64,000 nucleotides of DNA. Source: Heteronotia binoei. Taxonomy: Eukaryota. This document shows, one piece after another, positions 1 through 64,000 of the stretch. The DNA lies in the NCBI RefSeq assembly GCF_032191835.1, contig NC_083237.1:5332001-5396000 (forward strand), in the 5' to 3' direction. Within the stretch, counting starts at the first letter, position 1, and every line of letters starts with the position of its first letter. The notes beneath the pieces were generated by a model. That model did not search any database, was not told where the DNA came from, and saw nothing but the letters and a program-made list of their open reading frames with translations. The position numbers and the translations under genes were made by a program.

Positions 1-1084
1 ATGTTGGATCAGGCCAGTGGCCCCTCCAGTCCAACACTCTGTCACATAAGAACATAAGAGAAGCCATATTGGATCAGGCCAAAGGCCCATCCAGTCTAAC
101 ACTCCAGGACAGTAGAAGCCCTCCCACTGTGCCCCCCCTCAAGCACCAAGAATACAGAGCATCACTGCCCCAGACAGAGCCACTGATGGACCTCTGCTCC
201 TTATGCTTATCCGATCCCCTTTTGAAGCTGGCTATTCTTGCAGCCAAACGGTGCCTGTTCCGTTGCTCTCTTCCTTTGCCAGCTGCCCTTTTCATGGCTC
301 GGGAGCCCAAAATCCTTCCTTCTTAAGGGCCATCTCCTGTTCATACCCGCTCCTAGCGAGACAGCTGTACTTGGAGCCGCAGAACTCGAGTTCTCCATGC
401 CTATATCCAGTTCCGCAGCCCTCTTCGTCTCTTTGTTTTGAGCGCCTTTTAAAAGGCTTGGGTGCTCTCACCTAGAATCGCTTTTCAGGGAACCTGAAGG
501 TACAAGGAAATATTCTAAAAGCCCTCTCCCCCTCCACTTTTTACTTCCAGGAAGGGGGACGGGCAGAATAAGTTCCGGTTCCTTCTCCCCCCTCCTGTCT
601 TTTGTTCTTTTTTAAAAAAATCCACTCCAGGTTTTGTGGTGTCTTGCAGACACAGGGCGCCAGCTCTGCGTTTTCCTCCTCCTGCCTCATACCTGATGTA
701 CCTTCAGCCCGTTAGCTGTACCTGTGCAACATCACCCCTTCTCCTTTGGAGGTGGTGGAAAGCGACATCAAGTTGGAGCCGAGCTGACGGCCCCCTCCCC
801 CCCGGGGGTTTCAAGGCAGGAGACGTTCAGAGGCGATCGGCCACTGCCGGCCTCCGCGGAGCAGTTCTGGACTTCCCGGGTAGTCTCCAAAACTCCCTCT
901 TAAGCTGCGGAGTCTTGTGAGCAAAAATTGTACTTTGTGAGCTGCCAGCATGGAAGCCGTCAGCTGCCGCATCCCTTAGTTTGTCCCCGGGGGCCATTTT
1001 TCCTGAGGGAAGACAAAAATCGCTGCGCCAGAAGCTTAAAAAAAGAAGACACACTAGCTCTCACTAGCTCAGCTTAGGGGGAAC

Positions 1085-1165
1085 CCTGGTGGTCTCCCAT
1101 CCAAGTATGAGCCAGAGTCGCCCCTAACAAGCTTCCGACCTCTGGCAAGACCGGCCTATCCTGAG
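1085..1165 (-). mobile_element. 5S rRNA-derived fragment (SINE3-type head or 5S pseudogene)
   Basis: GGTCTCCCATCCAAGTA is the exact reverse complement of the 5S internal control region; flanks align loosely to 5S. Confidence 0.6.
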
Positions 1166-1787
1166 GCATCCAAGTCAGGGCGACAGGTTACCCGTTGGCC
1201 AGGAATTGAACCCAGGTCCGCTGCTCGGAAGGTGGCAGCGCTCATCGCTGTACCAGCAGCGCAGCCCATGCTTTAACAATTATCGAAGTCTTTGCACTCG
1301 GCTTGAGCTGCTACGTGCCTTGCCTGATGTTCAACCACACACCGCTTAAGCCCGAGGAACGTTCAGTGCGAACCAGGCATCCAGCCCCACCCACCCGCCC
1401 CCTGCACCGTGCTGGGAAACGTCTGGTCCCGCAGCAGGCTTTGAGATTCTTTCTCCTCCTGCCCCAGAGGGCCAGCCGTTCCCACAGTTGGGAACATTTC
1501 CGGTGGTTGTTGCAGCCCGGTTCTGGTTCCTTATCGAATGCCTTTTTTTTGCTCGAGATAGCATGTTCGTGCAGCGGAGGACAAGTTCAGGAGCTAGGGT
1601 GGCAAATTCCCAGCATGCACCAGGGGGGGGTGACGTCCTGAGTCCAGTGGGGCTGGGCAGTGGTCTGGAATGCTTCGGCAGGCAGGGCGGGGTATAAATT
1701 ACAAATTATTATTGTTGTTGTTGTTGTTATAAAGGGCGACACATGGGTTAAGCCTCCTTCCTTTTTCCCTCCTCTTTCCCCCTGCAG

Positions 1788-2036
1788 ACATCGTCATGAT
1801 GGAAGAGGCAGCCCCCAGCGCCACCCCCCCGGCCCCGCCTCCCAGCGTCACCCCCGATCGGGAGCAGCAGTACCGCAAGGTGGGCCTGACCAAGGAAGTG
1901 CTCTCCGTCCACACCCAGAAGGAGGAGCAGGTCTTCCTCACTCGCTTCAAGGACCTTAGCCAGCTCCACGTCTTCAGCTCCCCCTCGGGCATCAGCTGGC
2001 AGGAGCTGCGCCAGGCGGGGACCCATGCCGAGCGAG
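1788..2036 (+). CDS. PER1: Period circadian protein 1, internal coding exon (upstream exons lie before the window)
   Basis: Pyrimidine tract+CAG acceptor at 1785-1787, GT donor at 2037. Encodes (D)IVMMEE...YRKVGLTKEVLSVHTQKEEQVFL, matching the PER GLTKxVLxxHTQKEEQ motif. Ends phase 1, compatible with the next exon. Confidence 0.93.
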
Positions 2037-2094
2037 GTAAGGGCGGTCCCCGGGGCACGAGGCGAGGGGGCAGACTCCCCTCTTAAAAAGGAAG

Positions 2095-3590
2095 GAGGGA
2101 CGGTGGCTCAGTGGCAGAGCAGCTGCATGGGAAGCAGAAGGTCCCAGGTTCAATCCCCGGCATCTCCAACTAAAAGGGTCCAGGCAAATAGGCGTGAATA
2201 ACCTCAGCTTGAGACCCTGGAGAGCCATGAATGGGGCTATGGCTCAGTGGTAGAGCATCTGCTCGGGAAGCAGAAGGTCCCAGGTTCAACCCCGGCATCT
2301 CCAACTCAAAAGGGTCCAGGCAAATAGGTGTGAAAAACCTCCGCTTGAGACCCTGGATAGCCACTGCTGGTCAGGGGAGGGACGGTGGCTCAGTGGTAGA
2401 GCATCTGCTTGGGAAGCAGAAGGTCCCAGGTTCAATCCCCAGCATCTCCAACTAAAAAGGGTCCGGACAAGTAGGCGTGAATAACCTCAGCTTGAGACCC
2501 TGGAGAGCCATGAATGGGGCTGTGGCTCAGTGGTAGAGCATCTGCTTGGGAAGCAGAGGGTCCCAGGTTCAATCCCTGGCATCTCCAACTAAAAGGGTCC
2601 AGGAAAGTAGGTGATGGAGATGGAGGGGGCTTGGCTCAGTGGTAAGAGCCACCTGCTTGGTAAGCAGAAGGTCCCAGGTTCAATCCCCAGCATCTCCAAC
2701 TAAAAGGGTCCAGGCAAGAAGGCATGAAAAACCTCAGCTGAAGACCCTGGAGAGCCACTGCTGGTCAATGGAGGGACGGTGCCTCAGTGGCAGAGCATCT
2801 GCTTGGTGAGCAGAAGGTCCCAGGTTCAATCCCCAGCATCTCCAACTAAAAAGGGTCCAGGCAACGAGGCATGAAAAACCTCAGCTGGAGATCCTGGAGA
2901 GCCGATTAGACTGAGTAGAGTCTGAGTAGACAGACTTTGATGGATGCAGGGGGTCTGATTCAGTAGAAGGCAAGTTCATATATGTTCATTTGAACCTGGC
3001 TTTAAGGGAGGGATGGTGGCTGAGTGGTAGAGCATCTGCTTGGTAAGCAGAAGGTTCCAGGTTCAATCCCCGGCATCTCCAACAAAAAAGGGTCCAGGCA
3101 AATAGGTGTGAAAAACCTCAGCTTGAGACCCTGGAGAGCCACTGCTGGTCAGGGGAGGGACGGTGGCTCAGTGGTAGAGCGTCTGCCTGGTAAGCAGAAG
3201 GTCCCAGGTTCAATCCCCGGCATCTCCAACAAAAAAGGGTCAGTGGTAGAGCATCTGCTTGGTAAGCAGAGGGTCTCTTCAATCCACTAAAAAAGGGTCC
3301 AGGAAAATAGGCGTGGAAAACCTCAGCTTGAGACCCTGGAGAGCTGCTGCCAGTCTGAGTAGACAAGATTGACTTTGATGGACTGAGTGGAGGGACGGTG
3401 GCTCAGTGGTAGAGGATCTGCCTGGTAAGCAGAAGGTCCTAGGTTCAATCCCCAGCATCTCCAACTAAAAAGGGTCAGTGAAAAACCTCAGCTTGGGACC
3501 CTGGAGAGCCGCTGCCAGTCTGAGTAGACAAGACTGACTTTGATGGACCCAGGATCTGATTCAGTAGAAGGCAGCTTCATATATTCCTAT
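2095..3590 (+). mobile_element. Tandem cluster of about 10 tRNA-derived SINE heads or partial copies (family unnamed here)
   Basis: Repeated GGGACGGTGGCTCAGTGGTAGAGCATCTGC...GGTTCAATCCC (A and B boxes) plus a shared body. Other copies at about 18045-18252 (+), 24415-25015 (-), 52893-53105 (+), 61845-62060 (-). Confidence 0.85.
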
Positions 3591-4243
3591 GTTCAAAATA
3601 TGTGATGCTGCTTCCAGGAATTTAATTCCAAACGCTTTATTGAATGCTCCCCCGCTAAATTTGTGCCCAAGCTCTTAAGGCTTCTTCGTTGGGACCATGT
3701 GACTGTTATAATTTAACATCATAGGACTCTAGGATAACGCAAAATAAAATAAAACTTTTATTTGCCCAATAAGCATATTGGTTTCAAGATGTTTATAGCT
3801 TAATTCTTTAGTGAATAACTTTTGACAGAGGTTTCCCTCTTTCACGTCACACGCTCCTCCCTCTCAAGTCCTCCTTTCTCTTCCTGACTCAACTTTCAGA
3901 CCGCTTCTGTCCCTCGCACTCCTGTAATGCTGTGACCATATTAGGTTTTGTCTCTCTCTTTTGCCCCTGGTACGTCCTCGATAGTATTCTGCTTTTCTTC
4001 TCTAGAACCTTAATGCCTTTCACAGCACTAATACGGGATTCTAATCAAAAGTTTGTTTCTCGGGCTCTGCAGAATGCTGACTGACCACGATTGACTAAAA
4101 CTGTGGCCATTTTGCTGAGAGTTCACTGCTGACCTTTCTCTCTCTCCCCCACACACATACTTTTGATCTCTGCCCACGCTCAATCACCAACCAATCGCCT
4201 CACTCCCTCATCCCGCCTCTTCCAGGCCCCCTTTCTCTATAGC

Positions 4244-4907
4244 AGCGGGTGGCCAAACTTGCTTAACATTAGAGCCACATAGAATAAACGTCAGATGTTT
4301 GAGAAGAAGATATTGGATTTATATCCCGCCCTCCACTCCTAAGAGTCGCAGAGCGGCTCACAATCTCCTTTATCTCCCTCCCCCACAACAGACACCCTGT
4401 GAGGTAGATGAAGATATTGGATTTATATCCCGCCCTCCACTCCGAAGAGTCTCAGAGTGGCTCACAATCTCCTTTATCTCCCTCCCCCACAACAGACACC
4501 CTGTGAGGTGGGTGGGGCTGAGAGGGCTCTCACAGCAGCTGCCCTTTCAAGGACAACCTCTGCCAGAGCTACGGCTGACCCAAGGCCGTTCCAGCAGGTG
4601 CAAGTGGAGGAGTGGGGAATCCAACCCGCTTCTCCCAGATAAGAGTCTGCACACTTAACCACTGCACCAAACTGAGAGCCTCAGGACTCGAATGTCAGAC
4701 ATTTGAGAGCGGAAAGGATTGGAGGGAGAAGGGAGAGAAAGAGGTGGACAGAAAGCAACTTGAAATGCATCCTCCAAGCTGCACCCTGGCTTGGCTTGGA
4801 GAAGTGATTTAAAGAGAGAACTGCCTTCTCCAAGCCAGCCAGTGGGGTTGTGGGGACTTCGAGAGCCGCACCGTATGTGGGAGACAGCCACGGTTTGGCC
4901 ACCCCTG
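4244..4907. mobile_element. hAT-like MITE (TIR CAGGGGTGGCCAAAC) interrupted by a Squam3-like SINE at about 4305-4675
   Basis: GGGTGGCCAAACTTGC ... GTTTGGCCACCCCTG ends. Related copies near 28810-29085, 33150-33420, 42684-43035, 53488-53700, 60418-60678. Confidence 0.65.
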
Positions 4908-5020
4908 TTCTGTAGTAACTTGCCGGCAATTAAAGGAAACACACGTGCATCATTCCAAATCATGACAGTCCGCTGTCTTCCCTCACTGTTTCCCTCACGG
5001 TCTCCCTCCTTTTCCCCCAG

Positions 5021-5745
5021 GGCACAAAGGCCCACGCCAGGGAGCTCGGGGTCCCGGCTGCCGCGGCCGCAGCAGGAAGTCGAAGGCCAAGCGCGTCAAG
5101 CAGAACAAGTCGTCGGACAGCAGCAGCTCCCCGCAGAACTCGACCGCCCCGCCTCAGGCCCCGGCCGCTCCCTCCTGGCCTCTCTCGGGCCACTCCCAAG
5201 CCAGCCTGCCCGCCATGCCGTACCCGGCCGTCGTGCCCACCTACCCCATCCCCGTCTTTCCCCCCCGGCCCAGCGCCTCCCCCTCCACGGAGCCCTCCCA
5301 GAACACGCTCCCTACCGCTCAGTTCCCCCCACCCCTGGTCACTCCCATGGTCGCCTTGGTCTTGCCCAACTACGTGTTCCCCCAGATGAACAGCCCCCTG
5401 GCCCAGTCTTACTTCCCCAGCGGGCCCGTGTTCCCCTTCGCCCCCCAGCCGGGCAGCATGCCCATGCCAGGTCCTGAGGCGGGCACTCAGGCGCCCTCCC
5501 GCTCCTCCACCCCGCACTCCATGAGCCAGCCCGAGCGGGCCGAGTCCCCGCTCTTCGAGTCGCGCTGCAGCTCCCCGCTGCAACTCAACCTGCTGCAGAT
5601 GGAGGAGATGCCCAAGCCCTGCGACCGCCCCGAAGCAGTCGGCGGCAGCCAAGCGGGGCCAGCCGGGACCGCAAGCGACTGGGCCGGCGTCTCCAACGGG
5701 CAAGGCCTAGCGAGCGAGCTCAGCACGCAGAAAGAAACATGCATG
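5021..5745 (+). CDS. PER1: PER1 large proline-rich coding exon
   Basis: TTTCCCCCAG acceptor, GTAAGT donor at 5746. Encodes RSRKSKAKRVK (NLS-like), LVTPMVALVLPNY (PER1-type) and SPLFESRCSSPLQLNLLQ. 725 nt, phases 1 to 0. Confidence 0.95.
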
Positions 5746-5747
5746 GT

Positions 5748-6577
5748 AAGTCCTTTTCTCCCTTTCTCGCAATACGAGAACTCCTGGGCGCTCCGTGGAA
5801 TTGCTGAGCAGTCGGGTTAGAACGGATCAAAGGAAGTCCTTCTTCACCCAAAGGGTGATTAACATGTGGAATTCACTGCCACAGGAGGTGGTGGCAGCTA
5901 CAAGCATAGACAGCTTCAAGAGGGGATTGGATAAAAATACGGAGCAGAGGTCCATCAGCGGCTATTAGCCACAAGGTCTAGATGGATCTCTCTTTCTGGG
6001 GCAGGGATGCTCTGTATTCTTGGTGCTTGCGGGGGGGGCACAGTGGGAGGACTTCTAGTGTCCTGGCCCCACTGATGGACCTCCTGGTGGCACCTGGGTT
6101 TTTTGGCCACTGTGTGACACAGTGTTGGACTGGAGGGGCCACTGGCCTGATCCAACATGGCTTCTCTGATGTTCTTATGTGACACAGAGTGTTGGACTGG
6201 ATGGGCCATTGGCCTGATCCAACATGGCTTCTCTTATGTTCTTTTGTGACACAGAGTGCTGGACTGGATGGGCCATTGGCCTGATCCAACAGGGCTTCTC
6301 TTATGTTCTTATGTGACACAGAGTGTTGGACTGGAGGGGCCACTGGCCTGATCTAACATGGCTTCTCTTATGTTTTTATGTGACACAGAGTGTTGGACTG
6401 GATGGGCCACTGGCCTGATCCAACATGGCTTCTCTTCTGTTCTTATGTGACACAGAGTGTTGGACTGGATGGGCCATTGGCCTGATCCAGCATGGCTTCT
6501 CTGATGTTCTTATGTGACACAGAGTGTTGGACTGGATGGGCCATTGGCCTGATCCAACATGGCTTCTCTTGTGTTCT
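5748..6577 (+). mobile_element. CR1 LINE 3' end followed by a tandem array of its about 62-bp terminal segment
   Basis: FFTQRVINMWNSLPQEVV..SFKRGLD-type ORF2 C-terminus, then repeated GTGTTGGACTGGATGGGCCATTGGCCTGATCCAACATGGCTTCTCTTATGTTCTTATG. Same subfamily at about 1-250 (-), 18290-19040 (-), 29210-29600, 51410-51800, 53103-53475 (-), 60690-61185 (-), 62565-63385. Confidence 0.85.
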
Positions 6578-6805
6578 TAAGCCCTGCCTGCCTGGGCCTG
6601 AAAGCACTCCCAGGGACATCTGGTTTCCCCCCTGCTAGCTGTGGAGAGCTGCCCAGAGTCTCCCCCCTCCCCCATTTGAAACTAGGAGCCATCAAGGGAT
6701 GCTGCTGCTTCCAAGGGCCTCGTGAACTGTGTTTTCCTGCTGCGTTGTTGTCTCCACCCGGGATCCTGCTCTAACTGCCTCCTCCTGCCTCTTGTCCCCT
6801 CGCAG

Positions 6806-6986
6806 GTGGAAGCGCACGACTCTTCCAACAACGACGCCCTGTCCAGTTCCAGTGACCTCCTGGACCTGCTGCTGCAGGAGGACTCGCGCTCCGGGACGGG
6901 GTCCGCGGCTTCCGGTAGCGGCTCTGCCGCCTCGGGCTCGATGGGCTCCGGATCCAACGGGGGCAGCACGTCCGCCAGCGGCACGA
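6806..6986 (+). CDS. PER1: PER1 coding exon
   Basis: CGCAG acceptor, GTAAGT donor. Encodes VEAHDSSNNDALSSSSDLLDLLLQEDSRSGTGSAASGS...; 181 nt. Confidence 0.95.
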
Positions 6987-7831
6987 GTAAGTCGCAACCC
7001 CCGCCTTTCTCCTAAGGGGCCAAGGGGAGCGAGTTTGGCCCGCTTGGCTTAACCAGGTTCCGTTTCTGAATAGCGGTGGTGTGATTGAAGCTTGAGCTGC
7101 CGGAGCAGCTGAGGTGTGATTTCCCCTGACAGTACAGGCGTTTTCCCAACCCCATGTAACAAAACAGCCAAAATTAGAAACAGTGATTGGCAATCGAGGC
7201 CTGGTGCTTTGCAGCCAGTGGTTCCACCCTCGCAACGGAAGGTGGCAAATCCAGGGGTGGTCACTCATGAGCCCTGGGGTGGGCTCAGGAGATGTGAACC
7301 AGCCTGGGGGTGGGGCAGAGCCATCCCGAAAAGGATCCTGCCCGTTGCTCAAACAACCAGAATCGCTGTGCTGAAGAGTGGGAGCTACCCCGGATCCCCC
7401 GGGGCCTGCCGTTGTCAGCTGTGGCCTTGGTGAAGCGAGAGACCCTCTTCTTTTAGCAAGAGATAACTCCCTTGTGGTGCCCAGTGGTCCCTCTAGCCAC
7501 GTCCCTGCGAGGAGGCCAGTCTTAGGAACTGACTACCAGGGCACTTTAAGACTAATCTCAAGAGAGAGGCCGAGCTCTTTTCACCTTCCCCCAAGGTTGC
7601 TGCCACCAGACTGGTATTTTCCAGGGCCCAACCCAACCCTGTTTCCCCTGAAGGATCAACAACTTCCAAATGACCAAAGAGAAGCTTATGGGATTCACAC
7701 TCCCTTCTGAGTAGGGCTGAAAGGCACTAGTCCAGGGGTGGCCAACGGTAGCTCTCCAGATGTTTTTTTTGCCTACAACTCCCATCAGCCCCAGCCAGCA
7801 TGGCCAATGGCTGGGGCTGATGGGAGTTATA

Positions 7832-8418
7832 GAAGAAGATGATATTGGATTTATATCCCGCCCTCCACTCCAAAGAGTCTCAGAGGGGCTCACAATCTCC
7901 TTTCCCTTCCTCCCCCACAACAGACACCCTGTGAGGTAAATGAAGATATTGGATTTATATCCCGCCCTCCACTCCAAAGAGTCTCAGAGCGGCTCACAAT
8001 CTCCTTTCCCTTCCTCCCCCACAACAGACACCCTGTGAGGTAAATGAAGATATTGGATTTATATCCCGCCCTCCACTCCAAAGAGTCTCAGAGGGGCTCA
8101 CAATCTCCTTTCCCTTCCTCCCCCACAACAGACACCCTGTGAGGTAGATGAAGATAGTGGATTTATATCCCGCCCTCCACTCCACAGAGTCTCAGAGGGG
8201 CTCACCATCTCCTTTACCTTCCCCCCCCCCCACAACAGACACACTGTGAGGTGGGTGGGGCTGAGAGGGCTCTCACAGCAGCTGCCCTTTCAAGGACAAC
8301 CTCTGCCAGAGCTTTGGCTGACCCAGGGCCATTCCAGCAGGTGCAAGTGGAGGAGTGGGGAATCGAACCTGGTTCTCCCAGATAAGAGTCCGTGCACTTA
8401 ACCACTACACCAAACTAG
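7832..8418 (-). mobile_element. Squam3-like tRNA-derived SINE with tandemly repeated about 104-bp 3' segments
   Basis: Head ..CCAGTTTGGTGTAGTGGTTAAG.. and tail ..GATATAAATCCAATATCTTC. Other copies at about 10445-10900, 20040-20835, 22420-22690, 26075-26700, 34260-34968, 36222-36625, 37738-38112, 41225-41508, 45225-46294, 59265-59770. Confidence 0.8.
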
Positions 8419-8874
8419 GCAAAAAAACCCATCTGGAGAGCTACCATTGGTGACCCCTGTGTGACTAGTCCCTTCTGCAAGCCACTGAACCAAACAAAAG
8501 GTTAAAACAGAATTTATTCTGACAGTACAGGTATTTCCCCAACCCCTTGTAACAAAACCGCCAAAAGCTTTCAAAGCCATCTAGTTACCTTGACCCTCAA
8601 GCCAATTGTAGAGAGCTAAAAGGTTCAGAGTTCCGCAGGCACTCCCTTCTGGGACGGTCCGGCCAAATCCGCCAGAGTTCCCAATATGAAGACTGAAACC
8701 AGGAGGTTTCTAGCCCACCAGCCTGTAATTGGCAGTCGAGGCCTGATGCCTTTCAGCCGGTGGTTCCGCTCTTGCAGCGGAAGGTGGGAAATCCTGTTGA
8801 ACTTCGGTCACTCGAGCTTAACCCTGGCACTACACCCCTGCTTTCTTGGGGGTTTTAAACTGAGGGCGGGGCGC

Positions 8875-9790
8875 TTTTTTTTGTAGCAGTGACTCCTTTG
8901 CCAATCCCCGATGTAGCCAATCCTCCAAGAGCTTCCAGGGCTCTTCTTGCCTACTGTAAGCTCCAGGAGGACTGGCTACATCAAGGGGGCGTGGCCTAAT
9001 AGGCAAAGGAGGAGTTCCTGCTACAAAAGAAGCCCTGTATTTGTGTATTAGGCCACACACCCCTGATGTAGCCAATCCTCCAAGAGCTTGGAATTCTAGC
9101 AGGGGCTCCTTTGCATATTAGGCCACACACCCCTGATGTAGCCAGTCCTCCAAGAGCTTGGAATTCTAGCAGGGGCTCCTTTGCATATTAGGCCACACAC
9201 CCCTGATGTAGCCAATCGTCCAAGAGCTTGGAATTCTAGCAGGAGCTCCTTTGCATATTAGGCCACACACCCCTGATGTAGCCAATGCTCCAAGAGCTTC
9301 CAGGGCTCTTCTTGCCTACTCTAAGCTCCAGGAGGATTGGCTACATGAAGAGGGCATGGCCTAATAGGCAAAGGAGGAGTTCCTGCTACAAAAGAAGCCC
9401 TGCATTTGCATATTAAGCCACACCCCCTGATGTAGCCAGCCCTCCAAGAGCTTGGAATTCTAGCAGGGGCTCCTTTGCATATTAGGCCCCACCCCCCAAT
9501 GTAGCCAATCCTCCAAGAGCTTCCAGGGCTCTTCTTACAGGGCCTACTGTAAGCTCCAGGAGGACTGGCTACATCAGGGGGCGTGGCCTAATAGGCAAAG
9601 GAGGCGTTCCTGCTACAAAAGAAGCCTTGTATTTGTGTATTAGGCCACACCCCCTGATGTAGCCAATCCTCCAAGAGCTTTCAGGGATCTTCGTACAGGG
9701 CTCCCTGTAAGCTCCAGGAGGACTGGCTACATCAGGGGGCGTGGCCTAATAGGCAAAGGAGGAGCTCCTGCTGCAAAAGAAGCCCTGCCT
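8875..9790. repeat. MITE-derived tandem array in a PER1 intron
   Basis: Repeated TGCATATTAGGCCACACACCCCTGATGTAGCCAATCCTCCAAGAGC units of about 60-70 bp plus GGAGTTCCTGCTACAAAAGAAGCCCTG ends; a related copy near 36890-37010. Confidence 0.8.
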
Positions 9791-9865
9791 GGGGGTGATG
9801 CACACGCTCCGGCTTCCTCGTTCTCACGGGGCCTCTCGCTTCTCTCTCCTCCCGGCTCCCTCCAG

Positions 9866-10061
9866 CCAGCAGCAAGAGCAGCAACACCAGCAAGTACTTC
9901 GGCAGCATCGACTCCTCGGAGAACGACCTGCGGGGCAAGAAGCGGGCTGAGGCGGCGGACGACAACGAGCACTTCATGAAGTACGTCCTGCAGGACCCTA
10001 TCTGGCTGCTGATGGCCAACACCGACGACAAAGTCATGATGTCCTACCAGCTGCCCACCAG
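9866..10061 (+). CDS. PER1: PER1 coding exon (Period C-terminal domain)
   Basis: TCCAG acceptor, GTGAG donor. Encodes TSKYFGSIDSSE...KYVLQDPIWLLMANTDDKVMMSYQLP; 196 nt, frame continuous with neighbours. Confidence 0.95.
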
Positions 10062-11254
10062 GTGAGGAGGCCGGGCTGCCTCGGGAGGTGGGGGCTGGGG
10101 GGGGGGGAGGCTCCTCCTCGGGAGGTTTTGAAGCAGAGGCCGGATGGTCGCCTGACAGCAAGGCTGATTCCGTGGAGAAGGAGGGCAGGAAGGGCTGCAT
10201 CAGGACTTAGTTCTCGTGGCTTCTTCTCACACACCCAGGGAAATGCTGCTGGCCGCTTCGTGGTGTCAGTCAGCAATTTTTCTCCAGGCTGGTTTGGCAA
10301 GGGATCCTGGAGGTTTTTTTTTTTTTTTTTGCCATCTTCTGGGCACGAAGCAGGAAGACATGGGGAGTCGTTTGTGACTTTCTTGCATTGTGCAAGGGTT
10401 GGACTAGATGCCCCTGGAGGTCCTTTCCAACTCTATGCTTCCAGCCAGTTTGGTGTAAGTGGTGAAGTGTGTGGACTCTTTTCTGGGAGAACCGGGTTTT
10501 ATTCCCCCCTCTTCCACTTGCACCTACTGGCATGGCCTTGGCTCAGCCAGAGCTCTTGCTAAGTAGTTAAGTGCAGACTCTTATCTGGGAGAACCGGGTT
10601 TGATTCCCCACTCCTCCACTTGCAGCTGCTGGCATGGCCTTGGGTCAGCCAGAGCTCTCTTATCTGGGAGAACCGGGTTTGATTCCCCACTCCTCCACTT
10701 GCACCTGCTGGAATGGCCTTGGGTCAGCCAGAGCTCTGGCAGAGGTTGTCCTTGAAAGGGCAGCTTCTGTCAGAGCTCTCTCAGTCCCCCCCCCCCACCT
10801 CAAAGGGTGTCCGTTGTGGGGGGAGAAGATATGGGAGATTGTAAGCCACTCTGAGTCTCTGATTCAGAGAGAAGGGCAGGGTATAAATCTGCAGTCTTCT
10901 TCTCCCTCCTCCTCCTCACTTAAAAGAGTTAATATGCATTGAAAAAGTTTTGGGGTTTGACCTTAACCAGCTTACCTGTAGGATTTCTTTTATTTTTCAA
11001 AAAAAAAAAATTCAAGTGCTCTTTTGTTTTTCCTATAATTTTTTTAATTAAAAAACCCCCAAAGTCCCTAAAATAGACCCGGATGTGGAGTATGAGTCCT
11101 GCATCCAGTCACCCCCTTTCTCCACCTTCTCTGACACAGCCTGGGGGTGTCCTTGTTCCATAAGCCCCACCTCCTTCCCCCAAGGTCTGCTGCCCCTCCT
11201 TGGAGCCCATGCCTGGCCCCTCCTGATGGCACCTGGTGCTTTTTGGCCGTTGTG

Positions 11255-12305
11255 TGACACAGAGTCTTGGACTGGATGGGCCTTTGGCCTATTCAACATG
11301 GCTTCTCTTATGTTCTTCTGTGACACAGTGTTGGACTGGATGGGCCATTGGCCTGATCCAACATGGCTTCTCTTATGTTCTTCTGTGACACAGAGTGTTG
11401 GACTGGATGGGCCTTTGGCCTGATCCAACATGGCTTCTCTTATGTTCTTCTGTGACACACAGTGTTGGACTGGATGGGCCATTGGCCTGATCCAACATGG
11501 CTACTCTTATGTGACACAGAGTGTTGGGCTGGATGGGCCATTGGCCTGATCCAACATGGCTTCTCTTCTGTTCTTATGTGACACAGAGTGTTGGACTGAA
11601 TGGGCCATTGGCCTGATCCAACATGGCTTCTCTTATGTTCTTATGTGACACAGAGTGTTGGACTGGATGGGCCGTTGGCCTGATCCAACCTGGCTTCTCT
11701 TATGTTCTTATGTGACACAGAGTGTTGGACTGGAGGGGCCATTGGCCTGATCCAACACGGTTCCTCTTATGTTCTTATGTGACACAGAGTGTTGGACTGG
11801 ATGGGCCATTGGCCTGATCCAACATGGCTTCTCTTATGTTCTTATGTGACACAGAGTGTTGGACTGGAGGGGCCATTGGCCTGATCCAACATGGCTTCTC
11901 TTATGTTCTTCTGTGACACACAGTGTTGGACTGGATGGGCCATTGGCCTGATCCAACATGGCTACTCTTATGTGACACAGAGTGTTGGGCTGGATGGGCC
12001 ATTGGCCTGATCCAACATGGCTTCTCTTCTGTTCTTATGTGACACAGAGTGTTGGACTGGATGGGCCGTTGGCCTGATCCAACCTGGCTTCTCTTATGTT
12101 CTTATGTGACACAGAGTGTTGGACTGGAGGGGCCATTGGCCTGATCCAACACGGTTCCTCTTATGTTCTTATGTGACACAGAGTGTTGGACTGGATGGGC
12201 CATTGGCCTGATCCAACATGGCTTCTCTTATGTTCTTATGTGACACAGAGTGTTGGACTGGAGGGGCCATTGGCCTGATCCAACATGGCTTCTCTTATGT
12301 TCTTC
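11255..12305 (+). repeat. CR1-3'-end minisatellite, about 17 units
   Basis: About 55-62 bp units GACACAGAGTGTTGGACTGGATGGGCCATTGGCCTGATCCAACATGGCTTCTCTTATGTTCTTATGT ending about 20 nt before the PER1 acceptor at 12326. Confidence 0.92.
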
Positions 12306-12326
12306 TGTTCCCCCCCACCCTTGCAG

Positions 12327-12477
12327 AGACCTGGAGAAGGTGCTGCAGGAGGACCGGGAGAAGCTGAAGCAGATGCAGAAGCGGCAGCCCCGCTTCACGG
12401 AGGAGCAGAAGAAGGAGCTGTCCGAGGTGCACTCCTGGGTGCAGAAGGGTGCCCTGCCCAAAGCCATCAACATCACG
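12327..12477 (+). CDS. PER1: PER1 penultimate coding exon (CRY-binding region)
   Basis: TTGCAG acceptor, GTGAG donor. Encodes DLEKVLQEDREKLKQMQKRQPRFTEEQKKELSEVHSWVQKGALPKAINIT; 151 nt. Confidence 0.95.
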
Positions 12478-14304
12478 GTGAGGAAACGCGGTGCTTGGCA
12501 GGGAAGGGGTCGAGGGATCGGGACCATCCGCTGCTTGTGCTCGCTTTAGCCCGGTCCTCTGAGGCCGGGGGTCTCTGACCTTTCTGACCTTGCCTGCAGG
12601 GGATTCCTGGCACCGGGTGGCGGGCCACAAAATGGCTGCCCCGGGAGGTGGAGCCAGAGAGGAAACGATTGCTGCGGCTTCACTTCCGTTCCTCAGGGAG
12701 GATCCTCGGGCTGTGGTGGCAGCTGCTGCCCAAGCAGCATTTTTTTTTTAAATCTGCACAGCCAATCAGAAGCCTTGCTGTGCAGAAACCCCACTGGCCC
12801 CGCCTACTTTTCTGAAAACGCTTGAGGGCCTTCAGGGAAGGTGTTGGTGGGCGTCGTGGTGCCACGTTGGAGGGTTCTCTTGCCCATACCCGTAGAAGAG
12901 AGCACGGACCATGGAACTTCTCCGTAGACGTGAGGGCTGGCAGGGCGTTAGGGAAAAGGAGCTGTGTGTGCGTGTTACGATACATCGGTCTAAATCAGAG
13001 GCGTCGAACTCGTTTGTTACGAGGGCCGGATCTGAACTAAATGTAACCGTGTCGGGCCGGGTCACGTGTGCCGTAAAACGCAGTGCCGGGTACCGGAGGT
13101 ATAAACTTTATAAAGGAAACAGGCAAACCCAGATAAATGTCATTATTTGTTACTCAAAATGCAAACAAAAGCAATTGGTTCCAAGCAGTGAAAGCGTTTG
13201 ATTTACTGGGGAACCCAAAAGGCTCCCAGTAAATGTATTTAATAATATGCAAGATGGCTAGATTGTTTCCAAGGGAAACCATAAAAGGGCAGGGGGGGGG
13301 GGAGTGCCTTACTTTTCCATACATACCAGTTGCTTGCAGGCTGGGTAGGCTGGTTCCATTGCCCACTTCCCTGGATCCCCTAGGCAGGCCGGTTCCATTC
13401 CATGTTTGACACTATCCCCCCCCCCCCTTTTTAATTAACAGTTTTTAATTTTACAGATTCAAATACAAAGAAAAATATTCCTTGTCACCAAACTATGAAG
13501 TACAAAGCAGAATACCAGGACGTAGCTTGCCATACTTCAATTTTGATTGTTTTTACCTTTTAAAAAATACATTTTCAAGTAAAGAATCATTTGGTAAAAT
13601 TTCACGTTCTGTCAAATTGGTTTACCGCAGGATACGATACCACGGCGTATTTGACAACTCTGATCGGCGCTCCCTCGCTAGCTCACAGGTTTTGAGCCCG
13701 CACATTTTTTACTTCACTCAGGAAAAATGGCCCCAGAGCGAACCAATTTATTAAGCAGCTTTAATGTCAATAGCTCACGAAGTAGAATTTCTGCTCACGA
13801 GGCTCCGCAGCTTAGATCAGGGGTGTCAAACATGAAGCCTGGGGGCTGAATCAGGCCCCTGGAGGGCTCCTCTCAGGCCCCCGAGCAACTGGCTGTCATC
13901 TGCTTCCTTCTCCCTCTCTTGCTTCCTTCTGCATCTCAGCTTGCTTTGCGCAAGGCTTGCTCAATCGCACAGGAGCTACAGAGCAAAACCTCAGTTTTCT
14001 CCATTGGCTGAGGCTCCTTCGCCTCCTGTTCCTTTGGGGAGGGAGGGAGAGAGCCAGAGTTACGCCCTGCCCCCAGTCCCCTGGGGAAGGGAGGAAAGGG
14101 GAAGAGCTTCCTTTGCCCACTTCCCTGGATCCCATGGGAGAAATACAAAGGAAGCACCTTTAAGACCCAACAAGTACTGATGTTTAAAGCATGTTTTAGT
14201 TTAAGTTAAAAAGTTAAAGTTAAAAAAAGTTAAACGTTTACTTTAAGTTAAAAAAAACCCTTTAGTCATATTTGTCTGTGTCCTTTATAAAGTTTATATC
14301 TATG

Positions 14305-15030
14305 CTTTGTTGTTCAGTCGCACAATCGAGTCCGACTCTTTGCGACCCCATGGACAAAGTCACGCCAGGCCCTTCTGTCTTCCACCATCCTCCGAAGTCC
14401 GCTCAAATTCATGTTCGTTACATCAGTAACGCTGTCCAGCCATCTCCTCTTTTGCCGTCCCCTTCTTCTTTTGCCTTCTGTCTTTCCCAGCATCAGGGTC
14501 TTCTCCAGGGAGGGCTCCCTTCTCATTGGGTGGCCAAAGTATTTGAGCTCCAGCTTCAGCATCTGACCCTCCAGGGAACAGTCTGGGTTGATTTCTCTTA
14601 GGACTGACTGATTGGGTCTTCTTGCAGTCCAAGGGACTCTCAAGTCTTCTCCAGGGAGTGCTCCCTTCTCATTTGGTGGCCAAAGTATTTGCGCTTCAGC
14701 TTCAGCATCTGACCTTCCAAGGAACAGTCTGGGTTGATTTCCCTTAGGACTGACTGATTGGGTCTTCTTGCGGTCCAAGTGACTCTCAAGAGTCTTCTCC
14801 AGGGAGGGCTCCCTTCTCATTGGGTGGCCAAAGTATTGGAGCTTCAGCTTCAGCATCTGACCTTCCAGGGAACAGTCTGGGTTGATTTCCCTTAGGACTG
14901 ACTGATTTGATCTTCTTGCAGTCCAAGGGACTCTCAAGAGTCTTCTCCAGTGAGGGCTCCCTTCTCATTGGGTGGCCATAATATTGGAGCTTCAGCATCG
15001 GACCTTCCAGGGAACAGTCCGGGTTTATTT
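14305..15030 (-). mobile_element. Bov-B (RTE) LINE 3' fragment with internal tandem duplications, nested in a CAGGGGTGTCAAAC-type MITE (about 13818-15155)
   Basis: Minus-strand translation LKLKLQYFGHPMRREPSLEKTLMLGKTEGKRRRGRQKRRWLDSVTD...GVAKSRTRL; the segment recurs several times. Confidence 0.9.
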
Positions 15031-15333
15031 CCCTTAGCACTGGCTGATTTGACCTTCTGCTACCTAATCTTAAATAGGTACACGCATGGCCCGGCCCAAC
15101 AAGGTCTCATTGATGTCAGATCTGGCCCTCCTAACAAATGAGTTTGATGCCTCTGGCTTGGAGGCAGCATTGCCCCTGATCTAAATCCGTTACCCCGTGA
15201 GAAACCTGGCTCTCCCAGGCTTGTGCGAGAGATTGAAAGAGATCCCGAATCCTGACGCCAAAGTTCTGGCACTCAACCCCAAGGCAGTCACCCAGATGCT
15301 CAACACGTCTCCCCTTCTTTCTCCCTCCCCCAG

Positions 15334-15576
15334 GCCTGCGTGGAATGTGGCAGCCACCCCACCGCCAAAGTCGCTCCGCCGTACGACGTCGAAATCCACG
15401 ACATGGAGCTGAACGGCCTGCTGGAGCCGGTGCCGATGGACGAGGGCAACGGCGGGCAGAGCTGCCTGCCAGCTTTGTCCCAGGAGACGGCCATGGAGGA
15501 AGAGGAGGCCGGGCTGGAAGCAGCAACGCAACAGCAGCCGTCTCAGCTAGAGGTGCCAGCAGAGGACTCAGGCTAA
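15334..15576 (+). CDS. PER1: PER1 last coding exon to stop
   Basis: CCCCAG acceptor at 15331-15333. Encodes ACVECGS...DMELNGLLEP...SSQ-like/AMEEEE, resembling the PER1 C-terminus (ACVDCG...LEPMEE...AMEEEE); TAA at 15574-15576. Confidence 0.88.
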   Translation, partial: ACVECGSHPTAKVAPPYDVEIHDMELNGLLEPVPMDEGNGGQSCLPALSQETAMEEEEAGLEAATQQQPSQLEVPAEDSG

Positions 15577-16134
15577 GCGCTGGAGGTGCCAAACCACAAA
15601 CTGCACCTCCCCAACCCGAGATTCCGGGGTGGGGGGGAGGCGTCGCATCTGCTTGCCCAGGACTGGGGAAAGCGTGGCCACGTGGCAGGCAGCGCCTAGA
15701 GGGGGGGCACTTGCCGCAGCTCTGCCTCCCGCGGCCGTCACCTGGCCGGAAAGAGAGGCGGCTGGCAGGCCCCTGTCCCCGGCCCCGCCTCAGCCAGCCG
15801 CGTGATCTGCAGGAGAGATTGCGGACGGCCAGTCGGAACGATGCGCTCAGGCCCGGCCTGGGGCGGCTCCCGGGCTGCAGACGGGCTCTTCGCCGCTGGG
15901 CCCAGCCGCCCCTACCTACCCTTGCTGCCTTACGGAAGAAAATGCTCCCAGACTGCCCGCAAACGCTGGGGTGGGGGGGGACCAGGGGCGAGGGGGGGAG
16001 GGAACCGATGGTAATTTATTTTTGCAGAACTGTCTGTCCATCGATGTTTTTTTTTTTCCTGTTGTTGTTAAAAGACTTTCTTTTTTTACTGATCCGCGAG
16101 CGAGCTCTTGATGGGCTTGTTTGTGGCACTTGAC

Positions 16135-16140
16135 AATAAA
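16135..16140 (+). terminator. Candidate PER1 polyadenylation signal
   Basis: First AATAAA after the PER1 stop, following an AT-rich 3' UTR-like segment; a second AATAAA lies about 14 nt downstream. Confidence 0.5.
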
Positions 16141-16763
16141 AAAACCAAAATAAAATTTGGAGAAATGGAACTGGCGCGCCGCGGGTGGCAGAGGCTTTGT
16201 GTGCTTGTTTCTCGGGGCAACAGAGAACCTGGGGGGAGGAAGTTGGGGCTTTGCAAAGGGAAACACCCCCCCACACACACACACACACACATGCAGCAAT
16301 CCGTACTTTCATTTTCTGCCTTCGCACTGGCGGAGTCTCTGGTTTCCTACCTTCTTTTGTCCTGAAAAGTCCCCAGATATTTCTTGATATTTTCTCTAAT
16401 GGCTTGCAGCTTTGCAAAGGGAAACACCCCCCCACACATACACATGCACCAATCCGTTCTTTCATTTTCTGCCTTCGCACCGGCGGAGTCTCTGGTTTTC
16501 CCACCTTCTTTTGTCCTGAAAAGTTCCCAGATATTTCTTGAACTGGACTTGGCAACCCAAATCCTTCCTGAGCTAAGACAAAAACAAGTGAGCCGGAGGC
16601 TAATAAAAAATCTGTGAGCTAGCTCACACTAACTCAGCTTAGAGGGCCCACTGGTTGAGGTTCTCTTGGTTTTCGCCACCCTGTTTTCCCTCTTCCCAGA
16701 AATCATTCTTCCAGTTTTCTGCATAGCACTTGAGAAGATTTTATAATGGCCTTTTTAGACGGC

Positions 16764-17361
16764 AAGAGCCCCATAGAGCAGAGTGGTAAAGCTGCAGTAC
16801 TGGAGTCGGAGCCCTCTGCTCACAACCTGAGCTTGATCCCAGCGGAAGCTGGTTCAGGTAGCCAGCTCCAGGTTGACTCAGCCTTCCATCCTTCCGAGGT
16901 CGGTCAAAGGAGTCCCCAGCTTGCTGGGGGGAAAGCGTAGATGACTGGGGGAGGCAATGGCAAACCACCCCGTAAAAAGTCTGCCGTGAAAACGTTGTGA
17001 AAGCAACGTTACCCCAGAGTCGGAAACGACTGGTGCTTGAACAGGGGACTACCTTTACCTTTAGAGCTCCATGGCACAGAGTGTTAAAGCTGTATTACTG
17101 CACTCCTAAGCTCTGCTCACAACCTGAGTTGGATCCCCGGTGGAAGCTGGGTTTTCAGGTAGCCGGCTCAAGGTTGACTCAGCCTTCAATCCTTCCAAGG
17201 TCGGTAAAATGAGTGCCCAGCTTGCTGGGGGGAAAGTGTAGATGACTGGGGAAGGCAATGGCAAACCACCCCGTGAAAAGTCTGCCATGAAAACGTTGTG
17301 AAAGCAACGTCACCCCAGAGGCGGAAACGACTGGTGCTTGCACAGGGGACTACCTGCCTTT
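16764..17361 (+). mobile_element. Two head-to-tail Sauria-type SINEs
   Basis: tRNA-like head and Bov-B-related tail CCCCAGAGTCGGAAACGACTGG...GGGGACTACCTTTACCTTT. Other copies at about 17672-17970 (+), 33718-33992 (-), 41908-42187 (-), 49073-49365 (+). Confidence 0.85.
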
Positions 17362-20300
17362 TAGACAGCACTTTTATAGACCAATGGAAAGAATTCAGTG
17401 AGTTTTAATTAATTTAAAAAAAAAAATAAGTTGCTGTCCTTGATGGGAACCCCTTCCCTTTGCGGAGTCCCAAAGGAGGCCTTTCATAAAAGGAAGAAGC
17501 TGCTAAGGATTGACTGTTAACCCGGCCTCTTTGGACAGCGGGGCTGTCCTTGCTTCCTTGTGGATCACATTGGGGAAAAGTGATGGCCTTTGTGGGTCAG
17601 CCTCTGTAGCCGCAGGATCCACAAGATGCTGCCGCCCTGGCATTTGAGGGCTAGGCTTCAAGTAGGAAGACAGACCCCCGTGGCACAGAGTGTTAAAGCT
17701 GCAATACTGCAGTCCTAAGCTCTGCTCACGACCTGAGTTTGATCCCTGGTGGAAGTTGGGTTTTCAGGTAGCTGGCTAGAGGTTGACTCAGCCTTCCATC
17801 CTGCTGAGGTCAGTCAAATGAGTCCCCAGCTTGCTAGGGGGAAAGTGTAGAGAACTGGGGAAGGCAATGGCAAACCACCCCGTCAAAAGTCTGCCGTGAA
17901 AACGTGAAAGCGACGTCACCCCAGAGTCAGAAACGACTGGTGCTCGCACAGGGGACCTGACCTTTCTTTTCTTTCAAGTAGGAAAGGATAAACCACAAGG
18001 ACTTGACGCCCCAAGTGCAGTGAGGTGACAAAAGCATGTCCAGCCCAAGGGAGGGACGGTGGCTCATTGATAGAGCATCTGCTTGGTAAGCAGAAGGTCC
18101 CAGGTTCAATCCCCGGCATCTCCAAAAAAGGGTTCAGGCAAAAAGGTGAAAAACCTCAGCTTGAGACCCTGGAGAGCCGCTGCCAGTCTGAGTGGACAAT
18201 ACTGACTTTGATGGACCGAGGGTCTGATTCAGTATAAGGCAGCTTCATATGTTCTCCACTGGCTCTTCTTTCAAAAGTGCTCTTCCAAAGATAAGAGAAG
18301 CCATGTTGGATGAGGCCAGTGGCCCATCCAGTCCAACACTTCGTGTCACACAGTGGCAAAAAAAACCAGGTGCCATCAAGAGGTCCATCAATGGGGCCAG
18401 GGCACTAGAAGTCTTCACACTGTTGCCCCCTCAAGCACCAAGTGTCATGAGCCCTGACACCAAGAACCTAAGAGAAGCCATGTTGGATGAGGCCAGTGGC
18501 CCATCCAGTCCAACACACTGTGTCACATAAGGACATAAGAGAAGCCATGTTGGATGAGGCCAGTGGCCCATCCAGTCCAACACTCTGTGTCACACAGTGG
18601 CAAAAAACTCCAGGTGCCATCAAGAGGTCCATCAATGGGGCCAGGACACTGCAAGCCCTCCCACTGTTGCCCCCCAAGCACCAAGTGTCATGAGCCCTGA
18701 CACCAAGAACATAAGAGAAGTCATGTTGGATCAGGCTACTGGCCCATCCAGTCCAACACTGTGTCACACAGTGGCCAAAAAAACCCAGGTGCCACCAGGA
18801 GGTCCATCAGTGGGGCCAGGACACTACAAGCCCTCCCGCTGTTGCCCCACAAGCACCAAGAATACAGAGCATCCCTGCCCCAGACAGAGAGTTCCAACAA
18901 CACCCTGTAGCTAATAGCCACTGATGGACCTCTGCTTCAGATGCTGATCCAATCCCCTCTTGAAGCTGGCTATAATTGTAGCTGCCACCATCTCCTGTGG
19001 CAGTGAATTCCATGTGTTAATCGCCCTTTGGGTGAAGATGTCTCCAGGGCTGCTGGAGGTGGGTAGGTTTAGATCATTTGCACTCGATTTGGGACCGGCT
19101 AATGCCGCCTCTCCCAATCCCGCCCAAATAGCCTAGTAGCGGTCCATCTGAATAAAATGCACTGTGGTCGTGGACAGCCAGTGTTCCATCTAAGCTGAGT
19201 TAGCGTGAGCTAGCTCACAGATTTTTAGCCTCCAGCTCACACATTTTTGTCTCAACCCAGAGCGCATTTCATTTCTTCAGTAGCGCATGACTTTAATACC
19301 AGGAGCTCACAAAGTAGACTTTTTGCCCACAAGACTGCAGCTTAGAAGGCACTTTGATTGTGGCATCCGGCCTTTCGCTTTTCCTCCGTTCTCAGGGGCA
19401 CGGCTTATGGGCAGACATGCCTTGGAACACATTAATCAAAGGGCTCGGAAGGCATTTTCTCTTTTTAAAAATCTCCTTTGGGTTTCGTATCTCAGCCTTT
19501 CCCCTTTCTGCTACTTTCCCCCCGTTTCTGGGCTCAGGAGACAATTCTTGGTGCTCTTAGTGGGCTTGGGTCTGGTCCTTCAACACCGCAAGCGAGTATA
19601 GAGTGACTCCAGCCTCCTTTGCCAACAGCTGCATCTTTCGCTTCTCTGAAGAAAGATCCCAGGTTTTCTGGCAAAAATAGCAGGCATCTTGCACAGAACT
19701 GAGAACTTGCCAAAGAAGAACCGAGAACTTGCCATTCTTCTCTCAAAGAATGCTATTTTTTTTTTTTGCCAGCGAATTCAGCTCCTGCGATGGAAGGCCG
19801 GGGATGTCACAGATCATGGGGTTAGTTAACATTTCTCCCTCTTCCCCCCTCACTCGTTGATAGAGATTTCATTATTGGACAAGCCCAGAGGGGCAGCCCT
19901 TCCGCTTTTCTTGCAGATTGTCTGTCCATGGGAGGAGGTCTCTTGGGCATCCACGTTTGTTCCACAGTTTCTGTGACTGAGTCTTTAGCTGAATAAAGGC
20001 ACTTGCTGTCTTTTCGCCGGCTGTGTTTTCAGGTGTTTTGAAGATGATGATATTGGATTTATATCCCCCCCTCCACTCCGGAGAGTCTCAGAGTGGCTCA
20101 CAATCTCCTTTCCCTCCCCCCCCCCCAACAGACACCCCTGTGAGGTAGATGAAGATATTGGATTTATATCCCGCCCTCCACTCCAAAGAGTCTCAGAGCG
20201 GCTCACAATCTCCTTTCCCTTCCTCCCCCACAACAGACACCCTGTGAGGTAGATGAAGATATTGGATTTATATCCCGCCCTCCACTCCGAAGAGTCTCAG

Positions 20301-20899
20301 AGCGGCTCACAATCTCCTTTCCCTTCCCCCCCCCCACAACAGACACCCTGTGAAGTAGATGAAGATATTGGATTTATATCCCGCCCTCCACTCCGGAGAG
20401 TCTCAGAGCGGCTCACAATCTCCTTTACCTTCCTCCCCCCCAACAGACACCCTGTGAGGTAGATGAAGATATTGGATTTATATCCCGCCCTCCACTCTGA
20501 AGAGTCTCAGAGCAGCTCACAATCTCCTTTCCCTTCCTCCCCCACAACAGACACCCTGTGAGGTAGATGAAGATACTGGATTTATATCCCACCCTCCACT
20601 CCGAAGAGTCTCAGAGCGGCTCACAATCTCCTTTCCCTTCCTACCCCACAACAGACACCCTGTGAGGTAGGTGGGGCTGAGAGGGCTCTCACAGCAGCTG
20701 CCCTTTCAAGGACAACCTCTGCCAGAGCTATGGCTGACCCAAGGCCATTCCAGCAGCTGCAAGTGGAGGAGTGGGGAATCAAACCCCGTTCTCCCAGAAA
20801 AGAGTCCGCACACTTAACCACTACACCAAACTGGCACTCAGATGTTGGTCTGTCTGTGGCAGTAGAAAAGAGCAAGAGTCCAGGAGCACCAAAGTCTTA

Positions 20900-21870
20900 C
20901 TAATGCATGGCTATAGGATGAGGGAGACTTGTCTTAGCAGTAGTCTGTGCGAAAAGGATCTGGGGGTCTTAGTGGACCATACGGTGAACATGAGTCAACA
21001 GTGTGATGCGGTGGCTAAAAAGGCAAATGCAAATTTGGGCTGTATCAACAGACATATAGTGTCCAGGTCACGTGATGTGATGGTATCGCTTTGCTCTGCT
21101 CTGGTAAGACCTCACCTGGAGTATTGTGTTCAGTTTTGGGCACCACATTTTAAGAAAGATATAGACAAGCTGGAACGGGTCCAGAGGAGGGCGACGAAGA
21201 TGGTGAGGGGTATGGAGACAAAGTCCTATGAGGAAAGGTTGAAGGAACTGGGGTGTTTAGCCTGGAAAGGAGGCGGCTGAGAGGTGATAGTATCACCATC
21301 TTCAAGGACTTGAAGGGCTGTCCTATAGAGAGGATGGTGTGGAATTGTTTTCTGTGGCCCAGGAAGGCAGGACCAGAACCAAGGGGTTGAAATTAAATCA
21401 AAAGAGTTTCCGGCTCAACATTAGGAAGAACTTCCTGACCGTTAGAGTGATTCCTCAAGTGGAACAGGCTTCCTCGGGAGGTGGTGGGCTCTCCTTCCTT
21501 GGAGGTTTTTAAACAGAGGCTAGATGGTGATCTGACAGCAACAAAGCTCCTGTGAATTTAGGGGGAGGTGTCTGTGAGTTTCCTGCGTTGTGCAGGGGTT
21601 GGACTAGATGACCCTGGAGGTCCCTTCCAACTCTATGATTCTATGATTAACTTCCTAACCGTTAGATTGGTTCCTCAGTGGAACAGGCTTCCTCCTTGGG
21701 AGGTGGTGGGCTCTCCTTCCTTGGAGATTTTGAAACAGAGGCTAGAGGGCCATCTGACAGCGATGTGGAGCCTATGAATTTAGGGGGAGGTGTTTGTGAG
21801 TTTCCTGCGTTGTGCAGGGCGTTGGACTAGATGACCCTGGAGATACTTTCCAAAACTCTAGGTTTCTATG
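20900..21870 (+). mobile_element. CR1 LINE (second subfamily) ORF2 fragment with repeated 3' ends
   Basis: EKDLGVLVD...LVRPHLEYCVQFWAPHFKKDIDKLERVQRRATKM..LKELG; tail GGTCCCTTCCAACTCTATGATTCTATG; inverted 3'-end copies at about 22245-23330. Confidence 0.92.
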
Positions 21871-24800
21871 ATTTTATGAACATTTGTAGCAAGGGAGAAA
21901 CTTGTGAATCACTGCTCGCTTCTTCAGATAGATACAGCTAGAATGTGATATATAAGGACAGATGAACTCATCCTAGCCATATCTGAGGAAGTGAGCAGTA
22001 ACTCCCAAAAGCTTCTCCCCCACCACAAACTTCATTAGTCCTTTAAAGTGCTGCTGGTCTCTCGTTCTTTTCTACTGCTGCTGCTGCTCGCCTTAATGCA
22101 GTATGACCTAAGGAAAGTTCCTCTCTTGACAATTGCCACTCATTTGCTTGACATATAAAACGAAAGAGGTACCACATCAAGAAAGGGCACATGAGAGGAC
22201 CCTTGGGCTCTATTTCCTCTTTTGTGTTCCAGGATCTTGGCCATAGAACACAACCAGAGAATCCGAGAGTTGGAAGGGACCTCCAGTCATCTAGTCCAAC
22301 CTCCTGCGCAATGCAGGAAACTTACAAACACCTCCCTCTAAATTCGCAGGATCTCCATTGCTGTCAGATGGCCATCTAGCCTCTGTTGAAAACCTCCAAG
22401 GAAGGAGAGCCCAGGAGAGCCAGTTTTGGTGTAGTGGTTAAGTTATCTGGGAGAACCGCGTTTGATTCCCCAATCCTCCACTTGCACCTGTTGGAATGGC
22501 CTTGGGTCAGCCATAGCTCTGGCAGAGGTTGTCCTTGAAAGGGCAGCAGCTGTGAGAGCCCTCTCTAGCCCCACCCACTCACAGGGTGTCTGTTGTGGGG
22601 GAGGAAGGTAAAGGAGATTGTAAGCCGCTCTGAGACTCTTCGGAGTGGAGTGGCGGGATATAAATCCAATATCTTCTTCTTCTTCTTCTTAAAAACATAG
22701 AATCCGAGAGTTGGAAGGGGCCTCCAGGGTCATCTAGTCCAGCCCCCTGCACAATGCAGGAAACTCACAAACACCTCCCCCTAAATTCACAGGAGCTTCA
22801 TTGCAGTCAGATGGCCATCTAGCCTCTGTTTGAAAACCTCCAAGGAAGGAGAGCCCAGTTAAAACATAGAATCCTAGAGTTGGAAGGCACCTCCAGGGTC
22901 CTCTAGTCCAACCGCAATGCAGGGAACTCACAAACACCTCCCCCTAAATTCACAGGATCTTCATCGCCTAACCTCTGTTGAAAAACCTCCAAGGAAGGAG
23001 AGCCCACAACCTCCCGAGGAAGCCTGTTCCACTGAGGAACGGCTCTAACGTCAGGAAGTTCATAGAATCATAGAGCTGGAAGGGGCCTCCAAGGTCATCT
23101 AGTCCATCCCCCTGTACAATGCAGGAAACTCACAAACACCTCCCCCTAAATTCACAGGATCTCCATTGCTGTCAGGTGGCCATCTAGCCTCTGTTGAAAA
23201 ACCACCAAGGAAGGAGAGCCCAGTTAAAACATAGAATCCTAGAGTTGGAAGGGACCTCCAGGGTCATCTAGTCCAACCCCCTGCACAATGCAAGAACTTC
23301 ACAAACACCTCCCCCTACACAAACTCCCAGTGACCCCTGCTCTGTGCCCAGAAGATAAGAACAAACAAAACAACTGTGTTATACAACTACTACGTAAATT
23401 TGTCTTTTTATAAATAAACTTTTATCACTAAATTTGTGTTGCTGAAGAACTACAGAAGACACCAGGATATCTTTATTTCTTCTTGATGGTCAATATACTG
23501 AGTTAATATCCCAGGTAAGTATCTTGTAGCAGTATTCGCCTCCCAGAGTCCGTGTGTGGAGTGGGCGGCATACAAATTTAAGGTAAAATAAAATAAATAT
23601 TCAATGAGTTCACCGTTCAAATTATGTTCTATTTTCTCTCTCCTTAGGGATAGAATCCCACATAGGCTGTGAAGGACGATGGAACGTTGAAATGCTTAGA
23701 TGTTTCCCCAAGGGGAGGTTGAAATACTTTTGTGTTTCCTGACATGTCACAGTCACAGTCTCTGAATTGCACTCCCACACTTCCTCTCAGTTTCAAAAGC
23801 TGATAAAGTAGAATATTTATAAAAATTACAAAGTTACTGTTCTATAATACAGTTGCTTTGTTTGCTGTTAGTTTCTGCACCGTGTTCTGCCTGTATAACT
23901 TCCATGCCCAGAAGATTGCTAAAAACCTCCAGGATTCCTGGCCAATCTGACCCAGAGAAAATTGCTGCCCGACCCCAAAGTGGCCATCAGCATTTCCCTG
24001 GGCGTGGAAGAAAGAGTCACTAGAACTGAGCCCTTCCTGCCCTCCTTCTCATGAGCTAATTCACAGAATTGACTTCTTCAGAGGATGGGGCACGTCTCCT
24101 CCACTGACCAGGGACTCACTATTCTTTTTGCTTTATGTATTTATTTGCTTCATTTAAATCTCACCTTTCTCCCTCACGGGGATCTGAAGCAACTTCCATC
24201 CTTCCCCTCTCCGTTTTATCCACACAACAACCCTGCGAGGGAGGTGAGGCTGAGAGTATGTGACCAGCCCAGGGTCACCCAGCAAGCTTTCATAGTGTCT
24301 GTGCCAGGCAGACCCTAGTCAGACACTCTGAAGTGCTCCGTCACACTGGCCAGAGCACCACGACAGATACCCCCCCTTCCTTCCCTAAACTAAGTCTTGT
24401 TCTTCACAACTCTGTGAACATATGAAGCTGCCTTATACTGAATCAGACCCTGGGTCCATCAAGTCAGTCTTGTCTACTCAGACTGGCAGCAGCTCTCCAG
24501 GGTCTCAAGCTGAGGTTTTTCACACCTCCTTGCCTGGACCCTTTTTTGTTGGAGATGCCAGGGATTGAACCTGGAACCTTCTGCTTACCAAGCAGATGCT
24601 CTGCCACTCAGCCACCATCCCTCCCTTAAAGCCAGGTTCATATGAACATATATGAACCTGCCTTCTACTGAATCAGACCCCCTGCATCCATCAAAGTCAG
24701 TATTGTCTACTCAGACTCTACTCAGTCTAATCGGCTCTCCAGGATCTCCAGCTGAGGTTTTTCATGCCTCGTTGCCTGGACCCTTTTAGTTGGAGATGCC

Positions 24801-25344
24801 GGGGATTGAACCTGGGACCTCCTGCTTCCCAAGCAGATGCTCTGCCACTGAGCCACCGTCCCTCCCCAGACCAGCAGTGGCTCTCCAGGGTCTCAAGCTG
24901 AGATTTTTCACACCTGCTTGCCTGGACCTTTTTGAGTTGGAGATGCCGGGGATTGAACCTGGTACCTTCTGCTCACCAAGCAGATGCTCTAGCACTGAGC
25001 CACTGTCCCTCCCCAAACAGACAGTATGCCACAGGCTGGGACCCAAGGCCTGCGTTTCCTCTAAGCTACGTGCCTGAGCAGCTGCTTGGTAACACCAGCA
25101 GCCACTAGCGGGCTGGGTCTAAACATATTGGTTGCCAGGAGACACAGGGGGCCCACCCACAACTATAAGGCTGCCATTTAATTTCTATCGAAAATAACTA
25201 AGATTTTCAAAAAATATATAAAAGTGGAAAAAAGGTACAATTAAAACTTCTGCAAAATGTACTGTATATATTTTTAGTAATTACAGTGTTACCTATATTG
25301 TACATTTTACTGGCAGTCTGCAGTAGATATTAAATGTCAATACA

Positions 25345-25870
25345 GGTTGCATTTCCTCCAGGGGGAGCTGTTCTCTGCCAGCTGGAGATCGGTTGCAAAA
25401 GCGGGAGATCTCCAGGCCCCACCTGGAGGCTGGCAACCCCACCTCCTGCAAAGCACCCATTTCCTCCAGGGGAGCTGATCTCTGCCAGCTGGAGATCAGT
25501 TGCAAAAGCGGGAGATCTCCAGGCCCCGCCTGGAGGCTGGCACCCCCACCTCCTGCAAAGCACCCATTTCCTCCAGGGAAGCTGATCTCTGCCAGCTGGA
25601 GGTCGGTTGCAAAAGCGGGAGATCCCCAGGCCCCACCTGGAGGCTAGCACCCCCACCTCCTGCAAAGCACCCATTTCCTCCAGGGGAGCTGATCTCTGCC
25701 AGCTGGAGGTCGGTTGCAAAAGCGGGAGATCCCCAGGCCCCACCTGGAGGCTGGCACCCCCACCTCCTGCAAAGCACCCATTTCCTCCAGGGGAGCTGAT
25801 CTCTGCCAGCTGGAGGTCGGTTGCAAAAGCGGGAGATCCCCAGGCCCCACCTGGAGGTTGGCAACCCTAC
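25345..25870. repeat. About 107-bp tandem array (5 units), from an AGGGTTGCCA-type MITE
   Basis: Repeated CATTTCCTCCAGGGGAGCTGATCTCTGCCAGCTGGAG...GGCCCCACCTGGAGGCTGGCA, ending in TGGCAACCCTA. Confidence 0.85.
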
Positions 25871-26287
25871 AAATTTTAGCTGCATGACAGCAATAATATT
25901 GGGACTTCTATTATATTTCCAAGCTACTAAAAGGTCATTAACATTTTTAACATATTTCCTAATGTTTAAGGGGGCCGCGGCCCTGCTTTCAGCAGCAGTC
26001 TGCAGCCCTGCAGGGTTTTCCACTGCCCTTTTCCCGTGTGAAGAGGACAGCAGTTCTACCCTGTTCAGAAGAAGATGATCTTGGATTTTTACCCCACCCT
26101 CCACTCTGAATCTCAGAGCGGCTCACCGTCTCCTTTACCTTCTTCCCCCACAACGGACCACCTGTGAGGTAGGTGGGGCTGAGAGATCTCTCCCTGAAGT
26201 TGCCCTTTCAAGGACAGCTCTGCGAAAGCTATGGCTGACCCAACAGCTGCAAGTGGAGGAGTGGTTCTCCCATAGAAGAGTCCACAC

Positions 26288-26667
26288 CAGAGCCGGATTA
26301 ACAATTAGGCCAAGTAGGCACCGGGCTATGGGCCCCCACACCTTTAGGAGCCCCAGGCTGGTTTCCCTCCCTCTTATTCCCCCCCCCCCCCTGCTTGCAG
26401 CCCTCCCAGCCTGGACGTGCGGCCAGCAACTGAGCTGCTCTTGGCCCGACTTGCCTCGTGCGGCTGCTGCTGGTGTCGTTGCCAAGTTTGCCTCTCTCTG
26501 CCTCTCCCCTGCAGCTTTGTTAAAGGGGCTTTTGAGAAGGTGTCTGCGTGCTGCAGTGGAGGCCGTGGGCAGTGGGGTGGGTGCTCAGGCTCTGAGATAA
26601 TTTGTGAGGCCCCCCCTCCCAAGATTTCGACTGCCTAGGGGCCCCCACAGGATTTAATCCAGCACTG
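26288..26667. mobile_element. hAT-like MITE inserted in a Squam3-like SINE
   Basis: Ends CAGAGCCGGATTA / TAATCCAGCACTG; 8-bp TSD GTCCACAC / GTCCGCAC. Confidence 0.75.
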
Positions 26668-26836
26668 GTCCGCACACTTAACCACTACACCAAATTGGCT
26701 CTCTTAGGATGTGAACTGCTCTGGACAGTAGGCGGGGGGTATAGAGGGCACATTTCAAGTGGAGGCTTGAGAATGTTTCTCCACACACACCTTTCTGTGC
26801 CGTTTGAGCCGGCTACAGCAATAGAATTGTTATAAG

Positions 26837-27030
26837 CAACGTTCCCTCTAAGCTGCAGAGTCTTGTGAGCAAAAATTCTACTTTGTGAGCGACTGGCCTT
26901 AAAGTTGGGAGCTGCCGCATCAACGAGTGCGCTCGGGGGTCGTCCTTCCTGAGCGAAGACAAAAATGTGTGAGCTGGAGGCTAAAAATCTGTGCGCTCGC
27001 TCACGCTAACTCAGCTTAGAGGGAACACTG
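26837..27030. mobile_element. hAT-type MITE (about 194 bp)
   Basis: TIRs CAACGTTCCCTCTAAGCTG / CAGCTTAGAGGGAACACTG with a perfect 8-bp TSD GTTATAAG. Other copies near 890, 19180, 37519, 38530, 49533-50125, 50436. Confidence 0.88.
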
Positions 27031-30000
27031 GTTATAAGTCAGGGTGAGACCAAGAGACGGAGCCGCAACAATCACAGTGCCTATCTACACAACTAGTCTG
27101 ATACTCCCACCCACCCACCCCCCTTTTACCTTTCCATTTTTAACTCCATGAAGAACTGGGTAAAGTCATCGCGTAGGAACTGATTTCCAGATATGGAGGA
27201 AGAACTCTGCTCTTGGGGCGGCTGAATAAATGCAAAAGACGAAAACTGTCTTGTGGGATCTTCAAAACAATGTGACTGGTCGAAGCTTTCCTGTATCAAC
27301 ACAACAGAGCATCAGAATGTCAGAGCCTTGCTGGATCAGGCCAATGGTCCATGCGGTCCAGTATCCCATTTCTAGCTGTTGAAGATTTTAAAGCCGAGCT
27401 TAGATGACAGGTGCCTCAGTATGTTGTAGTCTCTGGCACCCTGCAGTTGGCATTCAGATACACTGGGTCCGGAGGCTCAGTTTATCTACTATGAATAAAA
27501 ATGTCATTGGAATAGATAGATGCTCAATATTGCTTCTGAACATCGGCGGCCATGCATACGTGAGCAGTATTCAGTGGAAGATACCAGACAGCTGTTATGT
27601 AAGAATCCAAAATTTACTTAGGACGTTTATCTGCCATGTTGAATTCCATCAGGAGAATTTTCCAGCAAACAGAATAATGGAATTGAGATACAGTACCGGA
27701 AAAAAAAATTAGAGGCAAACATTTTAAATCTGCCATACTTTCTGAAGGTGATAAGGAGCTACAAAATGCTCATGTTAAGAACAAAGCAAATGCTTTGGAA
27801 TTCGAAGCACTTGGATCCTGGGTGGATTTAACCCCCCCCCCCCACACACACACACACAAACCTGTTACTCTCCTTTGCAGGCAACTTTCCTGTTATCAAA
27901 ATAGTTTAAATGTCTAGAACATCTTTTCTTACCCACAGATAGCCCTTTAATCTTAAACAACTCATCCGCAATAATACAACATTTACTTGGAACGTGGACA
28001 CTGGTACCAGAGTCTGAAATATATCTAGATGCCAACTTTGCTGCCACCCCGTCCCCCCCAGTGGACCTAACCACATCATCTGCACCATCTTAAGCTCTTC
28101 ACTTGCCAGTCTTCTTGTATATGCCATTAAATGCCAACCATGCCCCTCAGTTCTCGACATAGGGCAAACAGGTCAAACCCCATGCTAATGGATACAAATC
28201 TGACATCAAGAACCACAAAACGGAGAAACCCTACCTCCCAAGACTCTCATTAAAAAGGTAAAGGTAAAGTCCCCTGCGCAAGTACCAGTCGTTTCTGACT
28301 CTGGGGTGACATCGCATCGCGACATTTTCGTTGGGGGACCTTAAAGAAGCTATTCTATTGGGAAAGAATTTCAGAAACAGACTAGAATGAGAGATTGCAG
28401 AGTTACAACTTGTCGTCACAACGCTGAGGACAATGGAACCCGCAGGGTTTAACAGAGATATCCGGGTGTCTTAAATCTCATTACGTATGCTGATGAGTGC
28501 GCCCATCCGCTTGTAACCTTTTTTTATTATGCTGTATGCTAATTTGCTGGTCTCCTCAGGTTTTACCAATTGCCTTAATCCAATTTAATTATATCTAAGC
28601 TACTTCCGCATTTTGGAGTCTAATCAGGCCTTCCTGACCGCACCCTCCCCACCCTCTCTCTCCCTTTATGTCCTGGTTGGTGTGACTTGACTTCTGTCCC
28701 ATGGGACCTGAGCACCCAAGAGTGCTTAGACCCAGAATAAAACTTTTGTTGGTCTTAAAAGATGCTACCGGGCTCAAACTTTTTCCTGCTGCTTCAGACC
28801 AGCACTGTTGCCCACCTGAATCGAAGTCAGGAGCAGTCAAAACTTGCTTAACATAAGAGCCGCACTGAATAAATGTTACGTGTTTGAGAGCTGTAAAATG
28901 GGAGGGAGGGAGGAAAATAGATGGGGAGGGGGAGGTGAAAAGAAAGCAACTTCAAATGCATTCTCCAAGTTACCAATTGGCTTGGCAAAATGATTTAAAG
29001 AGACAAATGCTTTCTCCAAGCTGGCTGACAAGGCTTTGAGTGCCACACAATATGTCTGAAAGAGCCACAGTTTGGCCACCCCTGATCTAGGTTAAGAAGC
29101 AGTATGAAAGACCTCTGCCTGAAACCCTGGAGAGCCGCTGCCAGTCTGAGTAGCCAATACTGACCCTGATGGACGGATGGTCTCATTCGGGATAAGGTAG
29201 CTCCATTACAAGATAATGCATGGAATGGAGAAAATAGAGAAAGAAGTCCTTTTCTCCCTTTCTCACAATACAAGAACTCGTGGGCATTCGATTAAATTGC
29301 TGAGCTTAAATTGCTTCAGTTGGGTTAGAACGGATAAAAGGAAATACCTCTTCACCCAAAGGGTGATTAACATGTGGAATTCACTGCCACAGGAAGTGGT
29401 GGCGGCTACAAGCATAGCCAGCTTCAAGAGGGGGTTAGATAAAAATATGGAGCAGAGGTCCATCAGTGGCTATTAGCCAGAGTGTGTGTGTATATACACA
29501 CACAACAAGAAGTCCAAGCCCTTGCCACATTTGGCCACTATGTGACACTGAATGTTGGACTGGATGGGCCATTGGCCTGATCCAACATGGCTTCTCTTAT
29601 GTATTTTTGCATTCCGCTGTCGATTAAAAGGAAGGAGAATTCTGAACCAGACACGACGGCAGCTAGTGGCGTTTTTCAGGGCAAGCACCCACACCAATAA
29701 ATGCGGGCTAACTCGTGTAAAATCTACCGGGGTGGAGGGCGCTTTGGTTATAATAGAACTTGGTTAAATATAGGGTTTTTTTTACATTAGGCGAATAGCT
29801 AGCCAGCTTCAATAGGCGAGAATGCGTTTCCATCTTGTTTGTATTGGGAGCTCCCGGAGGGAAACAAAAACACCAGGCAAAGTACAAAAAAAAGGGGGGG
29901 ATCAGGTTTTGTGAATAAACGGATGAAGTTTTCAACGATCAGGCCGACCAGGCTTTTTAAAATCTCTACAATCCCTTCGTATCTCGCTGCGGCTCGTTTT

Positions 30001-30058
30001 CGGGGGGTCCCGGAGCCATCGCGCTTCATGTCCCTTTACTCCCAAGCTCCTTGTCAGA

Positions 30059-30507
30059 TGTGTTACTTGACCCGCTTCAAGAAGCGATTGTGACGAAGGG
30101 ACCGGCCAGATCCCCTTCTTTCCTTCACCGTCGAGATGTAGACCCTCTAGGCTTTCGGAACCGCCAGTTGCCGCCGCCCTGGATCCAAAGGACCTTTTGC
30201 TATTTTCAGCCAAAAGCAAAAGTTTGCAAATCTGGAGGCAGCCAAAGCCGGCGCCCCTAGAGTTCCCGCTTCGTTTCCAGGCCAACGCCGATTCCCCCGG
30301 GCGTGAAAACCAGGCCCCCGAACCGGGGCATTCTCCCCAAGGATCCCACCGGGAATGGGCAAGATTCGCCAAGGGGCTTTCGATTAATCGGGTGTTTTGT
30401 GGCGACCAAGAAACACAAAGTTGCAGCGAGCGCGGGGGACCTGCCTGGGTCTTGGAGAGAGGTGCCACGAACGCACCAATCAGCGCGCAGCTCCTCCCCT
30501 ATAAATA
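30059..30507 (+). promoter_or_regulatory. Histone H1 promoter (TG box, AC/H1 box, CCAAT, TATA)
   Basis: TGTGTTA at 30059-30065, AAGAAACACA at 30408-30417, CCAAT at 30476-30480, TATAAATA at 30500-30507: the known order of H1 promoter elements. Confidence 0.85.
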
Positions 30508-30589
30508 CCAGGCAGCTCCTGCGTGATTCCTATTCGGCTTTTCTGCTTTAAAGAAGGAAGTTGTAGGAATCGCGTTTTAGGGCTGCAAG

Positions 30590-31243
30590 ATGACCGAAGA
30601 GGCTCCTGCTGCGCTCGCCGCGGATCTCCAGCCCGCAAAGGCGCCGGCGAAGAAGGCCAAGAAGGCGGCGGTGAAGGCGCGCAAGCCGTCGGGCCCCAGC
30701 GTGACGGAGCTGCTGACCCAGGCCGTGTCGGCTTCCAAGGAGCGCAGCGGGGTCTCCCTGGCGGCGCTCAAGAAGTCTCTGGCGGCCGCCGGCTACGACG
30801 TGGAGAAGAACAACAGCCGCATCAAGCTGGGCCTGAAGAGCTTGGTGACCAAAGGCACGCTGGTGCAGACCAAGGGCACGGGCGCCTCGGGCTCCTTCAA
30901 GCTCAACAAGAAGCAGGTGGAGGAGAAGAAGGGGGCGGCCAAGAAGAAGCAGAGCCCCGCCGGGGCGGCCAGGAGCAAGAAGCCCGCCGCCAAGAAGCCG
31001 GCCAGCGCTGCCAAGAAAGTCAAGAAGGCGGTGGGTGCCAAGAAGAGCGTCAAGAAAGTGACTAAGAAGCCCGCGGCTTCAGGAGCCAAGAAGGCGGTAG
31101 CCAAGAGTCCCAAAAAGGTGGCCAAACCCAAGAAAGTGACCAAGAGCCCCGCGAAAGCTCGCACGGCGAAGCCCAAAGCCAAGCCCAAGACTCCCAAAGC
31201 GAAGGTAGCTAAGCCCAAGAAGGCGGCGCCTAAGAAGAAGTAA
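30590..31243 (+). CDS. Histone H1 (replication-dependent), 217 aa
   Basis: Intronless ORF with globular domain [71 protein letters not shown] and a Lys/Ala/Pro tail. Confidence 0.98.
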
Positions 31244-31290
31244 GACCCCCCCAGTTCTCAGGCCAAGGAGCGCGCTCCAAACCCCCCAAA

Positions 31291-31306
31291 GGCTCTTTTA
31301 AGAGCC
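31291..31306 (+). terminator. Histone 3' stem-loop of H1
   Basis: GGCTCTTTTAAGAGCC flanked by CCAAA and ACCCA; purine-rich HDE (GAAAAGAGCTG) about 15 nt downstream. Confidence 0.95.
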
Positions 31307-32052
31307 ACCCACCATTTCCTGAAAAGAGCTGAATTTGCAGTATATATAATATGGTTTCGGAGAGTAGCCTTGTGTTGGTCTGCAGTTGGAACAGCGAGAT
31401 TGCAGCCCCATTCTAAGACAACGGGTTGGTATGGTTACATCCTGGATGCAACTTGGGTCTTAAAATGGTGCTTGTGTTTGAAACGCATTTTAAAGCACCT
31501 ATTTAGAATAAGGTAGAACAAAGCAGGAGTCAAACTAAATTCAGAATATAAACTTTCGTATGCATGCATAGTTCTGCAGACGGAGATAGGTACATAAGGT
31601 AGTGATTGGTAGCACTCGCCTGTGACAACTGCTTTCTATAGACACCCCCCCTACACACACACACACGTTTAAAATAAGTCTTGAAAATGTTGATAGATCC
31701 AAATGGGCAGCCGTGGTTTGATGCAGTAGAACAAAGTAGGAGTTAAGTGTACCTTAAGACCAACAAAGTTTCCTTCCGAGTTGGGCCAATGGGTGGGGGG
31801 GACATCTGGGAGACTCAGTCCTCACACCATGGAAACAACCGGGTAATTTTGAGCCAATCACGTACCAGCCCAACTCCCCTCCCAAGGTTGTTACGAGAGT
31901 CCCTACATGAAATAAACGCCGAAGTATAGTTCTAAGTGAAAACTGCTACATCCATTACGGAATTTAATTACACGCGAGTTGCAACTTAAAAAAACCGTTA
32001 AGCGATACAATTATATGCACTAAATGAGTCAGCCATTTTGTGACTTTGTGGT

Positions 32053-32068
32053 GGCTCTTAAAAGAGCC
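32053..32068 (-). terminator. Histone 3' stem-loop of H3
   Basis: Reverse complement reads GGCTCTTTTAAGAGCC, about 40 nt after the H3 stop. Confidence 0.95.
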
Positions 32069-32110
32069 TTTGGGTTGTTTTTTTAAAGTTCGAAGTTCTT
32101 TCTGGAAGAT

Positions 32111-32524
<414 letters not shown>

Positions 32525-32574
32525 TCAACACTGCTGGAACACACCGCAATAGCATAAACTGGCTGGGGTCTAGC

Positions 32575-32744
32575 TATTTATAGGCAACTGCTCCCGTTCT
32601 GATTGGCTGAAGGGTGTCCAGCGACCGTTGGGACAATTTGAATTTCCCGCGCTTTGCAGCTATTGGCTATATCGCGCGAGCCCTGACTGGCTAATCCTAA
32701 GCGAGAGGCGAGGTGGGCTTGTCTTCGGGAAGGACGTCCATTGG
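32575..32744 (-). promoter_or_regulatory. H3 promoter
   Basis: TATAAATA on the minus strand (32575-32582) and three CCAAT boxes (ATTGG at 32602, 32662, 32740). Confidence 0.8.
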
Positions 32745-33008
32745 ATAGCTTTCTGCCTAGACGGGCTGCATAGTTTTCCTTCTGGTCGGAATCAGCAAAA
32801 CCGTCTCTCTGATAATGCAAGTGGGCAGCCGTGTTGGTTTGAAGTAGTAGACCAAAATAGGAGTCGATTGCACCTCTAAGACCGACTTAGTTTTATTCAG
32901 AACGACAGCTTTCGCGTGCATGCACGCTTCTTCCGACGAGGAATGAGGGAAAGTAAGCAGAGCCATATTTAAATAATTGGAGGCGGTAGCCTTTTAGGCT
33001 ATTGTAGT

Positions 33009-33024
33009 GGTTCTGAAAAGAGCC
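33009..33024 (-). other. Orphan, one-mismatch histone stem-loop
   Basis: Minus strand CCAA-GGCTCTTTTCAGAACC-ACTAC followed by an HDE-like AAAAGGCT; no intact histone ORF upstream. Confidence 0.65.
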
Positions 33025-35288
33025 TTGGCTACAATTTGTGCACACTGACTGCCGGGTTCGCTCCTCACAGACCTGTCCGCAACTTCTCTTCGAGGGAAAG
33101 TGGACGTTAATGGGGGTCCCAGCGCCCAGGACCACCCCCGCTGAGAGCAGGAGTGGCCAGTGCTTAATACAAGAGCCAGGTAGAATAAATGTCAGATGTT
33201 TGCGAGCTACAAGACATGAACGTCAGGTGTTTGAGACCAGGTAGGCAGGAAAATAGATGGGGAGAGGTGGAAAGAAAGCAATTTTAAATGCATTTTCCAA
33301 GCGGCTGGCTGGCTTATTGATTTAAAGAGATAAATGCCTTCTCCAAGCCTGCTGACCTGGTGGTGAGGACTTCAAAAGCCACACAACATGTGTGAAAAAG
33401 CTAGTTTGGCCACCCTGCCCTAGAGCCTACCAGAAGTCTACCAACCACCATGTGCCTTTCCAGATGACCACTGCCACAAAATTGACCATGTCTAACCCTG
33501 GACTCCTGCATGCGAGGCGGGTCATGTATCCATAGTCCCACTGAAGAAAGTTGAAAGGCGGCGGGGGTGGGGAGGGGATGCTTCGGAAGAAATGCACTCT
33601 CCTCTCTCCCTTCTTGCTGGTGGGGAACTGTCCAGAGGACGAATTAAAAATGCAGAGCCATTTGGAATCTCCCCTTGACGCTGCCATGTGTGAGACGCAG
33701 AGCCGGCTACTTAAAGATAAAGGTAGTCCCCTGTGCAAGCACCAGTCGTTTCTGACTCTGGGGTGACGTTGCTTTCACAACATTTTCACGGCAGACTTTT
33801 TACGGGGTGGTTTGCCATTGCCTTCCCCAGTTATCTATACTCTCCCCCCGGCAAGCTGGGTGCTCATTTGACCGACCTCAGAAGGATGGAAGGCTGAGTC
33901 AACCTCAAGCTGGCTATCTGAAAACCCAGCTTCCGCCGGGGATCGAACTCCCGTCGTGAGCAGAGTTTAGGACTGCAGCTTTAACACTCTGCGCCTCTTA
34001 TAGGAGCAGGGAGACCTGGGTTCAAATCCTAGCTTGCCATGAAACTCACTGGGCGAGTCCTTCCCTCTTAGGTTAACTTACTCTCACAGGGCTACAGTGG
34101 GGGAAAAAAGGTGGGAAAGGAAACCACTGATGCCACTCTGCGCTCCTTGGAGAAAGGGAAGGATAAAAATTGCACTAAATAAATAGCACTGCCGATGGTA
34201 GGAAAAATGCCTGACTAGAAACAGATAAAACAGTTCAGTTGCAGCCATGTGACTAAAGAAGAATTGCAGATTTATACCCCGCCTTTCTCTCTGAATCAGA
34301 GACTCAGAGCGGCCTACAATCTCCTTTCCCTTCCTCCCCCACAACAGACACCCCGTGAGATGGGTGGGGCTGAGAGGGCTCTCACAGCAGCTGCCCTTTC
34401 AAGGACAGAGTCTCAGAACGGCCTACAAATTCCTATAGCTTCTCCCCCCACAACAAGACACCGTGTGAGGTGGGTGGGGCTGAGAGGGCTCTCACAGCAG
34501 CTGCCCTTTCAAGGACAGAGTCTCAGAGCGGCCTACAATCTCCTTTCCCTTCCTCCCCCACAACAGACACCCTGTGAGGTGGGTGGGGCTGAGAGGGCTC
34601 TCACAGCAGCTGCCCTTTCAAGGACAGAGACTCAGAGTGGCTTACAATCTCCTATATCTTCTCCCCCCACAACAGACACCCTGTGAGGTGGGTGGGGCTG
34701 AGAGGGCTCTCACAGCAGCTGCCCTTTCAAGGACAGAGACTCAGAGTGGCTTACAATCTCCTTTCCCTTCCTCCCCCACAACAGACACCCTGTGAGGTGG
34801 GTGGGGCTGAGAGGGCCCTCACAGCAGCTGCCCTTTCAAGGACAACCTCTGCCAGAGCTACGGCTGACCCAAGGGCATTCCAGCAGCTGCAAGTGGAGGA
34901 GTGGGGAATCAAACCCGGTTCTCCCAGATAAGAGTCCACACACTTCACCACTACACCAAACTGGCTCTCCGTATTGGCTGAAGGCATATTTAGAGGGTGA
35001 CAACTGTGGAGAGCGTGGTGCAGACCTTGGCAAGGAGACAGGAAAACTTGGAAGCACTTTGGGATGGGGGGGGGCAGAACAAGGATGGAGTAGAGGCTGT
35101 CCTCTCCCTTCTTGCTGGCAGGAAACTGCCCAGATGGAATTTTTAATGTCTGGAACAGTTTGGAATGTCCCCCCTTGTTCTTCGTGCACCTAAAACAATT
35201 CTGTTGGGAGGAAGATCCTACTTCAGGAAGCAGCAACTCCGTAGCAGTTTCTGCGCCAAACTAATAGGCCTCGGGATTCTCTGAGAAA

Positions 35289-35413
35289 ATATCAGGCTGG
35301 GGTAAAGGAGGAGCAACAGGGGTCATGGGAAGAGAGGTGCAAAGGGGCATCGCAAAGTCTTTCGAGATAATATCCAGAACACCACCAAGCCTGCAATCCG
35401 CTCTCTGGCTCTC
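35289..35413 (+). pseudogene. Histone H4 pseudogene, 5' half only
   Basis: ATA TCA GGC TGG GGT AAA GGA GGA, then after a frameshift [30 protein letters not shown] versus H4 [30 protein letters not shown]. Confidence 0.85.
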
Positions 35414-35600
35414 CTGTCCTGCTTTCCGTGACAGAGCTTGACTTTTGCTTCTGATCTCGCTTACTAGAGAGCAACAGAAATGGAGCCGCAGCAAGGACCA
35501 TCAAAAGCACTAAGGCCTCCGGTATTTTCACCCTTGCGGATTCGAACACAGCTGAGTTCTGATTGGACGAGGACACACTGTGAAGTTGACATCCAATTAG
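35403..35600 (-). pseudogene. Histone H2A pseudogene (first about 12 codons, 5' UTR and promoter)
   Basis: Aligns to 43510-43720 (intact H2A start and promoter): shared CTGCTTTCC, CTTCTGAyCTCGCTTA, GCGGATTCGAA, GAGTTCTGATTGGACGAGG and GTGAAGTT blocks. Confidence 0.75.
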
Positions 35601-38600
35601 AACCAGAGTGCCAGTTCCAGGCAATGAGAAGACCAGTTGTTTTAAATTAACCAATACTGTAAGGGGTCAGTTATCAATAAAAATACAATACTCTCTAACC
35701 TTTTTGGTTTGCGTGTTCTGCTTTGAATAAAGAAGAAAAAAAAAAACTTCATCTGCTGATCCAAAAGAAAAATACCCCAACCCAGTCTGCATGATGCTTT
35801 TTAAAAAATTAGGGTTCCACAATTTCCTTCATAAGGAAATGCAAATAATTGTGTTTTTTGTGGAATGCAATTGTTTTATAGCCCCACCCTTTAAAAAAAA
35901 AGCACCTGGAAATTCCTGGATAGCAGCTAACATCTGTTCACAGCACAGAACTTGGCTATAGCAGGTCTTTGTCTCCCATCACCTTCGTTTAAAAAAAAAA
36001 AATCTCTCCGAAGAAAAGTTCTGGAGAACGAGAAAGCTGACATTTGTTACATACCTTTTGTTTGGGCTTAATAACAGGTATTATATGGTCTGTGTTCTAT
36101 ATTGAAATAAAGCAGATTAAGGCCATGCGTTCTGAGATACCTCTTTGAGAGTGCTATGCCTCTTTAAATGATAACTAAATTTTATTCCAGCATTAATTTT
36201 TGGTAGTCTGGCATCCAGAAGATGATGATATTGGATTTATACCCTGCCCTCCACTCCAAATCTCAAAGCAGTTTAGTGTCCTTTCCTCCCTCCCCCCCAC
36301 CCCGACAAAAGACACTCTGTGAGGCGGGTGGGGCTGAGAGAGCTCTCCCAGAAGCTGCCCTTTCAAGGACAGAGGCTCAGAGCGGCCTACAAACTCCTTT
36401 CCCTTCCTCCCCCACGCCAGACACCCTGTGAGGTGGGTGGGAGTGAAAGAGTTCTCCCAGAAGCTGCCCTTTCAAGGACAGAGGCTCAGAGCGGCTTACA
36501 ATCTCCTTTCCCTTCCTCCCCCACAACAGACACCTTGTGAGGCGGGTGGGGCTGAGAGAGCTCCCCCAGAAGCTGCCCTTTCAAGGACAGCTCTGCGAGA
36601 ACTATGGCTAACCCAAGGCCATTCTGGTTTTCATTTATGATAGAATAATGCATTGGTCTGCAAAAGGCTGCAGCCTTCTGTGTTTTAGTTGCTGGCTTGA
36701 TAAAGGCCAGAATTAAAAATGATTATTTAAATTATCCATTTTTTAAAAAAAAATTAGTGTTATAGCTAGAGTTGTCAACCTCCAAGTGGAACTTGATACT
36801 CTCCCAGGATTACAGCTGCTCCCCAGATGAGATCAGTTCCCATGGAAAAGATGGGTGCTTTGAAGGATAGTTCTGGCTGGTTTTGCATCAGGGGGTGTGG
36901 CCTGATATGCAAATGAGCTCCTGCTCAACAAAAAAGCCCTGTGTGAAACAATGGTGATGCCCAGGAGGTGTGGCCTAATATACAAATGAGTTCCTGATGG
37001 GCTTTTTCTAAAACCTGCCCCCCCCCCCGGATATATTCCTCTGAGGTCCTCTCTCCCCAGATCCTGCCTTCTCTAGGCTCCAACCCTGAAGCTACAGGAA
37101 TTTCCTAACCTGGAGTTGGCAAGCCTAGTTATAGCCTAGCTTTCTCAATGAGATTCAAGGCAGGCTAGCTACAGGGTAAAAGCAATATGCTCATACAGTG
37201 TGGAATCTTCAGTAAACCATGGAATGCTATAGGATTAAAAGGAAATGTTTGTTCTATTGCTGTTATTCTCAGGCCCTGGCAATTTCATAGGATTGGCTCC
37301 TGAGCTAGCTCAGGCTATGCCAGCTCTTATCCATTGGTCAAAAAGGTGATTGCAAAGATGCAGAATGAGGACCTGAAGAGTGAAGCAAATAAATATGTCG
37401 AAATAGGAGACTGGTGTGAAAACTTACCCTCCTTCATTGTGGAATACTAAGAGTAATTAACTGAAACCTGTTGCACTCCGTACGTCTTCTCGCAGGCATG
37501 GAGGTTACGACCAACCAGTGTTCCCTCTAAGCTGAGTTAGCATGAGCTAGCTCACAGATTTTTAGCTTCCAGCTCACACATTTTTGTCTTAGCTCAGGAA
37601 GGATGACCCCAGAGCACACTAACTTATGCTGTAGCTCACACCTTTAATCCCAGTAGCTCACAAAATACAATTTTTGCTCACAAGACTCTGCAGCTTAGAG
37701 GGAAGATTGCTAACAGCATCCTTTTGTTTGATGTAGAAGAAGATATTGGATTTATATCTTGCCCTCCCCTCTGAAGAGTCTCAGAGGGGCTCACAATCTC
37801 CTTTCCCTTCCTCCCCAACAATAGACACCCTGTGAGGTAGATGAAGATATTGGATTTATATCCCGCCCTCCACTCCGAAGAGTCTCAGAGAGGCTCACAA
37901 TCTCCTTTCCCTTCCTCCCCCACAACAGACACCCTGTGAGGTTGGTGGGGCTGGAGAGGCTTTCCCAGCAGCTGTCCTTTCAAGGACATCTCTGCGAGAG
38001 CTATGGCTGACCCAAGGCCATGCCAGCAGGTGCAAGTGGAGGAGTGGGGAATCAAACCCGGTTCTCCCAGATAAGACTCCACACACTTAACCACTACACC
38101 AAACTGGCTCTCCCATGTAGGATAAAGGTTGTGCAGTATTACGTCTCCTCTGTCACCAGATCAGGGGGAAAAAATCATTTCAATATTCACTGCATTACAT
38201 CACAATCACTATTCTAAATGAAATAAAATAAATAGGATGTATAACCCTTCTTGCTGAGAATACATACGGTATGTATGAACTGAATGAGTTTAGCGTACAT
38301 AGTAAGAAAGCAATCCCTCATAAATCCTGGGGGTGGGTTGTTTTGAGTGTTGTAATGTCCTTCCAGTACATTTTGTGGGTAGCCTCAAAGGAGTTGTTGT
38401 ACTGCAAAGGAACTTCAAGTGCAGACTGGAAAGGGAAATTGCTGAATTACAAGTTATCACGACACTTGGAACAACCCCCTCTCACAGGATTTAACAGGGA
38501 TATTGCTTTCTTAATACCTCACGACCAATATTCCCTCTAAGCTATGGAATCTTGTGAGCAAAAATTCTGCTTTGTGAGAGACTGTCATTAAAAGACATGA

Positions 38601-39703
38601 GCTACTGCCTAGATTAGCTTGCTCTGGGGCCATTAGATAAAAATGTGTGAGCTGGAGGCTCAAAAACTGTGAGCTAGCTCACACTAAATCAGCTTAGAAG
38701 GAACACTGCCCACTACGTATGCCATTTCCATTCAGTTCTTACACCTGTATTCTCACCAAGAAGGGCTATATACAACTTCTTTAATTTAGTGTATTTCATA
38801 TTTGGAATAGTAGATTAAAATAGTGATTGCAATGCATTTCTCTGATTTGGTAAAAAGGGAGGCATAACAATGCACTACAAATCACCCCACCTCAAATAAA
38901 AAAAGATGTTATTCGTTACCGCCATATTTGAGAGGAGAAAGATGGAGTGTAGCAACAAGGCCTGTTAATTACTCCTAGTGCTCCACAGTTAAGGTTACAT
39001 TTACACATCTGTTTCCAATGTTGCCATTTTTACTTGCTTTACTGTTTCCCCCTGGAATTAAATCCAGTCCCTTATAAACCTAGCTTGTTATTCCTGTTTG
39101 CATCACATTTTTATTATGTTGTATGCTGACTTCTGCCTTGAATGTATAGACTGGTAAATTCAATTTCATTGTACCCGAGGTGTATGCACAGGAAAGCACG
39201 TACACTGAATAAAACTTTGTCTTAAAAATGCCCCTGGACTGAAAACGTTGTTGTCTTGTAATTAGATCCAAGCGGGCAGCCATGTTGGTCTGAAGCAGTT
39301 GAACAAAGCAGGAGTCAAGCGACACCTTTAAGACCAACTCATTTTTATTGAGAACGTCAGCTTTCGTGTGCTCTTAAACACACTTCATCAGACAAGGAAT
39401 CCAGCACAGGGAGCAGAGCCACACAGAGCTGGTAGGCAGTGGCCCAGAATGCAACATGGTACAGATTTAAGAACCAATGACAGTGAAGTGAAATTATCTG
39501 GTAGGCAGTGGTTTAGAATGTAAAATGGTACAATGACAGAATAGTAAAAATAACAAATCAAGAGCATGCGGAAGCAACAAAACAGCAGTATGCATTAAAA
39601 TTAACAAATTGAGCAAAGCTTTAATCTGAGTAGCATGAGCATGCGAAAGCAAAACAGTAGTATGGCTACCAGCATCTTGCGACTTCATGAAGCCCGCGTT
39701 CTG

Positions 39704-40181
<478 letters not shown>

Positions 40182-40214
40182 GGCTTCCGCCGCCAACGAC
40201 ACAGACGCACAAAA

Positions 40215-40230
40215 GGTCCTTTTAAGGGCC
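40215..40230 (+). terminator. Histone 3' stem-loop of H4 (G-U variant)
   Basis: GGTCCTTTTAAGGGCC followed by ACCCA; HDE GGAAGAGCTG downstream. Confidence 0.9.
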
Positions 40231-41648
40231 ACCCACGTCTCCATGGAAGAGCTGATTTGCCATGTCCCATTTTGTGATGATGAAGACCGGTTGTAAGGCG
40301 CACAATATTAAAACAAGCTTTTGAGTACAGCGGCACCTTTAAGAGCAATAAATTTTAATTTTTAAAGGGATGTTCGGATGTTGTTTTCATGGCGACCCGC
40401 CTGAATTGCAACATTTAAGCAATTACGAACGAAGGCTTTAAAGCGTTTAAACTGGTTGCTTTGTTCTGGGGTGGGTCGTTCGAGAGGTATTTCGTATTAA
40501 AAGGATATATTTTCCAGTTCCTGTGAAATTCTTGTGATTCTAATGGGTGGGTCGTTCGGGAGGTATTTCGTATTAAAACGGGATTTTTTTTTCCTTCCAG
40601 TTCCTGTGAAATCCTTGTGATTCTAATGTCACTATTTTAAAAGGGAACGTTGGCTCTCCAGATGTTTTCTGCCTACAACTCCCATCAGCCCCAGCCAGCA
40701 TGGCCAATGGCTGGGGCTGTTGGGAGTTGTAGGCAGAAAACATCTGGAGAGCCAACGTTGCCTACCCTGAAGTGGAATGAGCAGAGCAGCGAATAAGGGG
40801 ACGCACAGTAAAGGGGATCTTACCGCAGCCAATAACTGACTGCTGCGGTTAAATGGCTGAAAGCTAAACAAAGGGAAACTGATGAACCCAGACGGAACGG
40901 AAGAGATGTTTGTCGGGAAGGTCGGAAATCTTGAAGCATGTTGTGTTTTGCGCATTTGAAGCGGGGGATTTAGCTGTTCCTTATTGACAATAGCTGGGGC
41001 TGATGGGAATTGTAGGCAAAAAAACATCTGGAGAGCTACCGTTGGCCACCCCTGTGTGGATCCGGCCGCTCGTGCTGAAGAGTTCAAATGAATGCAGCTT
41101 TTAAAAAACACTTTCCCCCACTAACTCAGTCTAGCTGGGAAGTTGCCCTCCCCTTACCTGGATCCTCTAACCTGGAGGCTAGACTACCACGATGTACTCC
41201 TGTATTAAATATCCTGCACTGCAGAAGACTGCAGATTTATACCCCGCCCTTCATTCTGAATCAGAGCGGTTTACAATCTCCTATATTTTCTCCCCCCCCC
41301 CCCACACACACACAACATACGCCCTGGGGGGCGGGGTCTGTGGGGCTGAGAGAGCTCTCCCAGAAGCTGCCCTTTCAAGGACAGCTCTGCGAGAGCTATA
41401 ACTAACCCAAGGCCATTCCATCAGCTGCAAGAGGAGGAGTGGGGAATCCAACCTGGTTCTCCCCAGATAAGAGTCCGCACACTTAATCACTACACCAAAC
41501 TGGCTCTCTTGTGCAGAAGGTTGGACTAGGTGACCCTAGAGGGTCCCTTCCAACTCTATGATTCTTATGACTGCACAGGTCTGCCCTTGGTAGTCGACTC
41601 AGACACTCCAGTAGGTCCAGAATGCCCCAGCTCAGTTATTATTGGGAG

Positions 41649-41842
41649 TAGTGTTCCCCCTAAGCTGAGTTAGTGTGAGCGAGCTCACAGACTTTTAGCC
41701 TCCAGCTCTCACATTTTTGTCTTAGCTCAGGAAAAATGGCCCCAGGGCACACTAAATTCTTCAGTAGCTCACAGCTTTAATACCACTAGTTTACAAAGCA
41801 GAATCTTTGCTCACAAGACTCTGCAATTTAGAGGGAACATTG
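41649..41842. mobile_element. hAT-type MITE, same family as 26837-27030
   Basis: Same TIRs; perfect 8-bp TSD ATTGGGAG at 41641-41648 and 41843-41850. Confidence 0.88.
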
Positions 41843-43104
41843 ATTGGGAGGTAGCCTCAGCACGAACAGGGCACCCATTTTGCAGTTACTCCTAAATTTA
41901 AAAAATCAAGGTCATCCCCTGTGCAAGCACCAGTCGTTTCTGACTCTGGGGCGACGTTGCTTTCACAACGTTTTCACGGCAGACTTTTTCAGGGTGGTTT
42001 GCCATTGCCTTCCCCAGTCTTTTACACTTCCCACCCCCCCCAGCAAGCTGGGGACTCATTTGACTGACCTCAGAAGGATGGAAGGCTGAGTCAACCTCGA
42101 GCCAGCTACCTGAAACCAGCTTCCACTGGGATCGAACTAAGGTCATGAGCAGGGAGCTCAGACTGCAGTACTGCAGCTTTACCACTACTCCTAAATTACC
42201 AGACCCTATATGACCAGACGCTCTCACATGCAACCAACACCCTCCATCAGGGCCCTGGGTCATCCTTTTAGGCGGCTTGTAAGTCCCAGTCTTGGCCTGT
42301 TGCTTATTTAATGCCCCTTTGTAGCAGCTTGCAGGGTGACCCAATTTGCAGCTTCTGAGCAAGGCAAACTAAATGTGGAATGAAGTTCCACAGTGTGCAT
42401 GCTGTGGAAGGGTCCAGTGGCCCCTTTAAGACCAACTAGTTTAATTCTGGGTGTAAACCGTGGCATGCTTGAGCTTCTACCCAGAATTAAATTTGATCTT
42501 AAAGGCAAATGTTATGTTTAATAACTGCAACACAGTTTTAATTTTAGTGAATGGTTTTAACCTTTGGAACAGTTTCCTCTCTATATAGGGCTCTTGCTAG
42601 CCATTCCCCACATCTTTACCAAACCCAGTTCAAATGGGAGTACTAGAAAAGTCTCTAGACTCCAGAAATTCCCTGCCGTTAGGGGTGGCTAAACCTGCTT
42701 AAGGTAAGAGCTGCATAAAGGTCAGATTTGAGAGCCATAAGATATAAAGGTCAGCTGAAGGAAGGAAGTGTCTATGTTCCAAAAACTCCCTAACAGCAGA
42801 GGTGGCCAAACCTGCTTAAGGCAAGAGCCGCATAGCGAGAGCCACAAGATATAAATGCCAGCTGAAGGTGGAGAGGTGGAAAGAAAGCAACTTTAACTTA
42901 AGATGCATTTTTCAAGCTGCTAGCTGGCTCGGAGAAGCGATTTAAAGAGGCAAATGCCTTCTCCAAGCCGGCCAACAGGGTGAGGGGGCCTGAAAGCCAC
43001 ACAATGTGTGTGAGCTTGCCAGTTTGGCCACCTCTGCCCAACAGCATTAAGACTCAAAACTTTTGTTCTGAAAGTGGAGCAAGCTCTTTTAGGATCCTGT
43101 GGGT

Positions 43105-43120
43105 GGCTCTGAAAAGAGCC
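43105..43120 (-). terminator. Histone 3' stem-loop of H2A
   Basis: Minus strand GGCTCTTTTCAGAGCC-ACCCA; HDE AAAAGAGCTT at 43081-43090. Confidence 0.95.
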
Positions 43121-43163
43121 TTTTTGGGGGAAAGCGTAAGATGAAGGATCTTCGGAGCCGGCC

Positions 43164-43757
<594 letters not shown>

Positions 43758-43775
43758 CTAAACTTTTAGGAAAGG

Positions 43776-44480
43776 GTAGAACAAAATAGGAGTCGATTGC
43801 ACCTTTAAGACCCACCTGGTTTTATTCAGAACGTTAGCTTTCGTGTGCATGCACACTTCTTCAGGTACAGTAAGCAGAACCACATATAGCTGGTGGGGTT
43901 TGGAATACAAAGTGGCACAAAGTTAAAATCCAATATCTGAATAGTAAATCTCTCTGATACTCATAGTTCCCTTTTGTTAGGCGTTAGGATTAATTGAGAA
44001 ATATAAATCCAAGCGGGCAGCCGTGTTGGTCTGAAGTAGTAGAACAAAATAGGAGTCGATTGCACCTTTAAGACCAACTTAATTTTATTCAGGACGTCAG
44101 CTTTCGTGCGCATGCACTCTTCTTCAGACGAGGAATGAGGTACAGTAAGTAGAGCCACATATAGCTGGTGGGGTTTGGAATACAAAGTGGCACAAATTTA
44201 AAATCCAATAGCTGAATAGTAAATCTCTCTGATACTCATAGTTCCCTTTTGTTAGGCGTTAGGATTAATTGAGAAATATAAATCCAAGCGGGCAGCCGTG
44301 TTGGTCTGAAGTAGTAGAACAAAATAGGAGTCGATTGCACCTTTAAGACCAACTTAATTTAATTCAGGACGTCAGCTTTCGTGCGCATGCACTCTTCTTC
44401 AGACGAGGAATGAGGTACAGTAAGCAGGACCGCATATAGCTGGTGGGGTTTGGAATGCCAAGTGGCACAAAGTTAAAACC
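43776..44480. repeat. About 275-bp tandem repeat (about 2.7 units) of a Penelope-like terminal segment
   Basis: GTAGAACAAAATAGGAGTCGATTGCACCTTTAAGACC recurs at 43776, 44039, 44314. The Penelope assignment rests on resemblance to reptile PLE ends and is tentative. Confidence 0.6.
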
Positions 44481-44698
44481 CAATAGCGGAACAGTAAAAT
44501 TAACAAATTCAGAAAACCTTTGATCTGGGTTGAATTAGCATGCGAAACCATAAAACAGTAACATGTCAGAATGTGAGAATGTCTGTTAATTAGTCTATTG
44601 CTGATAAACCTGGGTCAAAAAGAAGGTATTTCTTTCCCAGAAGTTTTTCCTGGCCAACTAATTGACCTTTTATCGCGAGGGCCAACTCGGCAACGGTG

Positions 44699-45068
44699 AT
44701 TGGCTGAGAGCAAAGCCCCCCTTCCAATGACAATGCGCTTCTCTCATTCTCATTCAAAAATAACAGAACGTGCTAAGTTGTCAACCAATGAGGAAGGGCC
44801 AACGTTTGGGAAAGTAGTTTCGTGCGCTTTATTCTCTTATCGTTACTATTTGGCGGGGGTTTCTTGCCAGCAGGCCAATAGACTGAACAAGGGTGGGAAG
44901 TTCCCATTTGCGCAACAGGGAAGGGGGCGTAACCTGGAGTTTGCAGAGGAAGCCAAGTTTCTCTTTTGCAAAAAGTTTGCTTGGAGGCGGTTCCTGAGAT
45001 CTCCTGCAGCTGAGAGACGGAGCCTCTTCCGGAGCAGCAAAGCTGAGCCTAGGAGAGGACCGGTAAGC
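44699..45068 (+). promoter_or_regulatory. CCAAT-rich promoter-like segment with candidate non-coding first exon and splice donor
   Basis: ATTGG 44699, CCAAT 44724, 44785, 44875; CpG-rich non-repetitive sequence; CG|GTAAGC donor at 45063. Confidence 0.5.
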
Positions 45069-46337
45069 ACGCTTGCGGGTGGCGCTTTGGGGTTTCGGCG
45101 GTGGACGGACCCTCCTTTCTCCGAAAGTTTATCGGAGGCAGAGAAATCGACTGGGAGGCTGGAAGAGGGCTGGTCGCGAGCTCCCCGCACCCTCCGGGTC
45201 TAGGAACTCCCTCGCAGATCGCTTCCAGTTTGGTATCGTGGTTAAGTGCGCGGACTCTTATGTGGGAGAACCGGGTTTGATTTCTCACAGCTCCACATTG
45301 CAGCTGCTGGAATGGCCTTGGGTCAGCCAGAACACTCGCAGAGGTTGTTCTTGAAAGAGCAGCTTCTGGGAGAGCCCTCTCAGCCCCAGCCAGTTTGGTG
45401 TAGTGGTTAAGTGCGCGGACTCTTATCTGGGAGAACCAGGTTTGATTCCCCACTCCTCCACTTGCACCTGCTGGAATGGCCTTGGGTCAGCCAGAGCTCT
45501 CTTATCTGGGAGAACCGGGTTGGATTCCCCACTCCTCCACTTGCACCTGCTGGAATGGCCTTGGGTCAGCCAGAGCTCTCTTATCTGGGAGAACCGGGTT
45601 GGATTCCCCACTCCTCCACTTGCACCTGCTGGAATGGCCTTGGGTCAGCCAGAGCTCTCTTATCTGGGAGAACCGAGTTTGATTCCCCACTCCTCCACTT
45701 GCAGCTGCTGGAATGGTCTTGGGTCAGCCATCGCTCTGGCAGAGGTTGTCCTTGAAAGGGCAGCTGCTGAAAGAGTTCTCTCAGCCCCACCCACCTCACA
45801 GGTTGTCTGTTGTGGGGGAGGAAGGGAAAGGATACTGTGAGCAGCTCTGAGATTTGGAGTGGAGGGCGGGATATAAATCCAGTATCCAATCCACCCACCT
45901 CCCAGGGTGTCTGGGGTGGGGAGAAGGTAGAGAGCCAGTTTGATGTAGTGGTTAAGTGGGTTTGATTCCCCACTCCTCCACTTGCAGCTGCTGGAATGGC
46001 CTTGGGTCAGCCATAGCTCTTGCTAAGTGGTTAAGTGTGCAGATTCCTATCTGGGAGAACCGAGTTTGATTCCCTGCTCCTCCACTTGCAGATGCTGGAA
46101 CGGCCTTGGGTCAGCCAGAGCTGTTGCAGGAGTTGTTCTTGAAAGGACAGCTGCTGCAAGAGCTCTCACAGCCCCACCCACCTCACAGGGTGTATGTTGT
46201 GGGGGAGGAAGATAAAGGAGATTGTGAGCCGCTCTGAGACTCTTGAGATTCAGAGTGAAGGGCAGGATATAAATGCAATATTTTCTTCTTCTTCCTGAGA
46301 GACAGTACTTTGGACGGAAGTCTCCTTGGCTGTGCAG

Positions 46338-48218
46338 ATGGCCCACAGCTTCGAGGCCTTTGAGCGGGACGTCCAGCGGGTCACGGAGGCCCTCTCGCAA
46401 GAAGCCATGGCGAGTCGTTGGCCGCCTTCATCCATTTCCCAGCGCTACCAGGACAACAGAGACGGAACGGTCAGGGAGATCCTAGATAGATCCCCGCCCT
46501 GCCTGATCCCTCTGGATCTGCTGCACCGCTATTTCTCGGACGTGTTTAATCGAGACGACGCCAGGGGCGGCGGGCCCCGGCCAGAAAACCTGCCCCGGCT
46601 TCCCCGCGTGGAGTCCCACAACGTCCTGATGGAGCCCGTCACCCCGGAAGAAGTGAAAGCCATGTTCAAGCGCAAGAAGAACTCCAGCCCCGGCGTAGAT
46701 GGGATCCGCTTCCGCCAGCTGAAAAAGTGGGACCCGGAAGGCAGGAAACTGACGGACGTCTTGGAGAGATGCAGGCAGTTCGGGCGCGTCCCGGCCGACT
46801 GGAAGAGAGCCAGGACTTTCCTCAAATTCAAGCAGGGTGACCTCGGCGACCCCAGCAACTGGCGACCCCGGCAACTCTGCAACACCATATACAAGCTCTA
46901 TGCCAGGTGCCTGGCTGCCCGCATCACCCTGTGGGCCCAGGAAGGGGAAACCCTCAGTCCCCAGCAGAAAGGCTTCCAGGCCCAAGTGGGCATCGCCGAG
47001 CACCGCTTCCTCGTGCAGGCGGTGCTGAACGTGGCCCGCGAAAACAGGGGGGAGTGCGCCGTGGCCTTCCTGGACCTTGCCGACGCCTATAGCTCCATCC
47101 CGCGCTGCCACATCTTTGAGACGCTGGAGGAGTTTGGCATGCCCGAAGAGTTCGTGGACCTCCTCCGGGAGCTGTACGACGGGTGGACCGTAGAGGTGAA
47201 GAATAAGGGAGAAAAGGCAGAGTTCCCATTCCGGACGGGACTCATGCAAGGGTGCCCCCTGAGCCCCATCCTGTTCCAGCTGGGCATAGAGCCGCTCCTC
47301 CGTTGCATCGGTGGCCAGTCGCGCGGCTTTGGCCTGCATGGTGTAAGAGTCGGCGTGCTGGCTTACACCGATGACTTAGCGCTGGTTGCCGAGAGTGCCG
47401 AAGAGCTGCAAAGCATGCTGGACGACGCCACGGCCGCCGCTGACTGGATCGGCCTGCGCTTCAAGGCTGGGAAGTGCAGATCGCTCCACTGCAGAGGCGG
47501 AATCTGTCGGCTGACCCAGTTCAGAGTCCAGGGGGAGGCCATTGCCTTCCTGAGGGAAAGAGAAACAGTCCAGTACCTGGGAAGGCCCATCAGCTTCCGA
47601 AGGCAGCCGGAGAACCTCGCTTCTCACTTTGAGGACAAGTTGGACAGGATCGGGGAATCGCGGCTCAGTCGCTGGCAGAAAGCTAACGTGATGATGTGGA
47701 ATCTGTTGCCGACTACTCTGTCCGAGCTGAGAGAGAGGCACGTCCCGAATAAAGAGCTGTGCAGGATCAAGTGCGAAATCGCAAATGCGCTCTCCCAGTG
47801 GGACCCCGACGATCAGAGACGGGGCAAAGACCTGAAGGTGCAACAGCTGAGCGACATCGAAGTGGTCAGCCACGCCGCCTTCCTGCTCTCCAGCCCCGAC
47901 AGGGTCGTGAAAGCTGTAGCCCTCGGCGCCCTTCGGGGCATCGTCCACGAGAGCTTTGCCCAGGATCCTACCGATGAAGACTTGGCTTCATACCTGAACG
48001 GGTACCGGGAAGACCAGACTCATCACCGCAGTGGGACTTCCACTTCCTTGTGGGCCCGGGCCAGATATGCTACTCGGCGACTCAACAAACTCATTGGCTG
48101 TCAGTGGAGAGAGTGCAACGGTGAACTGCGATTGGAAGTGCTCAGACGCCTCATAGAGGAACGCAAGAACCTGGCACGTACTCTCAAACGTGCTGTGAAA
48201 AACTACTTACCAATGTAA
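46338..48218 (+). CDS. Reverse transcriptase-only protein derived from an R2/NeSL/Utopia-clade non-LTR retrotransposon (626 aa from ATG 46338)
   Basis: Uninterrupted ORF with motifs SPGVDG, SNWRP, QQKGF, FLDLADAY, GLMQGCPLSP, LAYTDDLAL (YTDD at 47364-47375), GLRFKAGKC and YLG, then SRWQK and LWARAR typical of RLE-clade elements. No CCHC knuckle or PD..D endonuclease before the stop. Confidence 0.9.
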   Translation: MAHSFEAFERDVQRVTEALSQEAMASRWPPSSISQRYQDNRDGTVREILDRSPPCLIPLDLLHRYFSDVFNRDDARGGGPRPENLPRLPRVESHNVLMEPVTPEEVKAMFKRKKNSSPGVDGIRFRQLKKWDPEGRKLTDVLERCRQFGRVPADWKRARTFLKFKQGDLGDPSNWRPRQLCNTIYKLYARCLAARITLWAQEGETLSPQQKGFQAQVGIAEHRFLVQAVLNVARENRGECAVAFLDLADAYSSIPRCHIFETLEEFGMPEEFVDLLRELYDGWTVEVKNKGEKAEFPFRTGLMQGCPLSPILFQLGIEPLLRCIGGQSRGFGLHGVRVGVLAYTDDLALVAESAEELQSMLDDATAAADWIGLRFKAGKCRSLHCRGGICRLTQFRVQGEAIAFLRERETVQYLGRPISFRRQPENLASHFEDKLDRIGESRLSRWQKANVMMWNLLPTTLSELRERHVPNKELCRIKCEIANALSQWDPDDQRRGKDLKVQQLSDIEVVSHAAFLLSSPDRVVKAVALGALRGIVHESFAQDPTDEDLASYLNGYREDQTHHRSGTSTSLWARARYATRRLNKLIGCQWRECNGELRLEVLRRLIEERKNLARTLKRAVKNYLPM

Positions 48219-51200
48219 GGAGCTGTCATGGGCCAGGCAACCCAAGGATTCATGTGCCGGGCTCTTCCAAAAGTAGCTGTGGGGATGCTCACAATCCCTG
48301 CTTGTCTCCTAGAGAGATTCCATCCCACACAATGCCGCTAGCAGCACTCGATGCTGTGGAACATGGCACAAGGCAGCAGCATTAGTGCCTTCTAAATGGA
48401 ATCCCAGTTCTACTCTTGATCTCAGCCAAAAGACCGAGAATCCCAGTCTTGAAAACAAAGTCACCCAGAGCCACGTTATGCCTGGATTCGAACGCTGGCT
48501 CGGAAGAGACGTTCTATGAATGAAGTGAAACAACGAGCGATGATGCGGAATTTCTCAACTTTGTTTAACGTACGCTTGTTTTCTCTTTTAATATGAGCTT
48601 TTTTTTTTCCCCTTTAAGGAACATGGCCGTTAGATGTGCAGCAGATAGATGTTAATCTCTGCTTTTTAAGTTTGCAGTCGCAGTTTCTGGATTGAAGTGA
48701 TGTTTATATCCCGTGATGTGCCTCAAGTATCTTCATTAAATTACTCATCGTTATTACTAACTCCACCTTAATGTGTTTAACAGGCTGCTTTTCCATTTCT
48801 GCATCTGAACGTGGGAACGTATCCTGCCTGCATCTTGTTTGGAGCTGTGTGCTGGTGGTACATGATTTTGCAGTACGTGTATGCAGTGAGGGGGGGGGGG
48901 GGGATCCCAAAAATTTAAAAAAAGTTATCTCTGGTATTTGCTTCAGTAGTTCATCTCGATGGGTAGTCCTCAGTCTGTCTGGAGCAGCCGAAAAGAGCAG
49001 GAGTCAAGGAGCACTTGAAAGACAGACAAAATTTGTGGCAGGAGCTTTTGTGAGTTGCTTCTCACCTCACAGTGAGCCCCGCGGCGCAGAGTGGTAAAGC
49101 TGCAGCACTGCAGTCGGAGCCCTCTGCTCACGACCTGAGTTCGATTCCAGCGGAAGCCGGTTCAAGTAGCTGGCTCCAGGTTGACTCAGCCTTCCACCCT
49201 TCCGAGGTCGGTCAAATGAGCCCCCAGCTTGCTGTGGGGGAAAGTGTGGATGACTGGGGAAGGCAATGGCAAACCACCCCGTAAAAAGTCTGCCGTGAAA
49301 ACGTTGTGAAAGCAGCATCACCCCAGAGTCGGAAATGACTGGTGCTTGCACAGCGGACCTTTCCTTGCCTCTCACTTCTTCAGATACTTTGGGTTATCCC
49401 ATACTGAAGGGATCTGAAGAAGCAAGCAGTGACCCAAAAGCTCTTACCTGCCACAGACTTCTTGCTCTTTTCTACTTCCAGCTCATTTTGGTTTTGTTTC
49501 CCCTAAAAAGATCACATTATTGCACTGCAACCAACGTTCCCTCTAAGCTGCAGTTTTGTGAGCAAAAATTCTACTTTGTGAGCTCCTGGCAGGCCTCGGC
49601 TTCAGCAGAAGCTCACAGGAGTGCAGCTCCTGAACCTTTCTGAGGGTCTTGCAGGCCTGGAATAAAATGATATCAAAAATGTGCAATAGTGCCATAAGAA
49701 AAGGGAAGCTGTCCTCTCGCCGCATGCAAGAAACAGTAGAATAGCTAAAAGAGGAACTAAGCTTGCAGACGCTTGCTGGAATAACACATTTAGTAAACGC
49801 ACCTAGGAAATGTCCTGAGAGCAGGAATGAAGAGGGCAAAACAGGCTTATGATAAAGGCTATTGCGCTAAGAGGCTAGTAACGTTAATGCCATATACGGA
49901 ATAGACTCTGCAGCCCCTCCTTGTTCCATATGTAAAATGGAACTTTAATGCCAGCAGCCCTGGCTACTGGTATTAAAGCTATGAGCTGCTGGCATTAACG
50001 TTGTGGGCAACTGCATAAATTATTGTGCTCCGGGGCCGTTTTCCCTGAGCTAAGACAAAAATGTGTGAGCTGGAGGCGAAAAAGCTATGAGCCAGCTCAC
50101 GCTAACCCCACTTAGAGGGAATGCTGCTCCCAAGTCTGCTGTCAAAGGAAGGCCTTGAAGAAGGCGGAAGGATTTGTAATGCTGCTTGCGTAGCACCCCC
50201 TGCCCCATGCTCTGAAATCTCTTTCAAGGGCAGGATTACCCTGAACAAAAAACCTGAGGGCAGGGGATGGCTCTTCCTCAGGAAATACAGGCTTCCGTTC
50301 GCTTGCGTGCTTAACAAATTGTTTTTCCCGTTCTGCACAGCCAAACGGAAGCCCTACTGGGCAATATGTCTACCTAGCTCCACCCACTTTCTAAAAGCAT
50401 TTAGCGGGCACCAGGAAAGGTGTCCAGGTTGGAGACAACGTTCCCTCTGAGCTGCAGAGTCTTGTGAGCAAAAATTCTACTTTGTGAGCTGCTGGCATTA
50501 AAGTGGTGAGCGACTGGGATAAATGAGTGTGCTCTGGGGCCATTTTTCCCGAGCGAAGAAAAAAATGTGTGAGCCGGAGGCTGAAAAGCTTACACTAACT
50601 CAGCTTAGAGGGAACGCTGGTTGAGGATTTCTGTACTATGTTGTCTGTCCTATAATGGAGCCCTGGTCTTTCTAGCAACTGACTTTAGGCAAGCCCTCAG
50701 CTTGGACCTTATATCTCTCATACAATGTTCCTTGAGAGAGAAGAGCCCTTTTATTTATTTGCAGAATTTGTATTCTGCTTTTCCACCCTTACAAGGGGGC
50801 CACCAGGGTGGTGAATCATTTTTTTAAAAAATTATTTAATTCACTGTCACCCTGTCTTTCTCCCCCGTGGGAACTTAAGGCAGCTTACATCATTTTCCTT
50901 TCCCCCACTTTCTCCTCACAACAACCCTGTGTGGTAGGTTAGGCGCTGAGAGAGTGTGGTGGGCTCAAAGTCACCAGCCGGCTTCCCTGACAGGGTAGGG
51001 ATTTGAACCTGGGTCTCGGATACTACTGCAGCACTTCCCACTGCATCACAAAGGGTTAAACAGGATTATGCTACATTTTAAAAGCATTGTTTTTCCCCCA
51101 TCCTGTTTAACATGCATTTTTAACAGTTTTGTACATATTTTCACACTTTTAATTGTTTTAATGATGTGTTCTGAACATGCATGATTAAAATATTTATTTT

Positions 51201-63949: not shown

Positions 63950-64000
63950 TTCTGCCTGTAATGAAACAGTCGAAAGAGTCCGATGTAAATTTCTTAGGAA

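Follow-up and report, generated by a model that had tools for sequence, protein, structure and literature searches.

Expression of an RT-only ORF near a histone gene

How is the intact reverse transcriptase (RT) ORF that lies near a histone H2A gene in this region of the Heteronotia binoei genome expressed? An earlier note, made from the sequence itself, had placed a promoter, a non-coding exon and splice sites upstream of the ORF, divergent from H2A in the usual H2B position, and had considered a coupling of the RT gene to S-phase histone regulation. We examined these proposals in the window, i.e., the whole 64,000-nucleotide stretch of DNA that was analysed.

The RT-only ORF, a probable old host gene

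46338..48218, forward strand: RT-only ORF, intact, 626 codons, of R2/RLE-LINE descent
48219..48700, forward strand: 3′ untranslated region, with RNA coverage up to about 48632-48700 and an ATTAAA at 48735

The ORF has kept its catalytic residues (the motif A aspartate, D246, and YTDD), and its RT fingers, palm and thumb are homologous to those of R2/RLE LINE proteins (PDB 9nl3, 9dou and 8gh6; E ~1e-34), with which it has the catalytic aspartates in common. Unlike these LINEs, it possesses neither the N-terminal zinc-finger/Myb domains nor the CCHC zinc knuckle and the RLE endonuclease domain, and it therefore cannot be an autonomous element. A related element (L002) carries both the CCHC knuckle and the RLE, and extends about 310 residues beyond the point at which the ORF stops. 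Searches by tblastx and tblastn for coding remnants of a transposable element (TE) near the ORF (zinc finger and Myb upstream, RLE downstream) gave nothing significant. The RT-only proteins of this gecko, of the closest relative (Logan contig L001), of Anolis and of Podarcis end at a common C-terminal position, all without CCHC and RLE, and these four squamate proteins form one clade (support 99/96), the branching of which fits squamate phylogeny. A comparison of the ORF with L001 gives a dS of 0.53 and a dN/dS of 0.52 over the whole length, falling to 0.22 in the palm. These results suggest that the ORF is a host gene of long standing, which has lost its mobility domains and is under purifying selection in several species.

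There was no second copy of the ORF within the window, and none was found elsewhere in a sparse index; an exact look-up of its product found no identical protein on record in public assemblies, and a literature search found no described vertebrate RT-only gene of this type. The L001 contig is only 2.3 kb long, and its flanks align both 5′ and 3′ of the ORF, the 3′ flank showing 74% identity to the 3′ UTR. The Podarcis locus was considered for synteny and set aside; it has only repeats in common with the window, with no histone gene, no TAF9 gene and no common neighbours within 10 kb. A turtle copy, which is a TE inserted into an intron of ICA1, was likewise set aside.

Low-level transcription of the ORF

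To examine expression we used metatranscriptome contigs (X1 and X2) and two host RNA-seq runs (X4 and X5), of each of which about 6% was read. Together, the X1 and X2 contigs cover 46301-48632 of the ORF region, and in both datasets the depth is zero on the unique flanks 44700-44899, 48700-48899, 49700-49899 and 50100-50299. As the ORF is covered while the unique flanks are at zero, the signal on the ORF comes from RNA and not from contaminating DNA; its level points to weak transcription of the ORF. In the host runs there was zero depth on 44700-45099 and on 46300-47899, and X4 covers only 47900-48699. Minus-strand RNA was considered as the source of this X4 coverage of 47900-48700 and set aside, as there is no minus-strand poly(A) signal near 47900-48000, although the imbalance among first mates there (about 19 to 7 pairs) is left without an explanation.

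The divergence of the RNA contigs from the window is 0.6-4%. Among the 17 listed differences between the window and the X1 contigs, 13 are non-synonymous and four are synonymous, a ratio that suggests weak recent constraint on the ORF. A 3-nt deletion in X2 is in frame and preserves the reading frame. When a short 5′ RNA contig was sought by a word search using the N-terminal 119 residues, no match was obtained.

A CpG-island-like block lies upstream of the ORF

Because the ORF appears to be a real, old, transcribed gene, it needs a promoter. The following features were considered:

44699..44879, forward strand: CCAAT/ATTGG cluster, candidate NF-Y-type promoter core
44700..45226, forward strand: unique CpG-island-like block, 527 bp, GC 0.54, CpG observed/expected ratio (o/e) 0.73
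44900..45062, forward strand: putative non-coding first exon, ATG-free, ending at donor CCG/GTAAGC, with 44900 as a nominal 5′ limit
55150..55415, forward strand: TAF9 CpG promoter and first coding exon, with GCGCATGCG-type sites, ATG at 55356, a donor after ...KDAQ, and CpG o/e 0.75

All four boxes that the earlier note had listed are in place, an ATTGG at 44699 and CCAATs at 44724, 44785 and 44875, within 181 bp of the forward strand, and two of them have good NF-Y-like flanks as judged by eye (AGCCAATCA on the minus strand, and AACCAATGA). Three clusters in the window hold at least four boxes per 200 bp, and at least one such cluster is found in 87% of random placements; by itself, the cluster at 44699-44879 is within chance expectation. 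No TATA box was seen by eye in the candidate promoter region.

What stands out, rather than any single motif, is the unique CpG-island-like block at 44700-45226, which is flanked by CpG-poor repeats. It qualifies as a CpG island (>200 bp, GC >0.5, o/e >0.6), with an o/e of 0.73 versus 0.41 in the window and 0.19 in the SINE stack downstream, and it resembles the TAF9 promoter (0.75) in this respect. It is the sole non-repeat, unique, CpG-island-like DNA between H2A and the ORF, which upholds its description in the earlier note as unique CpG-rich DNA: there is no second copy of 44560-45230 within the window, and a search there for a paralogue of 44500-45230, such as a duplicated histone promoter, returned only a 61-bp repeat match. 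Three ORFs overlap the block, none of them with a match in Pfam, and no similarity to TE proteins was detected in the block. Its 3′ end (45178-45226) aligns to positions 68-117 of L001.

The donor CCG/GTAAGC was likewise confirmed, its GT occupying 45063-45064. It is the only donor scoring at least 7/9 in 44700-45230, and donors of this score occur at 1.56 per kb on the forward strand of the window. The segment before it is ATG-free as claimed, with no ATG between 44788 and 45260 (p ~0.05 versus dinucleotide shuffles), and 46296-46337 is also ATG-free. Taken singly, the donor and the ATG-free run are each within chance expectation.

A stack of inserted SINEs separates the donor from the ORF

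45225..46295, forward strand: sense-oriented SINE stack, about 1.07 kb, the bulk of the putative intron
46280..46305, forward strand: acceptor cluster, with AGs ending at 46299, 46301 and 46305 (CAG/T)
46321..46337, forward strand: second possible acceptor, TCTCCTTGGCTGTGCAG, its AG ending at 46337 and abutting the ATG at 46338

The stacked SINEs and both acceptors of the earlier note were recovered. The stack comprises at least four copies or fragments, one of which has a 79-bp x4 internal array, and contains 11 ATGs; the RNA depth over it is enormous. In L001 its flanks (45178-45226 and 46296-46337) directly adjoin each other, which identifies the stack as a lineage-specific insertion. The same interval in L001 holds an independent SINE of its own, which indicates that the interval tolerates insertions, as an intron would. 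As claimed, the pyrimidine tract of the 46305 acceptor is a SINE tail: the (TTC)n tail of the last SINE precedes the AGs at 46299-46305, with 14-17/20 pyrimidines, and the first acceptor motif, AGACAG/T, is kept in L001. The second acceptor has 11/20 pyrimidines, and L001 has no AG there.

The 5′-most RNA contig, record 11 of X2 (452 nt, depth 3.93), matches the window from 46301 on, and its first 61 letters lie elsewhere. This break falls inside the predicted acceptor cluster. In addition, the bin 44900-45099, which contains the putative first exon, has a depth of 0.77 in X2 only, corresponding to 39 letters at a depth of 3.93; the depth on the exon is zero in X1, X4 and X5. The junction that was looked for, 45062 to 46302 or 46306, was not among the joints listed, a list that leaves out 96 joints. 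The SINE tail ends only about 6 nt away from the break, and because the contig differs from the window by 3.3%, the break could come from another SINE/microsatellite haplotype in the X2 animal. Overall, the RNA data hint at the predicted splice, short of proof.

The H2A gene has a promoter of its own

43080-43125, reverse strand: H2A 3′ stem-loop (Rfam RF00032)
43164..43553, reverse strand: histone H2A coding sequence, from translation and motif scan; N-masked at 43202-43336
43554..43760, reverse strand: H2A proximal promoter, with ATTGG at 43683 and CCAAT at 43715; CpG o/e 1.08
43776..44498, no strand assigned: tandem repeat, 275 bp x 2.7 copies (723 bp), which parts the H2A promoter from the CCAAT cluster

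In the divergent units of vertebrate replication-dependent histones, H2A and H2B lie head-to-head, with a few hundred bp of common intergenic DNA; an H2B-specific octamer and a TATA box precede the second gene, and its transcript, confined to S phase, has the histone 3′ stem-loop at its end in place of a poly(A) tail. The arrangement found here resembles such a unit in that CCAAT boxes lie upstream of H2A on the usual H2B side, and the H2A gene is of the usual type, having a CCAAT promoter of its own and a 3′ stem-loop. Within this promoter, 43647-43708 is 85% identical to the promoter of an H2A pseudogene at 35523-35587. The likeness goes no further, however. A divergent H2A-H2B promoter spans about 0.3 kb, whereas the CCAAT cluster is 1,146 bp from the H2A ATG, with the 723-bp tandem repeat between them, and 44500-44699 beside this repeat is multi-copy by read depth. 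There is no H2B, in agreement with the earlier note: neither H2B motifs nor a remnant occur in any frame of the window. The exact octamer ATTTGCAT has five sites in the window, none of them in 44600-45100, where the nearest resemblance is a 6/8 match (ATTTGCGC) at 44907. The region also lacks a TATA box, and the downstream gene is putatively spliced and has no histone stem-loop; Rfam over 40000-56000 finds only the stem-loop of H2A, with no second one and none after the ORF.

Neither the usual H2B position of the ORF nor its coupling to S-phase histone regulation is supported, in view of the distance, the repeat, H2A's own promoter, the lack of an octamer, of an H2B remnant and of a histone stem-loop after the ORF, and the location of the Podarcis relative, which is not beside histones. 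In the best explanation, the RT gene is an ordinary RNA polymerase II gene that adjoins H2A by chance and does not form a histone-type bidirectional unit with it. That a squamate-wide, catalytically intact RT derived from R2/RLE elements has come in geckos under a CCAAT-rich CpG promoter beside H2A, to be co-regulated with replication as an S-phase host RT, we consider very improbable.

A tentative gene model and its alternatives

Our preferred reading, to which we give slightly less than an even chance, is that 44700-45062 comprises a weak TATA-less CpG-island/CCAAT (NF-Y) promoter and a short non-coding first exon of the RT gene at 46338-48218. Transcription would start at about 44900-45000, and the donor at 45063 would be joined to the AG cluster at 46299-46305, removing an intron of about 1.24 kb made up mainly of lineage-inserted SINEs with their 11 ATGs. 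The resulting mRNA would be about 2.5 kb long, expressed at a low level, and would end near 48650-48750. Before the SINEs were inserted, the donor would have been only about 200 nt from the ATG. We infer the start site of the gene, the use of the donor and the splice itself; what the data show directly are the sequence features, the CpG-island character of the block, the RNA over 46301-48632, the age of and constraint on the ORF, and the insertion of the SINE stack. The promoter, exon and splice proposed in the earlier note are supported in part, by the transcribed, apparently old ORF, the CpG block, the first acceptor motif kept in L001, and the X2 break at 46301 with the X2 depth on the exon-1 bin; the junction was not among the RNA joints listed.

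The alternative that survives best, which we regard as possible but unlikely, has the RT mRNA starting near the ORF itself, either in the SINE stack or where the stack ends, or else, unspliced, in 45063-45226. The CCAAT/CpG block would then stand apart from the gene, as an orphan or relic promoter, as an enhancer, or as the point at which a non-coding RNA starts. Besides the missing junction and the lack of exon-1 reads in X1, X4 and X5, such a start is favoured by the ATG-free run, which goes past the donor to 45260 as expected of an unspliced ancestral leader, by L001, which is collinear from its SINE via the leader into the ORF, and by the position of the 46301 break, which adjoins a polymorphism-prone (TTC)n tail. 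However, it leaves the X2-only depth in the bin 44900-45099 unexplained, an unspliced leader through the stack would include 11 upstream ATGs, and the stack itself is CpG-depleted, unlike a germline-active promoter.

It is improbable that the boxes, the donor and the AGs are a functionless chance constellation and that the RNA on the ORF is read-through, spurious or derived from another genomic copy. All the motif statistics are indeed within chance, the RNA contigs diverge from the window to the extent given above, and the 13:4 ratio of non-synonymous to synonymous differences looks neutral. Yet the CpG-island-like block lies amid CpG-poor repeats, four squamates keep the ORF intact, its dN/dS is below 1 and its tree resembles that of the species, no other copy was found in the window or in the sparse index, and the deletion in X2 keeps the frame.

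That TAF9 or another downstream gene uses 44900-45062 as an alternative upstream first exon, with the ORF in its first intron, we consider very improbable: TAF9 is on the same strand 10 kb downstream and has an acceptor-like CCCTTTTCTTTAG/CC just before its ATG at 55356, but it has a CpG promoter of its own, whose GCGCATGCG-type sites come right before that ATG, the two host RNA-seq samples contain zero exon reads where some might be expected of a widely expressed gene, and the RNA contigs cover the ORF as a sharp-ended unit, unlike intron background.

Comparison with known systems and implications

Many housekeeping and cell-cycle genes have TATA-less CpG-island/NF-Y promoters with a short non-coding first exon. 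The candidate promoter resembles these in its CpG island, its several CCAAT boxes in NF-Y-like flanks, its ATG-free leader and its good donor; it differs from them in that its CCAAT count is not above background. Like domesticated TE genes that use 5′ exons of host origin, the RT gene is a TE-derived ORF that has lost its mobility domains and is kept across a clade, but its source is a non-LTR (RLE-type) RT with catalytic motifs kept, unlike in the known cases. The candidate acceptor recalls SINE exonisation, as its pyrimidine tract is a SINE tail; unlike known SINE-derived splice sites, this one draws on a sense-oriented SINE and its (TTC)n tract.

The proposed gene structure is in itself of an ordinary kind, and it is chiefly the RT gene that makes it of interest. 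Should the promoter, exon and splice prove real, they would show the route by which an old retrotransposon-derived RT-only gene is expressed in geckos, running from host-type CpG/CCAAT DNA, with an intron that grew from about 0.2 to 1.2 kb by SINE insertions, one of which now gives the acceptor its pyrimidine tract. They would also provide a concrete handle on a vertebrate RT distinct from both telomerase and mobile elements.

The putative promoter and first exon of the RT ORF

The intact RT ORF of R2/RLE-LINE descent is embedded in the following features.

Near 30.6 kb: H1, histone cluster member
Near 32.5 kb: H3, histone cluster member
Near 39.9 kb: H4, histone cluster member
43164-43553, minus strand: H2A, partly N-masked
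43776-44498: 275-bp tandem repeat (2.7 copies, 92% identity, one CCAAT per unit), separating the H2A promoter from the CCAAT block
44699: ATTGG box
44724, 44785 and 44875: CCAAT boxes
45063: GT of the donor CCG/GTAAGC, the sole donor of at least 7/9 in 44700-45230
45225-46295: SINE stack in sense orientation, at least 4 copies or fragments, one containing an internal array of four 79-bp units
46299, 46301 and 46305 (CAG/T): ends of the AGs of the acceptor cluster, tract with 14-17/20 pyrimidines
46337: end of a second AG, abutting the RT ORF ATG
46338-48218, plus strand: RT ORF, 626 codons, between H2A and TAF9
52897-52968: tRNA match, between the RT gene and TAF9
53990-54060: clean tRNA-Gly(GCC) match, between the RT gene and TAF9
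From about 55.36 kb, plus strand: TAF9 exons

An earlier note had proposed that a promoter, a non-coding exon and splice sites in this interval serve the RT ORF, and the boxes, ATG-free run, donor, SINEs and AGs that it listed are all present at the coordinates it gave. Singly, the CCAAT cluster, the donor and the ATG-free run are unremarkable. Four or more CCAAT boxes fall within 200 bp at three places in the window, and at least one such cluster arises in 87% of random placements; donors of the same quality occur at 1.56 per kb; and the ATG-free run upstream of the SINEs, from the final ATG at 44788 to the next at 45260, has p ~0.05. More distinctive is the block 44700-45226, which is CpG-island-like (GC 0.54) with a CpG o/e of 0.73, close to that of the TAF9 promoter (0.75), compared with 0.19 in the SINE stack and 0.41 on average in the window. 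It has no second copy within the window, repeat-type read depth over it is zero, and it gave neither a Pfam match nor similarity to TE proteins.

In the alignment with L001, the Logan contig that encodes the closest relative of the RT ORF, the match to 45178-45226 passes straight into 46296-46337 and the ORF, and therefore the 1.07-kb SINE stack is an insertion into once-contiguous sequence. Judged from this alignment, the putative intron is mostly young, with a donor-to-ATG spacing of ~200 nt before the stack arrived. L001 carries its own SINE tail farther upstream, equivalent to about 45170, so both lineages tolerated SINEs in the upstream interval. A SINE tail (GGGCGGGCTATAAATAATAAAT...) also lies ~600 nt upstream of the Podarcis RT-only ORF (L005 9340-9415), a third lineage with a SINE there; these 600 nt are CpG-poor (o/e 0.31). 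The last SINE ends in a (TTC)n tail, which forms the pyrimidine tract of the acceptor cluster. AGACAG/T at the first acceptor is kept in L001, and the AG directly before the ATG is not. The leader 46299-46337 derives from coding sequence of the ancestral element (gecko ...LWTEVSLAVQ vs ...PWQASWISRVQ in the related element L002).

RNA evidence for a spliced transcript

RNA reads and contigs were mapped to 44500-50499. Contigs of the metatranscriptome runs X1 and X2 span 46301-48632 at depth 4-10 and differ from the window by 0.6-4%, including an in-frame 3-nt deletion at 46421. These contigs represent RNA and not contaminating DNA, because depth is 0 over the unique flanks (44700-44899, 48700-48899, 49700-49899 and 50100-50299). 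Over 46930-48031, the 17 differences listed for X1 contigs comprise 13 non-synonymous and 4 synonymous changes and no stop codons, a short-range pattern that is close to neutral or else adaptive, whereas the long-range dN/dS is 0.52. X1 record 6 lacks 52 nt present in the window at 48238-48289, just past the stop codon, where X4 reads carry three fixed differences (48255, 48258 and 48265).

In the proposed transcript, exon 1 of the block (putatively 44900-45062) would be joined from the donor at 45063 to the AG cluster, with its SINE-tail pyrimidine tract, and continue into the RT ORF. X2 record 11 (452 nt, depth 3.93) aligns from 46301 onward only, its first 61 letters lying elsewhere, and X2 is the only run with any depth in bin 44900-45099 (0.77, equal to 39 letters at depth 3.93). 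Splicing of exon 1 to the AG cluster would yield a contig with these properties; the corresponding joint is absent among the 15 joints listed (there are 96 others). The break in the match at 46301, 6 nt from the SINE tail, could also stem from a different SINE-tail haplotype in the X2 animal. In the host RNA-seq runs X4 and X5, about 6% of which was read, no reads fell on 44700-45099 or 46300-47899. X4, at a depth of up to about 9, covers only 47900-48699, comprising the final 300 nt of the ORF and the 3′ UTR; its first mates there are skewed to the plus strand (roughly 19 vs 7 pairs), and this pattern could reflect a 3′-biased library, a short separate transcript or antisense RNA. The limits of the X1/X2 contigs and of X4 coverage place an RNA end near 48632-48700, slightly short of ATTAAA 48735.

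That the exon is instead an alternative upstream exon of TAF9 or another downstream gene, with the RT ORF in the first intron, seems very improbable: an acceptor-like CTTTAG/CC does lie just ahead of the TAF9 ATG, but a TAF9 CpG promoter with GCGCATGCG-type sites lies immediately 5′ of this ATG, and the two host transcriptomes (about 6% read) gave zero reads on 44900-45062, where regular use by a widely expressed gene would be expected to leave some. Within the apparent TAF9 promoter and 5′ UTR, a strong acceptor-like pyrimidine tract, CCTTTCCCTTTTCTTTAG (55330-55356), stops 5 nt short of the TAF9 start codon. The best available explanation is that a promoter, a non-coding exon and a SINE-tail acceptor serve the RT gene, a tentative and unproven reading whose chance of being right we put just short of even.

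Relation to the H2A gene

The further suggestion, that this promoter occupies the H2B position and couples the RT gene to S phase, is not supported. The H2A ATG and the CCAAT cluster are 1,146 bp apart, with the tandem repeat and other multi-copy DNA between them, and H2A has a promoter of its own with two CCAAT boxes, whose core (43647-43708) is duplicated with 85% identity at 35523-35587, beside the H4/H2A pseudogene, where it forms the promoter of the H2A pseudogene copy. The block contains neither an exact H2B octamer nor an H2B remnant, and the only histone stem-loop within 40-56 kb is that of H2A. Without repeats the first CCAAT box would lie ~270 bp from the H2A ATG, and therefore the two promoters may once have been close neighbours.

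Origin and age of the RT ORF

The RT ORF matches RVT_1 in Pfam (E = 1e-31), and its best solved relatives are R2 proteins (E about 1e-34). An exhaustive HMMER search reported P0001, encoded in L001, as the closest relative (62% identity), followed at ~40% by Anolis P0019 (712 aa) and Podarcis P0021 (672 aa); turtle relatives are TE copies, one inside an ICA1 intron. Neither a histone nor a TAF9 gene lies within 10 kb of the Podarcis ORF. The closest endonuclease-bearing relative, on Logan contig L002 (454-3909, one 1151-codon ORF), has a low-complexity, Pro/Gln/Ser-rich N-terminus without a zinc-finger motif, unlike classical R2. The whole 1.9-kb RT ORF is CpG-island-like (GC 0.60, CpG o/e 0.78) despite its apparently great age, with L001 (0.60) and Podarcis (0.69) similar, which points to hypomethylation in the germline or to a strong constraint on composition.

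L002 retains a CCHC knuckle and a PD-(D/E)xK endonuclease, whereas the four RT-only proteins stop before both, at a common C-terminal end ~310 residues short of that of L002, and no endonuclease remnant was found 3′ of the RT ORF. The catalytic aspartates are invariant. In the tree the four form a single clade (support 99/96), within which gecko and P0001 (100/100) and Anolis and Podarcis (97/96) pair in the species branching order. Between the RT ORF and L001, dS is 0.53 and dN/dS 0.52, down to 0.22 in the palm. The common end, the clade, the dN/dS and the lack of an endonuclease remnant thus point to an old truncated lineage behaving like a host gene.

What the first reader, a model, noticed from the sequence alone, without database searches (positions are those of the whole stretch)
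46338..48218. Candidate domesticated reverse transcriptase gene from an R2/NeSL/Utopia-clade retrotransposon, inside a histone cluster
Seen: 626 codons with no stop or frameshift. All three catalytic aspartates are present (FLDLADAY; YTDD at 47364-47375). Third positions are strongly G/C (e.g. gcc gag cac cgc ttc ctc gtg cag gcg gtg ctg), as in PER1 and the histones here, and many CpGs survive. The frame is closed by TGA at 46296-46298, so the N-terminal zinc fingers are absent, and it stops before the CCHC knuckle and restriction-like endonuclease. Known: RLE-clade elements need that endonuclease for TPRT, and Utopia elements normally sit in U2 snRNA genes; I see no U2 flank. Inference: motifs are diverged from what I recall of reptile Utopia proteins (NWRPRQL for NWRPISL, YTDD for YADD, a shortened segment before VVSHAAFLL), yet the frame is intact. 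A long-diverged but open, endonuclease-less copy is what purifying selection on a host RT-only or RNA-binding protein would leave.
Basis: partly seen in the sequence, partly recalled or inferred. Interest (0 to 1): 0.9.

Follow-up and report, generated by a model that had tools for sequence, protein, structure and literature searches.

The report
Endonuclease-less Utopia reverse transcriptase gene
A lizard genome carries an open 626-codon reverse transcriptase gene, cut down from a U2-targeting "Utopia" jumping element, whose truncated form is shared by at least four squamate species and has stayed open far longer than chance allows, so it is probably a host-kept gene, although copy number and shared position across species are still unproven.

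Summary
Window 46338-48218 (+) is an uninterrupted 626-codon RVT_1 ORF with all three catalytic Asp and no zinc-finger, CCHC or restriction-like-endonuclease (RLE) remains nearby.

Its nearest full-length relatives are true Utopia elements, flanked by U2 snRNA genes. Three other squamate proteins (a Logan contig at 61% identity, Anolis A0A803TJC4, Podarcis CAI5791446) share both truncation boundaries. They form one clade with it (99/98 support).

Evidence for selection:
- Against the 61% relative, omega is 0.53 (0.43-0.64).
- All ORF indels are multiples of 3, while the 3' flank diverges neutrally.
- A SINE cluster that is about 10% diverged has inserted into a leader that is contiguous in the relative. 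The ORF has therefore sat at this locus long enough that a neutral frame would be broken.
- RNA contigs from two or three studies cover the ORF and a 3' UTR ending 25 nt after ATTAAA.

Evidence against:
- Lineages 2.5-3.4% diverged differ mostly by nonsynonymous changes (24:5), and one carries a 1-nt deletion.
- There is no synteny with Podarcis within 10 kb.
- No close homologue of any of the four proteins turned up in the protein collection.
- Copy number was not measured.

Verdict: the domestication reading is partly supported (about 0.55).

The parts
46338..48218 (+). RT-only ORF, 626 codons plus TAA. The predicted protein contains NTE-1/NTE0, the RT fingers and palm, the thumb and the first part of the alpha-helical linker.
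   Evidence: AF2 model: pLDDT 91.7, pTM 0.91. Residues 28-626 align to R2Bm 8gh6_A residues 312-870, Z 36.7, rmsd 3.2.
47073..47075 (+). Motif A catalytic Asp (D246, in AFLDLADAY).
   Evidence: The position is invariant in 46 aligned relatives.
47364..47375 (+). Motif C, YTDD (D345, D346). The Thr replaces an Ala that is kept in at least 90% of relatives.
46297..46337 (+). Proximal 5' leader, alignable with the relative L001. The ATG sits at the same aligned position in both.
45183..45226 (+). Distal leader segment, homologous to L001 66-108. In L001 it is contiguous with the proximal leader; here the SINE cluster separates the two.
   Evidence: about 67% identity over 49 nt, including an exact 10-mer, and the match ends exactly at the SINE boundary.
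45227..46296 (+). Lineage-specific cluster of tRNA-derived SINE copies inserted into the leader. It is a dating marker, not part of the gene's ancestral structure. It ends in a TTC-rich tail.
   Evidence: The copy next to the ORF (46026-46290) is 10.9% from the majority of 13 copies in the window.
48219..48765 (+). 3' UTR-like flank. It is homologous to L001 up to about 48405 at neutral divergence. Contigs of X1 cover it to 48632 and contigs of X3 to 48765.
   Evidence: 66.5% identity, gaps of 1, 1, 2 and 8 nt. tables 2 and 8.
48735..48740 (+). ATTAAA, a candidate polyadenylation signal 25 nt before the point where the X3 contig leaves the window sequence (48765, after CA).
   Evidence: for the position, record 15. 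That the 21 unmatched letters are poly(A) is an inference.

Best explanation
The ORF is a host-retained ('domesticated') derivative of a Utopia non-LTR retrotransposon. An ancient copy lost the N-terminal DNA-binding zinc fingers, and lost everything after the first part of the linker (CCHC finger and restriction-like endonuclease). This RT-only form has since been inherited vertically in squamates as a low- or single-copy, single-exon gene. It is transcribed into a polyadenylated mRNA. The protein keeps the RNA-binding N-terminal extensions, a catalytically complete palm and the thumb. It should therefore bind RNA and synthesise cDNA from a 3'-OH supplied by something else, but it cannot choose or nick a DNA target, so it cannot carry out target-primed reverse transcription by itself. 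Shown here: domain content, the catalytic residues, the shared truncation, long-term frame and palm constraint, residence at this locus older than a SINE about 10% diverged, and RNA coverage. Inferred: polymerase activity, a benefit to the host, a single copy, and a single origin about 200 My ago. Constraint is weak outside the palm, and recent evolution is fast or relaxed.
For: (1) Shared architecture. P0001 (61% identity), Anolis P0021 and Podarcis P0023 begin and end within about 20 residues of the window protein's ends, and the stop of L001 lies at the same aligned position. Neither L001 nor the Podarcis locus has ZF or RLE remains. (2) One clade. UFboot/SH-aLRT support is 99/98, with topology ((window,P0001),(Anolis,Podarcis)). 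It is sister to U2-flanked Utopia elements. The AU test rejects the tested alternative, in which the window/P0001 pair groups with the Utopia elements to the exclusion of Anolis and Podarcis (p=0.0185). (3) Long-term selection. dN is 0.28, dS 0.53-0.70, and omega 0.53 with a bootstrap 95% interval of 0.43-0.64; omega in the palm is 0.34. ORF gaps are 3, 3, 18 and 21 nt, against 1, 1, 2 and 8 nt in 182 nt of 3' flank at 66.5% identity. Only 0.01% of neutral simulations stay open at half the observed divergence. (4) Selection on this locus. The SINE cluster interrupts a leader that is contiguous in L001, and the adjacent SINE is 10.9% from the family majority. The ORF has therefore stayed open in place through about 10% neutral divergence. 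(5) Low copy number. P0021 and P0023 have no close relatives among 5.8 billion clusters. Each read set shows one haplotype, or two in a short stretch of the 3' flank in X3, and X6 shares some variants with X3 and others with the window, as alleles do. Kojima and Jurka 2015 (PMC4640811) noted low copy number and undetectable termini for Anolis Utopia. (6) Transcription. X1 contigs tile 46365-48632, X3 contigs tile 46570-48765, and the unique flanks have zero depth. A control shows that the same runs hold the H1-H3 genes, so they behave like transcriptomes. (7) RT-only branches are 4-5 times longer than Utopia branches, and 12-20 of 68 family-invariant positions are lost while all three Asp are kept. 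This fits a changed function better than a self-propagating element.
Against: The listed differences between the window and X3 are 24 nonsynonymous to 5 synonymous, and between the window and X1 10 to 2, where neutral evolution predicts about 66:34. The X3 contig also has a 1-nt deletion in the G6 run at 47046-47051. Present-day amino-acid constraint in this genus is therefore not shown, and a null allele may segregate. The two deep RNA-seq runs have no reads over 46316-47844, and only depth 1-11 over 47845-48678. The Podarcis locus shares no genes or conserved blocks with the window within +-10 kb. No homologue closer than the four proteins themselves was found in the protein collection, which includes NCBI-annotated proteins. 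Copy number in this genome was not measured. Orthology with L001 rests on flank homology inside a 2.3-kb contig from an unknown species. The library type of X3 is not on record. Long-branch attraction could inflate support for the RT-only clade.
Confidence: 0.55

Rival explanations
1. It is a low-copy, RT-only retroelement lineage. In this reading a truncated Utopia derivative still propagates, either by endonuclease-independent insertion at DNA breaks or ends, or by borrowing the nuclease and targeting functions of full-length Utopia proteins. Selection among element copies keeps the ORF open. The window copy is one, possibly the source, copy.
For: There is no synteny between the Podarcis and window loci within 10 kb. 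Each member is an orphan in the protein collection. Differences among close lineages are as expected for copies decaying neutrally, and include a frameshift. X3 depth rises from 17 to 50-67 towards the 3' end, which resembles the profile of 5'-truncated copies. GC3 and CpG content are the same as in active Utopia elements.
Against: No second copy was seen anywhere: not in the window, not in 22 kb around the Podarcis gene, and not as close paralogues in the databases. Each read set shows one haplotype or allele-like pairs, with recombinant patterns. The control shows that X1 and X3 also hold low-copy histone genes, so their depth is not a copy-number signal. The copy predates a SINE about 10% diverged and is still open, which selection among copies does not explain. 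No target-site duplication was found. Losing 18-29% of family-invariant positions is unexpected for an element that depends on its own RT. No mechanism is known by which an RLE-clade RT without nuclease and DNA-binding domains could integrate.
Confidence: 0.2
2. It is a relic. The RT-only gene was kept by selection for most of squamate history, but it is no longer needed in this genus and has begun to decay. The window allele is still open only because too little time has passed.
For: The N:S ratios are 24:5 and 10:2, and one lineage carries a 1-nt deletion. In simulations, 15-38% of neutral descendants remain open after 1.5-3% divergence. Expression is very low or absent in the two deep RNA-seq runs. 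Omega is 0.65-0.84 outside the palm.
Against: Among the listed X3 differences, the palm core (codons 208-399) shows a single one, and it is synonymous, whereas 24 differences cluster in codons 95-207. That pattern looks like regional hypervariability or a mosaic haplotype rather than uniform decay. Only one indel lies in 1.9 kb of ORF, against at least three in 0.55 kb of 3' UTR among the same lineages. The X1 and window alleles are both open.
Confidence: 0.15
3. It is an ordinary dead copy: a young insertion of a currently active Utopia family, truncated at both ends, whose frame is open by chance.
For: The CpG and GC content is high and element-like, and there is no direct measure of copy number.
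Against: The closest full-length relative is only 45% identical. The same truncation occurs in four species. The locus is older than a SINE about 10% diverged. Flank homology with a relative at about 27% nucleotide divergence shows the arrangement is old.
Confidence: 0.03

Closest known systems
Utopia (U2 snRNA gene-targeting, RLE-encoding non-LTR retrotransposons; Kojima and Jurka 2015, PMC4640811)
   Same: The RT sequence falls in this lineage. The sister group (P0002/P0170, Chelydra P0003, Eretmochelys P0004) lies next to U2 snRNA genes and is 42-46% identical to the window protein. The paper lists Utopia in turtles, Anolis and Alligator, and notes low copy number and unfindable termini in Anolis.
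   Different: The window ORF has no N-terminal zinc fingers, no CCHC and no RLE, and no U2 target. Its protein branch is 4-5 times longer. It is a single-exon ORF of 626-712 aa ending inside the linker.
R2 retrotransposon protein (R2Bm 8gh6; R2Tg 9dou/9nl3)
   Same: These are the best matches among solved structures. phmmer gives E about 1e-34. VIA-align gives Z 36-38 over 520-570 residues, covering NTE-1/NTE0, the RT, the thumb and the start of the linker.
   Different: The protein ends at the equivalent of R2Bm residue ~870. That is before linker residues R901/D902, the CCHC finger (R922/R924) and the RLE (D996, D1009, K1026) named in PMC10499050. It has no ZnF/Myb domains and no 28S target.
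Cellular reverse transcriptases of retroelement origin (TERT; rvt genes of fungi and rotifers) - compared from my own knowledge
   Same: They are single-copy, endonuclease-free RT genes that are inherited vertically and keep the catalytic Asp residues.
   Different: They belong to different RT lineages, have no known link to RLE-clade LINEs, and are much better conserved. Function, copy number and synteny are unproven here.
[quoted passage not shown]
   Same: It is a LINE-derived host gene that evolves fast, with positive selection and repeated losses in some lineages (title and abstract).
   Different: L1TD1 derives from ORF1 (from my own knowledge), not from the RT, and it is found in mammals.
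Endonuclease-deficient retroelements (Athena-type Penelope-like elements at telomeres; mentioned in PMC3846280)
   Same: They have an RT without a nuclease and could persist by using free DNA ends.
   Different: They are multi-copy, associated with telomeres and of a different RT class. None of these features was seen here.

Membership tests
Utopia non-LTR retrotransposons | RT groups phylogenetically with U2-associated Utopia elements | tested here: met
   In the careful tree, the four RT-only proteins plus P0002/P0003/P0004 form a clade with 100/99 support. U2 snRNA lies at L004 9491-9681 (134.8 bits) and at L005 29-237 (61.6 bits).
Utopia non-LTR retrotransposons | C-terminal CCHC finger plus PD-(D/E)xK restriction-like endonuclease | tested here: not met
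   The ORF stops about 330 residues before the end of P0002. tblastn finds no remains downstream. The structural alignment ends at R2Bm residue 870.
Utopia non-LTR retrotransposons | Insertion in, or next to, a U2 snRNA gene | tested here: not met
   The Rfam gathering scan of the whole window finds no U2. There is none in L001 either.
Utopia non-LTR retrotransposons | N-terminal zinc-finger DNA-binding region | tested here: not met
   No tblastn match to the N-terminal 640 residues of P0005, or to P0170, in the window, L001 or L003.
Domesticated (host) gene derived from a transposable element | Single copy per genome | tested here: inconclusive
   There is one copy in the 64-kb window. Each read set shows one haplotype or allele-like pairs. 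The Anolis and Podarcis proteins are orphans. No whole-genome search was possible.
Domesticated (host) gene derived from a transposable element | Orthologues at the same genomic position in other species | tested here: inconclusive
   Flank homology with L001 extends on both sides to the ends of that contig, including across the SINE insertion. There is no shared neighbourhood with Podarcis within +-10 kb. The Anolis locus was not retrievable.
Domesticated (host) gene derived from a transposable element | Purifying selection on the coding sequence | tested here: inconclusive
   Met over the long term: omega 0.53 (0.43-0.64), 0.34 in the palm, frame-preserving indels, and an ORF still open after about 10% local neutral divergence. 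Not met over the short term: N:S of 24:5 and 10:2, and a 1-nt deletion in one lineage.
Domesticated (host) gene derived from a transposable element | Expression as mRNA and protein | tested here: inconclusive
   RNA-library contigs of X1 cover the ORF and 3' UTR but not the unique flanks, and the word index shows X2 (same species label) and X5 (a second species label) holding part of the ORF. X3 behaves like a transcriptome. Expression is near zero in two deep RNA-seq runs. The strand, the 5' end and translation are unknown.
Active reverse transcriptase (right-hand polymerase) | Catalytic Asp of motifs A and C and an intact palm, fingers and thumb fold | tested here: met
   D246, D345 and D346 are kept in all four RT-only proteins. 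The AF2 model is confident and superposes on R2 and LINE-1 RTs. Enzymatic activity itself cannot be tested with these tools.

The most novel reading that the evidence does not exclude
Squamates possess a second cellular reverse transcriptase besides telomerase. It would be a catalytically competent, endonuclease-free enzyme domesticated from a Utopia element in the squamate ancestor, roughly 200 My ago. Its frame and palm are conserved, while its N-terminal RNA-binding and fingers region evolves under diversifying selection, as expected for a factor in conflict with retroelements or viruses (for example by sequestering or copying their RNA).
Probability: 0.2. Interest if true: 0.9.

Novelty: new variant of a known kind. 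Interest (0 to 1): 0.72.

Why it matters
Host genes built from the reverse transcriptase of a LINE-type element are essentially unknown in vertebrates. [quoted passage not shown]

An RT that has shed both its DNA-targeting and its nuclease modules, yet kept its catalytic core open in several squamate lineages, raises a testable question: what does a free cellular RT do in an amniote? Candidates include defence, repair and regulation of its parent element.

Such a protein would also be a natural "minimal" R2-type RT, of interest to groups engineering R2 proteins for gene insertion. If instead it proves to be a mobile RT-only lineage, it would be an unusual case of a LINE persisting without an endonuclease.

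Tried and rejected
1. Multi-copy reading from depth. X3 depth (17 rising to 67 towards the 3' end, with zero in the unique flanks) first suggested hundreds of 5'-truncated copies in shallow DNA data. The control search showed that X3, X1, X2 and X5 also hold 15-31% of the words of the H1-H3 gene stretch. These sets are therefore gene- or transcript-enriched, and are about 2% diverged from the assembly even in histone genes. I dropped the depth argument.

2. SINE-tail targeting. Both the window and L001 have a SINE 3' end just upstream of the ORF, which suggested an element that inserts into SINE tails. This is rejected. The window sequence upstream of its SINE cluster matches the L001 sequence downstream of L001's own SINE, so the two SINE insertions are independent and at different positions.

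3. Spliced 5' exon. A donor near 45063 and an acceptor at 46298-46299 could not be tested. No reads cover 46316-46454 in the raw RNA runs, and the single read-laying run was deliberately started after the 79-bp tandem array.

4. Target-site duplications at the candidate boundaries: none found.

5. Synteny with Podarcis. blastn, tblastx, tRNA and Rfam scans of +-10 kb found only shared repeats.

6. Searches for close homologues of the Podarcis and Anolis proteins gave nothing above 42% identity. The Anolis gene is not on record as a contig.

7. GC3 and CpG content as host signatures: rejected, because Utopia ORFs look the same.

8. Uninformative look-ups: the ESM Atlas, earlier scan notes and a literature search for the SRA accessions.

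9. PER1 in the window: ten large ORFs between 4 and 21 kb gave no Pfam hit. I did not pursue it.
Full report
**Observation**

It runs from 46338 to 48218 on the + strand, ATG to TAA, 626 codons. The frame is closed upstream by TGA at 46296-46298.
- Pfam finds one RVT_1 domain, E=1.1e-31.
- Motif A (AFLDLADAY, D246 at 47073-47075) and motif C (YTDD at 47364-47375) are present. None of 20000 shuffles of the ORF stays open.
- The surrounding histone H1, H3 and H2A-like genes, three histone stem-loops, tRNA-Gly and a TAF9 exon are real. PER1 was not confirmed.
- There is no U2 snRNA in the window.
- tblastn with full-length relatives finds no zinc-finger, CCHC or endonuclease remains anywhere in the 64 kb.

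**What family it comes from**

The best matches among solved structures are R2 proteins (phmmer E about 1e-34). An AlphaFold model built on 46 relatives is confident (pLDDT 91.7, pTM 0.91). Its residues 28-626 superpose on R2Bm residues 312-870 (Z 36.7, rmsd 3.2).

Using the residues named in the R2Bm structure paper (PMC10499050), the protein keeps NTE-1/NTE0, the RT, the thumb and the first part of the linker. It ends before linker R901/D902, the CCHC finger and the RLE, and it has no N-terminal ZnF/Myb.

The closest full-length sequences (P0002/P0170 and turtle proteins, 42-46% identical) are true Utopia elements. U2 snRNA genes lie beside them in L004 and L005, as Kojima and Jurka described (PMC4640811).

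**The same truncated form exists in other squamates**

An exhaustive HMMER search and the word-index search found three proteins with the same architecture:
- P0001, 61% identical, on a 2.3-kb Logan contig (L001) from an unknown species.
- Anolis carolinensis A0A803TJC4 (P0021).
- Podarcis lilfordi CAI5791446 (P0023), a single-exon ORF with its own stop.

All start shortly before the same N-terminal motif and stop within about 20 residues after the same LK.A motif. Neither L001 nor the Podarcis locus has ZF or RLE remains.

In a careful ML tree the four form one clade (99/98) with topology ((window,P0001),(Anolis,Podarcis)), sister to the U2-flanked elements. The AU test rejects the alternative that groups the window/P0001 pair with the Utopia elements to the exclusion of Anolis and Podarcis (p=0.0185). 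This fits vertical descent from one truncated ancestor if the window species lies outside Lacertoidea plus Toxicofera; that condition and the time scale are from my own knowledge.

RT-only branches are 4-5 times longer than Utopia branches. Long-branch attraction is therefore a caveat.

**Long-term selection**

Between the window and L001, dN is 0.28 and dS 0.53-0.70. Omega is 0.53 by NG86, with a bootstrap 95% interval of 0.43-0.64.

| Region | omega |
|---|---|
| N-terminal part | 0.84 |
| Codons 95-207 | 0.65 |
| Palm | 0.34 |
| Thumb | 0.73 |
| C-terminal part | 0.47 |

Other evidence points the same way:
- All internal gaps in the ORF are multiples of three (3, 3, 18, 21). The 182-nt 3' flank is 66.5% identical, like third codon positions, and has gaps of 1, 1, 2 and 8 nt.
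- With substitutions alone, 0.01% of neutral simulations remain open at half the observed divergence.
- The four proteins keep all three catalytic Asp but only 48-56 of the 68 positions that are at least 90% conserved in full-length relatives (median 66).

The picture is a conserved catalytic core in a protein that is otherwise loosely constrained.

**This very locus is old**

The homology between the window and L001 continues 5' of the ATG (46297-46337). After skipping the 1.07-kb SINE cluster at 45227-46296, it resumes at 45183-45226, and this sequence is contiguous in L001. L001 has its own, separate SINE about 100 nt further upstream.

The SINE cluster therefore inserted into an existing leader in the window lineage. 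The SINE copy next to the ORF is 10.9% from the majority of 13 copies in the window, among the oldest sampled.

A neutral 1.9-kb frame would very probably be broken after that much divergence. Extrapolating gives about 0.2% survival from substitutions alone. Selection has therefore acted on this copy in place. That is what distinguishes a host gene from an ordinary insertion of a mobile family. No target-site duplication was found.

**Transcription and copy number**

- Word-index searches found the ORF in RNA libraries from one study (X1 and X2, plus X5 from a second species label) and in X3/X4, whose library type is unrecorded.
- When laid on 45760-49900, X1 contigs tile 46365-48632 and X3 contigs tile 46570-48765. 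The unique neighbouring stretches have zero depth.
- The X3 contig leaves the window sequence at 48765, after CA and 25 nt past ATTAAA (48735-48740). This fits a poly(A) site.
- Two deep 2026 RNA-seq runs show no reads over 46316-47844 and depth 1-11 over 47845-48678. Expression in those samples is very low or 3'-biased.
- A control search showed that X3, X2, X1 and X5 hold 15-31% of the words of the H1-H3 gene stretch. These sets behave like transcriptomes, and their depth is not evidence of many copies.
- Each data set shows one haplotype or allele-like pairs. X6 shares some variants with X3 and others with the window, as recombining alleles do.
- The Anolis and Podarcis proteins have no close relatives among 5.8 billion clusters.

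Copy number in this genome was nevertheless not measured.

**What argues against a constrained host gene**

- The X1 and X3 lineages carry the same species label as the window but are 2.5-3.4% diverged from it. Their listed differences are 10:2 and 24:5 nonsynonymous to synonymous.
- The X3 contig has a 1-nt deletion in the G6 run at 47046-47051.
- The X3 differences cluster in codons 95-207, while the palm shows a single synonymous change among those listed. This looks like a hypervariable region or a mosaic haplotype rather than uniform decay. Either way, present-day amino-acid constraint is not demonstrated, and a null allele may exist.
- The Podarcis gene has no histone, tRNA or other shared neighbours within +-10 kb.
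- No homologue closer than the four proteins themselves appeared in the protein collection.
- High GC3 and CpG content are shared with active Utopia ORFs and say nothing about domestication.

**Mechanism**

The protein should work like the polymerase half of an R2/Utopia enzyme. The N-terminal extensions would grip RNA, and the palm would carry out cDNA synthesis. It has no means to recognise or nick DNA, so it cannot perform target-primed reverse transcription alone. The domain content and catalytic residues are shown. Activity and any host role are inferred.

**Verdict**

| Reading | Probability |
|---|---|
| Host-retained Utopia-derived RT-only gene | about 0.55 |
| Low-copy endonuclease-less mobile lineage | 0.2 |
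| Former gene now decaying in this genus | 0.15 |
| Young dead copy | 0.03 |

The finding is a new variant of a known kind, and it deserves the genome-wide synteny, copy-number and codon-model tests listed under next steps.

Noticed in passing
window 55782-58544: A tandem array of 26 copies of a 106-bp unit (91% matches). The unit is the 3' part of the same tRNA-derived SINE, in reverse orientation, so a satellite has grown out of a SINE tail.
   Followed up: partly
window 2096-3463; also 18052-18124 and 24550-25009: Runs of tRNA-Pro(GGG)-like and tRNA-Thr(GGT)-like sequences spaced about 140-160 bp apart: nine in the first run and three on the minus strand in the last. Rfam scores are mostly 31-52 bits. 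They are either a tRNA gene array or amplified tRNA-derived repeat heads.
   Followed up: no
window 44690-44890 and 45062-45067: A cluster of CCAAT boxes (three direct, one inverted) lies about 380 nt upstream of the ATG once the SINE cluster is removed. A GGTAAG donor-like site follows. Together they could be the promoter and first exon of the RT gene, or a leftover divergent histone promoter.
   Followed up: no
window 43776-44498: A 275-bp tandem repeat, 2.7 copies at 92% matches, lies between the H2A-like gene and the RT locus.
   Followed up: no
window 45420-45737: A 79-bp unit repeated four times at 96% identity inside the SINE cluster. This is a young internal duplication of a SINE segment.
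   Followed up: no
window 47046-47051 and 48238-48289: The X3 contig lacks one G of a G6 run, which is a frameshift in that lineage. The X1 contig lacks 52 nt just after the stop codon. Three adjacent sites (48255, 48258, 48265) differ from the assembly in every read of X6 that covers them, and in the X3 contig.
   Followed up: partly
L004 9491-9681 and L005 29-237: Complete U2 snRNA genes lie directly beside the full-length Utopia ORFs of Chelydra serpentina and of an unidentified Logan sample. These are good reference loci for Utopia boundaries.
   Followed up: partly
L003 17045-17176 (-): A short RT fragment lies 5 kb downstream of the Podarcis gene. It matches P0002 (41% over 44 aa) but not P0023, so it is an unrelated old LINE remnant and not a second copy.
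   Followed up: yes
L001 2281-2303; window 27008-27030, 37516-37538, 49536-49550 and others: The L001 contig ends in a dispersed repeat head (GTTCCCTCTAAGCTG...). This head occurs many times in the window, in two places with 23/23 identity. The two genomes therefore share this repeat family as well as the SINE.
   Followed up: no
window 61325-61843: The TAF9 (TFIID-31kDa) match covers only residues 74-122 of this ORF, roughly nt 61541-61679. It is a single exon, with tRNA-His about 300 bp downstream of it on the other strand (61984-62055).
   Followed up: no
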